The notes beneath the pieces are model-generated. The model worked only from the letters and a program-made list of their open reading frames with translations, was not told where the DNA came from and did no database searches. The translations under genes and the position numbers were made by a program. Shown piece after piece: positions 1 to 64,000 of a stretch of DNA of 64,000 nt. Positions within the stretch are counted from its first letter, which is position 1. Each line of letters opens with the position of its first letter. This stretch comes from an uncultured Bdellovibrionales bacterium (GTDB lineage Bacteria; Patescibacteriota; Minisyncoccia; Moranbacterales; UBA1568), in NCBI GenBank assembly GCA_964530135.1, contig CAZGXN010000006.1, forward strand, positions 5,396 through 69,395, given 5' to 3'.

Positions 1-5
1 TGAGA

Positions 6-42
6 GATAAAGACGGGTGAATGCGCCCGTCTTTATCTTTTG
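6..42 (+). terminator. Rho-independent terminator hairpin (stem gataaagacggg / cccgtctttatc followed by a T-run)
   Basis: Perfect 12-bp inverted repeat with 8-nt loop followed by TTTT, read directly in sequence. Confidence 0.5.
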
Positions 43-185
43 GAAAAGTGGCGACCTGCTCGTATCGCTACGGGCGGGGTTTTCTTTTTTCCGAAAGTCG
101 GCTAGAATGCCTCCGTTTTCTCTCGGAAAGAGTTGAAAAGAATATAGTAGTTACGGTCGAGTAACTTGAGAAAGATTAGAAAAAC

Positions 186-272
186 GGAAAGGTGGCCGAG
201 TGGTTGAAGGCACCGCTCTCGAAAAGCGGCATACCGGAAACGGTATCGAGAGTTCGAATCTCTCCCTTTCCG
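186..272 (+). tRNA. tRNA-Ser (anticodon CGA), long variable arm
   Basis: Cloverleaf readable by eye: acceptor GGAAAGG/CCTTTCC, anticodon stem CCGCT/AGCGG with loop CTCGAAA, extra arm TACCG-GAAA-CGGTA, T-arm GAGAG-TTCGAAT-CTCTC; CCA not encoded. Confidence 0.8.
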
Positions 273-406
273 CAAATTTGGGAAAAGCATTTCCGAACCA
301 AAAAGATGGTCGGCGCGAAGCACTGTCTGTTCTGCATTCATTAAAAACCTATTTATGTGCCGCGTTTTTTACGTGATACCATAGAGGTGTTTATCAATGA
401 GTTGTT

Positions 407-862
407 ATGAAAAATTTCGATGTGATGATGCTTCCGCGTGAAAGATTTCGGCTTATCGGACGAGTGGTATTGTGGTTTGCACTCGGTGGTATTTTTCTGG
501 TTATACTCGCAGTGTACTTCTCCGGTCTTGCTGCTCGGCGCAATGTCCAGCGGTTGAAAGACGTTCAGACGATCACGGTTGCCTTGCATCAGTATGCCGC
601 CGATCATGCGGGGACATATCCTGATGGTCTTGATGCCGAGGAAAAGCAGATTGGCTCGGCGGTTACGGGCTGTGCAGTCAAGACGGCGCAGTGCGCGGTC
701 AAAGCAACCAATGATTGTCTTAATCTTACCCCCGCCCTCAGTCCCTATCTCAAAGATATGCCGACTGATCCAAAATCTGGGAGTGATGCTCGGACACGAT
801 ACAGTGTCCGATTGGAGCGAGGTGGCCGATTGCTCGTAACAGCCTGTGATTATACGGAGTGA
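407..862 (+). CDS. membrane-anchored protein with pseudopilin (GspG-like) signature region; no classical prepilin GFxxxE leader
   Basis: N-terminal TM helix; segment VALHQYAADHAGTYPDGLD resembles the conserved GspG/type IV pilin-like motif. Confidence 0.35.
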   Translation: MKNFDVMMLPRERFRLIGRVVLWFALGGIFLVILAVYFSGLAARRNVQRLKDVQTITVALHQYAADHAGTYPDGLDAEEKQIGSAVTGCAVKTAQCAVKATNDCLNLTPALSPYLKDMPTDPKSGSDARTRYSVRLERGGRLLVTACDYTE

Positions 863-916
863 ATTTTGGGTCGTGAGCCCAGATGCTATACTAGAGAAGC
901 AGAGAAGATTTGAAAG

Positions 917-1624
917 ATGTCGGTTCGATGTCTCAGGTTGTCTCTGTCTGGTCAAAAATTAAAATGGTTACCTATGGAAGTGTCAGATGAAAAAAAAGAA
1001 TTATCTATTCCTGCAGAACCTCTCCCTGTAGCGGACGCTGGTGTCACACCGCCGACGAATCTGCCAGCGGCTGAGGCGGGTCGCGCCGAGCCAAACGAGG
1101 TCTTTTTTGGAGGGCTACTGATATTTTGTCTGGCGATTTCACTGGTCGCTGCGACGGGTTATTTTGGTCTGGCGGGGTATCGATACTTCAAACAGATTCA
1201 AATGGAGCAGGCTGTCCCGTCGATTAGCTCGTTGTCAAAAATCGATACGGCTGGAAGTTCAGAAACAGAAAAGTCAGCGGTCGTTTCAAAATCAGAAACA
1301 GCAGAATCCCAACCAGCAACGGAGTCTGTGACGATCGACAAAAAAACACTCGAGATCAAAGTTTTGAATGGCGGATCTGCCAAAGGAATGGCCGGTACCT
1401 ATGCTGAGAAATTAAAACAAGCAGGTTTTACCAGGGTTGAGGTAGGAAATGCATTTGGCGATTATACTGGGCAGACGCTGTATTATGCCAAGGGGCAAGA
1501 GGCGGGTATGAAAATAATACAAGCGGAAGTGATGAAGGCATATCCCTCTCTCGTGACCAAAGAAGCACCGACGAGCGATCGAGATGCGGCAGTCGCGATG
1601 TATGTCGTTATCCTGGGTCGCTAG
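917..1624 (+). CDS. membrane protein with C-terminal LytR_C (cell-envelope-related transcriptional attenuator C-terminal) domain; start uncertain
   Basis: TM helix then C-terminal block LEIKVLNGGSAKGMAGTYAEKLKQAGFTRVEVGNA...TLYYAKGQEAG typical of LytR_C domains. Confidence 0.5.
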   Translation: MSVRCLRLSLSGQKLKWLPMEVSDEKKELSIPAEPLPVADAGVTPPTNLPAAEAGRAEPNEVFFGGLLIFCLAISLVAATGYFGLAGYRYFKQIQMEQAVPSISSLSKIDTAGSSETEKSAVVSKSETAESQPATESVTIDKKTLEIKVLNGGSAKGMAGTYAEKLKQAGFTRVEVGNAFGDYTGQTLYYAKGQEAGMKIIQAEVMKAYPSLVTKEAPTSDRDAAVAMYVVILGR

Positions 1625-1973
1625 CTTTTTCTCGGCTTTTTGTCTGCCAAGTTTTGTACAGTATGGATATCCTGCGTCGCGGGCAAAAGCTTCTGCATAG
1701 GGTGATAGTGTTCCCGATAGGGGCTTCGCTCCTTTTTGCATTTCCCGTCAGTACGAATTATCAGCTGAAGGATTTCGGATATGGCGGCGGAGTGGCTGAT
1801 GGCACTTCTTCGAATTACGCCCTCGAAGGCATCGTTGGAAATAAAAGAGAGTAAACAGGTATCTGGTGCGGGTTTTGAACACCGCCGAGAGGCGGTTTTC
1901 TGGTGGGCGTATAATGAGGTGAGGTTTGCTCAGTCATCTCTTTCGCGTTAGGATAGCCAGACTTACAGAGTAT

Positions 1974-3806
1974 ATGAGTACGACAACCGAAGATATCAAA
2001 GCCCGTCTGAACATCGTGGATGTGGTGGGTCAATATGTGAAGCTCCAAAAGGCGGGCATGCACTGGAAGGCAAACTGCCCTTTTCATCAGGAGAAGACGC
2101 CTTCTTTTACCGTGAACGAGGAGCGGAACATGTGGCACTGTTTTGGTTGTGGTAAGGGCGGGGATGTTTTTGCCTTTGTGATGGATATCGAGGGTTTGGA
2201 GTTTGTAGAGGCGCTGAAGTTGCTCGCGGAGAAAGCGGGGGTCGAACTGCCCGAATACCGAAGTGAGCATTCATCGGCCAAGACTAAAGATCGGGGGATT
2301 GAGATTTTGGAATTAGCCACAAAGTTTTATGAGAAACAACTTTGGGAGAGTGAGGGTGGGAAAAAAATTCTCGCGTACCTCCATGCACGCGGACTCTCTG
2401 ACGAATCTATTCATACATATCGGCTGGGGTATGCTCCCAATGGTTGGCGTTTCATCTTTGAATTTCTCCTGAAACGTGGCTACACCGCTGAAGAGATCGA
2501 AAAAACTGGCCTCATTATCCAAAAATCTGCAGAAGGAAAGCGGGATACAGAATCCAAAACACTCGAGGCTCGCTGGTACGACCGATTTCGAGACCGTATC
2601 ATGTTTCCAATTGGGGATATTCTCGGTCGGATTATCGGATATTCAGCCCGTGTTGCTCCCGGAGGGGATGAGACACAGGCAAAATATGTGAATACGCCGG
2701 AGACAAACTTGTACCACAAAAGTCGAGCGCTCTATGGCCTTGCTCTTGCCAAGCAGTCAATCAAAGAGACAGGACTCGCTATCCTCGTGGAGGGCAATAT
2801 GGATGTCATTGCCTTGCATCAGGCAGGGCTTTCCAATGCGGTAGCGGTATCGGGGACGGCACTCACCGTAGAACAGCTCGGGATACTGAAGCGGTATGGG
2901 AAGAGGCTCGCACTTTTTTTCGATATGGATAAAGCGGGACAAGTCGCTGCTTGGAAGAGTGCGATTACTGCCCTTCGACTTGACTTTAGTGTCGAAGCTG
3001 TCGCGCTCACAAGCGGAAAGGATGCAGCAGATATGAACCAAGAAAACCCCGAGCTTCTTCGTGCGGCCGTGTCCCAAGCCAAGCCCGCGATGCGTTACTT
3101 CCTTGATACGCTGCTCCAAGGGGCTGATATTGGGAGCCAGGAGGGTAAGCGGGATATCGTCGAGCGTTATGCTGAGTTGCTCGCTGCGACACCCAATGAT
3201 CTCGATCGAGCTCATTGGACCAAGGAACTGGCGGCAGCTATTGGCGCTGAACCGAAAGTTGTTCAGGCCACGGTTGAGAAAGTCTTTCGTGATCGGGCGC
3301 ATGGCGATCAATTTGTCGAACACCGTCCTATTGGGACATTTCTTCCTCGGACATTTGGCCGTCGTTCGGAAGTCTTGTGTGATGGACTCATCGGCCTGAT
3401 GCTCGTGAGTGAATCAGCGCGAGAATGTGTAGCTGCAGAAACCGACGCGATGGTGCGCGAATGCATCGCCCTTCATCCACTCGCTTTTTTTATCCGCAAC
3501 CATCCCACTGACCCGATTGCCGCGATCGAAGACCGCGCGCTCCAAGCGCAGGCGAGTGAAGCGCTCTTCCGCACGCTTGAATTGCCCCCCTTTCGAGTGG
3601 AAGGTGCTGATCGTGATGTCGTTGCGCGGGAGATCGCCAACGAATACCTCCAAGGACTGCGGACCGAACTCCACGATAAAGATGAGCGCATCGAGATCGG
3701 TCGGGCTATCGAGGTGGCGCGGCAATCAGGCAACAGAGAAGAAGAGCGGAGATTGCTTGAGGCCTTTGCGCGCCTGACACGGGGTGAGGCTTCCCAGAAT
3801 GAGTGA
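1974..3806 (+). CDS. dnaG: DNA primase DnaG
   Basis: Zn-ribbon CPFHQEKTPSF...WHCFGCGKGGDVF, TOPRIM block ILVEGNMDVIALHQAG; start taken at ATG 1974 (MSTTTEDIKARL). Confidence 0.9.
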   Translation: MSTTTEDIKARLNIVDVVGQYVKLQKAGMHWKANCPFHQEKTPSFTVNEERNMWHCFGCGKGGDVFAFVMDIEGLEFVEALKLLAEKAGVELPEYRSEHSSAKTKDRGIEILELATKFYEKQLWESEGGKKILAYLHARGLSDESIHTYRLGYAPNGWRFIFEFLLKRGYTAEEIEKTGLIIQKSAEGKRDTESKTLEARWYDRFRDRIMFPIGDILGRIIGYSARVAPGGDETQAKYVNTPETNLYHKSRALYGLALAKQSIKETGLAILVEGNMDVIALHQAGLSNAVAVSGTALTVEQLGILKRYGKRLALFFDMDKAGQVAAWKSAITALRLDFSVEAVALTSGKDAADMNQENPELLRAAVSQAKPAMRYFLDTLLQGADIGSQEGKRDIVERYAELLAATPNDLDRAHWTKELAAAIGAEPKVVQATVEKVFRDRAHGDQFVEHRPIGTFLPRTFGRRSEVLCDGLIGLMLVSESARECVAAETDAMVRECIALHPLAFFIRNHPTDPIAAIEDRALQAQASEALFRTLELPPFRVEGADRDVVAREIANEYLQGLRTELHDKDERIEIGRAIEVARQSGNREEERRLLEAFARLTRGEASQNE

Positions 3807-3852
3807 AATTTGCTAGGCTGAGCCTACAAAACGGTAATTTTTTTCCTTTATT

Positions 3853-5163
3853 ATGGCCAAAAAACTGTTGAAGAAAAAGAAATCGGTACCCAAGAAGGCA
3901 GTGTCGAAGAAGCGAGCGGTCAAAAAACCGGCCCGCAAGAAGTCGGTCAAAAAGTCCGGATCAGGAAAGCGACCGCGGTCCACTGCACCCAAAAAGCGCA
4001 CCGGAAAGAAATCCGCATCAAAAAAGAAATCTACTTCCAAGAAGCCGGCCTCGGGAAAGCGCTCGGCGCGAGAAGCGCTGGCTCTCAATGCTTTGGAAGA
4101 GCTCATGGTGCGTGGGAAGCAGCGGGGCTTTGTAACCGAGGATGAAATCATTCACATTCTTCCAGACATCGAACAAGATCTCGATAGTCTTGAAAATCTC
4201 TATGAGCAGCTCGAAACTTCAGGTATTCGTATCGTCGGTTCCGAAGAGATGCTGAAGGTCGGAGAGGAAAAGGAAGAAGTCGTCGAGAAAGGCAGGAAGA
4301 AAGATAAGATGATGGACCTGGGGGAAAGCGATGATGCTTCGGACCTCGTTCAGATGTATCTGAAAGAAATTGGCCGCGTAACGCTGCTCACTGGTGATGA
4401 AGAGGTGAAGCTGGCCAAGGGAATCGAAAAAGGGGATCTCGTTGCGAAGCAGCGGCTGACGGAAGCCAATCTTCGTCTCGTCGTCTCAATTGCCAAAAAG
4501 TATGTCGGTCGTTCGCACAACCTCTCACTCCTCGATCTCATACAAGAGGGGAATATTGGTCTTTTTCGAGCGGTTGAGAAATTTGATTATCGCAAGGGGT
4601 TTAAGTTTTCGACCTATGCGACCTGGTGGATTCGACAGGCGATCACCCGAGCTTTGGCCGACCAGTCTCGCACTATTCGCATCCCAGTGCATATGGTGGA
4701 GACAATCAACAAGTATGCCCAGGTAACCCGTCGTCTCGTTCAGGAGCTCGGCCGCGAACCATTGGCCGAAGAGATTGCTACCGAAATGAATATGGAGGTT
4801 GAAAAAATTCGCCATATCCAGAAGATTTCGCAGGAAACTGTTTCGCTCGAAACTTCAGTCGGGGACAATGATGATGATTCAGTGCTCGGGGACTTCATTG
4901 AGGACACTGAAACTGTTATGCCTCATCAGATGGCGGCTCGAAAACTTTTGAAATCTCACATCGGTGCTATCCTCGATGAGCTCACTCCGCGCGAGCAGAA
5001 AATTCTCCGCATTCGTTTTGGTCTCGAAGATGGCGTAACGCACACCCTCGAAGAAGTTGGCCAGGAGTTCGGCGTAACTCGCGAGCGCATCCGCCAGATC
5101 GAAGCCAAAGCACTCGAAAAGATTCGTGAACACGAAAGTCTGAAAAAACTCCGCGATTACTAG
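3853..5163 (+). CDS. rpoD: RNA polymerase sigma-70 factor RpoD with ~75-aa lysine-rich (histone H1-like) N-terminal extension
   Basis: Regions 1.2 to 4 recognisable: [82 protein letters not shown]; lies directly downstream of dnaG. Confidence 0.92.
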
Positions 5164-5175
5164 TACTACATGTTC

Positions 5176-5207
5176 TGAGAGCTCTCCGACCGGAGAGCTC
5201 TTTTTTT
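5176..5207 (+). terminator. Rho-independent terminator after rpoD
   Basis: gagctctcc-gacc-ggagagctc followed by TTTTTTT. Confidence 0.6.
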
Positions 5208-5269
5208 GAATTTTGACGGGCCAGAAAGAGGGGGGTAGGCTGAAGGGGCAGAGAACTAATTCAAGGGCT

Positions 5270-6277
5270 ATGCCGATTATGACATTCTCAAGCGCTAGTA
5301 TGCGGATAGATTTAATCAACACTGTCCTTATTTTGATTGCTGCTGGAGTAGCGCTGATTATGCCCTTTCCATTGTTTCTCTTCGCCTATGCTGTACTCGG
5401 GCCGCTTCACTACCTAACGGAAATATCATGGCTCCATGATCGTTCCTACTTTATTCCGGAAAAGAAAAGCGTTCCGATTTTTCTCGGACTTGGTATCATT
5501 GCTACGCTACTTGTCCTCACGGGCAAGATGCCGTATTGGTTCCTACCAGCTGTGGTCTATATGCTATTTGGCTGGGCCTTCATCCTGACATCGGTCAAAG
5601 CTGGGACTAGGCGCGATCTCTCCATCGCTTTCCTTTTTGTGACGACCGTCCTTTTTATTCTCTTCGAGCCACCGGTTTATATTCTCTTCTTTGCGATTTT
5701 TATCCCAACCCTTGTCCATGTGTTCGTGTTTACGGCAGCCTTTATGCTTTCCGGCGCGCTGAAGTCGCGGAGCATATGGGGCATGACGAGCTTCATTGTC
5801 CTCATAGTGGTCGCTCTAGGGCTGCTTGTCTATGTCCCCAAGCAGTCCTCTTCGCTTTCCCCGTATGTGCTAGAAAGTTATCAACCTTTTGTCTTTATGA
5901 ACGAAACAATGATGGGTCTTCTCTTCGGCGAGGGGAAGACGCGACTGACGGTCGAGGCAGCTGCAGCATCGAGAGCAGGGACGGCGATAATGCAGTTTAT
6001 CGCTTTTGCTTACACCTATCACTACCTGAATTGGTTTTCCAAGGTCCAGGTAATCGGTTGGAACAGTATATCGGTTCGCCGCCGAAGTAGTATCCTGCTC
6101 GTTTGGCTGGCAGCTCTCGGATTCTATGCTTACGATTATCGAGTCGGCGTTCAGGTCTTGTTTCTTCTCAGTTTTTTGCATGTGTTGTTTGAGTTCCCGC
6201 TCAATCATCGATCGTTTTCCGATATTGGAGAAAGCCTCACTCTTCTCATACGGCCATTGTTTTCGCGTTCGGCGTAG
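5270..6277 (+). CDS. polytopic integral membrane protein, function unknown (start uncertain; ORF opens at 5213 inside the rpoD terminator)
   Basis: Eight or more hydrophobic helices in translation; no recognised motif. Confidence 0.45.
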   Translation: MPIMTFSSASMRIDLINTVLILIAAGVALIMPFPLFLFAYAVLGPLHYLTEISWLHDRSYFIPEKKSVPIFLGLGIIATLLVLTGKMPYWFLPAVVYMLFGWAFILTSVKAGTRRDLSIAFLFVTTVLFILFEPPVYILFFAIFIPTLVHVFVFTAAFMLSGALKSRSIWGMTSFIVLIVVALGLLVYVPKQSSSLSPYVLESYQPFVFMNETMMGLLFGEGKTRLTVEAAAASRAGTAIMQFIAFAYTYHYLNWFSKVQVIGWNSISVRRRSSILLVWLAALGFYAYDYRVGVQVLFLLSFLHVLFEFPLNHRSFSDIGESLTLLIRPLFSRSA

Positions 6278-6369
6278 AGATTCTTCTTATTTGTTTGCGT
6301 CGAGCAGGGTTATTTGTTAGCCTGAATCCTCCAATCCTGGAGACTAGTTCATTTACAAGGAGAGACGAT

Positions 6370-6963
6370 ATGCATCCATTTATCCGATGGCGCACCAAAA
6401 CATTGCACCACCTCTTTGATGAGATGGCTCGGGCGATTCCATCACCGCTTGACTTTGACTGGCCATCAGATGAGGTCCAGGAAATCGTCGCTGATCAAAG
6501 AGTGGTTACCCTCCCATATCGGGATTTTTCGGGCCATGAGCATCTCGGACAGCTCGTGGTTCATAGAGAACTTGTCGCTGTGGTAACAGAAATTTTCGAG
6601 CACCTCTTTGACAGGTATTTCCCAATCGCAAGTATGGTGCCGATTGTCGCTTTTGACTGGAACGATGATCGATCCATGGCTGCCAATAACTGTGTGGGCT
6701 TCCATTTCCGGAAAAAAACCGGAAAGGATGAGCTGTCCTGGCATGCCTATGGTCGGGCGATTGATATCAATCCTCTCCAGAATCCTTATATACGTGATGG
6801 GATTATTCTCCCGAATGGGGCAAAACGCGATCTATCCTGTTGTGGTACCTGTGATGAATTCTCGCTCCCAGTCCAGCTTTTCAAAGCCCACGGTTTTATT
6901 TGGGGCGGGGAGTGGACGAGCCTGAAGGACTATATGCATTTTGAACTCCCAGCACCCCCTTGA
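6370..6963 (+). CDS. peptidase M15 family (VanY / D-Ala-D-Ala carboxypeptidase-like) zinc peptidase
   Basis: SWHAYGRAIDINP and GFIWGGEW...DYMHFE motifs characteristic of M15/VanY metallopeptidases. Confidence 0.65.
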   Translation: MHPFIRWRTKTLHHLFDEMARAIPSPLDFDWPSDEVQEIVADQRVVTLPYRDFSGHEHLGQLVVHRELVAVVTEIFEHLFDRYFPIASMVPIVAFDWNDDRSMAANNCVGFHFRKKTGKDELSWHAYGRAIDINPLQNPYIRDGIILPNGAKRDLSCCGTCDEFSLPVQLFKAHGFIWGGEWTSLKDYMHFELPAPP

Positions 6964-7000
6964 AAGGCAAGTATTATCAACGGTTGCCTTTTTTCTTTTT
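6964..7000 (+). terminator. Rho-independent terminator after M15 peptidase gene
   Basis: aaggcaa...ttgcctt hairpin followed by T-run. Confidence 0.45.
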
Positions 7001-7053
7001 CTGGCTTACCATAGGCCTGTCGCTCCTCGTGGGCGATTTACTCACTCAAATAT

Positions 7054-8700
<1,647 letters not shown>

Positions 8701-8822
8701 AAGCCTTTTGGAGGGATACTCCTTGATAGAAAGTCCACAGGAAGTATCCCTCTACTTTTCAATTTGGAGCACTTCTAAAGTGGCAAAATTACTGCCCCTA
8801 TAGGGGCTAATATTTTGCCATT

Positions 8823-9914
8823 TTAGACCGCCTCACTCGTTACCTCGGAAGAGCCGGGGAGAAAACAGAGTTTGGCATTCTTTTTTCCTTTCTCACAGCC
8901 CACCTCTTTGTTCTCAATCATGTCCTTCAATATTTTCTGGACAAACTTTCCTCCGACTTCTTCGGCTATCTTTACTTGATCCACGATCACCATCATCGGA
9001 AGCCTCTCCTCACTTTCGGTCAGGAGATGGAGAATAGTCTCTTTGATCTGACTTGCCTTCTCTGCTTCTCCTGAGTGGTTGCCAGAGTACATGAACGAAA
9101 CTTTTCCTTCCTCTTTTACAACCACAATCTCGAAAGCTGGCGTCTCCTCATCTACTCGGAGCTTCGGCTGTTCGAATACTAGAACGCCTTTCATATCCCT
9201 ATCCTTTCTAACGGAGATATGCGAATCAACTGCCGCTGAGATATCAGATGATCCACGCATTTTATTTTGTGCAGACGACCTGATGAGTCCCTCTTTTCTT
9301 TCGTGATGCGTCAGTATCACGGTTCTGCCATTTTGGTTAAACTTTTTGATTGCTTTGAATACAGTGGACATTTGGGTTGCGTCATTCTCATTCCCACTAT
9401 GGATCCTCACAAGTGAATCGAAAAATATCGTATCGATGTTATTCCTTTCGCACATGCTCAGAATTCTTTTGATCCAAGCTTCTTTGTCGACTGCAACCCC
9501 CTCTTGGGAAAGGAAGTAGATAGGGGAGTCGCTTGTAGCTCCTAGGAGACTGGCTCGTTCTTGGAGTAAGCGTAGGTGATTTTCCTCATCCACAATGAGA
9601 ACAGATGACTTAGGGCATTCGAACTGGCCAAGGAACTTTTCTCCTTTTGTCATGGAGATCCCCATGAGCAGGAGGAGCCAAGTCTTATAGTTGCCCGGAG
9701 GACCAGAGAGAATGGTGATGCCTTGATGAGGGACGAGTTTATCAATTGCCCATCTACTCTCTGGGAACTTCATAGCGAGCAGCTGTCCCATGGATATAAG
9801 TTCGGGGAATTCAACTTGCTTCTTTGGTTTACTGACGACGGTCGGTAGAGGATCGCTTTTCCTTTTTGCAACCTCTTCACCGAGTGCCAAAACCCTTTCT
9901 TGAATATGCTTCAT
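8823..9914 (-). CDS. RecA-like P-loop ATPase of the AAA_25 / DnaB-C-terminal-like type, probable mobile-element replication protein
   Basis: WAIDKLVPHQGITILSGPPGNYKTWLLLLMG (Walker A variant), VLIVDEEN (Walker B), FFDSLVRIHSGNEND. Confidence 0.55.
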   Translation of the reverse strand: MKHIQERVLALGEEVAKRKSDPLPTVVSKPKKQVEFPELISMGQLLAMKFPESRWAIDKLVPHQGITILSGPPGNYKTWLLLLMGISMTKGEKFLGQFECPKSSVLIVDEENHLRLLQERASLLGATSDSPIYFLSQEGVAVDKEAWIKRILSMCERNNIDTIFFDSLVRIHSGNENDATQMSTVFKAIKKFNQNGRTVILTHHERKEGLIRSSAQNKMRGSSDISAAVDSHISVRKDRDMKGVLVFEQPKLRVDEETPAFEIVVVKEEGKVSFMYSGNHSGEAEKASQIKETILHLLTESEERLPMMVIVDQVKIAEEVGGKFVQKILKDMIENKEVGCEKGKKNAKLCFLPGSSEVTSEAV

Positions 9915-9919
9915 AGCCT

Positions 9920-10111
9920 TTACTTGTCATGCTGGACCAACAGCTCAAAGAGTCGCTGCAAATCTGAGGCAATTTGAGCTACCTCAGTTTTGCTCAACTT
10001 GATAGAGCGCTCCTGCTCTACTAAGTTCCGCAGTTCATCAATGAGCTGTTGGCTTGGCATGTGATTAAAATTAAAAGCACCCCTGCATGTTAGAGGGGCG
10101 CTATCATTCAA
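9920..10111 (-). CDS. small hypothetical protein just upstream of the ATPase gene (same strand)
   Basis: ORF only; helical, charged. Confidence 0.25.
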   Translation of the reverse strand: MNDSAPLTCRGAFNFNHMPSQQLIDELRNLVEQERSIKLSKTEVAQIASDLQRLFELLVQHDK

Positions 10112-10134
10112 TATTCAATTGAATTTAGATGAAT

Positions 10135-11037
10135 CTACGGATTGAATACCCAGCCAGATTCCCTATGATTCAAAATATGGTTTTTGCCACTTTTCTTTTT
10201 AAGAACCTGTCTCAAGGCACTCACATACTTTGATACGGTTGGTTTCTGAATACTTGCCCAATCATCTCCAGTGCTTACCGCATCTTTTACATCATCTTCG
10301 TTCCAGATGCTTTTTTCGCCTTTGATAAACATGCGCGCAAGCATATTTAACTGTTGTCTCATTTCGATTATCTCTCCTTGATATCTTACGGATCCATCAT
10401 TGTAAAAGGCAAAGTCGCCAGAGCTATACTCTTTATGGAGATCTTCCCTAACTAAAACCAGGCTTCTTGTCGTTGTAGGTTTTGGTTTATATTCAAGTAC
10501 GGTTTTGATTACAATACTCCAAGGACTTAGAAGTAGTATAGAGAAAGATTTAACGGCGATAATGCCATCTTTTTTGAGCCACGTTAGAGCGTCAATGAAA
10601 TCAATATGTCCATAATCTTCTTGCTGAAAAGATACGACGCTTGCAATTTCATTCCATACAAATGGAGGATAATTCTTATCTTTCGGCATGAGCGTAGTTG
10701 TATACACCAAAGGGATTCGGTTTATTTCGAATCTTTCCGAAAGGCTGTTTAAAGATTTTGTGAGACTGTTCCTGCCCTTATTGAGAGAGTAGGGCGTTGA
10801 GTTATAAAAGTCTATCAGGGGCTTGAGCAACTCTATTTTTTCAGGGTTCTCAGACAGTATCTCATTTACAATCGGAAGCATTTCATCAAGATCTGGGGAC
10901 CAGTTTGAGTCAGCCTCAATCTTTCGGTAGGACGCATTGCCTTTGCTGTCATGGGATTCAATTTCCGTTCCAAGCTTGGCAAAGAATTCGACTATAAGCT
11001 TTTTCTGACTTTCGTTAAACATAGTGGCACAAGTCAC
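10135..11037 (-). CDS. protein with C-terminal OmpR/PhoB-type winged-helix DNA-binding domain, N-terminal region unknown (possible regulator or replication initiator of the island)
   Basis: C-terminus TVSKYVSALRQVLKKK...HILNHRESGWVFNP matches the Trans_reg_C wing pattern (hIsrLRkkl...I.TvRG.GY.h). Confidence 0.45.
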   Translation of the reverse strand: MTCATMFNESQKKLIVEFFAKLGTEIESHDSKGNASYRKIEADSNWSPDLDEMLPIVNEILSENPEKIELLKPLIDFYNSTPYSLNKGRNSLTKSLNSLSERFEINRIPLVYTTTLMPKDKNYPPFVWNEIASVVSFQQEDYGHIDFIDALTWLKKDGIIAVKSFSILLLSPWSIVIKTVLEYKPKPTTTRSLVLVREDLHKEYSSGDFAFYNDGSVRYQGEIIEMRQQLNMLARMFIKGEKSIWNEDDVKDAVSTGDDWASIQKPTVSKYVSALRQVLKKKSGKNHILNHRESGWVFNP

Positions 11038-11117
11038 GGGTTAAAGAAGGTAAAGTTCCCTCTAATTAAGCATTTTTTTACCCAAGAATCAAGGAGTGTT
11101 GAACTTTCGGCTTTCAA

Positions 11118-11873
11118 GTGCTACCTTGGAAAAGGACTCATACTCAATCGGCTCTGAATACTAAAATATTCAGTTTTAGCCCTATCACGCCCTTCAGCGG
11201 GCGGCTCGATGCACATGATAGGGCATTTCGGTGCTTTTTGAGTGTGAGTCCCGTCGGGTCGTCCACTCAAGTTAGACTTCTCGGCGACTTTATCACTAAG
11301 GTCGCTTTTTATATGAAGAGAATACTAGATGTTGTATTAACAACTCTTTCAGTAGCGTTTTTATTCGCAGGACTCTTTCTGGGGTGGCTCTATGCAGATC
11401 AAAGAATGAGTGTTTCTAGTGGAGAGAACCATTTGGAATTTATTTTGTCAGCAGTTTTTGTTGGTCTTTCAATGGGATATATCTTTTGGAAAACTTGGCA
11501 GAAAGAAAAGCTAAACACTATCGTTGGAAAAGAAAAGTTAAAGGGAATAGGGGGATGGCTAGTGTTGCCGTTACTCGGATTACTTTTTTCAATCATCAAT
11601 GTCTTGAATGAGGCCAGTAATTCAGCGGGTTATTCCATAGCAATTTTATATCTGGTCGTACTCGTTGCGTTTTTATGGAAGTTCAAAATAGCAGTTCCTC
11701 TTACCATTGTGTTTCTCTTCGTTAACTTCCTGATCTCTCTTTCTGTTGGAAGTAGCCTAGAGGTGATGAGAGACGGAGCTTTGTTGGCAATCTGGGGACT
11801 GTACTTCATAAAGTCAGTAAGAGTAAAACAGACTTTCATAAGAACTCTATCTAATGCCGAAGAAAAGGCATGA
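11118..11873 (+). CDS. hypothetical multi-pass membrane protein (true start probably internal, near 11315)
   Basis: Hydrophobic helices; AT-rich; no motif. Confidence 0.3.
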   Translation: MLPWKRTHTQSALNTKIFSFSPITPFSGRLDAHDRAFRCFLSVSPVGSSTQVRLLGDFITKVAFYMKRILDVVLTTLSVAFLFAGLFLGWLYADQRMSVSSGENHLEFILSAVFVGLSMGYIFWKTWQKEKLNTIVGKEKLKGIGGWLVLPLLGLLFSIINVLNEASNSAGYSIAILYLVVLVAFLWKFKIAVPLTIVFLFVNFLISLSVGSSLEVMRDGALLAIWGLYFIKSVRVKQTFIRTLSNAEEKA

Positions 11874-12390
11874 AGCTTTATTTTGGGTACCCACTGCATG
11901 GGTGGGTCATATTAGTGGTTTGGATTGGTATAGTAATTTATGGCATGCACGCTAAAATCAATGATCCATCGCCGAGTTGCTTCCTTGATCCAAGGTCGAG
12001 TTTCGGGGATGAATGTGATGAGTAGCTTATGCTTTCGATAGATGAGTGTAGGGAGTTAATATCAGGCAGTGAAAAGTTCACCGACAAGCAGGTAGAAGAG
12101 ATTAGGGAAGATCTTTACGGTTTGGCTGAGCTAGCACTCGAGAGCTATTTTAAGAAGAAAGGGAAGGCTAGTAGGCTTGAGGAAGCCTAACTTTTCCCTA
12201 TTAATAGGGGATGTACAGAAGGAAGAATTTGTGGCATACTTGGAGCAAATAGAAATAAATACCACCCTAAAAATACTCGAAGTACGGAAAGAGCCATAGA
12301 AGGATTATACTAACCCAACTATTCCACGCTCCGCACCTTTGAAAAGCGGGGTGTTTTATTTTATAAGTATGAAAATTGAAAATCTAGGCT

Positions 12391-13311
12391 ATGTATAAAA
12401 TACTTTCTATCGATGGTGGAGGAATCAAAGGTGTGTTTCCCGCCTCTTTTCTTGCCTCAGTTGAAGAGACTCTAGGAGAGGATATTGCAGAGTACTTTGA
12501 TTTAATTGTAGGAACTTCGACAGGAGGCATCATTGCTATTGCGCTTGGATTAGGTATCAGCCCTAGAGATATTCTTAGTTTCTACGAAAAACATGGCCCG
12601 CAGATATTCAAGGGAAATAGTATTTACCGAATGCTCCGGCATTTTGGATACCCGAAATACGAAAGAGAACCTTTGGAGAAGGCTCTTAGGGAGATCTTTG
12701 GAGACAGGAAATTAGGTGATAGCAGTAAGAGGCTAGTTATTCCAAGTTTTAATCTTAGTACTGGAGAGGTGTATGTTTATAAGACTGCACACCATGAGAG
12801 GCTCCAGAGGGACTATAAGGAATTTGCGGTTGATGTTGCCTTAGCGACATCTGCCGCTCCCACATATTTTCCTACGTTTACAACATCTGCAGAAATTCCT
12901 CTCGTAGATGGGGGAATATGGGCGAATAATCCCATGGGGATGAGTGCTGTGGAGGGAATAGGGATACTTTCTTGGCCAAGGGAGGAGATAAAAATACTGA
13001 GCATCGGTTGCACCGCTGAGACTTTAAATGTGAGCAATGATGGGGGAAAGATTCCGTGGGCATTAAAGCTCGCTGATGTTTTTATGGCCTCACAATCTTC
13101 TGCTTCCTTGGGAACCGCACAGCTCTTAGTAGGACACGAAAATGTAAAGAGAATTAATCCCGTAGTCCCAAATCGTCGATTCGGTATTGATGTAGTCAAG
13201 GGAATCAGTGCTCTTAAAGGGCTAGGATCTTCAGAGGCAAGAAAAGAGTATCCGAACATTCAAATATTTTTTCAAGAAAAGGCAGAATCATTTGAGCCGA
13301 TTTACCGATAA
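12391..13311 (+). CDS. patatin-like phospholipase (CapV-like candidate effector)
   Basis: Oxyanion hole SIDGGGIKG, nucleophile elbow GTSTGG, catalytic Asp in VDGG (patatin Ser-Asp dyad). Confidence 0.85.
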   Translation: MYKILSIDGGGIKGVFPASFLASVEETLGEDIAEYFDLIVGTSTGGIIAIALGLGISPRDILSFYEKHGPQIFKGNSIYRMLRHFGYPKYEREPLEKALREIFGDRKLGDSSKRLVIPSFNLSTGEVYVYKTAHHERLQRDYKEFAVDVALATSAAPTYFPTFTTSAEIPLVDGGIWANNPMGMSAVEGIGILSWPREEIKILSIGCTAETLNVSNDGGKIPWALKLADVFMASQSSASLGTAQLLVGHENVKRINPVVPNRRFGIDVVKGISALKGLGSSEARKEYPNIQIFFQEKAESFEPIYR

Positions 13312-14716
13312 AATTATGAAGCTTGAAAAAGTATTTAATTATTTTCTGGAGAACGTAGTAAATTTGAATAAGAGTAGATTTGATGTGGCTGAGGCTGGAA
13401 TAGATACTATTTCAAGTATTCTAGAGAACGATGATGTTTTTGGAGAACTATTTGTTGGTGCAGAACCACAAGGATCTTTTAGGCAGGAAACAATTATTAA
13501 ACCTGTGGATGCAGGAAAGGATTTTGATGTCGATTTATTGTTTGAAGTGGTGCCAGTAGACGGATGGGAACCAAAAGATTATCTTTTAAATTTATCTTCC
13601 CAGTTGAAGAAAATACCAAGGTACGAAAAACTTGTTGATACGAGAGGAAAAACACGTTGTGTAACCATAGACTATGAAAGTGATTTTCACATCGACATAG
13701 TGCCTACGGTTCAAACCGATTCTGGTAACGTTATTTTCAATAGAGAGACCAATGAAGTAGAGCCAACCGACGGAGATGGATATGCTCAATGGTTTACGAG
13801 TAAGAATGAAGTTACGGGAAAGAAACTTTTGGTGAAAGTTGTTCGACTGATTAAGTATATTCGGGATGCAGATAAAAAGTTTGATGCAAAATCTATTCTA
13901 CTGACGACGTTGCTCGGTAACCAAGTTTTTTATGATGATGAAAGAGCTAAGTTCTACCCAGATTTGCCGACAGCGTTTGTGGTTATTCTTTCTCGCCTAG
14001 ATGCTTTTCTGCAGGCAAACCCTACGATGCCAGAGATTGGAAACCCTGTTTTACCTACAGAGCCTTCTTTTAATCGGAAATGGGATCAAGAGAAATATGA
14101 GAAATTTCGCAGTAGTATCCACGAATATTCTTTAAATGCTATAGATGCTATTCAAGAGCCTAGCGAAGAAAAATCTTTGCAAAAGTGGCAGAAGATTTTT
14201 GGAGAAAAATTTAGAATCCCTAATACCCAAAGTACTTTAGCAGTGAGGGAATCTTTTCCTCTAGGATTTGTAATCGGAGACTATTCCCATAGGATCAAAC
14301 TTTCTGATATTGGAATTAGTAGCTCTGTGTCGCGTCACATCCCTATTAGAATAAGTGCATCGTTATATTTTGGACTGTCTGATACAAAAGAAATGAATCG
14401 TAGATTTCAGCGAACTCTTGTGAGCGGTACCGAAGTTCCTCCTATGCACTGGATAAAGTATGAGATAAAAACTCCAGTTGAGCACGGACAGGAGGTGTAT
14501 TGGCAGGTTGTTAACACCGGAGCTCATGCGCGCGAAAAGGGCCAATTAAGAGGAGGTATTGAATATGGTGGACTGGTAAAGTGGGAAAGAAGTCTTTATA
14601 CAGGAGTGCATTGGGTGGAGTGCTACTTGGTAGATTCAGTTAATAGGGAATGCGTAGGGAAAAGTGATCCATTTTTTGTTGTATTTAATAATTCCAGCTT
14701 TTCATTCCGATTATAG
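13292..14716 (+). CDS. cGAS/DncV-like nucleotidyltransferase (CD-NTase-like, Pol-beta superfamily); overlaps patatin gene by 20 nt
   Basis: QGSFRQETIIKP...DFDVDLLF (GS then [DE]h[DE]h) and third acidic residue in DFHIDIVP about 55 aa downstream; about 220-aa C-terminal extension of unknown fold. Confidence 0.55.
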   Translation: MSRFTDKIMKLEKVFNYFLENVVNLNKSRFDVAEAGIDTISSILENDDVFGELFVGAEPQGSFRQETIIKPVDAGKDFDVDLLFEVVPVDGWEPKDYLLNLSSQLKKIPRYEKLVDTRGKTRCVTIDYESDFHIDIVPTVQTDSGNVIFNRETNEVEPTDGDGYAQWFTSKNEVTGKKLLVKVVRLIKYIRDADKKFDAKSILLTTLLGNQVFYDDERAKFYPDLPTAFVVILSRLDAFLQANPTMPEIGNPVLPTEPSFNRKWDQEKYEKFRSSIHEYSLNAIDAIQEPSEEKSLQKWQKIFGEKFRIPNTQSTLAVRESFPLGFVIGDYSHRIKLSDIGISSSVSRHIPIRISASLYFGLSDTKEMNRRFQRTLVSGTEVPPMHWIKYEIKTPVEHGQEVYWQVVNTGAHAREKGQLRGGIEYGGLVKWERSLYTGVHWVECYLVDSVNRECVGKSDPFFVVFNNSSFSFRL

Positions 14717-14735
14717 TGTCTATTAAATACTGCTT

Positions 14736-15662
14736 ATGAAACTCGTAATTGAGTGTTTAGTGGAGTCTAATATTAGGCTTGGTAGTGAATTAAGCATTGA
14801 AAAAGAAGGAAAACTTTTTACATTCTTGGTAAACTCGGAAGGTGCTCTTGAAAAAATTAAAGTGCTTACGCCCATCTCTTATCCGGAGAGGTTTTATTCA
14901 GAAGTTAAAACAAACAGTCCATCTCCCTCTCAGCATGAAATAATTCTTCGAAAGGACGATGATTTGATAGATTCTGTAATTGAAGAACTACAGTCATTGG
15001 AATCTAGTCTCGCTTTTACATATCAAGTCCGAAAATTCCATTGGAATACCCTACAAATAGACCTAGTATGCGAAACTACGGAAGAAAGAAATAGAAACAG
15101 CGTAGTGAGTCTTAAGATGGAGAGCAGGTATCCAGAGTATCCAGTGATAGTAAGTGATGAAGATATGCGCTCTCTAGTCCTTGGGCTTGAGAAGTATAAA
15201 AGCCTCAGCATCTATAAGTCTTTTTACAGAGAGGGGCACAATGATTTTACGTCGTTCAGATACATAAACGCTTTCTACAACTATTACTTTATATTGGAGG
15301 GGATGTTTAGTGGTGGTGAAACACGCAACACAAAAGTAGAGCAAGAGTTTTATAAATCAGAAATACTAACAAGGCATGTGCAGGAGCTTATACAGATTTT
15401 GGAAAAGAAGCATCCAAGACATCTGAAGAACATTAAGAAAATGTTGGATAAGAGAAACCAAGAATTAAGTGTGAAGGGGATTATATCTCTCATCGTAAAA
15501 GTTCGTGGGGATTTGCATCATTTTTTCAATAATAAAAATAAAATTGAGCCAACTCCGTTTAATCAGAAAGCCTTTGAGTCAATTGCTTTAGTAATGCTTT
15601 TTCTATCGTGTAGTTCTATTCTAGGAAGAGTAGTTGAGATAAATCAAGAAAAAAATATATAG
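14736..15662 (+). CDS. hypothetical protein, third gene of the patatin-NTase operon, no recognisable motif
   Basis: 20-nt gap from the NTase gene; no Walker motifs, no E1/E2 Cys motifs, no HORMA-like features seen. Confidence 0.45.
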   Translation: MKLVIECLVESNIRLGSELSIEKEGKLFTFLVNSEGALEKIKVLTPISYPERFYSEVKTNSPSPSQHEIILRKDDDLIDSVIEELQSLESSLAFTYQVRKFHWNTLQIDLVCETTEERNRNSVVSLKMESRYPEYPVIVSDEDMRSLVLGLEKYKSLSIYKSFYREGHNDFTSFRYINAFYNYYFILEGMFSGGETRNTKVEQEFYKSEILTRHVQELIQILEKKHPRHLKNIKKMLDKRNQELSVKGIISLIVKVRGDLHHFFNNKNKIEPTPFNQKAFESIALVMLFLSCSSILGRVVEINQEKNI

Positions 15663-15668
15663 CTTTGT

Positions 15669-16502
15669 ATGGATAAAGATCAAATAGAAAAAGTTCTCCT
15701 AGAAAAGTCTAGGATAGGCGGCCTCTTAACTGAGCTAGAAGTGGCCGGAATCTTTAAAAAGCATGGCTTTAGGTTAGAGCTCAATAAGTACTATAACGAC
15801 ATCGATGAAGGAAAAGGCAGAGAGATTGATTTGGTCGCCACATTCTCTAGGAAAACAGATACAGATGAAGAAGATTATCTTGAGATGGTTTTTAAATTTA
15901 TTGTTGAGATAAAGAGATCTGAAAAGCCCTGGGTCTTCACAACATTTCCGGCAGATGATTTTCATGAAAAAGAGAGTCCATTTTTTAGATTTGAAAGTGA
16001 AAACTTTGATAAGTTAACTCTGGCAGAAGCTTTTTTTGGTACCCTTAAAGAGATTGAAGATGAAAGGTTGGGAAGAAACTTTGCTGTAATAGATCCTAAA
16101 GAGCAAAAGAAAGAAAATGATACCCCTATCTTCTCTGCATTATTCTCTGTGGCCAAGGCCTTTTATGCAGAGCATTTCTTAGACAGTTATATAAAGCAAG
16201 GGAAGGATAAATTGTCTGAAAAGATATTCGAGTACCATGAACTGTTAGTTGTTGTCGACGCACCAATTTACGAAGTGTTTATCGAAGATGGTAAGGAAAA
16301 GATCCAAAGAGTTAGTGAGCTTCTTGTCGCTTTCAACTACACATCACCTAAATATGATGAGACCAGTGTATATATCATACGGGTTATAGCAAAAGAGAGT
16401 TTGGACGACTTCCTAGGTATGAGGATGGAAAGTTTCAGAAAGATATCCGAAGAGATTCTTGAGAAAGAGGGTGGAGGCAAGCCTTTTGATGAAGAGGCTT
16501 AG
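15669..16502 (+). CDS. hypothetical protein, fourth gene of the operon; possible PD-(D/E)xK nuclease-like core
   Basis: 7-nt gap from previous gene; GREIDLVATF ... about 25 aa ... IVEIKRSEKPWVF fits a D...ExK pattern (weak, by eye). Confidence 0.4.
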   Translation: MDKDQIEKVLLEKSRIGGLLTELEVAGIFKKHGFRLELNKYYNDIDEGKGREIDLVATFSRKTDTDEEDYLEMVFKFIVEIKRSEKPWVFTTFPADDFHEKESPFFRFESENFDKLTLAEAFFGTLKEIEDERLGRNFAVIDPKEQKKENDTPIFSALFSVAKAFYAEHFLDSYIKQGKDKLSEKIFEYHELLVVVDAPIYEVFIEDGKEKIQRVSELLVAFNYTSPKYDETSVYIIRVIAKESLDDFLGMRMESFRKISEEILEKEGGGKPFDEEA

Positions 16503-16609
16503 GTTGATATGTATGTTTCCTCTAGTAATTCTCTCGTCTGCTTGAAGCACATCTCGAAGTTTGGATACGAGGGAAGGGGATCAGAATTTCCGAAAACATC
16601 CCATCTTGT

Positions 16610-16678
16610 GAGCAGCTAAAAACAGGGCTTAAGTGAGCCTTGTTTTTTGTTATCCAAAGTGAGGGTTAGAACCAAGAG
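16610..16678 (+). repeat. att-like motif copy 2: gagcagctaaaaacagggcttaagtgagccttgttttttgttatccaaagtgagggttagaaccaagag
   Basis: About 85% identical over ~70 nt to copy at 24817-24888; contains tRNA 3'-end GAGCA + hairpin + TTTTTTGTTA. Confidence 0.55.
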
Positions 16679-16782
16679 ATAGACAAAAGAATAAAAATGT
16701 AGCACAATGTCCTGTTGCAAGTTAATGACTTTTGCAGCAGCTATACTCCTAGCGAAAAGGAGGATTCCACAGAGGAGTTGCC

Positions 16783-17217
16783 ATGGCCACAAGAGGCTGC
16801 GGTATCGTTTTCTACAACCCACGGAAAGACGCGGTTCTGGTCTTTCGTCGGGACAACAAGGACTGGATTCCCTTCCCGAACATGCTCGACCTCCTCGGTG
16901 GGCATGTGGAAGAAGGAGAAACCCCGGAAGAGGCCGCCGTTCGTGAAATGGCCGAAGAACTCATCGACCTGCGAACGGGACAGGAATATGTGTTGGAGCG
17001 GCACCAGCTGTTCCTTCGCTACACCGATGCACGGGATTGCGAGCAAAGCATTTTCGTGTGCGACGTGAACTTCGACCTCACGGACCTGCGTCTTCTCGAA
17101 GGCAAGGAACTGGTCTGGGTGTCACGGCAGGAAATCGAAGATGGTCTCAAGATGGCCTTCGAGTTCGGGAACGTGCTGAAGCAGTTCTTTGCAAATCGGT
17201 CCGCTGAAGCCATCTGA
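16783..17217 (+). CDS. NUDIX hydrolase
   Basis: Nudix box GGHVEEGETPEEAAVREMAEEL; markedly GC-rich relative to neighbours. Confidence 0.75.
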   Translation: MATRGCGIVFYNPRKDAVLVFRRDNKDWIPFPNMLDLLGGHVEEGETPEEAAVREMAEELIDLRTGQEYVLERHQLFLRYTDARDCEQSIFVCDVNFDLTDLRLLEGKELVWVSRQEIEDGLKMAFEFGNVLKQFFANRSAEAI

Positions 17218-17327
17218 CCAACGACTGTCTGTCGGCCTGCACAACCGCCCATCGTAAACCCTCACAGGTATCGGTGTGGCGGCTTTTTTTATCTAAAAAT
17301 TGAAATCAGGCATATAAACTAATCCTT

Positions 17328-17372
17328 CTTGTTTCTGAACAGCGGTTCTAACGTCCTTCACGATGCGGAGCA
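17328..17372 (+). repeat. 45-nt repeat A (cttgtttctgaacagcggttctaacgtccttcacgatgcggagca), degenerate tRNA 3'-half-like; second copy at 26033
   Basis: 42/45 identity with 26033-26077; resembles ggttcgaatcctgtcgccggagca of tRNA-Asn. Confidence 0.5.
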
Positions 17373-17554
17373 TAAATGAAAAAAAGTCCTCGCTTGAGGG
17401 TTTTTTTCATTTCTATTCAAGGCGACAGGATGAGAACGGGAAGGGGTCGGGAAACGGGAGTTTCCAGTTTGGGGTGACCGAGTCCTCGAGGGCTAGAGGG
17501 CGGAAGTCCTATAGAGTGCATCCGCCAGCTGGCGGAGAGCAGTGAGTGTTCCTA

Positions 17555-17606
17555 TCGCCGGAGCAACTAAAACAAGGCTGTGAAAAGCCTTGTTTTTTGT
17601 TACCCT
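17555..17606 (+). repeat. att-like motif copy 3: tcgccggagcaactaaaacaaggctgtgaaaagccttgttttttgttaccc
   Basis: Exact tRNA-Asn 3' end tcgccggagca followed by terminator-like hairpin. Confidence 0.55.
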
Positions 17607-17658
17607 GATAGGCTGGTAGAGCTTATGATATAATCTAGCTATAAAAAAATTAAAAAAC

Positions 17659-18423
17659 ATGAACATACAGAAAAGTAGTATTATAATAGTCCTCGTTGTT
17701 GTTATAGTGGCCGGTTTGTTCGGATGGATGTTTTCATGGCAGCCATGGAAATCTGTGCAACAAGTAGATCAGGCTCGAATTAGTATGCCTGATAATCAGC
17801 CAACGGAGTTAGATCCAGAAAAACGGCCGTCCCTTAGTCGGCCGATAGATAAAAGAGAGGATAGAAATTATATTGGAAAAAGTGTTGAAGAGTGCTCTCG
17901 TGTTCAGGTCTTCTGTGTCGAGGGACTTGAGCGTTTCGATGACGAGACTGGGTGTGGTTGTCAGTCAATGGGGAGTATTCCGACAGACTGGAAACTCTAT
18001 TCGAGTGATACCATCAGTTTTTCAATGTATTATGATCCATCACTCACTTTTCAGGAAGATTCAAAAACTGACGTGAGATTTTATAAGCAGGGACCGACAC
18101 AACGAGGGCAGACGGAAATGTATGATGGAATGATTGTTTCGATCCGTAAAGTGAGTGTTGATGATGGAGGACAAGTATACATAGATGATCAGATAGAACA
18201 ATATAAAAATGTTGGGAATATTACCGTACCGCTCCATGAGGGTAAACTCAACGGCATTTCAGTGAAAGAATACAGCGCGTCTGGGCTCGGTGATTCTACA
18301 ATAATTTTTGTTCCAGTGGATAATCGGACACTCTTGGAAGTTTCTTATATGGCACCGGATCCAACCAATGCTGGATTTCAAAAAACGATTGATTTGATGC
18401 TTTCAACCTTTAGTCTTAGATAA
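17659..18423 (+). CDS. hypothetical N-terminally membrane-anchored / secreted protein
   Basis: Single N-terminal TM helix, then hydrophilic domain with Cys pairs (CSRVQVFCVEG, CGCQS). Confidence 0.4.
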   Translation: MNIQKSSIIIVLVVVIVAGLFGWMFSWQPWKSVQQVDQARISMPDNQPTELDPEKRPSLSRPIDKREDRNYIGKSVEECSRVQVFCVEGLERFDDETGCGCQSMGSIPTDWKLYSSDTISFSMYYDPSLTFQEDSKTDVRFYKQGPTQRGQTEMYDGMIVSIRKVSVDDGGQVYIDDQIEQYKNVGNITVPLHEGKLNGISVKEYSASGLGDSTIIFVPVDNRTLLEVSYMAPDPTNAGFQKTIDLMLSTFSLR

Positions 18424-18495
18424 GAGTGTTTTTCAAGTTTTTGGATTATTCTTGCCATACCTCCCCAATCCAAAGTTCTAAAGCTGTCCACTAAG

Positions 18496-18543
18496 GGGAG
18501 CAAAGAAAATAGAGGCTTTTTTGAGCCTCTATTTTTGTTACCC
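18496..18543 (+). repeat. att-like motif copy 4 (diverged): ggggagcaaagaaaatagaggcttttttgagcctctatttttgttaccc
   Basis: Same architecture gGAGCA - hairpin - TTTTTGTTACCC. Confidence 0.4.
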
Positions 18544-18593
18544 ACAATGGACAATAGAACTTGATATACTGATGAGATAGAATAATTATTTCC

Positions 18594-19136
18594 GTGCAAA
18601 CTATGTCAGACATTCAAGAATGGGAAGAGCTTTCCCGTGAAACAATTTTTGAGAAATACCGACGTGGTATCGAGAAAGTAGTTTTCCGATTGCCAGACGG
18701 CTCTGAGCGCGATTTTTATCTCAAGAAAGAGGATAGCTCGATTTGTGTTCTGGCTTTGACGGAGACGAAGGAGGTTATCCTTGCGAAACAGTTCCGTCCA
18801 GGACCAAAGAAGGTGTTGCTAGAACTTCCAGGAGGTGGAATGGAAAAAGGAGAAACTCCAGAAGAGGCCATAGCGAGAGAGCTTTTAGAAGAGACGGGTT
18901 ATGCGGGAAATATCAAGCGGGTTACTCGGGCGTATGAGTGTGGTTATTCGCCGATGCATCGCTACTGCTTTGTAGCTACAGATTGTAAGAATGTCGCCGA
19001 GCCCAAGCTTGATGATGGAGAGTTTATTGAAGTTGTACTACTCCCATTAGATGAGTTTCGAAGCCTTCTACAAAGCGGAGAGCTTACCGATGTAGAGGTC
19101 GGCTATCTGGGTCTTGATTATCTTGGATTACTTTGA
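18594..19136 (+). CDS. NUDIX hydrolase (ADP-ribose pyrophosphatase-like)
   Basis: Nudix box LPGGGMEKGETPEEAIARELLEETGY. Confidence 0.75.
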   Translation: MQTMSDIQEWEELSRETIFEKYRRGIEKVVFRLPDGSERDFYLKKEDSSICVLALTETKEVILAKQFRPGPKKVLLELPGGGMEKGETPEEAIARELLEETGYAGNIKRVTRAYECGYSPMHRYCFVATDCKNVAEPKLDDGEFIEVVLLPLDEFRSLLQSGELTDVEVGYLGLDYLGLL

Positions 19137-19365
19137 TGAATAGTGAGGACTGGGGTGATACACTCTGCGCACCTTGTTCCATAAACTTCTTCAGGCCGAA
19201 GTAGTAGAACTTTGTGGCCTTACCTTCTTGTATAGAGGTTCTCATAAGCGGCTATCAGGCGGGGAGTAACCAGCAAAAACAGCCTTCATTTGACGGCTGT
19301 TTTTACTATGTAAAGTAGACTTGACATATGGTATGCGTGGTTTATACTGAATATGTAAAGTTGAT

Positions 19366-19584
19366 TTGACATGGAATATGCTGGAAACCGTTGAAAATAC
19401 GATAGAAAACCTGAGAAGAGAGAAAGGGCTGACTCAGGAAGAGCTGGCTCGGGTGGTCGGTGTGACTCGCCAGACGGTTATTGCTCTGGAGAAGGGGAAC
19501 TATACCCCCTCCGTGCTGCTGGCGCTCAAGATCGCCCGGTTTTTTTGTCGGCCTGTGGAACAAATTTTTACCATTAAACCCTGA
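19366..19584 (+). CDS. XRE-family helix-turn-helix transcriptional regulator (small)
   Basis: GLTQEELARVVGVTRQTVIALEKG HTH. Confidence 0.7.
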   Translation: MTWNMLETVENTIENLRREKGLTQEELARVVGVTRQTVIALEKGNYTPSVLLALKIARFFCRPVEQIFTIKP

Positions 19585-19586
19585 GT

Positions 19587-19952
19587 ATGTCTTTGAAACC
19601 TGTTTCAGAAACAGTCGTGACCATTCTTCTTGTTATTTTTCTAGTCTGGTTTGTCAATCCGTTTGGCTTTTGGATGACGGATGCTTTTCATATGACATTA
19701 CTGGGATTGATCGTGACGCTGTTCGCTATTTTCGCCATGTTTTTGTGGAGGGAAATTGTCGTGGATGAACGCGAACAGCTCCATCGCTTCATCGGTACCC
19801 GTTTCGCCTATACGGCCGGTGGCGTGTTGCTTCTCATAGGCATCATCGTGCAGGCGTTCGGCCACCGGATAGATCCGTGGCTGCCGCTTACACTGACTGG
19901 CATGGTTCTGGCCAAAATACTGGGGCGTCTGTATGCGGAGAAGCGTTACTAG
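19587..19952 (+). CDS. small membrane protein (3-4 TM) partnered with the XRE regulator (3-nt gap)
   Basis: Hydrophobic helices; immediately follows XRE gene. Confidence 0.45.
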   Translation: MSLKPVSETVVTILLVIFLVWFVNPFGFWMTDAFHMTLLGLIVTLFAIFAMFLWREIVVDEREQLHRFIGTRFAYTAGGVLLLIGIIVQAFGHRIDPWLPLTLTGMVLAKILGRLYAEKRY

Positions 19953-20008
19953 AAAAAGAGAGAATAAAAAACGTAAACCGAGAAACATATGAAAGGAGGT
20001 GAAACAAT

Positions 20009-20593
20009 ATGAATAAAAACATAGTCATAGTAGTAGCATTGGGAGTAGTCGTAGTTCTCGGCGGCTGGTGGTTCACATCCAATCAGCAGGCAGCGAAGGA
20101 CAAAGCCATGATGGAAGAAAAGGCCATGTCTGAAAAAGCGGCCATGGAGAAGGCTACCATGGAAAAAGAAGCTATGATGAAAAAAGAAGAAGCCACGAAG
20201 CAGCCTGATGCCATGATGGAGAAAAAAACGGATACAATGACGGCGAAAAGCTACACCGTTACGATGAAGGAACTGAATGGTTCCAAACAAATCGGAACGG
20301 CGACGATCGTTGACGCTGACGGCAAGGCCAAGGTGACGGTCAAAGTTGCTACCGGAGTGAAAGACGCTCCGCAGCCGGCGCACATCCACATCGGCGCCTG
20401 TCCGACTCCGGGAGCGGTGGCGTATCCTCTGAGTGCGGTCGTGAACGGAATGTCCGAAACGACACTGTCGATTTCGACGACAGAGTTGCTCAGCAAATTG
20501 CCACTCGCGATCAATGTCCACAAGTCCAAGGAGGAAGCATCGGTTTACGTTTCCTGTGGGGATATCGTAGCGGATGCGATGATGAAGAAGTAG
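20009..20593 (+). CDS. membrane-anchored CHRD-domain protein with methionine-rich repeat region
   Basis: Repeats MMEEKAMSEKAAMEKATMEKEAMMKKEE; CHRD-like block PQPAHIHIGAC; strong SD gaaaggaggtgaa upstream. Confidence 0.45.
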   Translation: MNKNIVIVVALGVVVVLGGWWFTSNQQAAKDKAMMEEKAMSEKAAMEKATMEKEAMMKKEEATKQPDAMMEKKTDTMTAKSYTVTMKELNGSKQIGTATIVDADGKAKVTVKVATGVKDAPQPAHIHIGACPTPGAVAYPLSAVVNGMSETTLSISTTELLSKLPLAINVHKSKEEASVYVSCGDIVADAMMKK

Positions 20594-20700
20594 TATTCCT
20601 TACTTCACTTCGTACGAAGTGCCGTGAAGCCGGGGTGGTTTCTGCAGAGCCACCCTCCTTGGCGGCATTTGCACATAATTTTTTAAGTACGCAGATACAT

Positions 20701-21210
20701 ATGCATAACAACCTATTGTTAGGAATTGGAGGAGTCATCGTAGCGGTATTTAGTATCTGGTTTTTCACATTCCGAGACCAGGGGACACCTGACACAGCCG
20801 TGGTGCCGGTGAAAACAGAGAAGGCTGTGGTGGAGCAGAATAGTACTGCCAAAGCGGAAGACACAATGACACCCGCAGCAGAGAGTACCCCAGCAATCAA
20901 GGGTGGACAGTATGTCGCGTATGATGCATCGAAGCTCGCTTTTGCAAGAGAGGGCAAGGTGGTGCTCTTTTTCCGTGCTTCGTGGTGTTCGGAGTGTCGC
21001 GCCTTGGATGCCGATATCAGGAAAAATCTTGATCAGATTCCTGCCAATGTGTTGATTCTTGATGTTAATTATGACCAGTCTGGCGAACTTAAGAAAAAGT
21101 ACGGCGTGATCTATCAACATACGTTGGTGCAGGTGGATGAGAATGGCACGATGATTACCAAATGGTCAGGGAGTCCGGAGCTCCGCGATCTGTTGAAGGA
21201 AGTGAAGTAA
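20701..21210 (+). CDS. membrane-anchored thioredoxin-like protein (Etrx-like)
   Basis: N-terminal TM; LFFRASWCSECRAL WCxxC thioredoxin motif. Confidence 0.7.
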   Translation: MHNNLLLGIGGVIVAVFSIWFFTFRDQGTPDTAVVPVKTEKAVVEQNSTAKAEDTMTPAAESTPAIKGGQYVAYDASKLAFAREGKVVLFFRASWCSECRALDADIRKNLDQIPANVLILDVNYDQSGELKKKYGVIYQHTLVQVDENGTMITKWSGSPELRDLLKEVK

Positions 21211-21225
21211 CTTATAAGAAACATT

Positions 21226-22692
21226 ATGACAGTGCTGATAGTTTTCGCGTTTCTTGCTGGGCTGGTGACCATCCTTGCGCCGTGTATCTGGCCGATACTA
21301 CCGATTGTCTTATCAGCCGGAGCGACGGGAGGGGAGCGGAAGCCTCTCGGTATCGTCGTCGGTTTGGCCGTGAGCTTTATGCTCATCATTTTGGCTCTTG
21401 CCTCTCTCGTCAGAGTGATTCCGTTTGATCCGGAAGCGCTTCGGACGCTCGCGGTGTTCATCATCGGATTTCTTGGACTGACGATGATTATTCCGGCGCT
21501 CGGCGCTCGACTCGAAGCCACGGTCAGCCGTTTGAGTAGCTTCGGTGGAAGATTTACGCATAGGAGTGGCACCGGATTTGGGAGTGGTTTCATCGTCGGT
21601 TTCGCTCTGGGTCTCGTTTGGTCACCGTGTGCCGGACCGATACTTGCAACCATCGCAACCTTGGCCGCGACGCAGGCGGTGAGTTTCAATGTGGTATTGA
21701 TAACGCTGGCATTCGTGGTCGGAGTAGCGCTGCCACTTTTTGTGCTTGCTGTACTGGGACAGAACGTACTGGCCAAGACGCGAATTTTCTCCCAGTATAC
21801 CAAACGCATCCAGCAGGTATTTGGAGTCATCATGATAGTAGCGGCACTCGCCATCTATACGGGCTATGACCGGACGCTCCAGACCCAGATCCTGGACTCG
21901 TTCCCTGGTTATGGCAGTTTTCTGAATCAATTTGAGAAGAGTGATACGGTGAAGGAGAAACTCGATGAACTGAAAAACACGAAACAGAAAAGCGAATTTC
22001 TGGATATGCAGCCGACTGTTCAGGCAACGAAGAGTGATCTTTCAAACTATGGGCCGGCACCGGAATTCACGAGTATCGCCCAGTGGCTGAATAACGATAC
22101 GCCGCTGACGCTGGAAGGTTTGCGTGGCAAGGTAGTGTTGGTCGACTTCTGGACCTATAGTTGTATCAATTGTATTCGGACGTTGCCGTATTTGGTCAGC
22201 TGGTATGAGAAATACAGGGATCAGGGTTTTGTGATCGTCGGAGTGCATACGCCGGAATTTGAATTTGAAAAGAAAACATCCAATGTAGAAGAGGCGATGA
22301 AGCGCCATAAGATCAAGTATCCGGTAGCACAGGACAATGACTACGGAACGTGGCAAGTCTACAACAATCGTTATTGGCCGGCACACTATCTCATCGACGC
22401 GGAGGGGAATATCCGGCAGTACCATTTCGGTGAGGGCGCATACGCGGAAACAGAAACAGCCATACAGGAACTTTTGAAGGAAGCGGGGCAGAAAGTGGCT
22501 GCCGATATCTCAAATATCGAGGCGGAAAAATCGAGCGGACAAGAGACTCCGGAAACGTACCTGTGGAGTGATCGGGTGGAGCGATTGGTGTCGTCGGAAA
22601 AAATAACGGGGGAGGCACAAACGTTTACCGTGCCGGAGAGCCTAAGGGGACAGGCTCTGAGAAACACTTTTAACAGTGAAGAGAAAATATGA
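21226..22692 (+). CDS. CcdA/DsbD-type cytochrome c biogenesis transmembrane electron transporter fused to a C-terminal TlpA/ResA-like thiol-disulfide oxidoreductase
   Basis: TM1 [10 protein letters not shown] and later SPCAGPIL (paired Cys in TM segments typical of CcdA); C-terminal [19 protein letters not shown] redoxin CxxC. Confidence 0.75.
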
Positions 22693-23906
22693 GCAGAGCG
22701 TATATAATACCTTTCATAGTAGTGGGTCTGCTGATCGTTATTGTTGGTGCTTGGTATGCAAAAGGTACTAAGAGTCTGGGGGACATAAAGATCCCAAGTA
22801 TCCCCAAGCAGAGTTGTTTAGAAACCAATAAAGAAAAGCATATGAAAAAGACTCAGGCAGAATTGGCACAGTACAGCCGCGCGTATTTTGCGGGCGGGTG
22901 TTTCTGGTGTACAGAGTCTGATTTGCAAAAAGCGCCCGGGGTGGTCGAGGTCATTTCTGGTTATGCGGGAGGCAGCGTCGTCAATCCAACATACAGTGAT
23001 GTGACGAGCGAGAAGAGCGGGCATCGGGAAGCCGTGGAAATTTATTATGATGGGAAGGTAACGACTTACGAAAATCTCGTACGTTACCACCTGATGCATA
23101 TCGACCCTACGGATGCGGGAGGACAATTCTATGATCGCGGAGAAAGTTATCAGGCGGTGATATTTTACGGTACGGAAGAGGAACGGAGAGCGGCCGAGCA
23201 AGCCATCCGGGAACTGGATGATGCCAAAGTGTTTGACAAGCCGGTAGCGGTCAGAATCCTACCGTACAAGAATTTCTATACGGCGGAAGAGTACCATCAG
23301 AATTATGCCGAGAATAGCACGGTCAAATACTGCGCCTATCGGGAGTCGAGCGGTCGGGATGCGTTTCTCCAGAAGTATTTTGGTAACAAAAGTTGGGCAG
23401 AGCTGGTAGGGAAGAAGGGAAGCGTGCAAAAGAGTGTGCCGGTCAACCTGGATTTTTCGCACTATGTGAAACCGAGCGAGGCCGAGCTGAAGGCACAGTT
23501 GACGGCTATTCAATATGCTGTCACCCAGAAGGAAGGAACAGAGAGACCATTTGATAATGCGTATAACGACAATCACAAGGTTGGCATCTATGTGGATATT
23601 GTCAGTGGCGAGCCGCTCTACTCATCCTCAGATAAGTATGACAGCGGTACCGGTTGGCCGAGCTTTGTGAAGCCGATAGATGACCGGTACATTGTCGAGA
23701 AAGTCGATGAGGGGTTTTTCGGTGATCGTACCGAGATTCGGAGTCGGTACGGGGACAATCATCTCGGACATGTCTTTGCCGACGGACCAGCGGAGCGCGG
23801 CGGGAGGCGCTATTGTATGAATTCTGCCGCCCTACGCTTCATTCCACGTGAAAGCATGGAGCAAGAGGGATACGGAGAGTATATAGCGAGCGTGAGTACC
23901 CAATAG
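22689..23906 (+). CDS. msrAB: peptide methionine sulfoxide reductase MsrA-MsrB fusion, N-terminally membrane-anchored
   Basis: MsrA active site [12 protein letters not shown]; MsrB motifs GTGWPSF and RYCMNSAAL; 4-nt overlap with upstream gene. Confidence 0.85.
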
Positions 23907-23922
23907 CATAATTGCTGCTCAT

Positions 23923-24294
23923 ATGAATAAGTTTCGAGAGATCCTGAGAATAAGCGGTGTGCCAGTTGTATTGGCGTCGCTTTGCTGTCTCTCACCAGTT
24001 ATCCTTGTGCTTCTCGGAGTCTCATCGGTGAGCTTCGCTTCATCACTGGCTGATACTTTTTATGGGGAATACAAGTGGGTATTCCGTGGTATTGGAATCA
24101 TGACTCTTATCGGGTCATTGATGTATTACATCTATCGGCAGAAGGGAATTTGCACCCTTGATCAAGTGAAACGTCGGCGTAACGAGATCATCAATTATAT
24201 AGCGCTCACTCTCGTCGCAGGAGTTCTCGGATATCTCTTCTTTCTGTATGTGATTGTACATTATCTAGGTGTTTGGCTCTCGATATGGAAATGA
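23923..24294 (+). CDS. small membrane protein with MerT-like CC motif in first TM helix
   Basis: VVLASLCCLSPVILVLLG resembles MerT TM1 (Cys-Cys pair). Confidence 0.3.
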   Translation: MNKFREILRISGVPVVLASLCCLSPVILVLLGVSSVSFASSLADTFYGEYKWVFRGIGIMTLIGSLMYYIYRQKGICTLDQVKRRRNEIINYIALTLVAGVLGYLFFLYVIVHYLGVWLSIWK

Positions 24295-24488
24295 GCTAAC
24301 AATTGTTTTATCTGAGATACAGTTATTTCAGGATTAGGAAACGCCCATTCCCACTGAAAAGTTCGGAAGCTATCCCGCCAAGCGAGCAATGAAATTTGAG
24401 GCTTAATAAAGCCTCATTATTTGCTATTTGAAATAGAGTTAGAACTGATGCATACTTAAGGCAATAAAATTTACTAATCTGAAGTATT

Positions 24489-24794
24489 ATGGCATTCGAA
24501 TATCCAGAAAAGAGTAACCAGCCGATTCTCGATCTCAGCTTTATTAATAAGATGGAAGAGCTTGGTCCAGAGAATGAAGAGGTTCAAGAATTAGCAGCTG
24601 AAGGCGCGAAAAAAATTATTAAACAGATGGTGGCTATTGTAGAAGGGGAGGATATATATAAAAGAGCAGACTTAAGGCGTGAAGTAGATGGGCTCACTAA
24701 TTACCAAAAGGGCGCTCTTCTATCATGGACAGTCTCTGATCGGAATTTGAATGAAATAACAAAAAGGGAAATTGTGAGAATGTTGGAGGCTTAA
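24489..24794 (+). CDS. hypothetical protein
   Basis: ORF only. Confidence 0.3.
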   Translation: MAFEYPEKSNQPILDLSFINKMEELGPENEEVQELAAEGAKKIIKQMVAIVEGEDIYKRADLRREVDGLTNYQKGALLSWTVSDRNLNEITKREIVRMLEA

Positions 24795-24796
24795 GT

Positions 24797-24888
24797 GGGT
24801 TCTAATAGCGTCCAGTCCGCGGAGCAGTTAAAAACAGGGCTTACCCAAGCCTCGTTTTTTGTTAACCAAAGTGAAGGTTAGAACCAGG
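24797..24888 (+). repeat. att-like motif copy 5: tRNA 3'-half-like gggttctaatagcgtccagtccgcggagca fused to gttaaaaacagggcttacccaagcctcgttttttgttaaccaaagtgaaggttagaaccagg
   Basis: Best-preserved copy; ggagcagtt identical to sequence just 3' of tRNA-Asn; about 85% identity to copy 2. Confidence 0.55.
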
Positions 24889-24903
24889 TATACTGAAGAT
24901 ACT

Positions 24904-25416
24904 ATGTTACCAAAAATCTATTTTGTTATTGGAGCCAATGGAGTAGGTAAGACTACTCTTCTTTCCCATTTAGTAACTCTTTTGTCACAGGGCGTATTTG
25001 AGCTTCACGATTTTGATGAAAGAGGTGTTCCTGATAATGCAGATAAAATTTGGCGTATTAGCGAGACAAACTATTGGATTAGTCGTGGAGAAGAAAATAA
25101 ACGAAAAGGAGTCTCTACCGTCATTTGTGGATTCTCGAAGCCTGAGGAAATAGGTGAGCGAGCTGAAATTATATTACTTGATGTCAATGCAGAATCATTG
25201 GAAAAAAGGCTGAGAGGACGCTATCAAACAGAAGAATCTTTGAAAGAACTAGAGCGAACAACGGGAAAAAGTGTAGAGAAGTTCCTGGCTGATAACATTT
25301 ATGTGTCTTCCCTCTTAAGGAAGAGCTGTGAAGAACGTGTCTGTAAGATAATTGAAACATCGGACGTTTCACCTGCGGAGATAGCTCAAGCAGTTGCAGG
25401 ATTTATAAGGGGCTAA
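24904..25416 (+). CDS. P-loop NTPase / predicted kinase (AAA_33 or zeta-toxin-like fold)
   Basis: Walker A IGANGVGKTTLL. Confidence 0.5.
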   Translation: MLPKIYFVIGANGVGKTTLLSHLVTLLSQGVFELHDFDERGVPDNADKIWRISETNYWISRGEENKRKGVSTVICGFSKPEEIGERAEIILLDVNAESLEKRLRGRYQTEESLKELERTTGKSVEKFLADNIYVSSLLRKSCEERVCKIIETSDVSPAEIAQAVAGFIRG

Positions 25417-25418
25417 GA

Positions 25419-25988
25419 GTGAAGAGAAATATGAAACCAAAACTGATTATTTTAAATGGTGCTCTCGGAGTAGGGAAATCTACTTTGGCAGAACGGTATG
25501 CAGCGGAGCATCCGCTTACCTTAAAATTAGATATTGATGAAGTAAGAAGATTGATGAGCAACTATCGAGAAGAGAAAGAAATTTCAGGACTATTGGCTAA
25601 AAAAATGGCAGGTGAGATGGCACGAGTGCATTTGAAAGAGGGATATGATGTGGTTATTTCACAAATCTTTACTCAAACCGAGCCCCTTGAAGGTTTAGAG
25701 GGGATTGCCGAAGAATGTGGAGCAGATTTCTATGAATTGCTTCTTTCAATTTCCAAAGAGGATTCTATCAGGAGGTTTATCGAAAGAGGAAAGGCTGAAG
25801 GGTATACAGATGGTTTTCGTCCAGGAGGACTCGTAACTACAGGGGGAAAGGAAAAAAAGCTGGCGGAGATGTATGATGGCATGATGACTTTAGTTTCTAA
25901 ACGACCTCATACGAGAATTGTCGAGTCAGTAGAAGGGGATATTGATGGCACCTATAAGAATCTCATGGAAGCGGTCACTAGGGGATAG
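25419..25988 (+). CDS. P-loop NTPase / predicted kinase, tandem paralogue of previous
   Basis: Walker A LNGALGVGKSTLAERY; DIDEVRR; 2-nt gap from previous gene. Confidence 0.5.
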   Translation: MKRNMKPKLIILNGALGVGKSTLAERYAAEHPLTLKLDIDEVRRLMSNYREEKEISGLLAKKMAGEMARVHLKEGYDVVISQIFTQTEPLEGLEGIAEECGADFYELLLSISKEDSIRRFIERGKAEGYTDGFRPGGLVTTGGKEKKLAEMYDGMMTLVSKRPHTRIVESVEGDIDGTYKNLMEAVTRG

Positions 25989-26032
25989 AATTTCTTCAGA
26001 TGGGCTCTATTACTACTGGAATATACAAATAG

Positions 26033-26077
26033 TCTTGTTTCTGAATCACGGTTCTAACGTCCTTCACGATGCGGAGC
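26033..26077 (+). repeat. 45-nt repeat A, second copy (cttgtttctgaatcacggttctaacgtccttcacgatgcggagca)
   Basis: 42/45 identity to 17328-17372. Confidence 0.5.
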
Positions 26078-26429
26078 AATATGGTGTTTCGTATGATGCG
26101 GCATGGGGTTCGGTAGTTCATGCCTACATGACAGGGACTTCTTTCAGTAGTGAAGAAATACGTCCTTTGCTCGATGACGTTTTTCATGAAAAGTTCGCGG
26201 ATAGACTTGAAAGAGTAAATAGAAATAATGATGTGATAAGTCTTTCACAGGTAATGAGGTTGTTTAGTGATGTATATCAAATATCTCCTTCAGCTACATT
26301 CTCAGGCATATGGGAGTCTTTTAGAAGGAGTACGCCTTCTTAAGTTTTACTTGCTAAACTTAGGATATATACATACTCACTTTTCTTCTGTATAACAGTT
26401 TTGTAGTTAACTCTAACGTATTTGAATCA

Positions 26430-26777
26430 GTGAGTATGCGTGTATGGGATATACATCCAAAACACCTTTGTCGCAAACACCTCCTTGCGGAGCATCGCGA
26501 GCTTCACGGACTTTGGAATATTTTGACAAAGCATAAAGGTCAAGGCGGATATGCGCGCCATCCGGAAACTTTACGCTGGGTGGGGAAGCAAAAGGCTTTG
26601 TATACTCGGCACGAGTTATTGGTACAGGAATTTGCGCGCCGAGGATATAAACATCACACCCCGCTTGATAAACGCCATGCGACTGGTCTGGGAAGTCAAA
26701 AAGTGTTTATAAACACCCTGAAAGAACAAAAAATTCTTCTGAAGGAAAAACCGTGTGAATGTTTACTCCATATTTGA
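26430..26777 (+). CDS. pyrimidine dimer DNA glycosylase-like protein (T4 endonuclease V / Pyr_excise family)
   Basis: N-terminus MRVWDIHPKHLCRKHLLAEHRELHGLW parallels T4 endoV (INLTLV...DQHLMAEYRELPRVF). Confidence 0.45.
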   Translation: MSMRVWDIHPKHLCRKHLLAEHRELHGLWNILTKHKGQGGYARHPETLRWVGKQKALYTRHELLVQEFARRGYKHHTPLDKRHATGLGSQKVFINTLKEQKILLKEKPCECLLHI

Positions 26778-26914
26778 TCGGCAGTGGGCCAGTCGGGTGG
26801 GATCACTCACCTGCTCCAGGAGGGAAATTTAGTGAAAAAAGCGGTATACTCAAGTAGGTCAAAAATGATAGGCGTCAGGCATAATTTTGTAACTAAAGAA
26901 TAGGCTCACATTCT

Positions 26915-27316
26915 ATGCTCAAAGAATTTAAACAGTTTTTGTTGAGAGGAAATGTGGTGGATTTAGCAGTTGGTGTTGTCGTCGGTGCCGCCTTTGGAAC
27001 AATTGTCTCCGCTCTTGTAACCGATCTCCTCGCCCCACTTATTGCCGCGATCGTAAAAGTACCGGATTTTGGAGAATTGTCATTCACCATAAACGGTAGT
27101 CAATTCATGTATGGCCACTTTATCAATGCACTTATATCTTTTTTACTTGTGGCGACAGCGGTGTTTTTCTTTGTGGTAAAACCAATGAATATACTGATTG
27201 CGAAAGCTAAAAAAGAACCACCAGTCGATCCGACAACCAAGAAGTGCACGGAGTGTTTGAGTGAGATACCGCTTGAGGCGAAGCGTTGTTCGCAGTGCAC
27301 GCAGGTAGTGGGGTAA
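26915..27316 (+). CDS. mscL: large-conductance mechanosensitive channel MscL with C-terminal CxxC...CxxC zinc-ribbon tail
   Basis: MLKEFKQFLLRGNVVDLAVGVVVGAAFG signature; C-terminus KKCTECLSEIPLEAKRCSQCTQ. Confidence 0.8.
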   Translation: MLKEFKQFLLRGNVVDLAVGVVVGAAFGTIVSALVTDLLAPLIAAIVKVPDFGELSFTINGSQFMYGHFINALISFLLVATAVFFFVVKPMNILIAKAKKEPPVDPTTKKCTECLSEIPLEAKRCSQCTQVVG

Positions 27317-27432
27317 AAACCGGATAAGAATTCGGTACGCTATTCAGTGGCGGAACCCTCAGAATCGTCCCGCCTGTGCGAGATACTTCAAAATGAGAAG
27401 CGACGGGGGCGAAAAATTTTTCAAGATTCAAT

Positions 27433-27672
27433 ATGGACAAATCCGGAGTAACAGGGCGCATCAATGAAATAGCCTTTCAATTACTCAAACAGCATCCAAA
27501 GGGGCTCCGTTGGTCGGAACTCCTCTCAAAAATTGAAGCATCGGATCCCAGCCTTCATCCAAAAACAGTTAATGGATGTGTCTGGAGACTGATTGAAAAA
27601 TTTCCAGACCAGGTGTACAAACCATCCAAAGGACTTTTCCGTTTGTTGAAATATAAATCTATCAAAGGATAA
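27433..27672 (+). CDS. small hypothetical protein, possibly winged-helix
   Basis: ORF only. Confidence 0.25.
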   Translation: MDKSGVTGRINEIAFQLLKQHPKGLRWSELLSKIEASDPSLHPKTVNGCVWRLIEKFPDQVYKPSKGLFRLLKYKSIKG

Positions 27673-27690
27673 TCGGATCAAGAGACACAT

Positions 27691-28113
27691 ATGAAATCAT
27701 CAATAACGGTCGAGGTATTTGTAGAGGCCCCCAGAGAGAAAATTTGGGAATATTGGACTAAGCCAGAACATATCAAAAATTGGAATTTTGCTTCGGATGA
27801 TTGGTGTACGCCTCACGCTACCAATGACTTGAGAGTAGGGGGGAAGTTTACTTTCCGAATGGAAGCTAAGGACGGGAGTGCGGGGTTTGATTTTGGGGGG
27901 ACTTATACGGCTATTGATGAGTATAAAAAAATAGAATATGTCATGGGTGGTGATGGCGGGAGAAGGGTGAGTATTGAGTTTATGGCGCAAGGGAATGGGC
28001 ACACAGTAACAGAGACATTTGAGGCTGAAGAAGAGCATTCACTTGAAATGCAGAAAAATGGTTGGCAGGCTATACTGAATAACTTCAAAAAATATATAGA
28101 GGCGCGCTCATAA
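27691..28113 (+). CDS. SRPBCC superfamily protein (AHSA1 / activator of Hsp90 ATPase homologue-like)
   Basis: ITVEVFVEAPREKIWEYWTKPEHIKNWN...WQAILNNFKKYIE pattern. Confidence 0.55.
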   Translation: MKSSITVEVFVEAPREKIWEYWTKPEHIKNWNFASDDWCTPHATNDLRVGGKFTFRMEAKDGSAGFDFGGTYTAIDEYKKIEYVMGGDGGRRVSIEFMAQGNGHTVTETFEAEEEHSLEMQKNGWQAILNNFKKYIEARS

Positions 28114-28400
28114 TGGTTGTATCGGTGTCTGTATACCAATGTCCTGAACACACGCGTTTCTTTGAATATCAGCCGACTATTATTCTTCCTCTGATCGGAG
28201 TGAGACAGCTGAGAGAAGTCTACCCTCCTTGGGGGGGTGAAAGCTATTTTATCACCCTACAATGTGTAAGTAGCACGGGGTTAGTGGCGGGCTAGGAGAC
28301 CCCGTCTATAGTGGACAACTATTTTTTGATGGTAGAATAGGGGCACATACGAGGAGGGATTTTTGAGGGACGGGAGAGAACTGATGGTAAGAATAAATCT

Positions 28401-28772
28401 ATGCTGACGGTATGTATAGTAGATGATAGCGCGGATATCCGCGATATCTACAGTCTCAAATTTCAGCGAGAGGGTTTTATGGTTGTCGTTGCGAGAGATG
28501 GTGCAGAGGGTCTCCAGCTCATCAGGGAGAAGAGACCTGACGTTATTCTATTGGATATAGAGATGCCCGTGATGGGTGGGCTCGAAGTACTCAAGGCATT
28601 GAAAGAAGATCCGGAACTGGAAAAAATTCCGGTTGTCGTCCTGAGCAATATCGATAACGAAGCGATGTTTCAACGGGTGAGCGAACTTGGCGCCGCAAAA
28701 TATTATCTCGTGAAATCCCTCACGGATTCTCAACGGGTCGTGTCCGTCACACTTGAAGCCCTGAATGCGTAA
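28401..28772 (+). CDS. stand-alone response regulator receiver (CheY-like) domain protein
   Basis: IVDDSADIRD...VILLDIEMPVMGGLEVLKALK...IPVVVLS (Asp pocket, phospho-acceptor D). Confidence 0.75.
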   Translation: MLTVCIVDDSADIRDIYSLKFQREGFMVVVARDGAEGLQLIREKRPDVILLDIEMPVMGGLEVLKALKEDPELEKIPVVVLSNIDNEAMFQRVSELGAAKYYLVKSLTDSQRVVSVTLEALNA

Positions 28773-28923
28773 AGAAAAGTGTCGAGACGCTCCTTCTGCC
28801 ATCTGGAGAAGACTGCAAAGTTTACAGCATACTTTTTTGAGAGTCTGGTGTACGGGTTCCGGAAATTATTTGGCTGTTTTTTGAAAAAGGATACGGGAGA
28901 CTGCGCTGTGATACCATAACTCT

Positions 28924-29418
28924 ATGGACATCATCTCGCATGGATTGTGGGGGTCGCTCATCTTTGGCCGGACACCGCGGCGCGTTTTCTGGTGGGCATT
29001 TTTCTGGGGCGTGTTTCCGGACCTGATATCTTTTGGTTTGTATACGATCGGTACATGGGTCGGATTGTTTACACATCCTGATTGGAGTTCAGCTCAACAC
29101 CCTGATCCATCGGCCATACCAGCTTTTGTGCATAGTTTGTACAATTTCTCACACAGCCTCATTGTGTTTGCTCTGGTGTTTGGCGGTGCGTGGATCTTTT
29201 TACGTCATCGCACATGGCCATTGGCAGCCTGGGGCCTACATATCCTTGTCGATATCCCCACCCATGCCTCGGCATTTTTTCCGACTCCATTTCTGTTCCC
29301 ATTGTCTGACTTTCGTGTCAATGGCATTGCATGGGGGCAGCCGATTATTTTTTTCCCCAATCTTATCTTGCTCATTGGGCTATACGCCTGGTTCTACGGA
29401 TTTCGGAGAAAAACTTAG
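28924..29418 (+). CDS. membrane protein, possibly DUF457/YdjM-like metal-dependent hydrolase
   Basis: Starts MDIISHGLWG..., several TM helices, conserved His residues. Confidence 0.3.
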   Translation: MDIISHGLWGSLIFGRTPRRVFWWAFFWGVFPDLISFGLYTIGTWVGLFTHPDWSSAQHPDPSAIPAFVHSLYNFSHSLIVFALVFGGAWIFLRHRTWPLAAWGLHILVDIPTHASAFFPTPFLFPLSDFRVNGIAWGQPIIFFPNLILLIGLYAWFYGFRRKT

Positions 29419-29547
29419 GCCCAAAGTATTCTTGTGGTGATGCCACGAGAGGGGACAGTAATAGGGACGGCAGACTCAGCCGAAAGGACTGTCATAGAAA
29501 AAACCACTCTCCAAGAAAGTGGTTTCCTCCTCTATTATATGATCGGA

Positions 29548-29958
29548 CTATTCAACGATCAGAGTACCGAATTGACCCTTGGCTCGGTGGCCAGGCTTGG
29601 AGCAGTAATAGGTGAAGGTGCCAGTTTTGTCAGCCTTGAACTCGATGACAACCTCTTGATTGAGGGGTAATTCTGTCTTGACTCCAAACTCATCAAGTGT
29701 AAAATCATGCCCTCCTTTTGTGGTGGTCGCTCGGATGCGGACTGTGTCGCCTTTCTTTACACGGATTTCTTTGAGTGAGTACCAGACTCCCGTTTCATCG
29801 AAATAGGCGGTGGTGGTGAATTCCTTCACGGATCCAGTCGGTTTCTCGGCGGCCTGATTCAGTGATCCAGTCGGAGCTGTTACCGTGTTGCTGCGCATAA
29901 ACATATATCCACCGAGTGCAACGATGACGATCAGCGCGACCCATACCAGCTTTCCCAT
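29548..29958 (-). CDS. membrane-anchored cupredoxin (plastocyanin/azurin-like blue copper protein)
   Basis: GGHDF...YYCSKPGHRAKGQFG: His, Cys, His ligand spacing of type-1 Cu sites. Confidence 0.55.
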   Translation of the reverse strand: MGKLVWVALIVIVALGGYMFMRSNTVTAPTGSLNQAAEKPTGSVKEFTTTAYFDETGVWYSLKEIRVKKGDTVRIRATTTKGGHDFTLDEFGVKTELPLNQEVVIEFKADKTGTFTYYCSKPGHRAKGQFGTLIVE

Positions 29959-30094
29959 AGGTGTAAGATTATGTACTTAGACTCCCTTGACTCTCTGAGG
30001 AGTACAGCTTCAGTATAGGCTTCTCGGGGATGATTGACAAAAAACGCCCCAGCACTCAGCTAGGGCATTTTCACTCAAAAGCACAAGAACACGC

Positions 30095-30346
30095 TTAGGA
30101 GAGGTGTTTTCCGATGAGTTTCGTCATCTCGAACATATTCACCGTATCCTTGCCAAACACCGCCTTGAGGGCCGCGTCATTGTTGATGTTCCGCTTGTTT
30201 TCCGGATCCTGGAGATTCTTGCTCTTGATGTAGGCCCAGAGCTGCTTCGTCACTTCCGAACGGGGCATCGGCCCAGCACCTACCACGACCGCGAGTTCTG
30301 GGCTGATCTGCATCGGCTTCATGAACGCGGAGTTACTCGTCGCCAT
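30095..30346 (-). CDS. SWIB/MDM2 domain protein
   Basis: ISPELAVVVGAGPMPRSEVTKQLWAYIKSKNLQDPENKRNINNDAALKAVFGKDTVNMFEMTKLIGKHL matches the SWIB consensus. Confidence 0.7.
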   Translation of the reverse strand: MATSNSAFMKPMQISPELAVVVGAGPMPRSEVTKQLWAYIKSKNLQDPENKRNINNDAALKAVFGKDTVNMFEMTKLIGKHLS

Positions 30347-30677
30347 AATTTCCTGCTTTAGGGGTTACGGCTCCCATTATACACCTCTCGGAGGTTTTGG
30401 CTACCCGCTCGGCAGTCAATGGAGCACAAAGAAGTAAAGTATTTGGGCATTCGAACCCATGAGGAGCGGGCAGAGAAGTGTTTTGACCAATAGGCATCAG
30501 AGCGCGATCGACCTTGTTTCATCTGATCTGACGATACTAGAAGAGAGTGTTCCCGAGTTACCGGAGGACGGCTTGCTTCCTTTTTTCCCTCTTGATAGGA
30601 TAACCATGGCTGCATCGGTTGCATGCCATTGTCCAAACGGGCAATTTTTTGTTGGCTTATTTCATATACCCTTTCCT

Positions 30678-31106
30678 ATGTCTCCGCACCGACCAACCAA
30701 TGTGACTGTAAGACGCTCACGCGCTGGCCTCGGACTTTTTGCTGCGACAGCGTTGAAAAAGGGCGAGACAATCATCGAATACATCGGCAAACGGATCCCG
30801 TCTGCGGTCGCGGATACATTGAACAACAGCTATATCTTTACCGTGAATCGCAAAATTGATATTGACGGGAGCCCGCGCTGGAATACGGCTCGCTATGCCA
30901 ATCACTCGTGTCGTCCGAACTGCGAGTCCGTCATCCGTCGTGGCCGAGTTTTCATCGTCGCTCGAAAAAACATCGCGCCCGGGGAGGAACTCACCTATGA
31001 CTATGGCAAAGATTTCTTTAATGAATTCATCAAACCATTTGGCTGCAAGTGTGTGAAGTGCCTCGCAAAACCAGTGCTCAAGAAAAAACATAACTCATCT
31101 ACCTAG
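30678..31106 (+). CDS. SET-domain protein (putative protein lysine methyltransferase) with post-SET Cys cluster
   Basis: GLGLFA, NHSCRPNC, ELTYDYG, C-terminal CKCVKC. Confidence 0.8.
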   Translation: MSPHRPTNVTVRRSRAGLGLFAATALKKGETIIEYIGKRIPSAVADTLNNSYIFTVNRKIDIDGSPRWNTARYANHSCRPNCESVIRRGRVFIVARKNIAPGEELTYDYGKDFFNEFIKPFGCKCVKCLAKPVLKKKHNSST

Positions 31107-31163
31107 CGGCCCAGCCCCTCTCTGATTGACGGAGGCAGCGATTTGTGGGATGCTCTCTGCACT

Positions 31164-31910
31164 ATGAATGAGCCGATCCCTTTTCCTATCCGTATCAATC
31201 GTTACCTCGCTCTCCGAGGTATCGCGACGCGTACGGCGGCAGATGCACTCATCACAGCGGGCAAGGTTTTCATCAATGGGCAGCCCGCCACGCTCGGCAC
31301 CAAAGTACTCGAGGGGGATAGTGTCGAGGTGAAACGCGGTGGCCGAGAACGAGTCTATCGCTATATCGCGTATTACAAGCCGCGCGGTATCATCACCCAC
31401 TCGCCCGAGCGGGGAGAAAAAGCGATCACGGATATTTTTTTTGAGAAAGGCCTCTTTCCGGTTGGCCGACTCGATAAGGCATCGGAGGGACTCATCATCC
31501 TGACCGATGACGGACGGATAACCGAGCGTCTTCTCCATCCGCGCTTCGTACATGAGAAGGAATACGAAGTTATCGTACAAGAGTCTATCTTGCCTGGGGT
31601 CGAAGAAAAACTATTGGCCGGTATCGAGAGTGAAGGCGAATGGTTGCGAGCGCGGCAGGTACAGAAAACCGGTCGCTCAGCGTTGAAGATCATCCTCACT
31701 GAGGGCAAAAAACATCAGATTCGGCGCATGCTCGCCGCCCTTCATCTGACAGTGAAAGAACTGAAACGAGTGCGTATCATGCAAGTCGGCTTGGGGGATT
31801 TGATGCCAGGTGAGGGACGCCGCCTCGTGGGGACTGAACGGGCCACCTTTCTGGCGGACATTGGTCTTGCACAAGCGAATCTGACATCAACCCCGCATCT
31901 GAATACTTGA
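31164..31910 (+). CDS. pseudouridine synthase, RsuA/RluB family (S4 domain + catalytic domain)
   Basis: S4-like N-terminus RINRYLALRGIATRTAADALI; catalytic GRLDKASEGLIILTDDG. Confidence 0.8.
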   Translation: MNEPIPFPIRINRYLALRGIATRTAADALITAGKVFINGQPATLGTKVLEGDSVEVKRGGRERVYRYIAYYKPRGIITHSPERGEKAITDIFFEKGLFPVGRLDKASEGLIILTDDGRITERLLHPRFVHEKEYEVIVQESILPGVEEKLLAGIESEGEWLRARQVQKTGRSALKIILTEGKKHQIRRMLAALHLTVKELKRVRIMQVGLGDLMPGEGRRLVGTERATFLADIGLAQANLTSTPHLNT

Positions 31911-32088
31911 AAAGAATACTTGGTGGTGGGGTGGTAAGGACGGTTTCCTCCTCACAACCAATTCGTCCATCTTGACAAAAAAAACAAAACCTGATTAGAT
32001 AGACTTTCGTCCTAGAGAAGAGAACTCGTTTTTTATCCCAGCTATCCGGGCATCAACCACCGGATTTTGTCGGGAATATACACAGAAT

Positions 32089-32514
32089 ATGGATATATCT
32101 GCTCTGTTCAAATTTCGCCAAGCCGCCATGTATGGTTTCATCGGACTTTCGGCGGTTATCGTCGATTATACAGTTTTTTATGTACTCCATAATACGCTCT
32201 ATTGGAGTGCTATCATTGCGACAGCGGTTTCGGTTTCTGTTGCGACGGTCTACGCGTTCCTCTTGAATGCGTATTTCAATTTCCAGCAGACAAACCGTCT
32301 TTTTGTGCGTTTCATATCCTATTTCGCTGTTAGCGGAATAGGCCTTCTTATAAGTATGCTCATCTTGTTCTTCTTTAGTGAGCAGAACGGATTCAATTCG
32401 AACATCGTCAAGGCGGCATCAATTCCTTTTATTGTTGCGCTCCAGTATGTGCTCAATGTGTTCGTTTCATTTTCTCAGACGCTCTTCGAGAGGAAGACTT
32501 CATTAAACAAGTAA
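32089..32514 (+). CDS. GtrA-like family membrane protein (polysaccharide synthesis / flippase-associated)
   Basis: 4 TM, about 140 aa, N-terminal FKFRQAAMYGFIGLSAVIVDY typical of GtrA. Confidence 0.55.
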   Translation: MDISALFKFRQAAMYGFIGLSAVIVDYTVFYVLHNTLYWSAIIATAVSVSVATVYAFLLNAYFNFQQTNRLFVRFISYFAVSGIGLLISMLILFFFSEQNGFNSNIVKAASIPFIVALQYVLNVFVSFSQTLFERKTSLNK

Positions 32515-32540
32515 GGCCAGTGTGCCAAATTCACATGGTT

Positions 32541-33866
32541 ATGAGTCAGCCACAAAAGCGGGTAGCTATCATCGGCGGGGGATTCGCAGGCCTTGCGGCA
32601 GCGTATCATCTCGGTAAGGCAGGGATCCATGTAACGCTCTACGAGCGCGCCTCGACTCTCGGCGGACTTGCCGGTGGGTTCTCGCTTCTCGGTATGCCTC
32701 TCGAAAAGGCGTATCATTTTTTCTACAAGACCGATCGTCATCTGCTCGGATTCGCCGAAGAGCTCGGCATCAGCGCGAAAGCTGCATTTTATAAAAGCTC
32801 AGTTTCGACCTATTTTGGTGGCAAGCTGTATCCCTTCATGAGTGCCAAAGATCTGCTTACTTTTAGCCCACTCCCATTTCTCGATCGGATCCGCTTCGGA
32901 GTAACAGCGCTTTACCTCCAATTCCTGAAGGACTGGAAGTCGCTTTCGAAGATCACAGCCTACGAGTGGCTCAAGAAATGGGCTGGACCCAAGGTGACAG
33001 AGGTTATCTGGGAGCCGCTCCTCAAGGGGAAATTCAATAAGTACTATAAAGATATCGCCATGTCATGGCTCTGGCGGCGTATCCAGATACGCGCTGTCTC
33101 AAAGGATAAGGGAGTCGAAATGTTGGGCTACTTTCATGGTGGATTCGTTGCAATCATCGACGCCGCGGCCGAGAAGATCAGGAGTTTCGGCGGAATAATC
33201 ATAACGAATCAGGGAATTGACCGGATCGAGTCAGATGAGAATGGTGCTGGGCTCGTCGTGAACGGCGAACGTCGAATTTATGACGCAGTCATTGCGACGG
33301 TTCCATCTCCGGCTTTCGCTCATCTCGTTGCTGGAAATGCCGGTGTGACCGAAGACTATCTCGCCAAGCTCAAAAGCATTGATTATCTCGGTGCCGTCAT
33401 TATGGTTTTCGCGACCGATCAGGAAATCAGCTCATATTTCTGGCACAACATTAATGATTCGGAAATTCCGTTCCTCGTACTCCTTTCAACTTCCGCCTTG
33501 ACTGGAACGCAGGCCTTCAAGGGCAAGCACATTTACTACATCGGTGCCTATGTCCCAGCTGAACATCGCTACTTCTCCGATTCTGAAGCAGCTATTATGA
33601 ATGAGTGGAAAACAGGACTAAAGAAGATGTTTGCACATTTTGATGAGTCGAAGATCCTTGAGGAAAAACTTTTCCGGTTCAAGGATGCTCAGCATATCGT
33701 CGGCATCGACTATATCGACAAGATTCCAGCCTATGAATCTCCAGTGAAGAATGTTTATCTCTCGAATTTTTCTCAAATTTTTCCGGATGACCGAGGAACG
33801 AATTACGCTATAGAGGAGGGGAAGAAGATCGCCGAGCTTGTGCGAAAGAATCTGTCCGTCGCTTGA
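32541..33866 (+). CDS. FAD/NAD(P)-binding oxidoreductase (amine-oxidase / phytoene-desaturase-like fold)
   Basis: Rossmann dinucleotide motif VAIIGGGFAGLAAAYHL...VTLYERASTLGG. Confidence 0.65.
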   Translation: MSQPQKRVAIIGGGFAGLAAAYHLGKAGIHVTLYERASTLGGLAGGFSLLGMPLEKAYHFFYKTDRHLLGFAEELGISAKAAFYKSSVSTYFGGKLYPFMSAKDLLTFSPLPFLDRIRFGVTALYLQFLKDWKSLSKITAYEWLKKWAGPKVTEVIWEPLLKGKFNKYYKDIAMSWLWRRIQIRAVSKDKGVEMLGYFHGGFVAIIDAAAEKIRSFGGIIITNQGIDRIESDENGAGLVVNGERRIYDAVIATVPSPAFAHLVAGNAGVTEDYLAKLKSIDYLGAVIMVFATDQEISSYFWHNINDSEIPFLVLLSTSALTGTQAFKGKHIYYIGAYVPAEHRYFSDSEAAIMNEWKTGLKKMFAHFDESKILEEKLFRFKDAQHIVGIDYIDKIPAYESPVKNVYLSNFSQIFPDDRGTNYAIEEGKKIAELVRKNLSVA

Positions 33867-33877
33867 ATGTAAGCACT

Positions 33878-36733
33878 ATGACAAAGACTGAAGTTATCAA
33901 GAAACTCGATCTCACGATATTACTTCCGACTTATAATGAGGCGGCAAATATTGCTCCTTTGCTGCGTGCTATCGCCCAGGCTCTCAAAGAGGTTCCAGTC
34001 GACTACGAAATTGTTTTTATCGACGATAGCTCGGATATGACGCCGGATGTCATTCGGAAAATGCAGGAATTATATCCGAATCTACGGCTGATTCATCGGC
34101 CACCTGAGGCGCGAAATGGTCTCGCGACGGCCCTTATCGATGGGTTTTCCGCCGCGAAAGGCGAATATATTCTTTGTATGGATTCTGATCTCCAACACTC
34201 GCCCCAGACTATCCCGCGGCTTCTGGCCAAACTCCGTGAAAGTAAAGCTGATATCGTAGTTGCGACGCGTTACGCTGGCGATGGAAGCGCCGAGGGACTT
34301 GGAAGCCTCTATCGACGAGCCGTGTCGCATCTCTGCCGGCTCGCCTCATGGTGCCTTATCCCTCAAACTCGGAAAACCACCGATCCCGGAAGCGGCTTCT
34401 TCGTATTCCGGAAGTCGATTGTGAATATGGTGAATTTTCGAGGATTGCGAGGATTTAAAATCCTTATCGACATTCTCGCTCGGACCAAAAAGCTACATGT
34501 CGCCGAAGTTCCATTCACTTTTCTCAAGCGGACAAATAACAAGAGCAAGGCGACGGTCGAACAGGGATTCGCTTTTATTTTCCATCTCTTCACACTTAAA
34601 TATCTCGATTACTTTCCGGCCAAGGTCGTGAAACAGGCCAAGAGCGTTGAAAGTGCTGTTTCGGTCGTCCAAAAGCCTTTCAGCGCGAGACAGGCTTTAC
34701 CAGGCTTGATCGCTGACGGGTCGATTGCGATTCTCATTGCCTTCGCTGGATGGTATCTCATTGGTTACTATGCCGCCTTCAATTATCTTTATACCGGATA
34801 TGAAGACTGGATATATCACGCTTTCCGCGTGAAATCGCTCCAGGACCATGGCATGGTGTCGTGGGACCATGTCTGGAGCAATGGCATCAGCTACTGGAAA
34901 CTCTATCAGTATGTTGCTCACTTGCTCATTCTCGCTATCGTCAAACTCACCAGTTTGCCGATTACCAAAGTTCTCCTCCTCTCGCTTGTCGGGCTGTATA
35001 TTGGTCTCCGTGTGACTCTCTATTTTATCCTGCGTTCGCTTGGTGTGCAGCGTATTTTTGCCCTACTTTCGGTCGTTGCCTCGTACACCATCGTTCAGGA
35101 GTGGGGATCGATGCAAGACTATTCGATATATGTCGCGTTCATCGCGTTCCCACTCTACCTCGTCCTATGGATAATGACGTTCCGTGATCTCAAATGGATA
35201 TATCTCCTGGCGGCTGTAACTGGTGCAGTGTGGACGTTCCATCCGGTGCTTGGATTTAATGCGACCATCCTGCTTGGCTTCCTCGCCTTATTCTCTCGGC
35301 TCAAGACCGACTTCTCGAAGCTTGTCCGGGTCGGTCTAGTCTATTTGTTCGCCGCCGCACCATTTTGGGTGTCGTATTTTACGGCAGGCTATTTCTTTAC
35401 CAATCCGCTTTTTAAGTCGTATATCTATCTTTCAACATCGGTTCTCGCCCCATACGCCGGGCTCAGTATGATTTACTGGATTCTCATTGGACTCTCGTGG
35501 GGGCTTGTCATCTGGCGCTCGAGTCTTGTCCCGACCTGGACGAAAGTACTCCTCGTGTATGCTTCGTTCTATCTCATCCTTATCTATCTCGGCCAGCAGA
35601 ATTACCTTCCGAATTTCTTGGTTCAGTTCCAGTTCTCGCGGGGACTGACGGCTGTCGCTTTTGCACTCGTGTTTGTTTTCGGATCCGTACTACATCACAC
35701 ACTCGGCCAGGCACACATGCAGGCCATCCGTTTCGTCGCGGCCGTGCTCATAGCGACAGCCGCTGTTCACGCTGTTGACATTGCTTCCCGGTTCTATGTC
35801 TCGCCGCCGGTGAATGAAATTCAGAATGCGGTGGCGACGTATTTCAAAGACCGCGAGTTGCCAAAGGGGAGTATCTTTACTGAGAATGTTTCCGAAGCGA
35901 CATATTTTGCCAAGGACGGAATCCGGTATGCTACTTCGTACAATGAGCATATGCAGCCACATCCATATTCGACTCGGCTTCGCATTCTCATGAACAGCCG
36001 ACTCGGATACACTGGGATCTCGAAATCGCATATCACGAATGTCGAGAACTATGCGACTGTCCTTGGGATCGAATATCTCTTCCTTCCGGCCAACTCTCCT
36101 TTGGTCAAGGGCCTGACGGAGAAGGAAGATGCTATGTTCGAAGTGATGGAATACGTCGATAGTGAGCCGCTGACTGATGCGATTGCCGTTCTTCGAAACA
36201 CGAAACCGATCATTTCCGCTTTCGCGCTTGAGAGGTCGGATTTTCCGGACCGGCTTTGGAGTGAAGAGCTTCCACTCCCGACGATTCATGTTGGGTCATA
36301 CAAGCGCTGGGACGACCGGATCGCCGAAATGGCGGTGCTGATGCGCTCAGGGAAAATCATTCCACTCGAGACGGAGTTTGTTCCGACGAACGAGTTGCGG
36401 CTGACTGCGCCCGATCAGGCAAAAGTATTCTTGATAAAAGACCTTCTCGTTATCGTGAACCAAAGTTATGATGCCCGATGGATGGTCGCCGGAGGGGGGA
36501 TGAATGATGTGGCAATCACCCCGACAACACTTCGTTTCATAGCCCTTGAGCGAAGTGAGGGGAGGTTGTTGTTTCCGCTCGCACTCGTGAATGAGTGGCC
36601 GTGGTGGTATTTTCCGGTTCAGGCTTTCGGAGTGACAGCCGTCATCTGTTCGCTTCTCTGGACACTGAAGACTAGTGGTTTCCCGAAACGATTCAAAAAA
36701 ATACTCTCAGAACTATACTATGCCGGCAAATAA
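33878..36733 (+). CDS. fusion of an N-terminal GT2 glycosyltransferase (dolichyl/polyprenyl-phosphate sugar transferase-like) with a large polytopic membrane domain; ORF-track start 33863 is TTG, ATG at 33878 preferred
   Basis: LTILLPTYNEAANI...FIDDSSD...CMDSDLQHSP (DXD-type GT-A motifs), then more than 12 TM helices. Confidence 0.7.
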   Translation: MTKTEVIKKLDLTILLPTYNEAANIAPLLRAIAQALKEVPVDYEIVFIDDSSDMTPDVIRKMQELYPNLRLIHRPPEARNGLATALIDGFSAAKGEYILCMDSDLQHSPQTIPRLLAKLRESKADIVVATRYAGDGSAEGLGSLYRRAVSHLCRLASWCLIPQTRKTTDPGSGFFVFRKSIVNMVNFRGLRGFKILIDILARTKKLHVAEVPFTFLKRTNNKSKATVEQGFAFIFHLFTLKYLDYFPAKVVKQAKSVESAVSVVQKPFSARQALPGLIADGSIAILIAFAGWYLIGYYAAFNYLYTGYEDWIYHAFRVKSLQDHGMVSWDHVWSNGISYWKLYQYVAHLLILAIVKLTSLPITKVLLLSLVGLYIGLRVTLYFILRSLGVQRIFALLSVVASYTIVQEWGSMQDYSIYVAFIAFPLYLVLWIMTFRDLKWIYLLAAVTGAVWTFHPVLGFNATILLGFLALFSRLKTDFSKLVRVGLVYLFAAAPFWVSYFTAGYFFTNPLFKSYIYLSTSVLAPYAGLSMIYWILIGLSWGLVIWRSSLVPTWTKVLLVYASFYLILIYLGQQNYLPNFLVQFQFSRGLTAVAFALVFVFGSVLHHTLGQAHMQAIRFVAAVLIATAAVHAVDIASRFYVSPPVNEIQNAVATYFKDRELPKGSIFTENVSEATYFAKDGIRYATSYNEHMQPHPYSTRLRILMNSRLGYTGISKSHITNVENYATVLGIEYLFLPANSPLVKGLTEKEDAMFEVMEYVDSEPLTDAIAVLRNTKPIISAFALERSDFPDRLWSEELPLPTIHVGSYKRWDDRIAEMAVLMRSGKIIPLETEFVPTNELRLTAPDQAKVFLIKDLLVIVNQSYDARWMVAGGGMNDVAITPTTLRFIALERSEGRLLFPLALVNEWPWWYFPVQAFGVTAVICSLLWTLKTSGFPKRFKKILSELYYAGK

Positions 36734-38246
36734 CACCTCGAAGTCTGAACGCTATCTTGCCTCGACGCGGATCGATAATCTAACGATCGTTTTCCTCCTG
36801 TCCGCGCCGTTCGTCGTCGTATTCTATGCTTCCTTCGTCTTCAATCCGGAGAATGCGGACCACCTGGTTCTCTATGCTTTTCAGGTACTCGCTGACGCGA
36901 TCAGCATCACGGTTTTGGCCGGACTCTGGGTGACTGTTCTTCTTGATGTTGTTGTTGAATGGCATCATCGTCTCCGTCGAGTTTGGGACGCTGCCTTTCT
37001 GGAGACAGAAAAACCGACGATCGACTGCATCATAACGACTTTTAATGAGCCGATCGATGTTGTAGAAAAGACGTTCAAGGCGGTTCTGGCCATGGAGTAT
37101 CCCCACGCGAGCTATGTCTTCGACGATGGCCAGTCAGCCGAAGTGGAGGCACTTGCCAAGAAGCTCGGCATCCGGTATGTGACTCGCGATGACCGCAAGT
37201 ATGCGAAAGCGGGAAACCTGAATAACGGGCTTCAGGACTGCACTGGGGATTTTTTTGCCGTCTTCGATGCCGACCAGGTTCCGAAGCCGGAGTTCATCGT
37301 AACGCTGTTGCCGTATATGGCGAACCGCCGTGTTGCCATGGTGCAATCGCCGCAGCATTATGAGAACACCCATCAGTTCATCGCGGCCGGTGCCGCTCAG
37401 GCCCAGGAGGTTTTCTACCGCTATGTCTGTCCGTCCAAGAATATCTCGAATTCCGCTTTTTGTGTTGGAACGAATATGATTTTTCGCAGGGAAGCTATCG
37501 ACAATATCGGCGGTATCGCTTTCAATAAGTCGGAAGATATCTGGACATCACTCAAGCTTCATGAGAGCGGCTGGCAGACGATCTTTGTGAATAAGATTCT
37601 CGCTATCGGCCAGGCGCCGTCGACAGTTGTCTCGTATTTCAAACAGCAGCTTCGTTGGGCGAGAGGTGGACTTGAGATGCTTTTCTACCACAATCCGCTC
37701 CGTTCAAGCCGGCTCCAGCTTGACCAGCGTATCCAGTACTTCATGTCGAACTCCTTCTTCCTAGTGGGGATTTCGATCGCGGTGTACCTTATTTTCCCGC
37801 TCCTCTATCTTCTTTTCTCGATCAAGCCGCTCGAAACGGAATCGCCGTTCACCTGGCTTATCCATTACGTTCCTTTCTTTCTGCTCTACTATTCCCTAAC
37901 CTGGCTCCTGACTGGCCGGCTATCAGTTTCGACGCTTGCGACAGCACTGGCTACTTTCTACCCGTATCTCCTTGCTCTCTTCTCGGTGTTTTTTGATAAA
38001 GAACATGAGTGGACAGCGACGACTTCGAAGAAGAGCTCGGAAGACTTCTTCATGAAATGGGCGTGGCCGCACGTCTTCATCATCATACTTACCCCACTCG
38101 CACTCATCGTCGGTTGGTATAATAATTACGACTTCTGGTCAGGGCTGTTCTACTCCGCATGGTCGGTGATCAACATGCTTCTCCTCTATGTGTTTATAAC
38201 GGGAGAGGGGCGCTCCGGCATCCGGGCGAAAACTACCGTCATCTAA
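36720..38246 (+). CDS. processive GT2 beta-glycan synthase (cellulose/curdlan-synthase-like), membrane-embedded
   Basis: DCIITTFNEP, FDDGQS, AKAGNLNNGL, FDADQVP, QSPQHY, FCVGTNMIFRREA and the QQLRWARGG (QxxRW) motif. Confidence 0.8.
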   Translation: MPANNTSKSERYLASTRIDNLTIVFLLSAPFVVVFYASFVFNPENADHLVLYAFQVLADAISITVLAGLWVTVLLDVVVEWHHRLRRVWDAAFLETEKPTIDCIITTFNEPIDVVEKTFKAVLAMEYPHASYVFDDGQSAEVEALAKKLGIRYVTRDDRKYAKAGNLNNGLQDCTGDFFAVFDADQVPKPEFIVTLLPYMANRRVAMVQSPQHYENTHQFIAAGAAQAQEVFYRYVCPSKNISNSAFCVGTNMIFRREAIDNIGGIAFNKSEDIWTSLKLHESGWQTIFVNKILAIGQAPSTVVSYFKQQLRWARGGLEMLFYHNPLRSSRLQLDQRIQYFMSNSFFLVGISIAVYLIFPLLYLLFSIKPLETESPFTWLIHYVPFFLLYYSLTWLLTGRLSVSTLATALATFYPYLLALFSVFFDKEHEWTATTSKKSSEDFFMKWAWPHVFIIILTPLALIVGWYNNYDFWSGLFYSAWSVINMLLLYVFITGEGRSGIRAKTTVI

Positions 38247-38276
38247 TATCATCAACCACTTTTTAATCACCCTCCT

Positions 38277-39161
38277 ATGGCCACATCGAACTCACAGTCA
38301 ATCAGAAGCTTCCTCACAAATTCGGGATATCTCATCCTTGTGTTTGTCTTCGCTTTCGCGGTCGCTACCCAGGCGCTCATGCACAAGATTAATAACTATG
38401 AGCTCAATAAGAGCCTTCTCTTTCTGACAGTGAAGAAAGAACGCGTCGATGTCTCGACTACAGTTCCCGGACGGATCGAAGAGATTCTCGTCCGCCCAGG
38501 CGTCCACGTGAAGTCTGGCGAAATCGTTGCGCGACTGAAGGATGAGAGTCGCAATTTCAAGATCGCTGCGCTTCGGGATGTCGCGGATCAGAACCTTTCC
38601 GCTCGGACCGAGTTGGAACTGCTTTTGGCCCAGACCGAGGAATATGACATCCGCGCCCCCCGCGACGGCGTCGTGGAGCGGGTGTATGCTTCGAAGGGTA
38701 CATCAGTGATCGAAGGAGTGGTCATCCTCAGTATCTATGCGGACGAGGATATGCAGCTTGTCGGAAACATTCGGCCGGAGCAGTACAACCTTATCGACAA
38801 GCACCGGGGCATCAGTGTCTTCAATCCGCGTCTCGGTCAAGCCTTCACCGCTTCGTTCCAGGGTATTACTGGGGTTCGCGATGACATGCTTCCTGATGGG
38901 ACCAAAGTGCCGATGTCGACCGACCTCAGTCAAACCAAGAATGAGCTATATGAAATCCGTTTCGCGTTGAATGAGAAAGAGGAGGGCGCATCGTTCATCG
39001 AAGGGGAGAAGCTCGAGATCATCTCGGAGAATATCGATATCGAGCAGCAGAAGCCGCTCTACCGGCTCGCCAAGCTTTGGAACAGCCTGATTCTCGGAAC
39101 AGACTTCGAGTCGCTTCGGAAGTATAATGAAGGAAAAAATGACATTCCAAAATCGCAGTAA
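38277..39161 (+). CDS. HlyD-family membrane fusion / periplasmic adaptor-like protein
   Basis: N-terminal TM, biotin-lipoyl-like hairpin VPGRIEEILVRPGVHVKSGEIVARL. Confidence 0.5.
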   Translation: MATSNSQSIRSFLTNSGYLILVFVFAFAVATQALMHKINNYELNKSLLFLTVKKERVDVSTTVPGRIEEILVRPGVHVKSGEIVARLKDESRNFKIAALRDVADQNLSARTELELLLAQTEEYDIRAPRDGVVERVYASKGTSVIEGVVILSIYADEDMQLVGNIRPEQYNLIDKHRGISVFNPRLGQAFTASFQGITGVRDDMLPDGTKVPMSTDLSQTKNELYEIRFALNEKEEGASFIEGEKLEIISENIDIEQQKPLYRLAKLWNSLILGTDFESLRKYNEGKNDIPKSQ

Positions 39162-41094
39162 ATGGATCGTACTTGGAGCCGCTATCCTAGCAGTTCTTTT
39201 TTGGCAGCTATTTTCACAAATGAAAAAACCCGAGAGCGAGGTGATCTCTGAAGGGGATAGGACTGTGCCAGAGTCCAGGGGCGTATCGTTGCGAACGAAT
39301 ACCTGGTTCTCCAGCCTATTTTTCCAATTTCCGACCGCCCCGCTCTTTGTCTTTCCAGGAGCATACCAATGGAACGAGCGTGGCCTTTCACTCGCTGTTT
39401 CGACCGTTCTTGGCACGGAGAATACCTTCTTTGGCAGTTTCGATCCATTATGTGATATTTCCGGATTATCGCCGATCATGGGGGTAAAGGTGGAGCGTTA
39501 CGGCGACTGGGATGTCGTCGTACGGACAGTGCCCAAAGCCGGAGCAGCCTGGACGGCACATTTTATCCAAGGATCGCCCATTGTTGATATCAGAGATTTT
39601 TCGGAACCGCTTTCTTTGTCATGCAAGCCGGGTATGGAAGTGTCAAGATATCGGAACGATGCTTTTATCGTCCGCCGTGGTCAACAGTCAGTATTCCTTA
39701 TTCAATCCCGCGAGGTAGGCAGCGAATCAGATTCTTTCCAATCCATTTCGGGGCGCTATCGCATTATCCAGTTGCCGCCGGAAACAGATCAGACAGCGGA
39801 TTTTTTTCTGGATCTCCCTTGGCCGACGGTGCTCGACACTCTATATGGATCATCAAGCCGAGACGGATTTTTGCAATCAGCGCTGGTGACTGTGACGGAA
39901 AATGATGAGGTTCCTCTCACGACACTTTGGCCACATCACCGCCTTGGTGGAGCGAAAATCCAGGGAGAACGTCTCGGCAGCTACGCTACGGTCTATGGTC
40001 GGCTTGACCTCCAGCTTTCGAATCGAATCGACATAGAAGTGCCCGAACCGGTCATTGCTCGTGATTTTCTTCCGGTTTCCGATCGCGCTTCGCGTGAAAC
40101 AATCGTTTCTGCTGTAAAAGAGGATGTAGCTCGTTATTTGGCAGAGGCGGTTCCGGCTGGCGTCTATTTCCGTGGTACCTGGCTCGGCGGCTTAGTGAGC
40201 GTCATCCAGTTAGCTGACGCTTACGGAATGATTGAGGAGAAAGAAAAACTTCTCGATCTTTTGGAACGGCAACTTCGCATGTCGCTTGTCGACTTTGCCT
40301 ACAGTCCAGAGAAAAAGATGTTCATCGCCGGAAAAAACTCCGAATTCGGAAATGAGAAGGGAAACGACCACCACTTCCATTATGGTTACTACCTGCGTTC
40401 AGCCGCGGTCTTGTTTGATGCCCGCCCGGCTGCAGGTGATGACTTGAAAGCGATCCTTGACGAGATGGCGTTCGATATTGCGAATAGTGATCGGTCATCG
40501 AAACGCTATCCTTTTCTACGCCACTTCTCGCCGTATGCCGGACACTCATGGGCTGACGGAGAAGCATTATTCCAAGACGGGAATAACCAAGAGTCATCAT
40601 CCGAGTCTATGAATGCCTGGTATGGGCTGTATCTTTGGGGGAAGGCAACTAACAATAACCGGTTCTCAATGACCGGAATGGGCCTCTATGCAAACGAGCT
40701 CCTTGGGCTGAAAAGCTATTGGTTCGGCGAGGGAAATCCCTTTCCGTCCGGGTTCGAACACCCACTTGTTTCGCTCGTCTGGGGCGGCAAGCGAGACTAC
40801 GCGACGTGGTTTAGTGCCGACCCGATGCATATCCAGGGAATCCAGTGGCTGCCGATCACGCCCGCCTCCGAGTATCTCGGAACACTGCCGAATCATATCG
40901 AACGAATGAATGACCTTAATCTGACGACCGCTCGGGCGGCCGATCATGAATGGGGTGATCTCTATACTGCGTATCTCTCATATTTCGATCCAGCTGAGGC
41001 GGCGAAGTATCTCGAGACTGCCTCGAAGCATCAGGCGATCAAATCCAAGGCCCTTTTGTACCATACGGTGCTAAAAAATCTTGAAGAGCAGTAA
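39127..41094 (+). CDS. secreted glycoside hydrolase, probably family GH81 endo-beta-1,3-glucanase
   Basis: GNDHHFHYGYYLRSAAVLF and ESSSESMNAWYGLYLWG blocks recalled from GH81 enzymes; N-terminal signal/TM. Confidence 0.5.
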   Translation: MKEKMTFQNRSKWIVLGAAILAVLFWQLFSQMKKPESEVISEGDRTVPESRGVSLRTNTWFSSLFFQFPTAPLFVFPGAYQWNERGLSLAVSTVLGTENTFFGSFDPLCDISGLSPIMGVKVERYGDWDVVVRTVPKAGAAWTAHFIQGSPIVDIRDFSEPLSLSCKPGMEVSRYRNDAFIVRRGQQSVFLIQSREVGSESDSFQSISGRYRIIQLPPETDQTADFFLDLPWPTVLDTLYGSSSRDGFLQSALVTVTENDEVPLTTLWPHHRLGGAKIQGERLGSYATVYGRLDLQLSNRIDIEVPEPVIARDFLPVSDRASRETIVSAVKEDVARYLAEAVPAGVYFRGTWLGGLVSVIQLADAYGMIEEKEKLLDLLERQLRMSLVDFAYSPEKKMFIAGKNSEFGNEKGNDHHFHYGYYLRSAAVLFDARPAAGDDLKAILDEMAFDIANSDRSSKRYPFLRHFSPYAGHSWADGEALFQDGNNQESSSESMNAWYGLYLWGKATNNNRFSMTGMGLYANELLGLKSYWFGEGNPFPSGFEHPLVSLVWGGKRDYATWFSADPMHIQGIQWLPITPASEYLGTLPNHIERMNDLNLTTARAADHEWGDLYTAYLSYFDPAEAAKYLETASKHQAIKSKALLYHTVLKNLEEQ

Positions 41095-41095
41095 T

Positions 41096-41130
41096 AAAAA
41101 AACCAAGGTCTTCGAGATACCTTGGTTTTT
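41096..41130. terminator. bidirectional Rho-independent terminator (aaccaaggt-cttcgagat-accttggtt + T-run)
   Basis: Read in sequence; sits between convergent GH81 gene and small minus-strand ORF. Confidence 0.55.
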
Positions 41131-41151
41131 GGGTGAGGCGGGGGGACGCTC

Positions 41152-41325
41152 TTACAAGAGTCCGACCTGACCAAAGAAGGTGAGGGTGAGAACCGGAACG
41201 AGGGCGAGCAGGAACGCCATCGATGTTTCCTCACTCTGCGCCTGTTCAGTGGCGACTTTAGCACAGTTCTCGCACGTCGCACCTGTATGAGCCTCCATGA
41301 CGGGCTCGTTTTGCATACTCTCCAT
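41152..41325 (-). CDS. unlisted small ORF (57 aa): MESMQNEPVMEAHTGATCENCAKVATEQAQSEETSMAFLLALVPVLTLTFFGQVGLL, CxxC + C-terminal TM helix
   Basis: Hand-translated from reverse strand; below 60-aa cutoff of ORF track; flanked by terminator. Confidence 0.3.
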   Translation of the reverse strand: MESMQNEPVMEAHTGATCENCAKVATEQAQSEETSMAFLLALVPVLTLTFFGQVGLL

Positions 41326-41717
41326 AGGAGTGTTTGTTTTACTAATTATTTATTAAACGACTTGTTGAAAAGAAAAAACGGGGGACCTGGGTCACCCGCT
41401 TTGCTCACTTCAACACCTTCAGTATACTCCCATTTTTCACAAAAGTCAAGGCCGCAGGGCGCTCATACCAAAGAGTTTTGTAGAGGTGATGTTTTGTGGA
41501 CGGTGTAACCGATACGCGGTGAATCGTTTGTTCAGGGTTACAACATGGGAGAGTGATTTGTTATGTGAGTGGACGAGGTGCGGTAACTTGCCACTCGGAA
41601 GGGAGTAGACTATACTTGCCTTGTACCTGGTGGGGAGGTAGGTGGGAGAACATCTGTTTCTCATCCGTCGTTATCTCTCTTTGAGTACACTTTCTATTAT
41701 TCTCAGTAGCAACATTT

Positions 41718-42002
41718 ATGAAGCATGCGTCTCTTGAGGGAAAATCAAAACTCGTTACGAATTATCGGAAAGCGAAGAGTCTACTCGAAACCATCGAGCG
41801 TATGGTCGCTGAAGATGTGTATTGTATCGACATCATGCAACAGAACCTCGCGGTTATGGGCCTGCTGCGCTCAGCACAGAATCAACTCATGGAACGACAC
41901 CTCCATCATTGCTTCCGGACAGCCATGGAGTCTGGCAGCGAAAAGAAAAAGCGGGCGATGATCGATGAAATGCTCGCAGTAAATAACTTTTCACAGAAAT
42001 AA
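41718..42002 (+). CDS. csoR: CsoR/RcnR-family metal-sensing transcriptional repressor
   Basis: CIDIMQQNLAVMGLLRSAQNQLMERHLHHC, the Cys-His-Cys ligand pattern of CsoR. Confidence 0.75.
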   Translation: MKHASLEGKSKLVTNYRKAKSLLETIERMVAEDVYCIDIMQQNLAVMGLLRSAQNQLMERHLHHCFRTAMESGSEKKKRAMIDEMLAVNNFSQK

Positions 42003-42012
42003 TCTCGTCCCT

Positions 42013-43377
42013 ATGGCTCAGAAAAAAGTTTTCATCCGTGGCATGCATTGTCGGTCTTGCGAGTTGCTCTTGGAGGACGATCTCGGCAAGCTCCCTGGCA
42101 TTAAAAAAACACTGGCGAATTTTCGGTCTGGGACAGTCCTCCTGACATACGAACAGGCGGCTCCAAATGATGCAGACATCGCCCGCACGGTCGAGGCGGC
42201 GGGGTATACGGTTGCTGATGGAGCGCCGACTGCCGCATTGCCCTGGCTGACACACAAGATAGAAAGATACGGCATTGTACTCTTTTCGGTTGTTGTGGTT
42301 TTCGTACTTGCACTCATCGGTACTGCCCAGGGCTGGTTTGCGATTGGACTCGGCACGGATATTGATCCGACCAAACTCTCACTCATCCTCTTGGTCGGTC
42401 TCGCGGCAGGCGTATCGACCTGTGCGGCACTCATCGGCGGACTCGTTCTCGGCCTCTCGAGCCAGTACAGTGCCGCTCATCCTGAACTCTCCTTCCGTCA
42501 GCGGCTCATCCCACAGGTGTGGTTTCAGGCGGGACGCATCGGCGGCTTTGCTCTGTTTGGGGCGCTCCTCGGTCTCGTCGGAGAGAAACTGTCCGGATCA
42601 ATCGGATTCACCGCACTCCTCACGCTCGCGGCTGGTGCGGTGATGCTCTTCCTCGGACTGCAGCTCACGGGACTCTCACCGCGTCTGTCGGCGTGGAGTT
42701 TTGCGTTGCCCAAGTCACTCGCTCGTGTGCTCGGCTTTGGTGGAGATCAAAAAACCTATTCGCATCGGGGGGCTTTCGTGATGGGCGCGCTGACTTTCTT
42801 CTTGCCGTGCGGCTTCACTCAGGCGGTACAGATCGCTGTCATCGCGAGTGGCTCAGTCCTCCTCGGCGCTCTGGCACTTCCAGTCTTTGCCATCGGGACT
42901 TTACCGGGGCTTTTGGCCTTGGGTGGGTTTGGGGCTTTGCCACAAGGTGCGGCTCGAGTTTGGCTCCTACCCTTTATCGCTGTCTGCCTTATCGCGTTTG
43001 GCGGGTGGAATATCACCTCGGGACTGCAGCTCTTGGGCATCAACACGGCCGCGTTTACCCAGAGTGCTGATCAGAACGCGGTAGCGGATTTTGCTCCGCT
43101 CGAAAACGGCATCCAGGTGGTGCGTATCATGCAGGATGCGCGCGGGTATCATCCGAGCGAATTGCCGGCGCTGCGCCTCGGCGTACCGGCACGGCTCATC
43201 GTCGATTCACAGGATTCATATACCTGTGCCGCGTCATTGGTTATCCCAGCCTACGGGATCCAAGAGCAGCTTGAGCCGGGTGAAAATGTCATCGACTTTA
43301 CGCCGCAGAAAGCTGGAAACCTCGCCTTTAGTTGCAGTATGGGGATGTTCCGTGGAGCCTTTCAAGTGAGTGAGTAA
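42013..43377 (+). CDS. three-part fusion: N-terminal HMA (heavy-metal-associated) domain, polytopic permease-like membrane domain, C-terminal cupredoxin-like domain
   Basis: HMA MHCRSCELLLEDDL; 8 or more TM with GVSTCAAL; C-terminal LAFSCSMGMF. Confidence 0.55.
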   Translation: MAQKKVFIRGMHCRSCELLLEDDLGKLPGIKKTLANFRSGTVLLTYEQAAPNDADIARTVEAAGYTVADGAPTAALPWLTHKIERYGIVLFSVVVVFVLALIGTAQGWFAIGLGTDIDPTKLSLILLVGLAAGVSTCAALIGGLVLGLSSQYSAAHPELSFRQRLIPQVWFQAGRIGGFALFGALLGLVGEKLSGSIGFTALLTLAAGAVMLFLGLQLTGLSPRLSAWSFALPKSLARVLGFGGDQKTYSHRGAFVMGALTFFLPCGFTQAVQIAVIASGSVLLGALALPVFAIGTLPGLLALGGFGALPQGAARVWLLPFIAVCLIAFGGWNITSGLQLLGINTAAFTQSADQNAVADFAPLENGIQVVRIMQDARGYHPSELPALRLGVPARLIVDSQDSYTCAASLVIPAYGIQEQLEPGENVIDFTPQKAGNLAFSCSMGMFRGAFQVSE

Positions 43378-43465
43378 GTAGTTGCGGAAGTTTCGGCCAG
43401 AGTGTGGATCGTGTCGCAGTGTGAGAGAGGAGAATGTCGCCTTTATTTTTTAGCCAGCGGCCAGT

Positions 43466-45763
43466 ATGACAAAAGACACCTTTCAAGTTCAGGGGATGCA
43501 TTGTGCCTCATGCGCCTCGATCATCGAACGGAAGCTTGCGAAGCTGCCTGGTGTTCACAGTGCGGTCGTGAACTACGGGACCGAAAAGGTAGCTGTTGAG
43601 TATGATATGGAGCAGGTGAAGCCCGAGGGACTATCTCGTCATCTCGAACCCCTCGGCTATCGGCTGGAGATGCCAGTGCCGATACAGTCAGAACATGGAT
43701 CAGCTCATGGTCAGATGTCTGAGGGGGATCACGCACTGCATGCCACATCTCAGCCAGCAGAAGTAGAGGCGCTCCAGAAAAGTGTCTGGGTGTCTTTGCC
43801 CATCGTGGTGTTTGCTGTTTTGCTGATGGGTTGGGATATCCTGTCTCAGGAGTTTGGTGTGCTCCCTGAGATGACTCTGGTAACAAAGGAATTTTTTCAT
43901 CATCTCCTCCCACTTTTGGCCACCTATACTCTCTTTGTTACCGGTCGTCCCTATCTGCTCGGACTCTGGCGGTTTATTCGGTACGGCGCCGCCAACATGG
44001 ATACGCTTATCGGTCTTGGGACTCTGGCAGCGTATCTCTATAGTTTTACAGTGACGGCCTTTGCGGTATCCCTCGAGCCGTATCTGAATGTGGAATATAC
44101 GTACTATGATGTTACGATTGTCGTCATCGGACTGATTACGCTGGGGAAATGGTTGGAAGCGAAAGCCAAAGTCAAAACTGGAGCAGCCATTCGGAAACTT
44201 TTAACATTGCAAGCCAAGACGGCTTGGGTATTGCGCGATGGTCAAGAACGAGAGCTCTCACTGGATCAGGTGGTCGTCGGTGATGTGATTCGTGTAAAAC
44301 CCGGAGGAAAAATTCCGGTCGATGGTGTCATCCTCGAAGGAACATCCACACTGGACGAGTCGATGCTCACCGGCGAACCCATGCCAGTTTCCAAAGGAGT
44401 CAATGATCGGGTAACTGGCGGGACAATAAATGGGAATGGCTCATTCACCTTTCGGGCGACTGCCGTCGGCGGGGCGACATTGCTCGCGCAGATCATCAAG
44501 CTAGTCGGCGAGGCTCAGGGGAGCAAGGCCCCAATTCAGAAATTAGCCGATCAGATTTCAGCCGTGTTCGTACCCATCGTACTTGTGATCGCAGTGGGGA
44601 CGCTTCTGGTGTGGGTCTTGATCGGCTCTGGCTCACTTCCATTCTCGGAAGCCTTTGTAAAAGGACTCGTTTCTTTTGTGGGTGTTCTCGTCATCGCCTG
44701 TCCGTGTGCTCTCGGGCTGGCGACGCCGACAGCGATCATCGTGGGTGTCGGCAAAGGCGCACAGCATGGGATACTGATCAAAAATGCGACAGTCCTTGAA
44801 AAAATGCACTCAGTAGATACGCTCGTCATCGACAAGACGGGGACGCTGACAGTGGGTAAACCAAAGTTTTTAGGCCTCCAAAGTATTGAAGCTCGGGACG
44901 AGGCTGAGGTGCTGCAGATCCTCGCCTCATTGGAACAGCACTCTGAACATCCGATCGGCCAGGCCATACTCCAGACTGCCAAAGAGAGAGGTGTGTCGGT
45001 GTTGCCGATTACGGATTTTGAAAATCTGACCGGTCGGGGCGTAACAGGTGTCATCCAGGGGAAGCAGTACTGGGTGGGCAATAGCACGCTGGTTCAGGAG
45101 CGGGGATTGACACTTGATGAAAAAATAATCGAAACCTACACCCTCTCTGGCGGAACGCCACTCGTCCTCATGGGGGATGCTGCGGTGGTGGCAGTGGCGG
45201 GGGTGGGCGATACGGTGAAACCAGAAGCCAAGAGAGCCGTCGAGTCTCTCCGTCAGCTCGGCATCCGTATCATTATGGTAACGGGGGATGATATCCGGAC
45301 TGCTGAATTTGTCGGCAAAAACCTCGGAATCGATGAGATTCATGCGGGTGTCTTGCCGGCGGCCAAACAGGCCTTTGTCGAGAAACTGATGGCGGCGGGT
45401 GCGGTGGTGGCGATGGCGGGTGACGGTGTGAATGATGCACCGGCTCTCGCTCAGGCCGATGTCAGTCTCGCGATGGCGACCGGCACTGATGTCGCGATCG
45501 AGACCGCGGATGTGACACTCCTCCATGGCGATATCGCCAAGATCGAACAGGCACTGCGGCTCTCTCGGCAAACGATGCGCACTATCAAGCAGAATTTGTT
45601 CTGGGCTTTTATCTATAACCTCGTGGGTATTCCACTGGCGGCGGGCGTGCTGTATCCCTTCACTGGCTGGCTGCTCTCACCGGTGTTTGCTGGTTTTGCG
45701 ATGGCATCATCGAGCATTTCAGTTGTGATGAATTCACTCCGACTGCGGCTGCAAAAACTATAA
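43466..45763 (+). CDS. copA: copper-translocating P1B-type ATPase CopA
   Basis: [15 protein letters not shown] motif [28 protein letters not shown]. Confidence 0.9.
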
Positions 45764-45783
45764 ATATTATATATACACAGCGT

Positions 45784-47427
45784 ATGTCACAAAGAACACG
45801 TTTCATCGTCGGTACGCTCCTCATTGTTTTGTTCGGGTATGGTTTGTTCTGGTGGTTCGGGATGCATCAACCGCGTCCAGCAGTGAGTACGGAATCATTG
45901 CGACCATCTGATGACACGCGCACGCTTGCTTTGGCAACACCGGCTGAAACTCTGGCTCTCGAAAATGGTCAAACGCTCGACCTCACCATCGCACCAGTCA
46001 AACACACTATCAATGGTCAGGCTGTGACGATGCTCGGATACAATGGTTCTTTGCCTGGCCCGACACTGCGGGTCAAGCAGGGGACGGAAGTATCTATCAA
46101 CCTCAAAAATGGTGGTGATATCCCGACAACACTCCATGCACATGGTATCCGGATGGAGAATGCGTTTGATGGTGTTCCAGGGATGACCCAAGAGGCGATT
46201 GCTCCAGGTGAGACATTTGTGTATCGGCTCAAGTTTCCCGATGCAGGCGCTTTCTGGTATCACCCACATGTTCGGACTGACTATACCGTCGAAGCGGGTC
46301 TGTATGGCAGTATCCTCGTCGCGCCGGCGATAGCTGCCTACTGGCCACCGGTGAATCGCGAAGTCCCTCTCATGCTCGATGACATTGCTCTCGATGCCAA
46401 TGGATTGCTTTCATTTGATGCCAAAATTCCCAATCATACATTGATGGGCCGTTTTGGTACGACGATGCTCGTGAATGGAGCGACAGACTATCGACTCGAA
46501 GCAAAGGCGGGTGAGATTGTCCGGCTCTACCTCACCAATGCCGCCAATACCCGTCTCTTTAATTTTTCCATCCCTGGGACGCGCCTCAAACTCATCGGTG
46601 CCGATGGCGGCCGCTATGAACAGGAAACATTTGTAGAGAGTGTGCTCCTCGCGCCAGGCGAGCGTCGGATCGTCGATGTTTTGTTCGAGACACCGGGAAC
46701 CTATCCGCTGCAGCATACAACACCGGAAAAAACATATGCGCTCGGTACGGTGTCTGTGAGTACGGACAATGCCTCGCCTTCTTGGGTCAAGGAATACTCA
46801 ACACTACGCAAGAATGCGTCTGATGGTGATGAGCTGCGCCGTCTCATCACAGCCCACAGCAATCGATCGCCGGACAAACAGCTCTCATTGTTACTGGATA
46901 TGTCTGCTGAGATGCGGCGTGGTATGCCGCAAGGGATGCATATGATGGGTGACGGCATGGGGATGTCGGACGCGGGGATGGGCATGGGTGATGATGGCGA
47001 GGCTTTCGAGTGGGAAGACACGATGGCACGGATGAATACTCTCTCAACTTCGGAAACGCTGGAGTGGAAATTGGTCGATACCATGACCGGCAAGAAAAAT
47101 ATGGCGATTGACAACTGGATTTTTCAACAGGGGGATCAAGTGAAGATCCGCATCTTCAATGATCCTCAGTCCATGCACCCGATGCAGCACCCGATTCATT
47201 TTCACGGCCAGCGTTTCATCGTGCTTGCGACTAATGGGAAAGTGAATGAAACGCCTGTCTGGCTCGATACGACGCTTATTGCCAAGGGTGATACCGTCGA
47301 TATCCTGCTGGACGCTTCGAATCCAGGTGAGTGGATGGCTCACTGCCATATCTTGGAGCATGCAGAAGGTGGGATGATGATGCCATTCACTGTCGTGGGA
47401 GCAAAGGAGACTAAGATGCAGCAATAA
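45784..47427 (+). CDS. multicopper oxidase (CueO-like) with Met/Gly-rich insert
   Basis: HAHGIRMEN, WYHPH, HCHILEHAEGGMMMPF copper-ligand blocks; MPQGMHMMGDGMGMSDAGMGMGDDG insert. Confidence 0.8.
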   Translation: MSQRTRFIVGTLLIVLFGYGLFWWFGMHQPRPAVSTESLRPSDDTRTLALATPAETLALENGQTLDLTIAPVKHTINGQAVTMLGYNGSLPGPTLRVKQGTEVSINLKNGGDIPTTLHAHGIRMENAFDGVPGMTQEAIAPGETFVYRLKFPDAGAFWYHPHVRTDYTVEAGLYGSILVAPAIAAYWPPVNREVPLMLDDIALDANGLLSFDAKIPNHTLMGRFGTTMLVNGATDYRLEAKAGEIVRLYLTNAANTRLFNFSIPGTRLKLIGADGGRYEQETFVESVLLAPGERRIVDVLFETPGTYPLQHTTPEKTYALGTVSVSTDNASPSWVKEYSTLRKNASDGDELRRLITAHSNRSPDKQLSLLLDMSAEMRRGMPQGMHMMGDGMGMSDAGMGMGDDGEAFEWEDTMARMNTLSTSETLEWKLVDTMTGKKNMAIDNWIFQQGDQVKIRIFNDPQSMHPMQHPIHFHGQRFIVLATNGKVNETPVWLDTTLIAKGDTVDILLDASNPGEWMAHCHILEHAEGGMMMPFTVVGAKETKMQQ

Positions 47428-47464
47428 ATCGTGCTCGGGGGTCCACAAGCAGATATGAAAGGAG

Positions 47465-47710
47465 GTGAATCATATGATGGGCTATTATGGATCGGGAATT
47501 GGATTTTTTGGGATGTCTTTGGGGTGGCTGTTTATGGTGCTTTTTTGGGGCCTTGTGATCGGGGGGGTGGTCGCGATGGTGCTCAGTCTGACCAAGCGTG
47601 AATCAGGCGGATCATCAGATGCAGCACTTGATATCCTCAGGGCACGGTACGCCAAAGGTGAGATTTCCAAGGAAGAGTTTGAAGCGCGACAACATGACCT
47701 TCAGAAGTAA
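47465..47710 (+). CDS. SHOCT-domain small membrane protein
   Basis: LRARYAKGEISKEEFEARQHDL. Confidence 0.6.
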   Translation: MNHMMGYYGSGIGFFGMSLGWLFMVLFWGLVIGGVVAMVLSLTKRESGGSSDAALDILRARYAKGEISKEEFEARQHDLQK

Positions 47711-47729
47711 TTTATATATTTGAAAACAC

Positions 47730-48137
47730 ATGGAGACATTACAAACAATCGCGTACGGATATGTGGTACACATGCCGCTCGCATTTTCCGAAGCGGTGGC
47801 ACGGGTCAAGGCAGCTTTTTTGGCGGAGGGTTTTGGGGTACTCTCTGAGATCGATGTTCAAGCAAAAATGAAAGAGAAACTCGGCAAAGCAATGAGTGAA
47901 TATCTCATCCTGGGTATGTGCCATCCGACGCTCGCCTATGAGGCACTCCAGATCGAGACAAATATCGGCCTTCTCTTACCGTGCAATGTCGTGGTGCGGA
48001 CGGTCGAGGATGGGGTGATCGTTGCGGCTCAGCGGCCCGATATCATGCTCGGTGTAACCGGTAATGCACTAGTGACAACAGCGGCGCAGGCGGCGGATGA
48101 AAAGATCCGGCGAGCACTCGGTCAACTCATAGTATAA
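47730..48137 (+). CDS. DUF302-family protein
   Basis: EAVARVKAAFLAEGFGVLSEIDVQAKMKEKLG pattern. Confidence 0.55.
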   Translation: METLQTIAYGYVVHMPLAFSEAVARVKAAFLAEGFGVLSEIDVQAKMKEKLGKAMSEYLILGMCHPTLAYEALQIETNIGLLLPCNVVVRTVEDGVIVAAQRPDIMLGVTGNALVTTAAQAADEKIRRALGQLIV

Positions 48138-48154
48138 ATGAGGAGGTATTAGGT

Positions 48155-48640
48155 ATGAAAAAGATTTTTTCTGTGAGTCTCATACTTGCGCTCGGTGGTC
48201 TGGTATGGGTGTTCTGGAAAGACCAGGGAGTCTCGGACCAGTCTCAGACTCGTGTGGTCGAAGCAGATAGGATGGACCAGGCATCTGGGGAATTAGCTCC
48301 GACCCCTACCCCTCCTTCTCCTCCCTCGTCTCGGATATCAGAGGTTGTAGCACCGTCTGTTTTGGTGCGTGAGATCGCACTCCTGGCAACTAATTGGTAT
48401 TTCGATCCGGAGGAAATCCGCGTGAAGCAGGGAGAGCGTATCCGGCTCACTGTTACAGGCGCAGGGCGTGACCATGGTTTCTCACTCCAAGCTTTTGATA
48501 TCGCACTCACGGTTGCTCCTGGTGAGACAAAAACCGTCGAATTTGTTGCGGAGAAAACGGGCATGTTTCCATTTGAGTGCTCAGTCTATTGCGGCGATGG
48601 CCATACAAGTATGCAAGGGGTGCTCATTGTTGAGGAGTGA
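48155..48640 (+). CDS. membrane-anchored cupredoxin with CuA-type binuclear copper motif (COX2-like domain)
   Basis: DHGF...FECSVYCGDGHTSM = H...C-x3-C-G-x2-H-x2-M. Confidence 0.6.
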   Translation: MKKIFSVSLILALGGLVWVFWKDQGVSDQSQTRVVEADRMDQASGELAPTPTPPSPPSSRISEVVAPSVLVREIALLATNWYFDPEEIRVKQGERIRLTVTGAGRDHGFSLQAFDIALTVAPGETKTVEFVAEKTGMFPFECSVYCGDGHTSMQGVLIVEE

Positions 48641-48693
48641 GACCCCCGGAGTCTGTTCGCTGTTCTCAGAGTTTGATATACTGATGTACAAGT

Positions 48694-49431
48694 ATGTCTA
48701 CGAAGAAATCACCACTGATTATTTCATTTGTACTGCTCGGTTCGGCGATGCTGATCCTCTCGGGCTGTTCTTGGAAGAGTGCACCAGTGGTCCAGGAGTC
48801 CAAACCGGCCGAACTCCCGCTTGATAAATTGAAGCGGGCCGAAACGGATCGGGCACTCGCCGAGGAAGCCAAGAAGAAAGAAGCCGCTAAACCAGTAACC
48901 CCTGCACCTGCTATGACAGCCAAACAATATTCCTCAGCTCCAGCGATGAGTATCGACCCAGCCAAGAAGTATGTCGCAACACTGCGGACGGAAAAGGGGG
49001 ATATCGTGATTGATCTCGCGGCTGCAGCAACGCCGATCACAGTGAATAATTTCGTCTTTCTTGCTCGGGAAAAGTTTTATGATGGCACACCTTTTCATCG
49101 GACTATCCCAGGCTTTATGATTCAAGGAGGGGATCCGCAGGGTACGGGTAGTGGTGGGCCAGGCTATCGCTTTGCGGATGAATCCTTTTCGGGTGCATAT
49201 GAACGGGGGACAGTCGCGATGGCCAATGCTGGTCCAGATACCAATGGCAGTCAGTTCTTTATCATGCATGCGGACTATGCGTTGCCAAAAAATTACGTCA
49301 TTTTTGGAAAGGTGAGCCGAGGGCTCGAAGTGGTCGATCTGATTGCAACCGCACCGACATCCCCTGGAGGCGAGGGATCCAAGCCCGTCGCACCAGTCAA
49401 GATTCTGTCTGTTGATATTAGTGAACACTAG
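48694..49431 (+). CDS. cyclophilin-type peptidyl-prolyl cis-trans isomerase, lipoprotein
   Basis: Lipobox LILSGC; FHRTIPGFMIQGGDPQGTGSGGPGY...GTVAMANAGPDTNGSQFFI. Confidence 0.85.
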   Translation: MSTKKSPLIISFVLLGSAMLILSGCSWKSAPVVQESKPAELPLDKLKRAETDRALAEEAKKKEAAKPVTPAPAMTAKQYSSAPAMSIDPAKKYVATLRTEKGDIVIDLAAAATPITVNNFVFLAREKFYDGTPFHRTIPGFMIQGGDPQGTGSGGPGYRFADESFSGAYERGTVAMANAGPDTNGSQFFIMHADYALPKNYVIFGKVSRGLEVVDLIATAPTSPGGEGSKPVAPVKILSVDISEH

Positions 49432-49556
49432 AGAGTCTCGTGGTTGGTGATGGCTCGGATTGACGGACCGGACTTTTTGGGCTATACTACAGAAGCTTTG
49501 AATTGAAGGCGGCAACGCCTTTTTTCGATACTAAACGCTTTGGGTACACATATATT

Positions 49557-51347
49557 ATGGAGATTCGTAATGTCGCTATCATCGCCCATGTCGACCATGG
49601 CAAGACAACCCTGACCGATGCTTTGATGCGTCAGACTGGTGTTGCCATGGCAGAAGGTGCATCAATGGATTCAAATGCGCTCGAGCGAGAGCGGGGAATA
49701 ACGATCTATGCCAAAAACTGCTCTTTGTTTTATAAGGAGACAAAAATCAATATCGTCGATACACCCGGCCATGCGGACTTTGGTTCGGAGGTAGAGCGCG
49801 TACTGCGCTCGATCGACGATGTCATCCTCGTGGTCGACGCCCAAGAGGGTCCGATGCCACAGACTCGTTTTGTTTTGAAAAAATCACTCGAGCTGGGCCT
49901 GCGCCCGATTGTCGTTATCAATAAGATTGACAAGCCGGCCGCTCGTCCGGCTGAAGTCCAAGAGATGGTCTATGAACTCTTTCTCGATCTCGGTGCCGAT
50001 GACCATCAGCTCGATTTCCCAGTCGTCTATGCAATCGCCCGCGAAGGCGTCGCGATGAAGGAGTTGGCAGACGAGCGCAAGGACCTTTCGCCGCTCCTCG
50101 ATACCATTCTCGAGCGTGTGATGCCAGCGGGACATGATGTAGACAAAGCGCTGCGCGCGCAGCCGTTCAATTTGGGCTATGACAATTTTGTTGGTCGCTT
50201 GGCTATCGCCCGTGTCTATGATGGTCGTCTCGCCGTGAATGATCAGGTTATGCTCCGGAATATCAACGGTAAACAGTCGAGTGGCCGCATCGTGAAACTC
50301 TTCACCTTTCGTGGCATGGGACGCGTCGAATCGGAATCTGTCGAAGCGGGTGATATCGTCATGATCGCTGGTCTTCCGGATGTTGAAATCGGTGATACAA
50401 TCACGACCGATGCAAATGTCGCACTTCTCCCAGCGATCGCTATCGATGAGCCGACGATATCACTTGACTTTATGGTGAATGACAGCCCCTTTGCTGGACG
50501 CGAGGGAAAATTTGTTACAAACAAACAGATCCGCGAGCGTCTCGAAAAAGAGCTCGAGATCAATGTCGGACTCAAAATTGAATTTGCGGATGATCATTAC
50601 AAGGTCTATGGACGTGGTGAGCTCCATATCTCTATCCTCCTCGAAAATATGCGTCGCGAAGGCTACGAGGTCCAGGTCTCACAGCCTCAGGTTATCATCA
50701 AAGACGTTGATGGCGTGAAGTCTGAGCCATTTGAAGAAGTGACTGTCGAATGTCCCATGGAAGTGACTGGCGCCGTCATTGAAAAAATGGGCAAGCGCAA
50801 AGGTATCATGATGGATATGCGCGAAGGTTCGGGTGGCTATCAGCGGCTCCTATTTGAGATCCCGACGCGTGGCCTCCTTGGTTATCGCGGCGAATTCATG
50901 GTGGATACGCGGGGCGAAGGAACGCTGTATACTCGAGTTGTTGGTTTTCGGCCGTACGCTGGTGAGATTGATCACCGTGATGTCGGGGCCATGATCTCTA
51001 TGGAAACCGGCAAAGCCGCGGCGTTTTCACTCGACAATCTCCAAACTCGTGGTACGCTCTATATCGGTCATGCCGCTGAAGTCTATGAAGGTATGGTCAT
51101 CGGGAACGCGACCAAGGGCGAAGACATGACGGTGAATCCGACCAAGGGGAAAGCAATGAGTAATATGCGTTCGTCCGGTGCTGATGAGGCGATTAAGCTA
51201 ACCCCGCCGTGGGAACTCAATATCGAGCGGGGACTGGAAGTCATGAACGCGGACGAGTATCTCGAGATCACCCCGCTTTCAGTAAGATTGAGAAAACAGT
51301 TTCTGAAAGAGACCGACCGCATTCGCGCCTCTCGCGCTAAGAAGTAA
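49557..51347 (+). CDS. typA: translational GTPase TypA/BipA
   Basis: [31 protein letters not shown]; EF-G-like domains. Confidence 0.9.
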
Positions 51348-51355
51348 ATAAACGA

Positions 51356-51385
51356 AAAGCCTCGATGACCGAGGCTTTTTTTATT
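51356..51385. terminator. bidirectional terminator (aaagcctcg-atgac-cgaggcttt + T-run) shared by typA and the convergent GT39 gene
   Basis: Read in sequence. Confidence 0.6.
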
Positions 51386-53222
51386 TCTCAACCTTGAAGA
51401 CCTTTATGTAATTTCCAGGACGGTCGTCGATCTTGAGCGACCAGACAGGCGGGATCGCGGTCTGGCGATAGTAGCGGTGCGCAGTCAAGCCAGATAACCG
51501 TTCCCAGCGCTCGAAGCGTGACATATAGCGCGCTTCGCCGCGGCGGGTGAGGACATAGTAGTCAGGGCGGATCTCATTTCCATTGAAAGTGTACGCCGTG
51601 AGGCACTTGCCCACAAAGAATTCACAGACACCGTAGTAGTCGGACCAGACCGTGAGTTCGGTTGCGTTTGGGAGCATATTCAAATACTGGGCGGCTTCAT
51701 AGCCGCCATAACCCCACGCGTCTGCGATGAGCGCATCTTTGGGGAGGAGCACATTGGCATAGTTGGCATAGAACGGATAGATAGTGATGAGCGATGCGGT
51801 CGAACCGAGGATCACGGTGATGGCGACACTGCTCCGGAAGTGTGGCCACTGAGCCTCTCCCCAGAGGATGAGTTCCCGCAGTCCGAAGGCGCCGAGCACG
51901 GCGAGGAGCGGAAAGAGGATGATAGCGTAACGCGCGGTTGCGAGTATGTTCGAGTGGATGAGGATGAGTGTGAAGCCGAGCATGTAGAGCAATACGGCTA
52001 GTAATACGGGTCCGTCGGCGATAGTGCGTTTCCGCAACGCGACCAAGCCGAGACTGATAAGACTGACGAGGAGGACGGGAGTAACGGAGAAGACAATCAT
52101 ATTCCATTCGAGAAAGAAAGCTTCAAAAAAATTTGGGATGCTTGAGTGATAGCGTGCATCGGTTAAATCTTTGATATCAAATGGAATTGCGTAGATACTC
52201 CAGTTCGGGAGGAGAGAGCGGGCGACGATGACGGCGATGAAGAGTGTGAGGAAGAAGAGGGCGAGAACTCGAGTAATCGGCAGGATTCGACGCATAGTAT
52301 CCCTCAGTGCTAGGAGTAATCGGGCCTTGAAAATAAAAAGATCAGTGAGGAAAATGAGTATGATGGGGGCGAGAGAGAAGAGAAGTACTTCCTTGTCGGG
52401 GATGGTCTGAAGATATTCTGCGGCGTATTTCCGATCGAGGAGGAAGGCGGGGACAAAGAGTAAGAGCAGCCCCACCGAAGCTCCGGCGATGACGATGAGT
52501 TTCCGCAGTCCGGTGGTGAGTGATGCACGAAGTGCCACAGCCTCATCCTCGTTGTGCTGGCTGATAAAGTGGATCAGATAGGCCAGGCCAAACGCGGGGA
52601 GGAGAATGAGTGCCGTGTACTTTGAAAGGAGCGCGAGGGTGGTGAATAGTATGGTCATCACCAGGTCTCGCCGTTGATTGAATTTCAGAACGGCGAAATA
52701 AGAGAACAGCGCGGCAGCGGTCGTGGACCACAGGAGCGCGTCTGGATTGACGATCTGTGTCAGACCGAGGAGAACGGGGGAGAGGGCAGTGAGCGTGGAA
52801 GCGAACAGCGCCGTCCAGGGACCAAAGAGTCGGGTGAGGAGAAAGAAGAAATATATGAGGATAAGACCGTTCACAATGAGAAGTGGCAGTCGAAATGCGA
52901 GGAGGAGTGAGGGGGTTTCGGCGACCTGGCATCGATACAGGCGGGTACTTTCTTCGATACAGTGGCGGCTCGTATCAGGGAAGAAGAGGAGCGCCGGTCC
53001 GGTAACAATGGCGAGGGAGACACCAGGCTTATCATTGATGAATGTTTTACGCCATGCACCCTTTTCCCAAGCCTGCCAGTATTGGGGAATCCTTTCATAG
53101 AGCCAATAATGCTCATCCGCAGTCAGAAACTGGGTTATGTGGAGTGAACCGAAGACGGCATACAATGCCAGTACGAGGACAAAAAGCCGCTTTGGTTGAA
53201 GGAATTTTTGGAGAGTTTCCAT
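51381..53222 (-). CDS. polytopic membrane glycosyltransferase, GT39/GT83-like (PMT/ArnT family)
   Basis: About 13 TM helices; first-loop DE motif (FLTADEHYW); size 613 aa. Confidence 0.5.
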   Translation of the reverse strand: METLQKFLQPKRLFVLVLALYAVFGSLHITQFLTADEHYWLYERIPQYWQAWEKGAWRKTFINDKPGVSLAIVTGPALLFFPDTSRHCIEESTRLYRCQVAETPSLLLAFRLPLLIVNGLILIYFFFLLTRLFGPWTALFASTLTALSPVLLGLTQIVNPDALLWSTTAAALFSYFAVLKFNQRRDLVMTILFTTLALLSKYTALILLPAFGLAYLIHFISQHNEDEAVALRASLTTGLRKLIVIAGASVGLLLLFVPAFLLDRKYAAEYLQTIPDKEVLLFSLAPIILIFLTDLFIFKARLLLALRDTMRRILPITRVLALFFLTLFIAVIVARSLLPNWSIYAIPFDIKDLTDARYHSSIPNFFEAFFLEWNMIVFSVTPVLLVSLISLGLVALRKRTIADGPVLLAVLLYMLGFTLILIHSNILATARYAIILFPLLAVLGAFGLRELILWGEAQWPHFRSSVAITVILGSTASLITIYPFYANYANVLLPKDALIADAWGYGGYEAAQYLNMLPNATELTVWSDYYGVCEFFVGKCLTAYTFNGNEIRPDYYVLTRRGEARYMSRFERWERLSGLTAHRYYRQTAIPPVWSLKIDDRPGNYIKVFKVEK

Positions 53223-53312
53223 GGGGTAGGTAGCGGGGCCGGTGAGTGATGATACTTTCTATGTAAGCATAGCATCCGGTTTCCAGCGAGTAGTATCGGG
53301 GTATGTGGCAAA

Positions 53313-53909
53313 TTGGGGTACAATAAGAGAATGCTGATTGAATGGCTTATACAATTCGGACCGATCACAGCCTTTTTCCTTGTGTTTGAGGCATCTCATC
53401 AGAACTTTTTTGCTGCGACGACGGTATTGATGGCAGCGATGGTCGTTATGACTGCCTGGAGTTGGTATCGCTCAAAACAAGTGGCTTGGTTTCCTCTCTG
53501 GAGCGCCGCCTTTGTTCTCATTTTTGGCGGAGCGACCTTGTATTATACTGATCCGCAATGGCTCATTGTGAAGGACACGATTTATGATGGGCTCTTTGCG
53601 TTTGCCATTCTCGTCAGTCTGGCGTTCCGTAAAAACCTTCTTCGTAAGTTCTTTATGCCACTCTTTGCAATCACTGATCATGGTTGGCATATCTTGGCAG
53701 TTCGTTGGGCACTTTTCTTCCTTCTCTCGGCCGGACTCAATGAGGTCGTTCGTCGGTTAGTCGTTCCAGAGGTGTGGGTATATTACAAGATTGCGAACAC
53801 GATTGTTCTGATCGTTTTTGGTCTCGCACAGTTTCGACTGACTGGTCGGGAGCGGATCGAACAAGAAGCCAATCGCCTCGGTCTGCGCCTCACTCATCAG
53901 AAGAAATAA
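53313..53909 (+). CDS. YciB/IspA-like intracellular septation protein
   Basis: Architecture and motifs parallel E. coli YciB. Confidence 0.45.
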   Translation: MGYNKRMLIEWLIQFGPITAFFLVFEASHQNFFAATTVLMAAMVVMTAWSWYRSKQVAWFPLWSAAFVLIFGGATLYYTDPQWLIVKDTIYDGLFAFAILVSLAFRKNLLRKFFMPLFAITDHGWHILAVRWALFFLLSAGLNEVVRRLVVPEVWVYYKIANTIVLIVFGLAQFRLTGRERIEQEANRLGLRLTHQKK

Positions 53910-53914
53910 TTTCT

Positions 53915-54709
53915 ATGGCGGAATTTATTGATGTTGTCAGATTTTCGGCTCTCCTCCTGGCGGCATACTTCATGCTCGTGTTCATCGTTGCGCTCATTTG
54001 GGCCGATAATAGTCTCGTGGATATTGCCTATGGGGCGGGGTTTGTCATGATCGCTTGGTATCTGGCCTCCCTATGGTCTGCCTGGACCGACCGACAGCTA
54101 ATCATCCTCGCCTGCGTTACGGTCTGGGGCGTGCGACTCACACTGCATATCCTCTTCAAGAACTGGGGGAAGCCCGAAGACTTCCGGTACCAGGCTTGGC
54201 GCGAGACTTGGATGAAAAATGGCATGCTCTATTTTTTCTTCCGCAGTCTCGGCCAGATCTATCTCTTGCAGGGAGCGGTCATCCTTGTCGTCTCGCTACC
54301 AGTGATGATCGTTTTTGCGACGATTCAGGAACCGCTCGCCTGGTATAACTGGTTCGGCTTGGCTGTCTGGGGCATTGGGTTTTTCTTCGAAGTTGTCGGA
54401 GACTGGCAACTTGACCGATTTATCCGAAAGCCGGAGAACAAAGGTCAAATCATGACTACGGGCCTGTGGCGTTTCACTCGCCACCCGAATTATTTCGGTG
54501 AAGCGATGATGTGGTGGGGATTGTTCCTGGTTGTCCTAGGCCTCCCACTTTCCCACATCGCTCTCTTGAGTCCGATACTCATCACTTTCCTCTTGACCCA
54601 AGTCTCGGGGATCCCGATGCTGGAAAAACGCTGGGCCGGTCGGGCGGATTGGGAGGAATACAGGCGGAAGACGAGTGTTTTCATCCCGTGGTTTCCAGGA
54701 AAAGCGTAG
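53915..54709 (+). CDS. DUF1295 / steroid-5-alpha-reductase-like membrane protein
   Basis: LWRFTRHPNYFGEAMMWWG motif. Confidence 0.55.
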   Translation: MAEFIDVVRFSALLLAAYFMLVFIVALIWADNSLVDIAYGAGFVMIAWYLASLWSAWTDRQLIILACVTVWGVRLTLHILFKNWGKPEDFRYQAWRETWMKNGMLYFFFRSLGQIYLLQGAVILVVSLPVMIVFATIQEPLAWYNWFGLAVWGIGFFFEVVGDWQLDRFIRKPENKGQIMTTGLWRFTRHPNYFGEAMMWWGLFLVVLGLPLSHIALLSPILITFLLTQVSGIPMLEKRWAGRADWEEYRRKTSVFIPWFPGKA

Positions 54710-54832
54710 GCTCTCGTTTTTCATTTTCGTACATTCTGACGACCATCTAAACATTGAGATTCAAAAGTTGAAAAAAGCCTCGGATTGAGGCTTTTACAGG
54801 GTAGATTTGAAGCGGGGAAAGCTTAAAGAGAC

Positions 54833-57800
54833 TTAGACGAGCTGGGCCTGGGTACCAGCGTCTTTGGCTTTGGTTGCCGGCCGGTCATTGTCATCGAACC
54901 ACATCTCATAGATGACAGGGATGAAGAAGAGCTTGGCGATACCAGAGAAACAGAGTCCAGCGATGATGGCCCCGCCCAGGCCCTGCCAGATGGGATCTGA
55001 GAGCGTGATCGGTATGAGGCCAACGATGGTGGTGAGCGCGGTCAAGAGGATTGGCTCAAGCCGGCTTGTCGCACCCTCGACGACGGCTTCACGGACCGGC
55101 AGGCCGAGGTCCAGGTTCTTGTTGATCTTGTCGACCATGATGATGGAGTTGTTCACCACGATACCGAAGAGCGCGAGGACACCGATGAGGGCTGGGAACG
55201 AGAGCGGGATGCCGAAGAGCGCGAAGATGACGAAGACGCCCGAGACGGCGATGGGGATGACGAGGAGGACAATGAGGGCTTTGCGGAAGGAATTGAATTG
55301 GATCACCATGGTTGCGAAGATGAGGATGGCGGAGAGTAGCATCGCGTACATGATCGACTGGACAGACTTGTTGTTTTCTTCGTTCACGCCGCCGGTTTTC
55401 CAGCTGTAGCCGGTAGGGAGGTTGAGTTCGGTATCGGCAAATGTTTCCATGGCGGCGTTCAGCTCGGTGATAGAATAGCCCTCAGCTACCGCAGCGGAAA
55501 TAGAGATGGTTCGAGCTTCATCCTCGCGAGTAATGAGGGTTGGATTCTTTCGGAGCTCAAGTGTTCCAAGTGAGAGAATGGGTAGAGAGGCGCCAGTCGC
55601 CGTTGGAAGTGAGAGTTGTCCGATGGCTTCTGGCGTGCCGAAATCATCATTCGAGAAGCGGATGACTATATCGCGTTTTTCATTGCCGAAGCGGATATCT
55701 TCCTTCACGGTGTAGCCACTGCCGAGCGTTCGGAGGAGAATGCCGGTGTCACGGGTTGATAACCCAGCTGCATTGAGTGCGGCATCATTCGGAATAAATG
55801 ACAGCTTCTTGCCGGCACTTGAAAGTGAGACGGAAATATTGCTTGTACCAGGGATGTTCTCGAGGTACTGCTTTGTTTTCTCGGCGAATACTTCGAGCGT
55901 ATCGAGATCCGGTCCGAGGAGCTTCAGTTGGAGGTCGGATCCGGCTGGTGGTCCACCGGAAAGCTGCGAAGCGGTGATCTTGCCACCATTCCAATCAGCG
56001 AAAGACCGTTCGAGTTCAGTCACGATTTCGCTTGATTTCCTCTCGCGTTCCTTGGCTTTGATGAGGTGAAGAGTGAAGAGGATGCGGCGGAAATCCTGAC
56101 TGGTTATGCTCGTATTACTATCAGTCGGAGCGCTCGCTCCGATCTCGGCTAGGACAAAGTCAAGTTCAGCCAGACTCTGGAAACGTGGGAGGAGTTCCTG
56201 GACGGTTCTGTCGGCGTGTTCGGCAGTCGTACCGACCGGTAGTTCAGCACTGACATAAATGATGTCGATATCATCGCCTGGGAAAAATTCATTCACAACC
56301 AATCCGAGCGGAACGAGTGCGTAGGAACCGAGCATGAAGACAATGAGGAAGATGATAGTGAGGCGTCGGGCGCGGCGGGACGAGAGGATGCGCTCGATCA
56401 GGTGGCTATAGCGGAGACTGAGGGCATCGAGAGAGAGTGGGCCACGTTCTTGAAAGTTTGTCCAAGCCGCACCGAAGCGCGTCGATTTCCAAGCTGTTAC
56501 GGTTCGGAAGAAGGAGCGGGTGAGATGGATGGCGAGCACGAGGAGGAGCGCGGCGAGTGGATAGAGGAACCATTTCATCGGACTCGCTGGCATGCTGAAG
56601 TAGAGTGCTACCAAGACAGTTGTGAGGAAAAGTCCTTGGAGGAAGAGCACTATGCGTCGCGGGAATCGGCCCTCGAGAAAAATCGCCATATATGGGATGA
56701 CGAGGAAGAGGGCAGTTGCGGCTGAGAGAGCCAGTGCGGTCGAGACGACAATCGGAATCGGTCGAATGAATTCACCAATGATGCCGGTCGAGAGGAGGAG
56801 CGGGACGAAAGCCCAGACTGTCGTGATAGTTGTGATGGCGATGACACCACTAAAGTCACGGAAGACGAGGAGCACCGTCTCGTTTGGTGTGAATTTACCC
56901 GAGCGATGATAGCTCGCGATTGCTGAGATGACGACGATAGCGTTATCGACGAGGATACCGAGTGCGAGGAGCAGGGAAAAGAGTGAAATGAAGTTGATCG
57001 AGATGCCAACGGCTTGCATGACGACGAAGGTCGCGAGGAAGGTGAACGGGATGGCGAGAGCAGCAATGAGCGACTGTCGGACACCGAAGAAGAGGAGGAG
57101 CATGATGAACACGAGGCCAAAAGTGATGAGGAAATCCCGCTGCAATTGGCTGAAGCTCCGATCAATTTCCTCCGCTCCATTGAAATATGTGGACACGGTG
57201 AAATCGATGGGTGAGAGAGCTTGATAGCTCGCGATCGTTTTCTCGATCGAATCGATTGCTTCACGCGTATCAGCATTTTCGGTCTGATAAGCGGCGAAGA
57301 AAATCGCGCGAGTTGCATCATGTTTGTGTGAGAGGACATAGGCTGGCAGTGTCCCAGGCTTCTCTTTTTCAATGATCACAGCGAGACTGCCGAGCGGCAC
57401 TGTCTCACCTCCGACCGTGATCGGGAGGCGGCGGAGTGATTCGAGAGAACCCACACTTTTTTCTTGGTCGAGAGAGAGAGTTGTGTCTGTCGCAGCGATT
57501 GTCCCGCCGGGGAAATTGCCGAGTGCGGCGTCGATGGCACGAGCGAGACTTGCGATCGAGAGCTGGTGTGCAGCGATTGTTTCGGGCGTGAGAATAATCG
57601 AGATTTCAGGGTCGCGGCGGTAAGTGAGGTTCACTTTTTCCACTGCGGGGAGCGCCTTGATCTCATCGAGGAGCTCGTCAGCAATTACGGGGAGCGCGGC
57701 TTCATCACCAGGTGTTGAGAGTGCAAACAGCATGACCGGTTGATTGGTGAAATCGATCACTTCAACTGATGGGTCTTGGGCTGCTTCAGGAAGCGTAGTA

Positions 57801-58198
57801 ACGCGGTCGACAGCGTTCTGGACTTCGCTCTTGGCTTTTTCTGGATCAACGGTTGAAGAGAATTCAACCACGATTGATGAGAAGCTCTCTTGTGAGCTCG
57901 ATGTAACGCGTGTAACATCGGACAGGCCGTTCACAGCGTCTTCGATCGGGACAGTGATGAGATCCTCGACATCCTCTGGTCCAGCACCAGGAAATGCAGT
58001 CGCGATGATGACGGTCGGGATTTGAATATCGGGATTGAGCTCTTTCTTGAGCGAGCTATACGAAGCGACTCCAGCGATGATGAGCGTCGCGGTGATGAGG
58101 ACGATGGTGCGAGTGCTCTGAAAGTAGCGTCCGATGAAACCATTCCGGAGTGTCTCATCGAAGTGGAGCCGGTCGAAAAAACTTTTCGTGTAGGACAT
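54833..58198 (-). CDS. RND-superfamily efflux transporter permease (AcrB/MMPL-like, 12 TM with two large loops)
   Basis: Size 1121 aa, two TM bundles separated by large hydrophilic domains. Confidence 0.7.
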   Translation of the reverse strand: MSYTKSFFDRLHFDETLRNGFIGRYFQSTRTIVLITATLIIAGVASYSSLKKELNPDIQIPTVIIATAFPGAGPEDVEDLITVPIEDAVNGLSDVTRVTSSSQESFSSIVVEFSSTVDPEKAKSEVQNAVDRVTTLPEAAQDPSVEVIDFTNQPVMLFALSTPGDEAALPVIADELLDEIKALPAVEKVNLTYRRDPEISIILTPETIAAHQLSIASLARAIDAALGNFPGGTIAATDTTLSLDQEKSVGSLESLRRLPITVGGETVPLGSLAVIIEKEKPGTLPAYVLSHKHDATRAIFFAAYQTENADTREAIDSIEKTIASYQALSPIDFTVSTYFNGAEEIDRSFSQLQRDFLITFGLVFIMLLLFFGVRQSLIAALAIPFTFLATFVVMQAVGISINFISLFSLLLALGILVDNAIVVISAIASYHRSGKFTPNETVLLVFRDFSGVIAITTITTVWAFVPLLLSTGIIGEFIRPIPIVVSTALALSAATALFLVIPYMAIFLEGRFPRRIVLFLQGLFLTTVLVALYFSMPASPMKWFLYPLAALLLVLAIHLTRSFFRTVTAWKSTRFGAAWTNFQERGPLSLDALSLRYSHLIERILSSRRARRLTIIFLIVFMLGSYALVPLGLVVNEFFPGDDIDIIYVSAELPVGTTAEHADRTVQELLPRFQSLAELDFVLAEIGASAPTDSNTSITSQDFRRILFTLHLIKAKERERKSSEIVTELERSFADWNGGKITASQLSGGPPAGSDLQLKLLGPDLDTLEVFAEKTKQYLENIPGTSNISVSLSSAGKKLSFIPNDAALNAAGLSTRDTGILLRTLGSGYTVKEDIRFGNEKRDIVIRFSNDDFGTPEAIGQLSLPTATGASLPILSLGTLELRKNPTLITREDEARTISISAAVAEGYSITELNAAMETFADTELNLPTGYSWKTGGVNEENNKSVQSIMYAMLLSAILIFATMVIQFNSFRKALIVLLVIPIAVSGVFVIFALFGIPLSFPALIGVLALFGIVVNNSIIMVDKINKNLDLGLPVREAVVEGATSRLEPILLTALTTIVGLIPITLSDPIWQGLGGAIIAGLCFSGIAKLFFIPVIYEMWFDDNDRPATKAKDAGTQAQLV

Positions 58199-58207
58199 AC
58201 GGGGCGA

Positions 58208-59341
58208 TTAGCGGAGCGGCTCGATTTTTTCGCCTGGCAGGACTGATGCGTCGAGTACGATCATGTCGCCAGCGGCGAGGCCGGATGTAACATGCACTGT
58301 CGCACCGACGGTTTCACCGAGTGTTACGGACTGCGCACGGGTCATGTGGCTCGCATCCATGATGATGACGGAGTGCTCTTTGGATGCCGAGCGAATCGCG
58401 TCGATCGGGATGAGGAAGTCGGTTTCTGTGCGGGCGATGAGCGGGACAGAAAGAGTAACATAATCATGTTGCGCGAAGGACTGAGCAAGCGTTTCGGGGA
58501 GGGGATAAGTTACCATGACGAGACCGGCCGAAGTTTCGACCCTCGCACGATAGCCTTGGGAAAGTGTGTGGGACTCGCCGTTCTCGATAAGTTCGGCAAT
58601 GCCGGCCTCCATGAGAACATCGGCAATCTTTTTTGGGAAGGCTGCTTCGAGGGTGCTGCTACCAGCTGAGGCAGAGAGTGTCATGAGAACCGTGCCAGCC
58701 GAGACAAGCTCGCCAGGACGCACCGCGATATGTTCGATCGTACCTCTGACGAGCGACTTCGGATTGAGTGCTGCATCACTCCGGAGTGCGAGTGCCAGAT
58801 CGATATATGCAGTCTCGCGACCAGCCTTGAGCTGATCACGCTTGAGTTTCAGTCGACTGATCTCGGCCTGCTCCTCCCGATCCGACTTGGTGTCATCGTT
58901 TTTGATGATCTTTTGCTCGAGTGCATTGATCTCTTTCTCGCGGCGGTAGCTCTTTTCAGTGAGGTTTGCTTGGAGACGAGCGCGTTCCTGGCTCAGGGCT
59001 GTTACGCCGCTCGCATAGTCAGTAGTGAGTGTTGCGACAGTCTGTCCAGGCGTGACGCGTTGCCCAGGGCGCACGGCGACTGTCTGTATGATGCCTGGGA
59101 CGAGAGCAACGATGTCAACCGTATCGGTTTTTTTTACTTGAGCAACGACCGTCATCCGGCCCCCATCGGTACCGGCGACGAAGAGTTGTGAACGTTTCAC
59201 TATCTGTTCTGGTAATTTAGCTTCTTCGTCCGGTGTCCGCAGCACACTCGAAAGCGCGATCACACCAAAGAGAGTAGCGAGGACGACAATGAAGCTCGCC
59301 ACAGGGCGATTCTCGAGCCGAGTGATAAGGGCAGTAAACAT
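58208..59341 (-). CDS. efflux RND periplasmic adaptor (membrane fusion protein, HlyD family)
   Basis: N-terminal TM, lipoyl hairpin, coiled-coil. Confidence 0.65.
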   Translation of the reverse strand: MFTALITRLENRPVASFIVVLATLFGVIALSSVLRTPDEEAKLPEQIVKRSQLFVAGTDGGRMTVVAQVKKTDTVDIVALVPGIIQTVAVRPGQRVTPGQTVATLTTDYASGVTALSQERARLQANLTEKSYRREKEINALEQKIIKNDDTKSDREEQAEISRLKLKRDQLKAGRETAYIDLALALRSDAALNPKSLVRGTIEHIAVRPGELVSAGTVLMTLSASAGSSTLEAAFPKKIADVLMEAGIAELIENGESHTLSQGYRARVETSAGLVMVTYPLPETLAQSFAQHDYVTLSVPLIARTETDFLIPIDAIRSASKEHSVIIMDASHMTRAQSVTLGETVGATVHVTSGLAAGDMIVLDASVLPGEKIEPLR

Positions 59342-59458
59342 AAAGGACGCAGAAAATAATGAATAAGGTTTCGATAGAGAATAACAGAGAAAGAGTCCTT
59401 AGTCAAGCCTTTATTCGGATTTTTTCGGTGCTTGTGATTAAAGTTTTTTACCCCCGAT

Positions 59459-59905
59459 ATGAGTGCTGGATATGCTAGTATAGAAAAAGATAGAGAGGGT
59501 GCGTTTATTTCCTATCATTTCAACGCTATGTCTCGCCACACCATCCATAAGGATATCTTTGCTCTCACCCGTAAAAACTCCTGGTTTCGTCGAGAAGTTG
59601 TAACGGGAGAACATTCCCAAGTTGTCCTCATGTGTATCGAGTCTGGGGACGAAATTGGAGAAGAGGTTCATGCTGTTGATCAAACCCTCGTATTTGTTGA
59701 GGGTTCTGGTGAGGCAATTTTGGACGATACAACAGAGACGTTTGACGCCGGCGACCTGTTCTTTGTCCCTGCGGGGACACGGCACAATTTCCGAAATACG
59801 GGCACAGGTCCGCTCAAGCTCTTCACGGTGTATGCTCCAAACGAGCATGTCGCTGGGACGAATCATCAGACCAAGGCTGATGCGCTGAATGATCCGAACG
59901 AATAG
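59459..59905 (+). CDS. cupin-2 domain protein
   Basis: GEEVHAVDQTLVFVEGSGEA...GDLFFVPAGTRHNFRNTG. Confidence 0.6.
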   Translation: MSAGYASIEKDREGAFISYHFNAMSRHTIHKDIFALTRKNSWFRREVVTGEHSQVVLMCIESGDEIGEEVHAVDQTLVFVEGSGEAILDDTTETFDAGDLFFVPAGTRHNFRNTGTGPLKLFTVYAPNEHVAGTNHQTKADALNDPNE

Positions 59906-59923
59906 TGGTAATTACCCGTACGT

Positions 59924-60403
59924 ATGTCATGGATTTTATATGCTTTCCTCGCCGCTCTTTCGGCGGCTGTCGTAGGCGTGCTGTCAAAGATCGGCATCGC
60001 GGGTATGGATGCAACGGTTGCGACCACGATACGTGGACTTTCGATCGCTGTCTTTATGGGTGGCGCCGCGATGCTGCTGGGTCGTTTTGAGGGACTCACG
60101 GCAATTTCTCCTAAGACAATCCTTTTCATTATCCTGACCGGTGTCTTTGGTGGGCTCTCTTGGCTCTGGGGTTTTCTGGCATTGAAAGCAGGGGGCGATG
60201 TGACAGCTGTGAATGCGATTGATAGGCTCTCGCTCGTTTTCCTTCTCGTGTTGGCTATTTTTTTTCTGGGTGAAGAGTTTACCTGGGCTAAATTCGGCGG
60301 CGTACTCCTCATCATCGGCGGTACCCTCCTTGTAACTCTGAAACCAGAACAATGGTCGCACATGTCCAATGGATGGTGGAAATTGTTCAATTCATTCCAT
60401 TGA
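59924..60403 (+). CDS. small EamA-domain (DMT superfamily) membrane transporter
   Basis: 4-5 TM, EamA-like pattern. Confidence 0.5.
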   Translation: MSWILYAFLAALSAAVVGVLSKIGIAGMDATVATTIRGLSIAVFMGGAAMLLGRFEGLTAISPKTILFIILTGVFGGLSWLWGFLALKAGGDVTAVNAIDRLSLVFLLVLAIFFLGEEFTWAKFGGVLLIIGGTLLVTLKPEQWSHMSNGWWKLFNSFH

Positions 60404-60487
60404 TTTACCCCTTGACTGGATTAGTACTTTACTGTATAGTGCGAGATGCGTTTCGGTGTTCCTCTCAACTGAGTTTGGAGGTGTTCT

Positions 60488-60766
60488 ATGGGATCAGTTT
60501 TGGTCGCTGAGTTTTTTGGTGATATGCCCGCTCCTCTCCTCGATGCTGCGAATCGTCTCGCTGACATCAATCCAACGAGCCCCAATCTTGTTCTCTGGAA
60601 TGATTTTGGATCGGGTGATACAACTCTTCTTGACCTTATCATCCACTATAACCCCCATCGGAAATACGATGAGGCTATGGATGAAGGGGTCATGGGAGCG
60701 GTCTGGGCGGGTCTCCTCAATGCTATCCAGCACGAGCTTCTGTTGCTTGGGGTTGGCGAGCCGTGA
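60488..60766 (+). CDS. hypothetical protein
   Basis: ORF only. Confidence 0.3.
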   Translation: MGSVLVAEFFGDMPAPLLDAANRLADINPTSPNLVLWNDFGSGDTTLLDLIIHYNPHRKYDEAMDEGVMGAVWAGLLNAIQHELLLLGVGEP

Positions 60767-60909
60767 AGAAATCTGACTTGATGCGGGCGCGTGATGAATA
60801 ACCCTCTCACCGCCCGCTTTTCTTTTCTCTTGCTTTGAATAAGAATCCGTGTCATACTGCTCTCGCCGTTTTGCGGCATTTTCTTTTACTTACCTTATTG
60901 CGTGCAATC

Positions 60910-62367
60910 ATGGCTAAAGACAGTGTTGTCCTCCGATTTGATAAAGTGTCCTTTGAGTATGGACACCGCAAGCCCATCCTCGATGAGGTGAGTTTTTCAG
61001 TGCGTCGGGGAGCCAAGTTGACACTTATGGGACAGAATGGCGCGGGCAAGAGCTCACTCTTCAAGCTCATCACGGGCGAAGTGAAGCCAACCGCTGGTCG
61101 TATCTCGATTGATCGTGATGAGACGGTGGCCCTCGGCCGCCAGACGATTCCGCGTGACCAGCTTGACCTCACGGTCGAAGAGTATTTCCAGCAATTTTTC
61201 GATGCGAAACAGTGGGACTTGCCGAAGCATATCCAAAATGTGCTTGAAATTGTCCATCTTCCTCTGCCGCCACTCGACAAAAAAATTCGTCAGTTTTCGG
61301 GTGGGCAGCAGGCGCGACTGTTGCTCGCCTCGGCACTTATCCAGAGTCCGGATATTCTCCTCCTCGACGAGCCGACGAACAATCTCGACGCCGAGGGCAT
61401 TGCGCACCTCACACAATTTCTCATTGAGTATGACAAGACCTGTATCGTCATTTCCCATGATGCGGATTTCTTAAATTCTTTCACCCAGGGCGTCCTGTAT
61501 CTCGACGTTTTCACACATACGATTGAGCAATACACAGGCGATTACTATGATGTGATAGAGGAAATTGCAAAGCGTATTGCTAAAGCTGAAAGTGAAAATG
61601 TTCGTCTCGAGCGGACTATTCGTGAGAAGAAAGATCAGGCGAATGTTTTTGCAAATAAGGGTGGTAAGTTGCGGGCAGTGGCAAAACGTATGCGGACCTT
61701 GGCCGAAGATCTCGAAGAAAATAAAATGGATGTTCGACAGGAGGACAAGACCCTTCCAGTCTTTAAGATTCCAACCCAGGGTGTCGTCGGTCCGATTGTT
61801 GATATCAAGACAGTGTCGCTGATTGCAGAAAAAGGCCCAGCTATCAAGCGCATCGATCTCACTCTGAAGAAGAACACACATCTCCTTGTGACCGGTCCAA
61901 ATGGTATTGGCAAGAGTACATTTCTCGAAGCGCTTGCGACCGGAGATACGGATCGGGCCATTATCACCCCGGGCGTAAAGGTTGGCTATTACCGACAGGA
62001 TTTTTCAACGCTTGATTTCAACGCTACTGTCGCCAATACGCTCCTGACGGTGATGGATGAGAAAAATATCCAACAGGCCTATGCGATTGCGGCAAAATTT
62101 TTGATTCCATCCGAACTCCTGCAGAACAAAGTCGAGAGTCTGTCCGAGGGTCAGAAGGGACTGCTCATGTTCGCCCGGCTCTACGCCGAGAAACCAGACC
62201 TTCTCATCCTCGATGAGCCGACGAATCACATCAATTTCCGTCACTTGCCGGTGATCGCCGCCGCGCTCGACCAGTACCAAGGTGCGATGATTCTCGTCTC
62301 TCATGTTCCGGACTTCGTGGCCCAGATTCGCATCGATGAGGTGCTGGATCTCGAGAGTCTGATCTAG
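60910..62367 (+). CDS. ABC-F family ATPase (two ABC cassettes, no TMD)
   Basis: Walker A GQNGAGKSSLFK and GPNGIGKSTFLE; signatures FSGGQQARL and LSEGQKGLL. Confidence 0.85.
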   Translation: MAKDSVVLRFDKVSFEYGHRKPILDEVSFSVRRGAKLTLMGQNGAGKSSLFKLITGEVKPTAGRISIDRDETVALGRQTIPRDQLDLTVEEYFQQFFDAKQWDLPKHIQNVLEIVHLPLPPLDKKIRQFSGGQQARLLLASALIQSPDILLLDEPTNNLDAEGIAHLTQFLIEYDKTCIVISHDADFLNSFTQGVLYLDVFTHTIEQYTGDYYDVIEEIAKRIAKAESENVRLERTIREKKDQANVFANKGGKLRAVAKRMRTLAEDLEENKMDVRQEDKTLPVFKIPTQGVVGPIVDIKTVSLIAEKGPAIKRIDLTLKKNTHLLVTGPNGIGKSTFLEALATGDTDRAIITPGVKVGYYRQDFSTLDFNATVANTLLTVMDEKNIQQAYAIAAKFLIPSELLQNKVESLSEGQKGLLMFARLYAEKPDLLILDEPTNHINFRHLPVIAAALDQYQGAMILVSHVPDFVAQIRIDEVLDLESLI

Positions 62368-62480
62368 GTCGCTTGACGAGACCGGTCGCCGAGCGTTAAG
62401 GTAAGCCTACTTTCGGATGTTCTGAATCAGGACTTTCGAATGGATTTGAACTTTCTCAACCTCTTACTGGGAGTGGTGAA

Positions 62481-63059
62481 ATGAAGGAGATACGAGTAAG
62501 CGCTCATGGCGCTGGCAAGATTTCTCTCGAGGGACTGAATCCTCAAGAAGTTGATCAGCTTCAGGCCATGGCGTGGGGCCATTCGTGGTGTATGGTGGTC
62601 GATGGTCGACTCCAGACTGTCTCTCGGTGGGAGCCCTTACCAGCTCCAGCCCAAGACGAGACGATGATGCCATTTTGGCAGCCATCGGCACCGGGTCCGG
62701 CGCAGATAGAACTTTGCGAGGTGCCAGTCCCACTCGGGTTGCAGGCGGGCATTACCATCGAGCATGTCTGTGGCTACCACTATACGCCCGAGAACTATCG
62801 GACTGAAACCACCAAGCTCGAAGAGTTTGGATTTGAGTGCTTGCGCTCCCGCCGTCGCTCGGACGGTCGGTACTGGGAGATGTGGTATCTACCCGGACTC
62901 TGGTCAGCCAAGGGGCGTCTCAAGGGCACGCTCTACGGCATCAAGGATCCGGCGCAGTCGATCGATGAAGCGGTTCGCTTCCTCTGCAGGAATGTCCAGT
63001 TCGGTTCGCTCAATGTTACTTGGCAGCGGGCGGCGATGACGATGGATGGCGGCGAATAA
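62481..63059 (+). CDS. hypothetical protein (GC-rich)
   Basis: ORF only. Confidence 0.35.
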   Translation: MKEIRVSAHGAGKISLEGLNPQEVDQLQAMAWGHSWCMVVDGRLQTVSRWEPLPAPAQDETMMPFWQPSAPGPAQIELCEVPVPLGLQAGITIEHVCGYHYTPENYRTETTKLEEFGFECLRSRRRSDGRYWEMWYLPGLWSAKGRLKGTLYGIKDPAQSIDEAVRFLCRNVQFGSLNVTWQRAAMTMDGGE

Positions 63060-63131
63060 ACCCTGCTCCACCATTTCGAAAAAGGTGGTCCCGAAGATAT
63101 CTTCGCGATCACCTTTTCTTTTTCTTAATTT

Positions 63132-64000
63132 TTACTTGTACCGAAGCGCGTCGAGGGCGTCGATGCGAGAGGCGGAGCGGGCGGGAAAGACACCAGTGAG
63201 GAAGCCGACGAAGGCTCCGAAGCCGATGACCGTCATCACGAACCAGAGCGGGGAGTAGAAGAGTGAGACGGCTTCACCGCCGAAACGCGTGGCGACAGCA
63301 TTGATGAGGATATTGATGACGAGACCGCCAATATACCCGATCCCTACACCACCCACTGCACCGAGGAAACCCATGAGTGTGGACTCCATGATGAACATGA
63401 GTGAGATATCGGATTTCGAGGCGCCGATCGCTTTCATAATCCCGATCTCTTCAGTACGTTCGAGGAGTGTGATGGTCATGGTGTTGAACATACCGATGGC
63501 AGAGACGATGAGGGCGATCATACCAAAGACCATGAGGACAAGTTGGATAGCACTGAAGACTTTGTTGGCCTGATCGATGGTTTCCGAAATTGAAGAGGCG
63601 GTGAGACCGAGACCATCAATCGCGAGGCGAATGGGTTCGATGACATCAGTTGAGCGGCATTTTACCTTGAGTTTCGTATATTGATCGATCGTGATTGTCC
63701 CGAGTGAATCGAGTGGTACATAGACGATGTTTTCATCACCCTCGCCGATACCGACTATCGTATAGGGAGTGCCGAGATCGACAGAGGTGCCACGGCCGGC
63801 AGCGTCTGGATTTATGAAGAGGGTAATCGCCATCGTTTTTCCGAGCATTTCTTCTGGTGTGACTCCATAGACTTGGGCGACAGCCTTGGTGATGACAATT
63901 TCACGGACATTACCTTTGTCAAAGAGGCGACCTTCTTCAACCTTCAATCCCTCACTCTTGAGGTAGCTGGGTCCGGTTGAGACAGTACTGACATCGAGCG
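63132..64000 (-). CDS. ABC transporter permease, FtsX/MacB-like (partial; N-terminus beyond window end)
   Basis: C-terminal four-helix FtsX-like domain LLERTEEIGIMKAIGASKSDI. Confidence 0.65.
   Translation of the reverse strand, partial: LDVSTVSTGPSYLKSEGLKVEEGRLFDKGNVREIVITKAVAQVYGVTPEEMLGKTMAITLFINPDAAGRGTSVDLGTPYTIVGIGEGDENIVYVPLDSLGTITIDQYTKLKVKCRSTDVIEPIRLAIDGLGLTASSISETIDQANKVFSAIQLVLMVFGMIALIVSAIGMFNTMTITLLERTEEIGIMKAIGASKSDISLMFIMESTLMGFLGAVGGVGIGYIGGLVINILINAVATRFGGEAVSLFYSPLWFVMTVIGFGAFVGFLTGVFPARSASRIDALDALRYK

Follow-up and report, generated by a model that had tools for sequence, protein, structure and literature searches.

The four genes packed between positions 12,391 and 16,502 of a 64,000-nucleotide contig segment (the window, that is, the whole stretch of DNA analysed) are best read as a patchwork in a defence island, made up of three separate units, and not as one four-gene system, and we put the probability of this reading at about 0.78. 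The units would follow directly on one another within the cargo of a mobile island at a tRNA-Asn gene, each working on its own. Genes 1 and 2 match a CBASS effector and its cyclase, gene 3 encodes a predicted RNase of the HEPN type, and gene 4 encodes a predicted DNA nuclease of the PD-(D/E)xK type. The features of the region are listed in table 1.

Table 1. Features of the tRNA-Asn island and its cargo genes (positions in the window)
Feature	Position	Strand	Basis or remark
tRNA-Asn(GTT)	7054..7126	+	ARAGORN; Rfam tRNA, 73 bits; island integration site
Proximal copy of the att-like direct repeat	7112..7127		Last 16 nt of tRNA-Asn
Large serine recombinase, 533 aa, backbone	7099..8700	-	Pfam Resolvase and Recombinase (precomputed annotation)
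AAA_25 ATPase, 363 aa, backbone	8823..9914	-	PF13481, E 4e-25; conserved in L060
300-aa backbone protein	10135..11037	-	ORF; weak Trans_reg_C match only
Variable cargo segment, ~4.5 kb	12025..16523		53-aa ORF and genes 1-4; blastn against L060
Terminator-like hairpin, then T-run	12333..12354	+	Consensus scan only; 37 nt upstream of capV
Gene 1, capV	12391..13311	+	ORF of 306 aa
Gene 2, CD-NTase (SMODS) with C-terminal AGS-C	13316..14716	+	466 aa from ATG 13316
Gene 2, alternative start	13292..14716	+	474 aa from TTG 13292
Gene 3, uncharacterised family of ~305 aa	14736..15662	+	ORF of 308 aa
Gene 4, PD-(D/E)xK protein	15669..16502	+	ORF of 277 aa
Terminator-like hairpin AAAACAGGGCT...AGCCTTGTTTTTTGTT	16619..16655	+	Repeat family D1; alignment with L060; 3' of gene 4
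Distal copy of the 16-nt tRNA-Asn 3'-end repeat	17550..17565	+	15/16 identical; candidate far border of island

The mobile island

Genes 1 to 4 are located in the cargo of a serine-recombinase island of approximately 10.4 kb at tRNA-Asn. The 16-nt att-like repeat has two matches, against 0.04 expected by chance. A sister island (L060) occupies the same site, has the same backbone and is bounded by the att repeat, and its cargo is entirely different. The recombinase genes of the two islands are 83% identical at the nucleotide level, and L060 encodes a 297-aa counterpart of the 300-aa backbone protein at the same position. When the window was compared with L060 by blastn, nucleotide homology ended at 12,024 and restarted at 16,524, and a tblastn search with genes 1 to 4 gave no match in L060 to L063. 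L060 carries a conflict-type protein of its own, PIN-TPR-GreABC. The mobile-island setting suggested in an earlier note on this DNA is borne out, and also delimited, by the tRNA-Asn gene, the direct repeat and the sister comparison. A by-product of the analysis is a well-delimited sister pair of tRNA-Asn islands with exchanged defence cargo.

The CBASS genes

Gene 1 was matched at the equivalog level by the NCBIfam model NF041079 (CBASS_lipase; 266.7 bits, cutoff 200), by the PADLOC phospholipase effector (E 5e-102) and by Pfam Patatin (E 2.6e-28). These matches identify it as the CBASS effector CapV, with a predicted activity as patatin-like phospholipase. Gene 2 was matched by three Pfam families (PF18144, E 1.9e-24; PF18134, E 3.7e-19; PF21654, E 6.7e-8) and over its full length by the PADLOC cyclase PDLC00793 (E 1e-134). 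The patatin motifs of gene 1 (GGGIKG at 9, GTSTG at 41 and DGG at 173) and the GS/DxD/D signature of gene 2, all of which had been pointed out before, were located; the catalytic residues G61, S62, D79, D81 and D135 of gene 2 are each at least 97% conserved in 120 homologs. The C-terminal part of gene 2 had been described as an extra region of around 220 aa with unknown fold. It is in fact composed of the normal CD-NTase helical lobe, to approximately residue 315, and the known AGS-C Ig-like domain (PF18134) at residues 352-463, which scores 69.4 bits (cutoff 26.7) and is present in all the full-length gene 2 homologs listed.

The pair resembles the Type I CBASS with CapV, of which the Vibrio cholerae DncV-CapV is the paradigm, in that capV and cdn are adjacent here too, and it resembles the CD-NTase-AGS-C fusions of Type I CBASS in joining the catalytic residues to a C-terminal AGS-C. 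The gene 2 cyclase differs from the structurally solved CD-NTases, to which it is only distantly related (E ~1e-8 to CdnD and CdnG in the PDB). Among Type I CBASS the share with an AGS-C fusion is around 40%, and an operon of two genes is enough for defence (bioRxiv 10.1101/2023.05.21.541620). Neither PADLOC nor Pfam revealed in genes 3 and 4 any signature of types II to IV (Cap2/Cap3 E1-E2/JAB, HORMA/TRIP13, QueC/OGG-like), in agreement with the earlier reading for Cap2/Cap3 and HORMA/TRIP13, and no such signature is carried by the flanking island genes (recombinase, AAA_25, membrane protein and NUDIX). Judging by sequence, the Type I CBASS formed by genes 1 and 2 is canonical and lacks no part.

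By analogy with characterised CBASS, phage infection would activate the CD-NTase, with the fused AGS-C Ig-like domain probably tuning which phages are sensed. The enzyme would then synthesise a cyclic di- or oligonucleotide, its predicted product, and binding of this signal to CapV would turn on the patatin phospholipase, leading to degradation of the membrane. The cell would die ahead of the release of phage progeny, which corresponds to abortive infection. As found, this is one further Type I CapV/CD-NTase-AGS-C CBASS, its host being probably an uncultivated bacterium of groundwater type, and matters little.

Gene order and its conservation

The four co-directional and closely packed ORFs of the earlier note are real and all on the plus strand, with some correction of the distances between them. 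ATG 13,316 is most likely the start of gene 2 rather than TTG 13,292, because the homologs have 444-474 aa and all align from residue 9, and because the public gene call has 466 aa. With this start, what had appeared as a 20-nt overlap of genes 1 and 2 becomes a 4-nt gap; the gaps between genes 2 and 3 and between genes 3 and 4, previously given as 20 and 7 nt, are 19 and 6 nt. The G+C content of the four genes is alike and low (0.36-0.43). No terminator-like hairpin was found between genes 1 and 4; the one past gene 4, which is within a segment common to the window and L060, is likely to be the end of the transcription unit. Because of the short gaps and the position of this hairpin, only 3' of gene 4, the four genes are probably co-transcribed here. 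The hairpin upstream of capV would shield the CBASS unit against transcription from upstream. Packing on one strand, lack of an internal terminator and similar low G+C would also be expected of a true operon, and in this respect they count against a division into three units.

The same operon-like gaps of 19 and 6 nt, the hairpin found only past gene 4, and the common cargo segment with its similar low G+C would fit a role of genes 3 and 4, special to this lineage, as an accessory module or additional effectors of the CBASS. Such genes could be a HEPN RNase and a PD-(D/E)xK nuclease under the same cyclic-nucleotide signal, or else sensors or regulators of the cyclase, and Type I CBASS with two effectors are known (CdnG-CapV-Cap5; CapV-DisA-like). 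Comparison with related loci makes this very unlikely. Five loci with relatives of the cyclase (L012 to L016, 41-71% identity) were compared, and the patatin gene adjoins the cyclase in all of them, which together with the profile matches upholds the earlier reading of the patatin and NTase genes as CBASS-like, here CapV and CD-NTase. The genes downstream of the pair are different in each case. L014 (69% cyclase identity) has a 105-aa gene followed by AAA_15 and RloB, L015 and L016 (59%) have unknown genes of 225 and 396 aa followed by gatCA, and L012 (41%) has a UvrD helicase, PDDEXK_1 and a methylase; in L013 (71%) the contig ends right after the pair.

Apart from the window itself, the four-gene order was found in L006 to L009, contigs with the identical sequence, and in no other locus compared, so that co-occurrence does not extend beyond copies of the same contig. 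Searches with tblastn and HMMs found no homolog of gene 3 or gene 4 in the five cyclase-relative loci, including L013 with its contig end directly past capV-cdn, and neither cyclase nor patatin in 43 loci of the gene 3 family (228 kb) or in seven loci with gene 4 homologs, mostly short contigs. These counts (0/5, 0/43 and 0/7) speak against the non-canonical CBASS module proposed in the earlier note, in which genes 3 and 4 would have an accessory, sensor or second-effector role. That note had taken a lack of conserved linkage as the sign against its reading; the lack is found for genes 3 and 4, but not for the patatin and NTase genes, which are kept together in 5/5 relatives. Moreover, homologs of gene 3 and of gene 4 are solitary in unrelated contexts, and no SAVED, STING, CARF-like or NucC-family domain, nor any other known cyclic-nucleotide sensor, was found in genes 3 and 4 with Pfam, PADLOC and NCBIfam.

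Given the known multi-effector Type I CBASS, there is an equally small chance that stand-alone genes 3 and 4 were freshly captured, in one lineage, into the CBASS transcription unit and function with it. They would then be extra effectors that the cyclase product gates via unrecognised sensors (the TBP-like N-domain of gene 3 and the C-domain of gene 4) or a co-regulated back-up layer. If true, the locus would be a snapshot of a CBASS acquiring new effectors. The locus illustrates that tight packing in a defence island is not to be taken for a multi-gene system before its conservation has been checked.

The least probable arrangement, and a highly improbable one, is a separate two-gene system of genes 3 and 4 beside the CBASS, in which a HEPN RNase and a PD-(D/E)xK nuclease would form a toxin-antitoxin-like or new defence pair. 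The 6-nt gap between the genes is in favour of this, and both are predicted nucleases of types frequent in conflict systems; however, the gene 4 HMM had no match in the 43 gene 3 family loci, and the gene 3 HMM had none in the seven gene 4 loci. Since the gene 3 family comprises 776 clusters and the gene 4 family eight, gene 4 is no obligate partner of gene 3.

Gene 3

Returning to the reading of three independent units, the second is gene 3, which would combine a TBP-like beta-sheet domain at the N-terminus, perhaps a sensor or regulator, with a MauJ/HEPN-like helical domain at the C-terminus. Its Rx4H motif is R257-x4-H262; among 95 family members with 21-42% identity, R257 is at least 90% conserved and H262 is invariant. 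The Pfam family MauJ (PF17419), which may belong with the HEPN-type domains, was matched by 57 of the 95 members (best E 1e-9), while gene 3 itself reached 23.5 bits, under the Pfam cutoff of 28. HEPN_Apea (E 0.0045) was matched by only three members and Ribonuc_2-5A by one. Gene 3 has no significant match to named Abi or HEPN families and none in PADLOC, from which its whole family is absent.

The known HEPN Abi and toxin RNases (AbiD/F, AbiU2, AbiV, Apea-like HEPN and HEPN-MNT toxins) are the closest comparison. Gene 3 is distinguished from them by the TBP-like N-terminal domain, by the additional invariant E89 and E188, and by the lack of an antitoxin partner. No recurrent neighbour gene was seen in the family loci compared; the neighbours include integrases, transposase, MTases, REase, AbiU, RT, TIR, CHAT, AIPR and NucC. 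Gene 3 is predicted to be a self-contained HEPN RNase of Abi or toxin type. That its family is an undescribed and widespread single-gene HEPN defence family is more likely than the capture of genes 3 and 4 by the CBASS. The family is sizeable, uncharacterised and HEPN-like, and its occurrence in defence and mobile contexts makes it a candidate for single-gene defence.

Gene 4

The third unit, gene 4, would be a stand-alone PD-(D/E)xK DNA nuclease. It belongs to a rare family and has an N-terminal PD-(D/E)xK nuclease domain, with the E/D ... D ... E-x-K motif on a restriction-endonuclease-like fold, followed by a C-terminal alpha/beta domain of approximately 170 aa. The D...ExK pattern noticed earlier is present and, contrary to the earlier description, not weak: E22, D54, E80 and K82 (E80-x-K82) are invariant in 8/8 family members. 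No sequence-level membership was found in Pfam, NCBIfam, PADLOC or PHROG families. The C-terminal domain gave no structural match (best Foldseek E 0.028) and may have a ligand-sensing role.

The PD-(D/E)xK fold is common to the cyclic-oligonucleotide-activated nucleases NucC, Can2 and Card1, a point in favour of an effector under CBASS control. In structure comparison, however, gene 4 resembles NucC and Can2 in no more than the generic nuclease core, and less closely than it resembles Hjc and FokI. An identity as NucC was rejected, the PADLOC NucC models giving no match. The closest comparison is with the solitary PD-(D/E)xK nucleases of defence as a class (Hjc-like core, FokI cleavage domain, McrC, HamA, Shedu SduA, NucC and Can2), although no conserved partner helicase, methylase or cyclase accompanies gene 4. 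Its homologs are solitary, with neighbours such as HicA, DUF5677, SocA_Panacea and even dnaK. Gene 4 is predicted to be a solitary DNA nuclease, for example modification-dependent or of the Abi type.

Genes 3 and 4 could also be independent of the CBASS without serving defence, being instead toxins of a selfish or addiction kind, factors that help to maintain the mobile element, or passengers in decay. This is unlikely, although neither gene is matched in PADLOC, some gene 4 homologs lie beside housekeeping genes (dnaK and a tRNA-synthetase fragment), and neither an antitoxin nor a methylase can be recognised as a cognate partner. Strict conservation of the catalytic-type residues, even between diverged members, indicates purifying selection on both genes. 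Around members of the gene 3 family, genes for defence and of mobile elements abound, and genes 3 and 4 are in the cargo slot of an island whose sister has a further conflict-type protein, PIN-TPR-GreABC.

Relatives of the cyclase

The nearest relatives of the gene 2 cyclase have an S24 peptidase gene upstream, unlike the window locus, where it is absent. This S24 (LexA-like) gene is conserved upstream in the CBASS subfamily of gene 2 and might be a regulator. The closest named relatives of the cyclase are from Patescibacteria-type MAGs.

Composition of the four-gene block

The four genes are best explained as a patchwork of three independent units, namely a two-gene Type I CBASS (genes 1 and 2) and two single genes. 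As the earlier note described, they are co-directional ORFs on the + strand, and their co-transcription is plausible. The gaps given there need correction: we measured 19 nt between genes 2 and 3 and 6 nt between genes 3 and 4, and the supposed 20-nt overlap of genes 1 and 2 becomes a 4-nt gap with the start of gene 2 that is most probably used, the ATG at 13316 (466 aa). This start is preferred because the profiles and homologs all align from residue 9, the homologs are 444-474 aa long and public annotation also gives 466 aa.

Coordinates of features in the window and of the Peptidase_S24 genes in related loci
Feature	Sequence	Position	Strand	Remark
tRNA-Asn	window	7054-7126	+	abuts 3' end of 533-aa serine recombinase gene
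Terminator-like hairpin	window	12333-12354		5' of capV
Gene 1 (capV, patatin)	window	12391-13311	+	306 aa
Gene 2 (cdn, CD-NTase cyclase)	window	13292-14716	+	474 aa from TTG start
Gene 3	window	14736-15662	+	308 aa
Gene 4	window	15669-16502	+	277 aa
Hairpin element, first copy	window	16619-16655		after gene 4
NUDIX hydrolase gene, first	window	16783-17217
Hairpin element, second copy	window	17569-17605
Hairpin element, third copy	window	18507-18543
NUDIX hydrolase gene, second	window	18594-19136
Peptidase_S24 gene	L013	4401-5045
Peptidase_S24 gene	L014	2-607
Peptidase_S24 gene	L015	703-1356
Peptidase_S24 gene	L016	863-1516

Both the patatin motifs of gene 1 (GGGIKG at 9, GTSTG at 41 and DGG at 173) and the claimed catalytic signature of gene 2 (G61-S62, D79/D81 and D135) were located, the latter residues being at least 97% conserved among 120 homologs. 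Gene 1 scores 266.7 bits against the NCBIfam equivalog for the CBASS cGAMP-activated phospholipase (cutoff 200) and matches the PADLOC phospholipase effector models (E 5e-102). Gene 2 matches Pfam SMODS (E 1.9e-24), the Pfam DncV-like NTase domain (E 6.7e-8) and, end to end, one PADLOC cyclase model (E 1e-134); among solved structures it is a distant relative of CdnD and CdnG (E ~1e-8). These NCBIfam, PADLOC and Pfam matches uphold the assignment of the pair to CBASS, and from its sequence it is predicted to be a canonical Type I system. The C-terminal region of gene 2, previously regarded as an extra part of unknown fold, consists of the usual CD-NTase helical lobe and the known Ig-like AGS-C domain, since residues 352-463 match AGS_C (Pfam, E 3.7e-19). 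In ~40% of Type I CBASS the cyclase carries this domain as a fusion, and a minimal operon of two genes is enough for defence (Richmond-Buccola et al., bioRxiv 10.1101/2023.05.21.541620). Proteins with the SMODS+AGS_C architecture are plentiful, 712 of them matching at E<=1e-30, with named matches in MAGs of Moranbacteria, Parcubacteria, Gracilibacteria and Spirochaetota. The CBASS of the window belongs to a well-known kind.

Conservation of linkage

Direct scans of genes 3 and 4 (Pfam, NCBIfam, PADLOC, PHROGs and PDB sequences) gave nothing significant, a MauJ match to gene 3 being sub-threshold, so conservation of linkage was the decisive question. From the cyclase side, the loci of the closest relatives (L012-L016) were compared; a scan of genome contigs for the cyclase gave only one locus. 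The patatin gene lies directly upstream of the cyclase in every locus, and the downstream genes vary each time. At 71% identity to gene 2 (L013) the contig ends after the cyclase; at 69% (L014) a 105-aa ORF follows, then AAA_15 and RloB; at 59% (L015/L016) unrelated proteins of 225 and 396 aa precede gatC/gatA; and at 41% (L012) there are a UvrD helicase, a PD-(D/E)xK protein and a DNA methylase. Relatives of genes 3 and 4 are absent from all these loci (tblastn and HMM), and the four-gene block is confined to contigs identical to the window (L006-L009).

The view from the other two genes agrees. A metagenome scan for the gene-3 family, based on an 18-sequence alignment, yielded 43 loci (L017-L059; 228 kb) without relatives of the cyclase, the patatin or gene 4 (tblastn and HMM), and all-against-all comparison of their 85 neighbouring proteins found no recurrent partner. 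The gene-4 homolog stands alone in six distinct contexts (L001-L005, L010, L011), with neighbours that include RibD_C, HicA, DUF5677, SocA_Panacea, dnaK and a tRNA-synthetase fragment; by HMM, a cyclase, patatin or gene-3 relative never lies beside it. The earlier note had proposed genes 3 and 4 as a non-canonical accessory module, with conserved linkage as the test, and this proposal is not supported, as their linkage to CBASS is conserved at neither the cyclase, the gene-3 nor the gene-4 loci. Multi-effector Type I CBASS do exist and the sample of close relatives is small, which would leave room for a very recent, lineage-specific recruitment of both genes to the CBASS; with linkage lacking from all three sides, we consider this highly improbable, and three independent units remain the preferred reading.

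A Peptidase_S24 gene (LexA/CI-like, ~215 aa) is located just upstream of capV in the closest CBASS relatives. Its copies are 92% and ~42% identical among themselves, and it is wholly absent from the window. The gene may encode a regulator conserved in this subfamily of CBASS.

Genes 3 and 4

A word-indexed search gave only two relatives of gene 3, and an exhaustive profile search 776 cluster representatives, mostly full-length (~305 aa); a scan of viral contigs with the family profile found none. E89, E188 and H262 never vary among 95 members that are 21-42% identical to the window protein, and conservation reaches at least 90% at W103, F163, R165, E166, R257, G258, H261 and P274. The conserved R257-x4-H262 dyad is the HEPN RNase signature. 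Pfam MauJ matches 57 of the 95 members, and a few touch HEPN_Apea and Ribonuc_2-5A; neither the single sequence nor the family profile matched the PDB, and literature searches on MauJ with HEPN or defence returned only noise. With moderate confidence, we infer that gene 3 encodes a putative stand-alone HEPN RNase whose N-terminal domain would serve as sensor or regulator. The neighbours of the family (integrases, M78 peptidases, a transposase, a resolvase, methyltransferases, REase-ARP, AbiU, reverse transcriptase, TIR, CHAT, AIPR and NucC) place it in a mobile-element or defence-island setting, and the sole JGI homolog on a larger contig adjoins an integrase and a SLFN/AlbA_2 protein. This sizeable, uncharacterised family, which PADLOC 2023 lacks, is a reasonable HEPN candidate for defence by a single gene. 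The 85 neighbours include one NucC-type nuclease (PADLOC E 1.8e-35), one Cas1_IIIb-like protein and two CapP-like M78 peptidases, and no cyclase.

Homologs of gene 4 form only 7 non-self clusters among 5.8 billion proteins. Its invariant residues E22, D54, E80 and K82 place it in the PD-(D/E)xK nuclease fold. It is a rare, solitary predicted nuclease. All 8 members gave only noise against Pfam; neither the single sequence nor the family profile matched the PDB by sequence, and Foldseek against the PDB found nothing significant for the model (best E 0.028) or for the C-terminal ~170 residues. A PADLOC match to PDC-M53A is noise (E 0.012, 40 residues), and a NucC-like identity was rejected after the PADLOC scan and structural comparison. 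To a specialist, the gene-3 family and gene 4 would be unsurprising without functional data.

In one homolog locus (L010, 1-2239), an unrelated 252-aa ORF, which BLASTP showed to have no similarity to gene 3, lies ahead of the gene-4 homolog P0009 (60% identical) and is separated from it by 9 nt. Before this ORF comes a >447-aa protein that weakly matches PDC-M58A of PADLOC (E 2e-4). Together they may represent another small cluster of defence genes.

The tRNA-Asn island and its cargo slot

The block lies in a ~10.4-kb island of the serine-recombinase type, integrated at tRNA-Asn. A direct repeat made up of the final 16 nt of the tRNA borders it: the distal copy, at 17550-17565, agrees at 15/16 positions (chance expectation 0.04 matches). 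The GC content is 0.42 within the island vs 0.50 outside. The stop-proximal end of the recombinase ORF (-) overlaps the 3' part of the tRNA (+) by 28 nt (7099-7126). A sister element (L060-L063) occupies the same chromosomal site (tRNA-Asn, Peptidase_M15_4, sigma-70 and DnaG) and shares the backbone of recombinase, AAA_25 and ~297-aa protein, with 83% nucleotide identity to the window island and the 16-nt repeat at both ends (L060 11574-11589 and 1375-1390). The mobile setting suggested earlier is thus confirmed by tRNA, recombinase, repeats, GC content and sister island.

The cargo of the sister differs, consisting of an FtsK-like protein, a 1312-aa PIN-TPR-GreABC protein and small ORFs, with no relative of genes 1-4. 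Nucleotide homology between the islands breaks at 12024 and resumes at 16524, so that genes 1-4 and a 53-aa ORF fill exactly the exchangeable cargo slot. Both islands have the 130-nt segment that follows gene 4 (window 16524-16653, L060 1563-1432). In the sister it lies ~40 nt from the distal att. The window has its clean att copy another ~900 nt away, past the first NUDIX gene; all that aligns, at ~16714-16729, is a degenerate stretch resembling att. This displacement and the degenerate stretch suggest that one att has decayed and that a tandem or secondary insertion took place.

The 2.5 kb just downstream of the cargo segment contain two NUDIX hydrolase genes, of which the first falls within the att-bounded island. 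A terminator-like hairpin element (AAAACAxGGCT...AGCCxTGTTTTTTGTTAyCC) occurs in three copies, 70-100% identical, spaced ~940-950 nt apart and each following a gene; the second begins 3 nt beyond the distal att-like repeat.

Follow-up and report, generated by a model that had tools for sequence, protein, structure and literature searches.

A probable stand-alone PD-(D/E)xK-type endonuclease of a large, unannotated and apparently mobile family encoded next to a Type I CBASS

Our results suggest that the fourth gene of a compact cluster in the window (i.e., the whole stretch of 64,000 nucleotides analyzed here) probably encodes a stand-alone endonuclease of the PD-(D/E)xK type, which belongs to a large, uncharacterized and mobile family and works independently of the CBASS next to it; we hold this joint claim with moderate confidence. 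That gene 4 has the PD-(D/E)xK (restriction-endonuclease-like) fold is, taken by itself, likely, and sequence comparisons place it in no named family. The first-pass annotation had proposed a PD-(D/E)xK nuclease-like second CBASS effector; residue conservation and a structural model support the nuclease fold, whereas the role of CBASS effector or receptor finds no counterpart in co-occurrence elsewhere. Under our hypothesis, the enzyme would probably be metal-dependent, with an active site built from E22 on a helix, D54 on the second core strand and E80-x-K82 on the third, which the family-specific residues D44, R51 and E52 would join, and its C-terminal 170 residues would presumably select the substrate or control the activity. 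The gene would spread alone, often as a one-gene AT-rich islet, across many bacterial phyla, and here it would be cargo of a serine-recombinase integrative island at a tRNA-Asn gene, probably co-transcribed with CapV and the CD-NTase-AGS-C fusion of a Type I CBASS, yet working independently of the CBASS signal. Its role could be solitary restriction-like defense, that of a selfish nuclease, or something else. The reading frame, the conserved residues, the predicted topology, the solo occurrence and the foreign composition are results of the analysis, from which nuclease chemistry, DNA as the substrate and an accessory, defense-like or selfish role are deduced.

Table 1. Features of gene 4, of its surroundings in the window and of one-gene islets elsewhere (amino acids numbered within gene 4; L-numbers denote loci of other family members)
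Feature	Position	Strand	Remarks
tRNA-Asn	7054-7126	+	Island boundary; abuts the recombinase gene
Large serine recombinase	7099-8700	-	Resolvase, Recombinase and Zn_ribbon_recom domains
AAA_25 protein gene	8823-9914	-	Next to the serine recombinase gene
Gene 1, CapV patatin phospholipase (CBASS effector)	12391-13311	+	Pfam Patatin 2.6e-28
Gene 2, CD-NTase (SMODS) fused to AGS-C	13292-14716	+	PADLOC cyclase 1.1e-134
Gene 3, 308-aa orphan	14736-15662	+	Sub-threshold MauJ-like match, 1e-4
Gene 4 ORF	15669-16502	+	ATG start, 277 aa plus stop; full-length member of a large unannotated family of solo proteins
Gene 4 N-terminal module, aa 1-95	15669-15953	+	Predicted PD-(D/E)xK nuclease core
E22 codon	15732-15734	+	Helix 19-31; candidate helix-borne acidic active-site residue
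GREIDLVATF, aa 50-59	15816-15845	+	D54 codon 15828-15830, candidate "PD" aspartate, strand 49-63
IVEIKRSEKPWVF, aa 78-90	15900-15938	+	Candidate (D/E)xK, strand 71-83
E80 and K82 codons	15906-15908; 15912-15914	+	Within IVEIKRSEKPWVF
Gene 4 C-terminal alpha/beta region, aa 100-270	15966-16478	+	Family-specific; no recognizable relative
Terminator-like hairpin and U-run	16618-16648	+	-20.1 kcal/mol, z -3.6; about 115 nt past the gene 4 stop
One-gene AT-rich islet, Caenispirillum	L040:5977-6828		Low GC3
One-gene AT-rich islet, Dehalococcoidales	L020:6001-6783		Low GC3
One-gene AT-rich islet	L041:6013-6702		Low GC3

The gene 4 reading frame and both peptide motifs on which the proposal was based are present in the window (Table 1), and D54 lies 26 residues before E80-x-K82, close to the roughly 25 claimed. 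Taken alone, this Asp...Glu-x-Lys motif is near chance level: Glu, Lys and Asp abound in this protein, and the loose pattern D-x(10-30)-[DE]-x-K occurs in 99.5% of its shuffles, a stricter motif with hydrophobic context in 4.5%. The motif is nonetheless meaningful because its residues are conserved across homologues. While a word-indexed search found only eight relatives, an exhaustive profile search recovered 2,417 cluster representatives at E<=1e-3 (671 at E<=1e-10), i.e., at least 2,400 clusters at 50% identity from many phyla; nearly all members are of roughly 255-295 aa and are matched along their full length. We aligned 113 homologues, most of which have 20-35% identity with the query. 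In this set, D44 and K82 never vary, and at least 90% of the sequences retain G18, E22 (111 homologues), R51 (111), E52 (108), D54, E80 and W88 (111). The three residues of the proposed catalytic arrangement are thus conserved (D54 111/113, E80 104/113, K82 113/113), with S or Q replacing E80 in some family members, and conservation is slightly lower for D46, E47, K49 and P87. The C-terminal half has conserved positions of its own, namely R133, G135, R136, K163, A164, P192, G198, E202, Y224, S226 and Y229.

The family has escaped annotation. Scans of the gene 4 protein and of the 113 members with Pfam, NCBIfam, PHROGs and PADLOC gave no significant family match, all source names available for members read "hypothetical protein", a cluster look-up returned no names, and our literature searches found no description of the gene 4 family or of a MauJ-like defense gene. 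A PADLOC match to PDC-M53A (E 0.012) was limited to one member, and we regard it as noise. At its N terminus, one homologue (P0039) has a helix-turn-helix of the excisionase type, weakly supported by a match to phage Gp37 (E 0.044), which may hint, weakly, at DNA as the substrate of the family.

The predicted structure is consistent with a nuclease core. An initial AlphaFold model built from eight sequences was mediocre (pLDDT 76.5) and was replaced by one based on a 59-sequence alignment, with mean pLDDT 93.5 and pTM 0.92. This model runs through helix 3-17, helix 19-31 (with E22), strand 35-44 (D44 at its end), strand 49-63 (R51, E52 and D54), strand 71-83 (E80 and K82) and strand 88-94 into further alpha/beta elements; that is, the second core strand bears an acidic residue and the third a (D/E)-x-K, as in the PD-(D/E)xK superfamily. 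Since residue 63 should pair with 71, judging from the strand limits and the turn at 64-70, residue 54 would pair with 80, and D54 would thus face E80 across the hairpin in what appears to be the classical PD-(D/E)xK arrangement.

Foldseek searches of this model against the PDB and BFVD gave no significant match, and PDB sequence searches with the gene 4 protein, the family profile and the N-terminal consensus gave nothing relevant. The weak Foldseek matches of the predicted structure are, however, heavily skewed to the PD-(D/E)xK superfamily. The top-ranked PDB entry is a YdjA-YdiS model, which we take to represent the BsuMI restriction subunits, and the top 50 also include six R2 retrotransposon proteins (probability up to 0.77), which have a C-terminal restriction-like endonuclease domain, as well as HinP1I, DrdV, SSO0001 (a Cas4) and the phage-related exonuclease 3k93; the hit table names each target without its aligned part. 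Among the viral models of BFVD, the named weak matches are mostly of PD-(D/E)xK type (UL24, restriction enzymes, Cas4, alk-exo and DUF2726) and include proteins labeled "PD-(D/E)XK nuclease superfamily". The C-terminal region, aa 100-270, has no significant structural match. STING appears at noise level (probability 0.01-0.06), and no solved cyclic-nucleotide-activated nuclease is among the matches.

The sequence comparisons point the same way: recurrent matches, all sub-threshold, fall almost entirely on PD-(D/E)xK nucleases in sequence as well as in structure. The only Pfam families weakly matched by more than one of the 113 members are UPF0102/YraN (6 members), Hjc (3) and NERD (2), with single weak matches to Mrr_cat and DUF4143, and the family consensus matches XisH at 1.5e-3 (19.1 bits; gathering threshold 25) and UPF0102 at 3.1e-3 (18.3 bits; gathering threshold 23.6). 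We take all six families to belong to the PD-(D/E)xK clan. All scores for UPF0102 (YraN), XisH and Hjc lie below the gathering thresholds, and an hhalign comparison of the family with a thin two-sequence Hjc profile was negative (probability 0.35%). Like the gene 4 family, YraN/UPF0102 and XisH have G-x-x-x-E in the first helix, G-x-E-I-D-L-[IV]-A in the next strand and then a strand with [IV]-E-[IV]-K-x-[SR]. In contrast to them, the gene 4 family has an inserted YYxDxDExKGRE hairpin, which brings the additional D44, R51 and E52, as well as about 170 aa of conserved C-terminal sequence, for which these proteins of about 120-140 aa have no equivalent.

Solitary restriction-type endonucleases (e.g., the Type IV enzyme Mrr and the Type II enzyme HinP1I) resemble gene 4 in a different way, being likewise stand-alone or small, patchily distributed, mobile and of atypical composition, and combining a PD-(D/E)xK core with a specificity region; the weak structural matches noted above include HinP1I, DrdV and the BsuMI-subunit model, and the weak Pfam matches include Mrr_cat. 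No SRA, EVE, YTH or Mrr winged-helix modification-reader domain was detected in gene 4. Further, a methyltransferase, whose cognate presence next door would mark a Type II restriction-modification system, was absent from the 25 commonest of the 100 Pfam families found in 122 neighbor proteins of gene 4 family loci.

Turning to the locus itself, CapV also matches the NCBIfam CBASS_lipase equivalog at 2.7e-79 (266.7 bits; cut-off 200) and the PADLOC phospholipase effector at 4.8e-102. A fusion to AGS-C is a hallmark of Type I CBASS, for which an operon of two genes suffices for defense (bioRxiv 10.1101/2023.05.21.541620). Therefore, genes 1 and 2 already make up a complete Type I CBASS, that is, a CD-NTase with one cyclic-nucleotide-activated effector and without Cap2/Cap3 or HORMA/TRIP13 genes. 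Whereas the canonical Type I CBASS has two genes, two unrelated orphan genes are appended here in what is probably the same transcription unit, neither of which matches CBASS accessory models of Pfam, NCBIfam or PADLOC. The four genes lie on the same strand, separated by a 20-nt overlap, a 19-nt gap and a 6-nt gap (from the gene 3 stop to gene 4). Co-transcription of gene 4 with the three upstream genes is plausible because of this tight spacing, the lack of any plus-strand terminator-like site between the CD-NTase gene and the end of gene 4, and the strong hairpin downstream, at which the transcription unit likely ends. Directly before the CBASS, a 53-aa ORF (12029-12190) matches "Histidine kinase domain observed in conflict contexts" at E 0.058, which is probably noise. 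Two related patatin and CD-NTase loci have an ORF 11 nt past the cyclase as well, a 362-aa gene without a Pfam match in one (L045:2109-3197) and an ORF cut by the contig end in the other (L047:4546-5100), and these may be further appended or accessory genes of Type I CBASS.

The cluster lies within what is probably an integrative island (7054-16650) with defense-type cargo. The cargo, from about 10,000 to about 16,600 and with the CBASS included, has a GC content of 36-42% vs. 47-51%, and GC3 of the four operon genes is 0.31-0.37 vs. 0.56-0.68 in three of the four host genes checked. The fourth is the second of two NUDIX hydrolase genes located just downstream of the island (16783-17217, with a host-like GC3 of 0.68, and 18594-19136, with 0.40). 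No consistent att-type direct repeats were found around the island, an absence that might be expected for a serine recombinase.

A similar compositional signal accompanies the family elsewhere, and indicates that it is horizontally mobile as a solo gene, because its members are usually AT-rich and often form single-gene islets. Specifically, the GC content of the gene 4 homologue is below that of its flanks in 37/39 loci (31/33 without duplicate copies), by 10 points on average, and where the host is GC-rich, the low-GC patch often spans nothing but the family gene. Such one-gene islets have a GC content of 42-44% vs. 62-82% in the flanks in Caenispirillum, 33-34% vs. 52-60% in a Dehalococcoidales MAG and 28-29% vs. 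50-58% in a Chloroflexia MAG, and GC3 is 0.18-0.49 in the islet members vs. 0.36-0.93 in neighbor genes (at least 0.63 in most). No recombinase was seen beside the few islets inspected, and no consistent or clear flanking repeats were found around single-gene islets. The window protein itself had no match in collections of phages and plasmids; the family consensus recovered two homologues, both on plasmids, and no phage homologue. IMG/VR yielded one locus, identical to a Neobacillus chromosome region. The family is nearly absent from phage collections. The plasmid-borne members, on Priestia pBEH5 (L052:4926-6098, 390 aa) and on the Enterobacter megaplasmid pMB8072_1 (L053:4959-6065, 368 aa), both show S-x-K where E-x-K would be expected, and both are extended at the C terminus by about 110 further residues, the last of which are IPF or LPF; a metagenomic protein (P0182) is of the same subtype.

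It is important to weigh these observations against a direct part in CBASS, in which the C-terminal region of gene 4 would bind the CD-NTase product and switch on the N-terminal nuclease, so that membrane and DNA destruction are combined. The arrangement of the window invites this idea, since gene 4 shares strand, 6-nt spacing and terminator with CapV and the CD-NTase, all four genes have a similar GC3, and conserved Arg, Lys and Tyr residues lie in a C-terminal region of no known function. Moreover, the CBASS nucleases Cap4 (SAVED joined to a DUF4297 nuclease) and NucC adjoin a CD-NTase, and their catalytic fold is restriction-endonuclease-like. However, gene 4 has no sequence match to either, and no similarity to SAVED, Cap4 or NucC was found in gene 4 or the 113 members with Pfam, NCBIfam or PADLOC, i.e., no cyclic-oligonucleotide sensor model is matched. 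A genome scan added 29 loci from Patescibacteria, Bacteroidota, Bacillota, Chloroflexota, Nitrospirota, Alpha- and Gammaproteobacteria, Acidobacteriota and Aerophobetes, and comparison of the window patatin, CD-NTase and gene 3 proteins with all ORFs of 31 independent family loci (i.e., those outside this element; the sole matches came from copies of the window's own contig) found a CD-NTase or patatin in 0/31. None of the closest homologues, which are 55-65% identical and share the same C-terminal region, adjoins a CBASS; they stand alone, by a SocA/Panacea gene, in the vicinity of HicA and DUF5677, behind two unrelated genes of no known kind or directly after dnaK, and more distant homologues have dnaE on one side and a PglZ response regulator on the other, or follow asmA. 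Conversely, seven related CBASS loci (CD-NTases 30-63% identical, five with a patatin) contain no family member even at E<=1. With no conserved CD-NTase association and a two-gene CBASS that is sufficient for defense, the effector or cyclic-nucleotide receptor role raised by the first-pass annotation appears highly improbable.

We also consider it very unlikely that genes 3 and 4 form a two-gene system of their own (e.g., a sensor or regulator with a nuclease) that merely sits beside the CBASS. The 6-nt gap would fit such a pair, and the two genes occur together on every contig bearing this exact gene 4 (L008-L010), but these are duplicate contigs of one element. Among 5.8 billion protein clusters, just two further homologues of gene 3 exist, and gene 3 occurs elsewhere without gene 4 or CBASS: the homologue for which the context is available (P0208) lies in a phage-integrase island near an SLFN/AlbA_2 gene, with no gene-4-sized gene beside it. 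No gene 3 homologue was found at the other gene 4 loci or at the seven related CBASS loci, and neighbor clustering and a Pfam census of the 122 neighbor proteins revealed no recurrent partner and no conserved synteny. Hence, with no co-occurrence with CBASS or with each other in other loci, genes 3 and 4 most likely represent independent orphans added to a Type I CBASS. At another locus (L006:1-2239), a 252-aa gene lies 10 nt upstream of a 60%-identical homologue (P0006); we rejected it as a relative of gene 3 (BLASTP E 2.3). Still further upstream, the contig end truncates a protein of 447 aa or more. Both lack a Pfam match, and these genes could represent a different local operon. Finally, gene 4 might be a housekeeping repair or recombination nuclease (like YraN, RecU or Hjc) or a non-catalytic DNA-binding protein with a nuclease-like fold, as the weak matches to YraN/UPF0102 and Hjc, the many family loci among housekeeping genes such as dnaK and dnaE, and the S or Q in place of E80 would allow. 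The patchy distribution without conserved synteny, the GC and GC3 strongly atypical of flanking genes (one-gene islets included), the carriage by an integrative island here and by plasmids elsewhere, and putative catalytic residues that are near-invariant in about 90% of members all argue to the contrary, and we regard this explanation as unlikely.

In conclusion, the locus studied here is most likely an ordinary two-gene Type I CBASS with unrelated appended cargo rather than a dual-effector CBASS, and it draws attention to a sizeable protein family that lies outside the curated Pfam, NCBIfam, PADLOC and PHROG libraries. It is tempting to hypothesize that the family consists of unrecognized single-gene mobile nucleases, acting either as one-gene anti-phage defense with a new C-terminal sensor or specificity domain or as homing-type selfish endonucleases; we consider this tentative, possible but on the doubtful side. 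If true, either form could explain one-gene AT-rich islets, the few inspected having no recombinase at their side, from Patescibacteria to Alphaproteobacteria. The combination of a near-invariant nuclease-type signature, a C-terminal region without recognizable relatives and a strong signature of horizontal single-gene transfer makes the gene 4 family a reasonable candidate for a new solo defense or selfish nuclease.

Follow-up and report, generated by a model that had tools for sequence, protein, structure and literature searches.

A back-to-back SWIB and SET gene pair in a Candidatus Moraniibacteriota bacterium is probably a loose neighbourhood of independently transcribed genes

Work on bacterial SET- and SWIB-domain proteins has for the most part treated them as effectors of pathogens or as oddities of Chlamydiae. 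Chlamydiae carry a small SET protein (cpnSET/NUE CT737) alongside SWIB proteins (CT460, Waddlia Wcw_0377 and the topoisomerase I-SWIB fusion CT643), and the combination of a small SET and a small SWIB protein is also found in the locus described here. cpnSET methylates the chlamydial H1-like protein Hc1 (PMC3980110), and Wcw_0377 binds along the whole genome by ChIP-seq (PMC6426960). A passage of the latter paper, citing Aravind et al. 2011, reports the co-occurrence of SWIB and SET in bacteria, notably Chlamydiae (PMC6426960); the gene types and their bacterial co-occurrence are already known (PMC6426960, PMC3980110). Stand-alone SET domains of ~120-140 aa, like the one presented below, are also found as vSET in PBCV-1 and as Go1-SET in Methanosarcina, the second of which methylates an endogenous DNA-packaging protein, MC1-alpha (PMC3980110). 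Low-molecular-weight SWIB proteins of plant organelles are treated in PMC7209962.

Here we analyzed a SWIB gene and a SET gene that lie back to back in a 64,000-nt stretch of DNA (the window) from a MAG of a Candidatus Moraniibacteriota (Patescibacteria/CPR) bacterium. Composition across the region shows no anomaly. A sequence-only reading had assigned the two genes to the SWIB and SET families, and both domain assignments are correct by Pfam. It had also described bacterial SET and SWIB proteins as best known from Chlamydiae. This holds for the literature, but in the data both are very common in Patescibacteria, where homologue searches returned more than 2600 clusters for the SET subfamily of the window protein and more than 8000 for single-domain SWIB; our literature search found no paper linking the SET domain with Patescibacteria. 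The setting differs from that in Chlamydia in several ways. The organism is a free-living or episymbiotic CPR bacterium rather than a pathogen living inside eukaryotic cells, a type III secretion context is lacking, the window holds no SWIB-topoisomerase fusion, and its SWIB and SET proteins, known from sequence, are loosely linked in one lineage only. Candidate lysine-rich H1-like substrates can be named in both cases, Hc1/Hc2 in Chlamydia and the tail of RpoD here.

The SET gene (30678..31106, plus strand) encodes a predicted protein-lysine methyltransferase of 142 aa that carries CxCxxC as its post-SET motif and ends in a short basic tail. The protein matches PF00856 over all 105 positions of the model (E=2.5e-23; 82.9 bits, cut-off 22.4), and the motifs read from the sequence earlier are all there: NHSCRPNC at residues 75-82, ELTYDYG at 104-110 and CKCVKC at 123-128. 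It carries the SAM-binding and catalytic motifs (G17-L18-G19, Y35/G37, N75-H76-S77-C78, E104/Y109), and G17-L18-G19-L20, Y35, N75, H76, C78, E104, Y109, C123 and C125 are invariant in 68 homologues. The CxCxxC motif is kept in 118 of 120 homologues; C123, C125 and C78 are invariant and C128 is present in at least 90%. By this conservation, the three post-SET cysteines and the NHxC cysteine are predicted to form a zinc site. The AlphaFold2 model (pLDDT 86, pTM 0.76) predicts a SET beta-fold, the class of pseudoknot-type topology in which the C-terminal segment packs over the active site. Its top Foldseek matches are the SET domains of MLL4, MLL1 and MLL3, with a query-normalised TM-score of 0.61-0.68 and 32-41% identity over the 20 best matches, and the Foldseek probability is 1.00 against MLL1/3/4, NSD1, EZH2, SETD8 and vSET (3kma) structures. 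The top PDB sequence match is KMT2D (E=1.5e-18).

Among described enzymes, the eukaryotic MLL/SET1 (KMT2) group shares with the window protein the GxG, YxG, NHSC and ELxYDY motifs and a post-SET cysteine cluster. In our alignment Y107 falls at what we take to be the Phe/Tyr-switch position of MLL1, as a Tyr. Unlike MLL/SET1, the window protein is a bare 142-aa core with no WIN motif and no N-flanking or partner-binding regions, it lacks a SET-I insertion of comparable length, its post-SET spacing is CxCxxC and not CxCx4C, and no WRAD-type partners are present. vSET is a dimer that acts on host H3K27 and has no post-SET zinc cluster, and both vSET and Go1-SET are less similar in sequence to the window protein than MLL-type domains are. 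As judged from its motifs and model, the protein is apparently an active lysine methyltransferase. It would be a cytoplasmic, SAM-dependent enzyme built on an MLL-like core plus the post-SET zinc site, and its likeliest substrates would be endogenous basic nucleic-acid-binding proteins, such as nucleoid proteins, lysine-rich tails like that of RpoD, or ribosomal proteins.

The 142-aa start fits the lengths of homologues (130-150 aa). A public gene call, P0001, of 215 aa from an ATG at 30459, was rejected as over-extended because it reads through a conserved non-coding leader hairpin. For SWIB, the 83-aa start fits the 84-aa homologues, whose alignment begins at residue 1, and a public call of 75 aa was rejected as too short against those homologues. 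Since the public calls start at other codons, exact-sequence look-ups with the 142-aa SET and the 83-aa SWIB gave no match, and the locus was found via P0001 and P0121.

The 83-aa SWIB ORF claimed for the minus strand is present (30095..30346) and encodes a single-domain SWIB/MDM2 protein that matches all 74 positions of PF02201 (E=8.1e-31; 106 bits, cut-off 25). Orthologues from Moraniibacteriota share 88-92% identity across residues 1-83. Of the related solved structures, that of the yeast UAF30 SWIB domain matches best (E=4e-15); At5g14170-type and BAF60 SWIB domains are other solved relatives. Plastid and mitochondrial SWIB proteins of plants are small, nucleoid-associated and SWIB-only. 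UAF30 and the plant organellar proteins work in eukaryotic complexes or organelle nucleoids, whereas the window protein is bacterial, a bare 83-aa domain with no DEK-C or H1-like extension. SWIB tails also occur in the NCBIfam fusion models of topoisomerase I and III. By analogy with chlamydial Wcw_0377 and the SWIB-topoisomerase fusions, SWIB would most likely be a small DNA- or nucleoid-associated accessory protein.

Directly 3' of the SWIB stop codon, RNA folding identified an intrinsic terminator composed of an A-tract, a 14-bp stem and a U-tract (30040..30072, minus strand; -25.8 kcal/mol, z = -4.8 against shuffles). The 5' region (30347..30403, minus strand) was defined by promoter scan and conservation and holds an AGGA Shine-Dalgarno-like element and a sigma70-like promoter, TAGCCA-16-TATAAT at 30403..30376, with 10/12 consensus matches. 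Flanked by a promoter and a strong terminator of its own, SWIB would be monocistronic. Positions 30300-30386 are 87-98% identical to the SWIB 5' regions of related loci L001-L003, L007 and L023, where this conserved region faces a T2SSE gene and not SET; conservation stops at 30386.

The spacer between the divergent genes (30347-30677) measures 331 nt, in agreement with the ~330 nt first given. The accompanying claim that this interval is a shared promoter region did not survive, as the SWIB and SET promoter-like elements lie ~170 nt apart, with separate evolutionary histories, and the SWIB 5' region faces a different gene in relatives. The motif search proposed for the interval was also negative: a repeat search of the spacer returned short two-copy matches only, and no shared operator-like element, repeat or palindrome.

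On the SET side, the candidate promoter TTGCTT-17-TAGGAT (30573..30601, plus strand) is ambiguous, with a weak -35 element, and went unflagged by the consensus scan; its position was chosen to match that of TTGnnn-17-TAnnnT elements seen by eye 5' of the leader hairpin in ~14 related loci. The leader hairpin itself, a terminator-like element with a T-run (30623..30656, plus strand), has its stem at 30628-30645 (ATTGTCC-AAAC-GGGCAAT) and ends ~27 nt ahead of the SET ATG. It is defined by its fold, by stem conservation and by a covariance model. Stem pairs 1-4 are formed in 16/16 loci, with loops of 3-11 nt and some compensatory changes, and 16 of the 17 best hits of the covariance model (R1) in 1.13 Mb lie directly 5' of SET, 5 of these 16 being outside the training set. 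The leader hairpin is the sole R1 hit in the window. A second TTGTCC...GGRCAA match, at 5511-5526, lies within a membrane-protein ORF, has no T-run and was dismissed as chance. Scanned against Rfam at E<=1, 29500-31500 returned nothing beyond a chance snoRNA match (15.8 bits).

Downstream of SET on the same strand lies a gene for an S4-domain pseudouridine synthase of the RsuA/RluB/RluF type (31164..31910). The product matches Pfam S4 (E=2.4e-08) and PseudoU_synth_2 (E=8.3e-20) and scores 121.5 bits against TIGR00093 (cut-off 109.3); the equivalog models for RluF, RsuA and RluB all remain under their cut-offs, with RluF the best resemblance. The two genes are separated in the window by 57 nt with no terminator-like fold. 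The synthase is directly 3' of SET in 14/33 Moranbacteria-like loci and in L083-L085, L094 and L095, at gaps of 57-130 nt, an adjacency that is tighter and more widespread than the link to SWIB. SET is probably co-transcribed with the synthase, and its consistent operon partner is the synthase, not SWIB. Transcription of SET would start at its own promoter and pass through the terminator-like leader hairpin into the gene for the rRNA pseudouridine synthase.

This arrangement allows for a reading in which SET methylates ribosomal or RNA-binding proteins alongside the rRNA modification enzyme, the leader hairpin serves attenuation or autoregulation, and SWIB is unrelated or peripheral. Yeast has SET enzymes that act on ribosomal proteins, Rkm1-4. 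The terminator-free interval between SET and the synthase, the conserved hairpin between the SET promoter and ATG, and a weak match of many Patescibacteria SWIB proteins to PF26291, an eIF2D-type SWIB model, would all fit. Yet the synthase adjacency is limited to Moranbacteria, SET having other neighbours in Kaiserbacteria, Paceibacterota and Proteobacteria, and a shared operon in small streamlined genomes is often without functional meaning. We regard this reading as unlikely.

In the closest relatives a three-gene, ~3-kb block, consisting of a T2SSE ATPase and two membrane proteins, lies between SWIB and SET. The complete genome CP064975.1 (1.2 Mb) and three further contigs carry this interrupted arrangement (T2SSE-453aa-111aa), the order in all four being cupredoxin, SWIB on the opposite strand, T2SSE-453aa-111aa, and then SET-pseudouridine synthase-GT2-GtrA-amine oxidase-GT2. 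The gene order of the window is this one without the three-gene block, and SWIB and SET are back to back because the window genome lacks it. Their divergent adjacency is peculiar to the window genome and a second contig on which the locus is identical. Among the 80 genome loci, 9 have SWIB no more than 6 kb from SET, and in 2 the genes are directly adjacent, in tandem and not divergent; in other relatives SWIB is in tandem, 1-5 kb off, or beyond the far side of SET. The two are found on one contig in the window, in the 9 genome loci and in L083-L086, L094 and L095. About five clades of the SET tree keep SWIB and SET within ~5 kb of each other. The genes take five or six different layouts there: divergent or tandem, each either directly adjacent or with an insert, and convergent on the 3' side. 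Across all arrangements SWIB keeps its own promoter and terminator and SET its own promoter and leader; in tandem loci the SWIB terminator comes before the SET promoter and leader. SWIB and SET do not form a conserved operon or divergon, since adjacency and orientation differ among related genomes.

Outside Moranbacteria, SWIB was near SET in none of 47 SET loci, and SET was within 8-10 kb of SWIB in none of five distinct SWIB contexts (6 loci). ORF clustering around all 80 SET loci gave no universal partner; SET neighbours change from lineage to lineage, with P-type ATPase, T2SSE, 3D-domain-like and PLP-enzyme genes among them, and neither other Patescibacteria nor Proteobacteria showed a conserved one. 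The proposed pairing of the two genes thus stands as far as they are neighbours in the window and both occur in related genomes; it fails in that adjacency is not conserved and is absent outside Moranbacteria. Two observations had been named beforehand as speaking against the sequence-only reading: loss of the catalytic Tyr/Asn of SET, and no co-occurrence in related genomes. Since the catalytic residues are intact throughout the 68 homologues and both genes are found in related genomes on the shared contigs listed above, neither was made. We conclude, with moderate confidence, that these are independently transcribed, lineage-typical Patescibacteria genes, brought back to back by the missing three-gene block and belonging to a loose neighbourhood only. 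This Moranbacteria-specific neighbourhood would fit decaying ancestral synteny and alone does not establish joint function.

Chance proximity of SWIB and SET is expected in ~1% of cases per ~1-Mb genome, and therefore there may be some selection for their proximity, which returns in several Moranbacteria clades even though inversions, insertions and a side switch have occurred. A selected "bacterial chromatin" module, with SWIB on the nucleoid and SET methylating lysine-rich DNA-associated proteins such as the RpoD tail, would build on this recurrence and on the abundance of both families in Patescibacteria. The lysine-rich N-terminal tail reported for RpoD (3853-4080) does exist, with 27 K in 76 residues, and was the only such stretch found in a six-frame scan of the window. 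It is kept in 118/120 nearest relatives (median 88 aa, 39% K) and is 75-130 aa long in nearly all Moranbacteria. Additionally, the basic C-terminal tail of SET, borne by the 22 closest relatives, could tether the enzyme to nucleic acid, and precedents exist in the action of cpnSET on Hc1 and of Go1-SET on MC1-alpha (PMC3980110) and in the genome-wide binding of the Waddlia SWIB protein (PMC6426960). However, SWIB and SET never share an operon, their promoters and terminators are separate, unrelated genes lie between them in the nearest relatives, and the linkage is restricted to one lineage. Furthermore, no fusion protein was seen among the best 120 matches of SET or the best 120 of SWIB, and rpoD lies 26 kb from the locus. 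We consider such a module doubtful, though worth keeping in view.

Far less credible is a role as exported nucleomodulin-like effectors, in which SET, and possibly SWIB, would act on proteins of an episymbiont's host in the manner of NUE, RomA/LegAS4, BtSET and BaSET. Experimentally characterised bacterial SET proteins except cpnSET act on host histones (PMC10117894, PMC3980110), and a 2025 paper on Patescibacteria floats a host-directed SWIB function (PMC12455944); a T2SSE ATPase block lies between SWIB and SET in relatives. The Chlamydia-type nucleomodulin pattern is not matched, as SET begins its domain at residue 8 with no N-terminal extension and meets the NCBIfam LegAS4 model only weakly (E=1.3e-08; its 34 bits fall far short of the 550-bit cut-off). 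Signal peptides and additional targeting domains are absent from both proteins, which are minimal single domains, strongly conserved and with a housekeeping-like spread, and the operon partner of SET is an rRNA-modifying enzyme. Most known hosts of Patescibacteria are bacteria, organisms that have no histones. Because minimal SET and SWIB proteins are common in Patescibacteria and these hosts are mostly bacteria, the evidence points towards endogenous substrates.

The locus itself adds little, given that the adjacency comes from a chance local difference in gene content and co-occurrence is already in the literature. Its experimental handles are the SET-pseudouridine synthase operon, the leader hairpin and the lineage-wide lysine-rich tail of RpoD, and the tiny SET and SWIB proteins of Patescibacteria offer convenient models for a pre-eukaryotic role of both "chromatin" domains. 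A bolder combination, which we hold to be decidedly improbable, is that SWIB, SET and the synthase form a selected Moranbacteria neighbourhood in which attenuator-controlled SET methylates RpoD-type tails or basic nucleoid or ribosomal proteins and SWIB is its DNA-bound partner. If true, this would mean that an ultrasmall CPR bacterium has an endogenous system of "chromatin-mark-like" lysine methylation.

The SWIB gene (30095-30346, minus strand; 83 aa) and the SET gene (30678-31106, plus strand; 142 aa) point apart across 331 nt, and each protein is matched end to end by its Pfam domain (SWIB/MDM2, E=8.1e-31; SET, E=2.5e-23). Neither has an exact database match, because the public calls use other start codons: SET is called at 215 aa from a more 5' ATG, and SWIB at 75 aa, eight codons too short (30323-30346 left out). 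Homologue lengths and N-terminal conservation favour the 142-aa and 83-aa starts, and the 73-codon 5' "extension" of the public SET call (30459-30677) crosses a conserved non-coding hairpin. Judged from these comparisons, the 5' ends of both public calls on this contig look wrong.

The sequence-only reading had proposed that the two genes form a divergent pair with a shared promoter. Eighty genome loci around SET relatives, ±6 kb each, were searched for SWIB and the window's other genes. SWIB lay within 6 kb of SET in 9 of the 80, every one Moranbacteria-like: on the opposite strand, 4.7 kb upstream of SET in L001-L003 and 3.3 and 2.2 kb upstream in L007 and L023, respectively; on the same strand, 0.2 kb upstream in L011 and L014, 1.1 kb in L015 and 5 kb in L019. 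A more distant relative (L094) carries SET, the pseudouridine synthase and then a convergent SWIB on the 3' side, and locus L095 has SWIB and SET on one contig, more than 10 kb apart. Outside Moranbacteria, SWIB was found near SET in 0 of 47 SET loci, and no SET was found within 8-10 kb in five distinct SWIB contexts (six loci, L087 and L089-L093, with the upstream half common to L091 and L092). In a neighbour-joining SET tree, SWIB-linked loci fall into about five clades with unlinked loci between them. What survives of the pairing is a loose neighbourhood kept within one lineage, Moranbacteria; the exact divergent adjacency occurs only in this genome and on a second contig with an identical copy of the locus.

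The window comes from a 75-kb metagenomic contig (ENA ERZ27247837), and its nearest loci are all MAGs of Candidatus Moraniibacteriota (Moranbacteria, Patescibacteria/CPR). Gene tables of the complete Moranbacteria genome CP064975.1 (1.217 Mb; L083) and three other contigs give one common order: copper-resistance genes, cupredoxin, SWIB, a T2SSE ATPase with 453-aa and 111-aa membrane proteins, SET, pseudouridine synthase, GT2, GtrA, amine oxidase, GT2. Gene order in the window matches this except that the T2SSE block is missing, and the 331-nt spacer is about as long as the block's two flanking intergenic regions in relatives taken together. Among the closest relatives, the block lies between SWIB and SET at 4944-7880 of L083 and also in L001, L003, L007, L023 and L084-L086; its ~453-aa and ~111-aa proteins have no Pfam matches. 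On balance we favour the reading that SWIB and SET are two independent, lineage-typical genes that became adjacent through an indel. That they constitute a true nucleoid module is possible but distinctly less probable; the recurrence of their proximity despite rearrangements speaks for it, as do the precedents of chlamydial Hc1 and archaeal MC1-alpha methylation (PMC3980110). A terminator-like hairpin at 30563-30580 (plus strand) lacks a plus-strand gene on its 5' side and might have been left behind by a deletion.

Transcription signals also bear on whether the genes are independent. SWIB has a sigma70-like promoter (TAGCCA-16-TATAAT) 30 nt upstream of its ATG, and its 5' region, as far as 30386, shares 87-98% identity with relatives in which a T2SSE gene faces SWIB. 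It ends in a strong intrinsic terminator (30040-30072; -25.8 kcal/mol, z=-4.8). Upstream of SET, about 14 of 16 hairpin-bearing Moranbacteria loci (L001-L003, L005, L007, L008, L011, L013-L015, L017-L020, L022, L023), read by eye, share one layout: a promoter-like TTGnnn-17-TAnnnT element, a hairpin with T-run, about 25-35 nt, and the ATG. In tandem loci SWIB's own bidirectional terminator precedes the SET promoter and leader, which makes SWIB and SET separate transcription units whatever the arrangement.

The SET leader hairpin (30623-30656, plus strand) is terminator-like, with the consensus ATTGTCC-loop-GGACAAT followed by a T-run. Its inner four pairs form in 16/16 loci, with loops of 3-11 nt and some compensatory base changes, and it also lies just 5' of SET in L083-L086. 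A covariance model trained on 11 loci and run over 1.13 Mb gave 17 matches at E<0.1, 16 of them directly 5' of SET (five of these not in the training set); 30623-30656 is the single match within the window, and the hairpin has no Rfam match. Since hairpin and ATG are too close together to leave space for a promoter, transcription into SET would have to pass the terminator-like hairpin; this points to attenuation, or to a leader that stabilises the transcript or regulates it. The 57-nt gap from SET to the pseudouridine synthase gene (31164-31910, plus strand) contains no terminator, and this gene directly follows SET in 14 of 33 Moranbacteria-like loci and in L083-L085, L094 and L095. The hairpin may be an attenuator or autoregulation leader of a SET-pseudouridine synthase operon. 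The synthase belongs to the RsuA/RluB/RluF subfamily (TIGR00093 score above cut-off; best equivalog match RluF, sub-threshold). A translation-related role of SET together with this enzyme would fit the operon, and we consider it rather unlikely.

The SET protein itself contains each motif cited by the sequence-only reading (NHSCRPNC, ELTYDYG and CKCVKC). Across 68 homologues GLGL (17-20), Y35, G37, Y52, N75, H76, C78, E104, Y109, C123 and C125 are invariant and C128 nearly so. AlphaFold2 gives a confident model (pLDDT 86), whose best superpositions are with the SET domains of MLL4, MLL1 and MLL3; against the 20 best structures, TM-scores normalised to the query are 0.61-0.68 at 32-41% identity. 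The best PDB sequence matches are KMT2D and KMT2C, then NSD, ASH1L and EHMT2. From motifs and modelled fold, SET looks catalytically active. It is a bare catalytic core with a post-SET CxCxxC motif and a short basic C-terminal tail (residues 130-142, window 31067-31103, AKPVLKKKHNSST). Such tails, 9-22 aa and mostly lysine-rich, occur in the 22 closest homologues; more distant ones mostly end just after CxCxxC (median 3 residues), though a basic tail is present in some of these too. Such a tail might anchor the protein to nucleic acid or be an automethylation site. SET has no signal peptide and no additional domain, and a role of SET and SWIB as host-directed effectors seems very improbable.

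For SWIB the best solved relative is the yeast UAF30 SWIB domain, and the only NCBIfam models that recognise it are those of topoisomerase I and III fusion proteins, through their SWIB tail. By analogy with these fusions, and with a Waddlia SWIB protein that binds genome-wide (PMC6426960), SWIB would probably be a small protein associated with the nucleoid or DNA topology. SWIB lies beside or near copper-resistance genes (CsoR, a CopA-type P-type ATPase, HMA/DsbD and cupredoxin) in the complete Moranbacteria genome (L083 8387-12969); in Kaiserbacteria contigs (L091, L092; 5147-7557) CsoR and CopA lie upstream of it, a few genes away. In the window, cupredoxin (29548-29958) is the sole copper-resistance gene left beside it; this proximity may be coincidence. 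The other flanking genes are mixed (DsbD/thioredoxin, MsrAB, a MerT-like protein, kinases, pyrimidine-dimer glycosylase, MscL, AHSA1, a response regulator, YdjM, GtrA, amine oxidase, GT2), and no compositional anomaly was found across the SWIB/SET region. SET neighbours in other Patescibacteria and Proteobacteria bear no relation to one another.

SET and SWIB each come from a very large family of Patescibacteria proteins. The SET search returned more than 2600 clusters, the closest from Moranbacteria (74-85% identity, 141-183 aa, mostly 141-153 aa), with Kaiserbacteria, Paceibacterota and Saccharibacteria MAGs and Alphaproteobacteria at 50-58%. SWIB gave at least 8000 matches, with homologues of about 84 aa at 76-93% identity throughout Parcubacteria. 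The alphaproteobacterial SET proteins (Microvirga, Hyphomonadaceae, Caulobacterales, Methyloceanibacter; L044, L050, L058, L061, L065, L066, L071, L073, L077), 50-58% identical to Moranbacteria SET, are as near to it as those of other Patescibacteria classes, and gene context differs at every one of these loci; this pattern suggests transfer between phyla. Many MAGs titled "uncultured Bdellovibrionales bacterium" (L006, L009, L011, L013-L015, L018, L020, L023, L024, L027, L029) have Moranbacteria-type SET, SWIB and synteny, and these labels are probably wrong.

Bacterial SET and SWIB proteins are already established (PMC6426960, PMC3980110, PMC10117894), as is their co-occurrence in bacteria according to the part of PMC6426960 that cites Aravind et al. 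2011. Patescibacteria SWIB genes have been mentioned earlier (PMC12455944), and our literature search turned up no publication about Patescibacteria SET proteins. Modestly new are the operon of SET and pseudouridine synthase, including the leader hairpin conserved in front of it, and the finding that minimal SET and SWIB proteins are abundant among CPR bacteria.

Methylation of the RpoD tail or of nucleoid proteins had also been proposed. The lysine-rich tail of RpoD (3853-5163, plus strand) was confirmed, with 27 lysines in the first 76 residues (36%; 3853-4080), and a scan of all frames found no similar stretch elsewhere in the window. N-terminal tails with at least 25% K occur in 118 of the 120 nearest RpoD clusters (typically 75-130 aa, median 88 aa, median K 39%), and their sequence diverges fast. 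The tail is thus a lineage trait, an H1-like extension that is conserved in the Moranbacteria primary sigma factor yet evolves fast, and this makes it a reasonable candidate substrate pool; no connection with SET emerged, and rpoD lies 26 kb from the SET gene. In the favoured reading, SET would be an active lysine methyltransferase that is expressed together with the rRNA pseudouridine synthase from a transcript with the conserved leader, and its substrates would probably be endogenous basic proteins.
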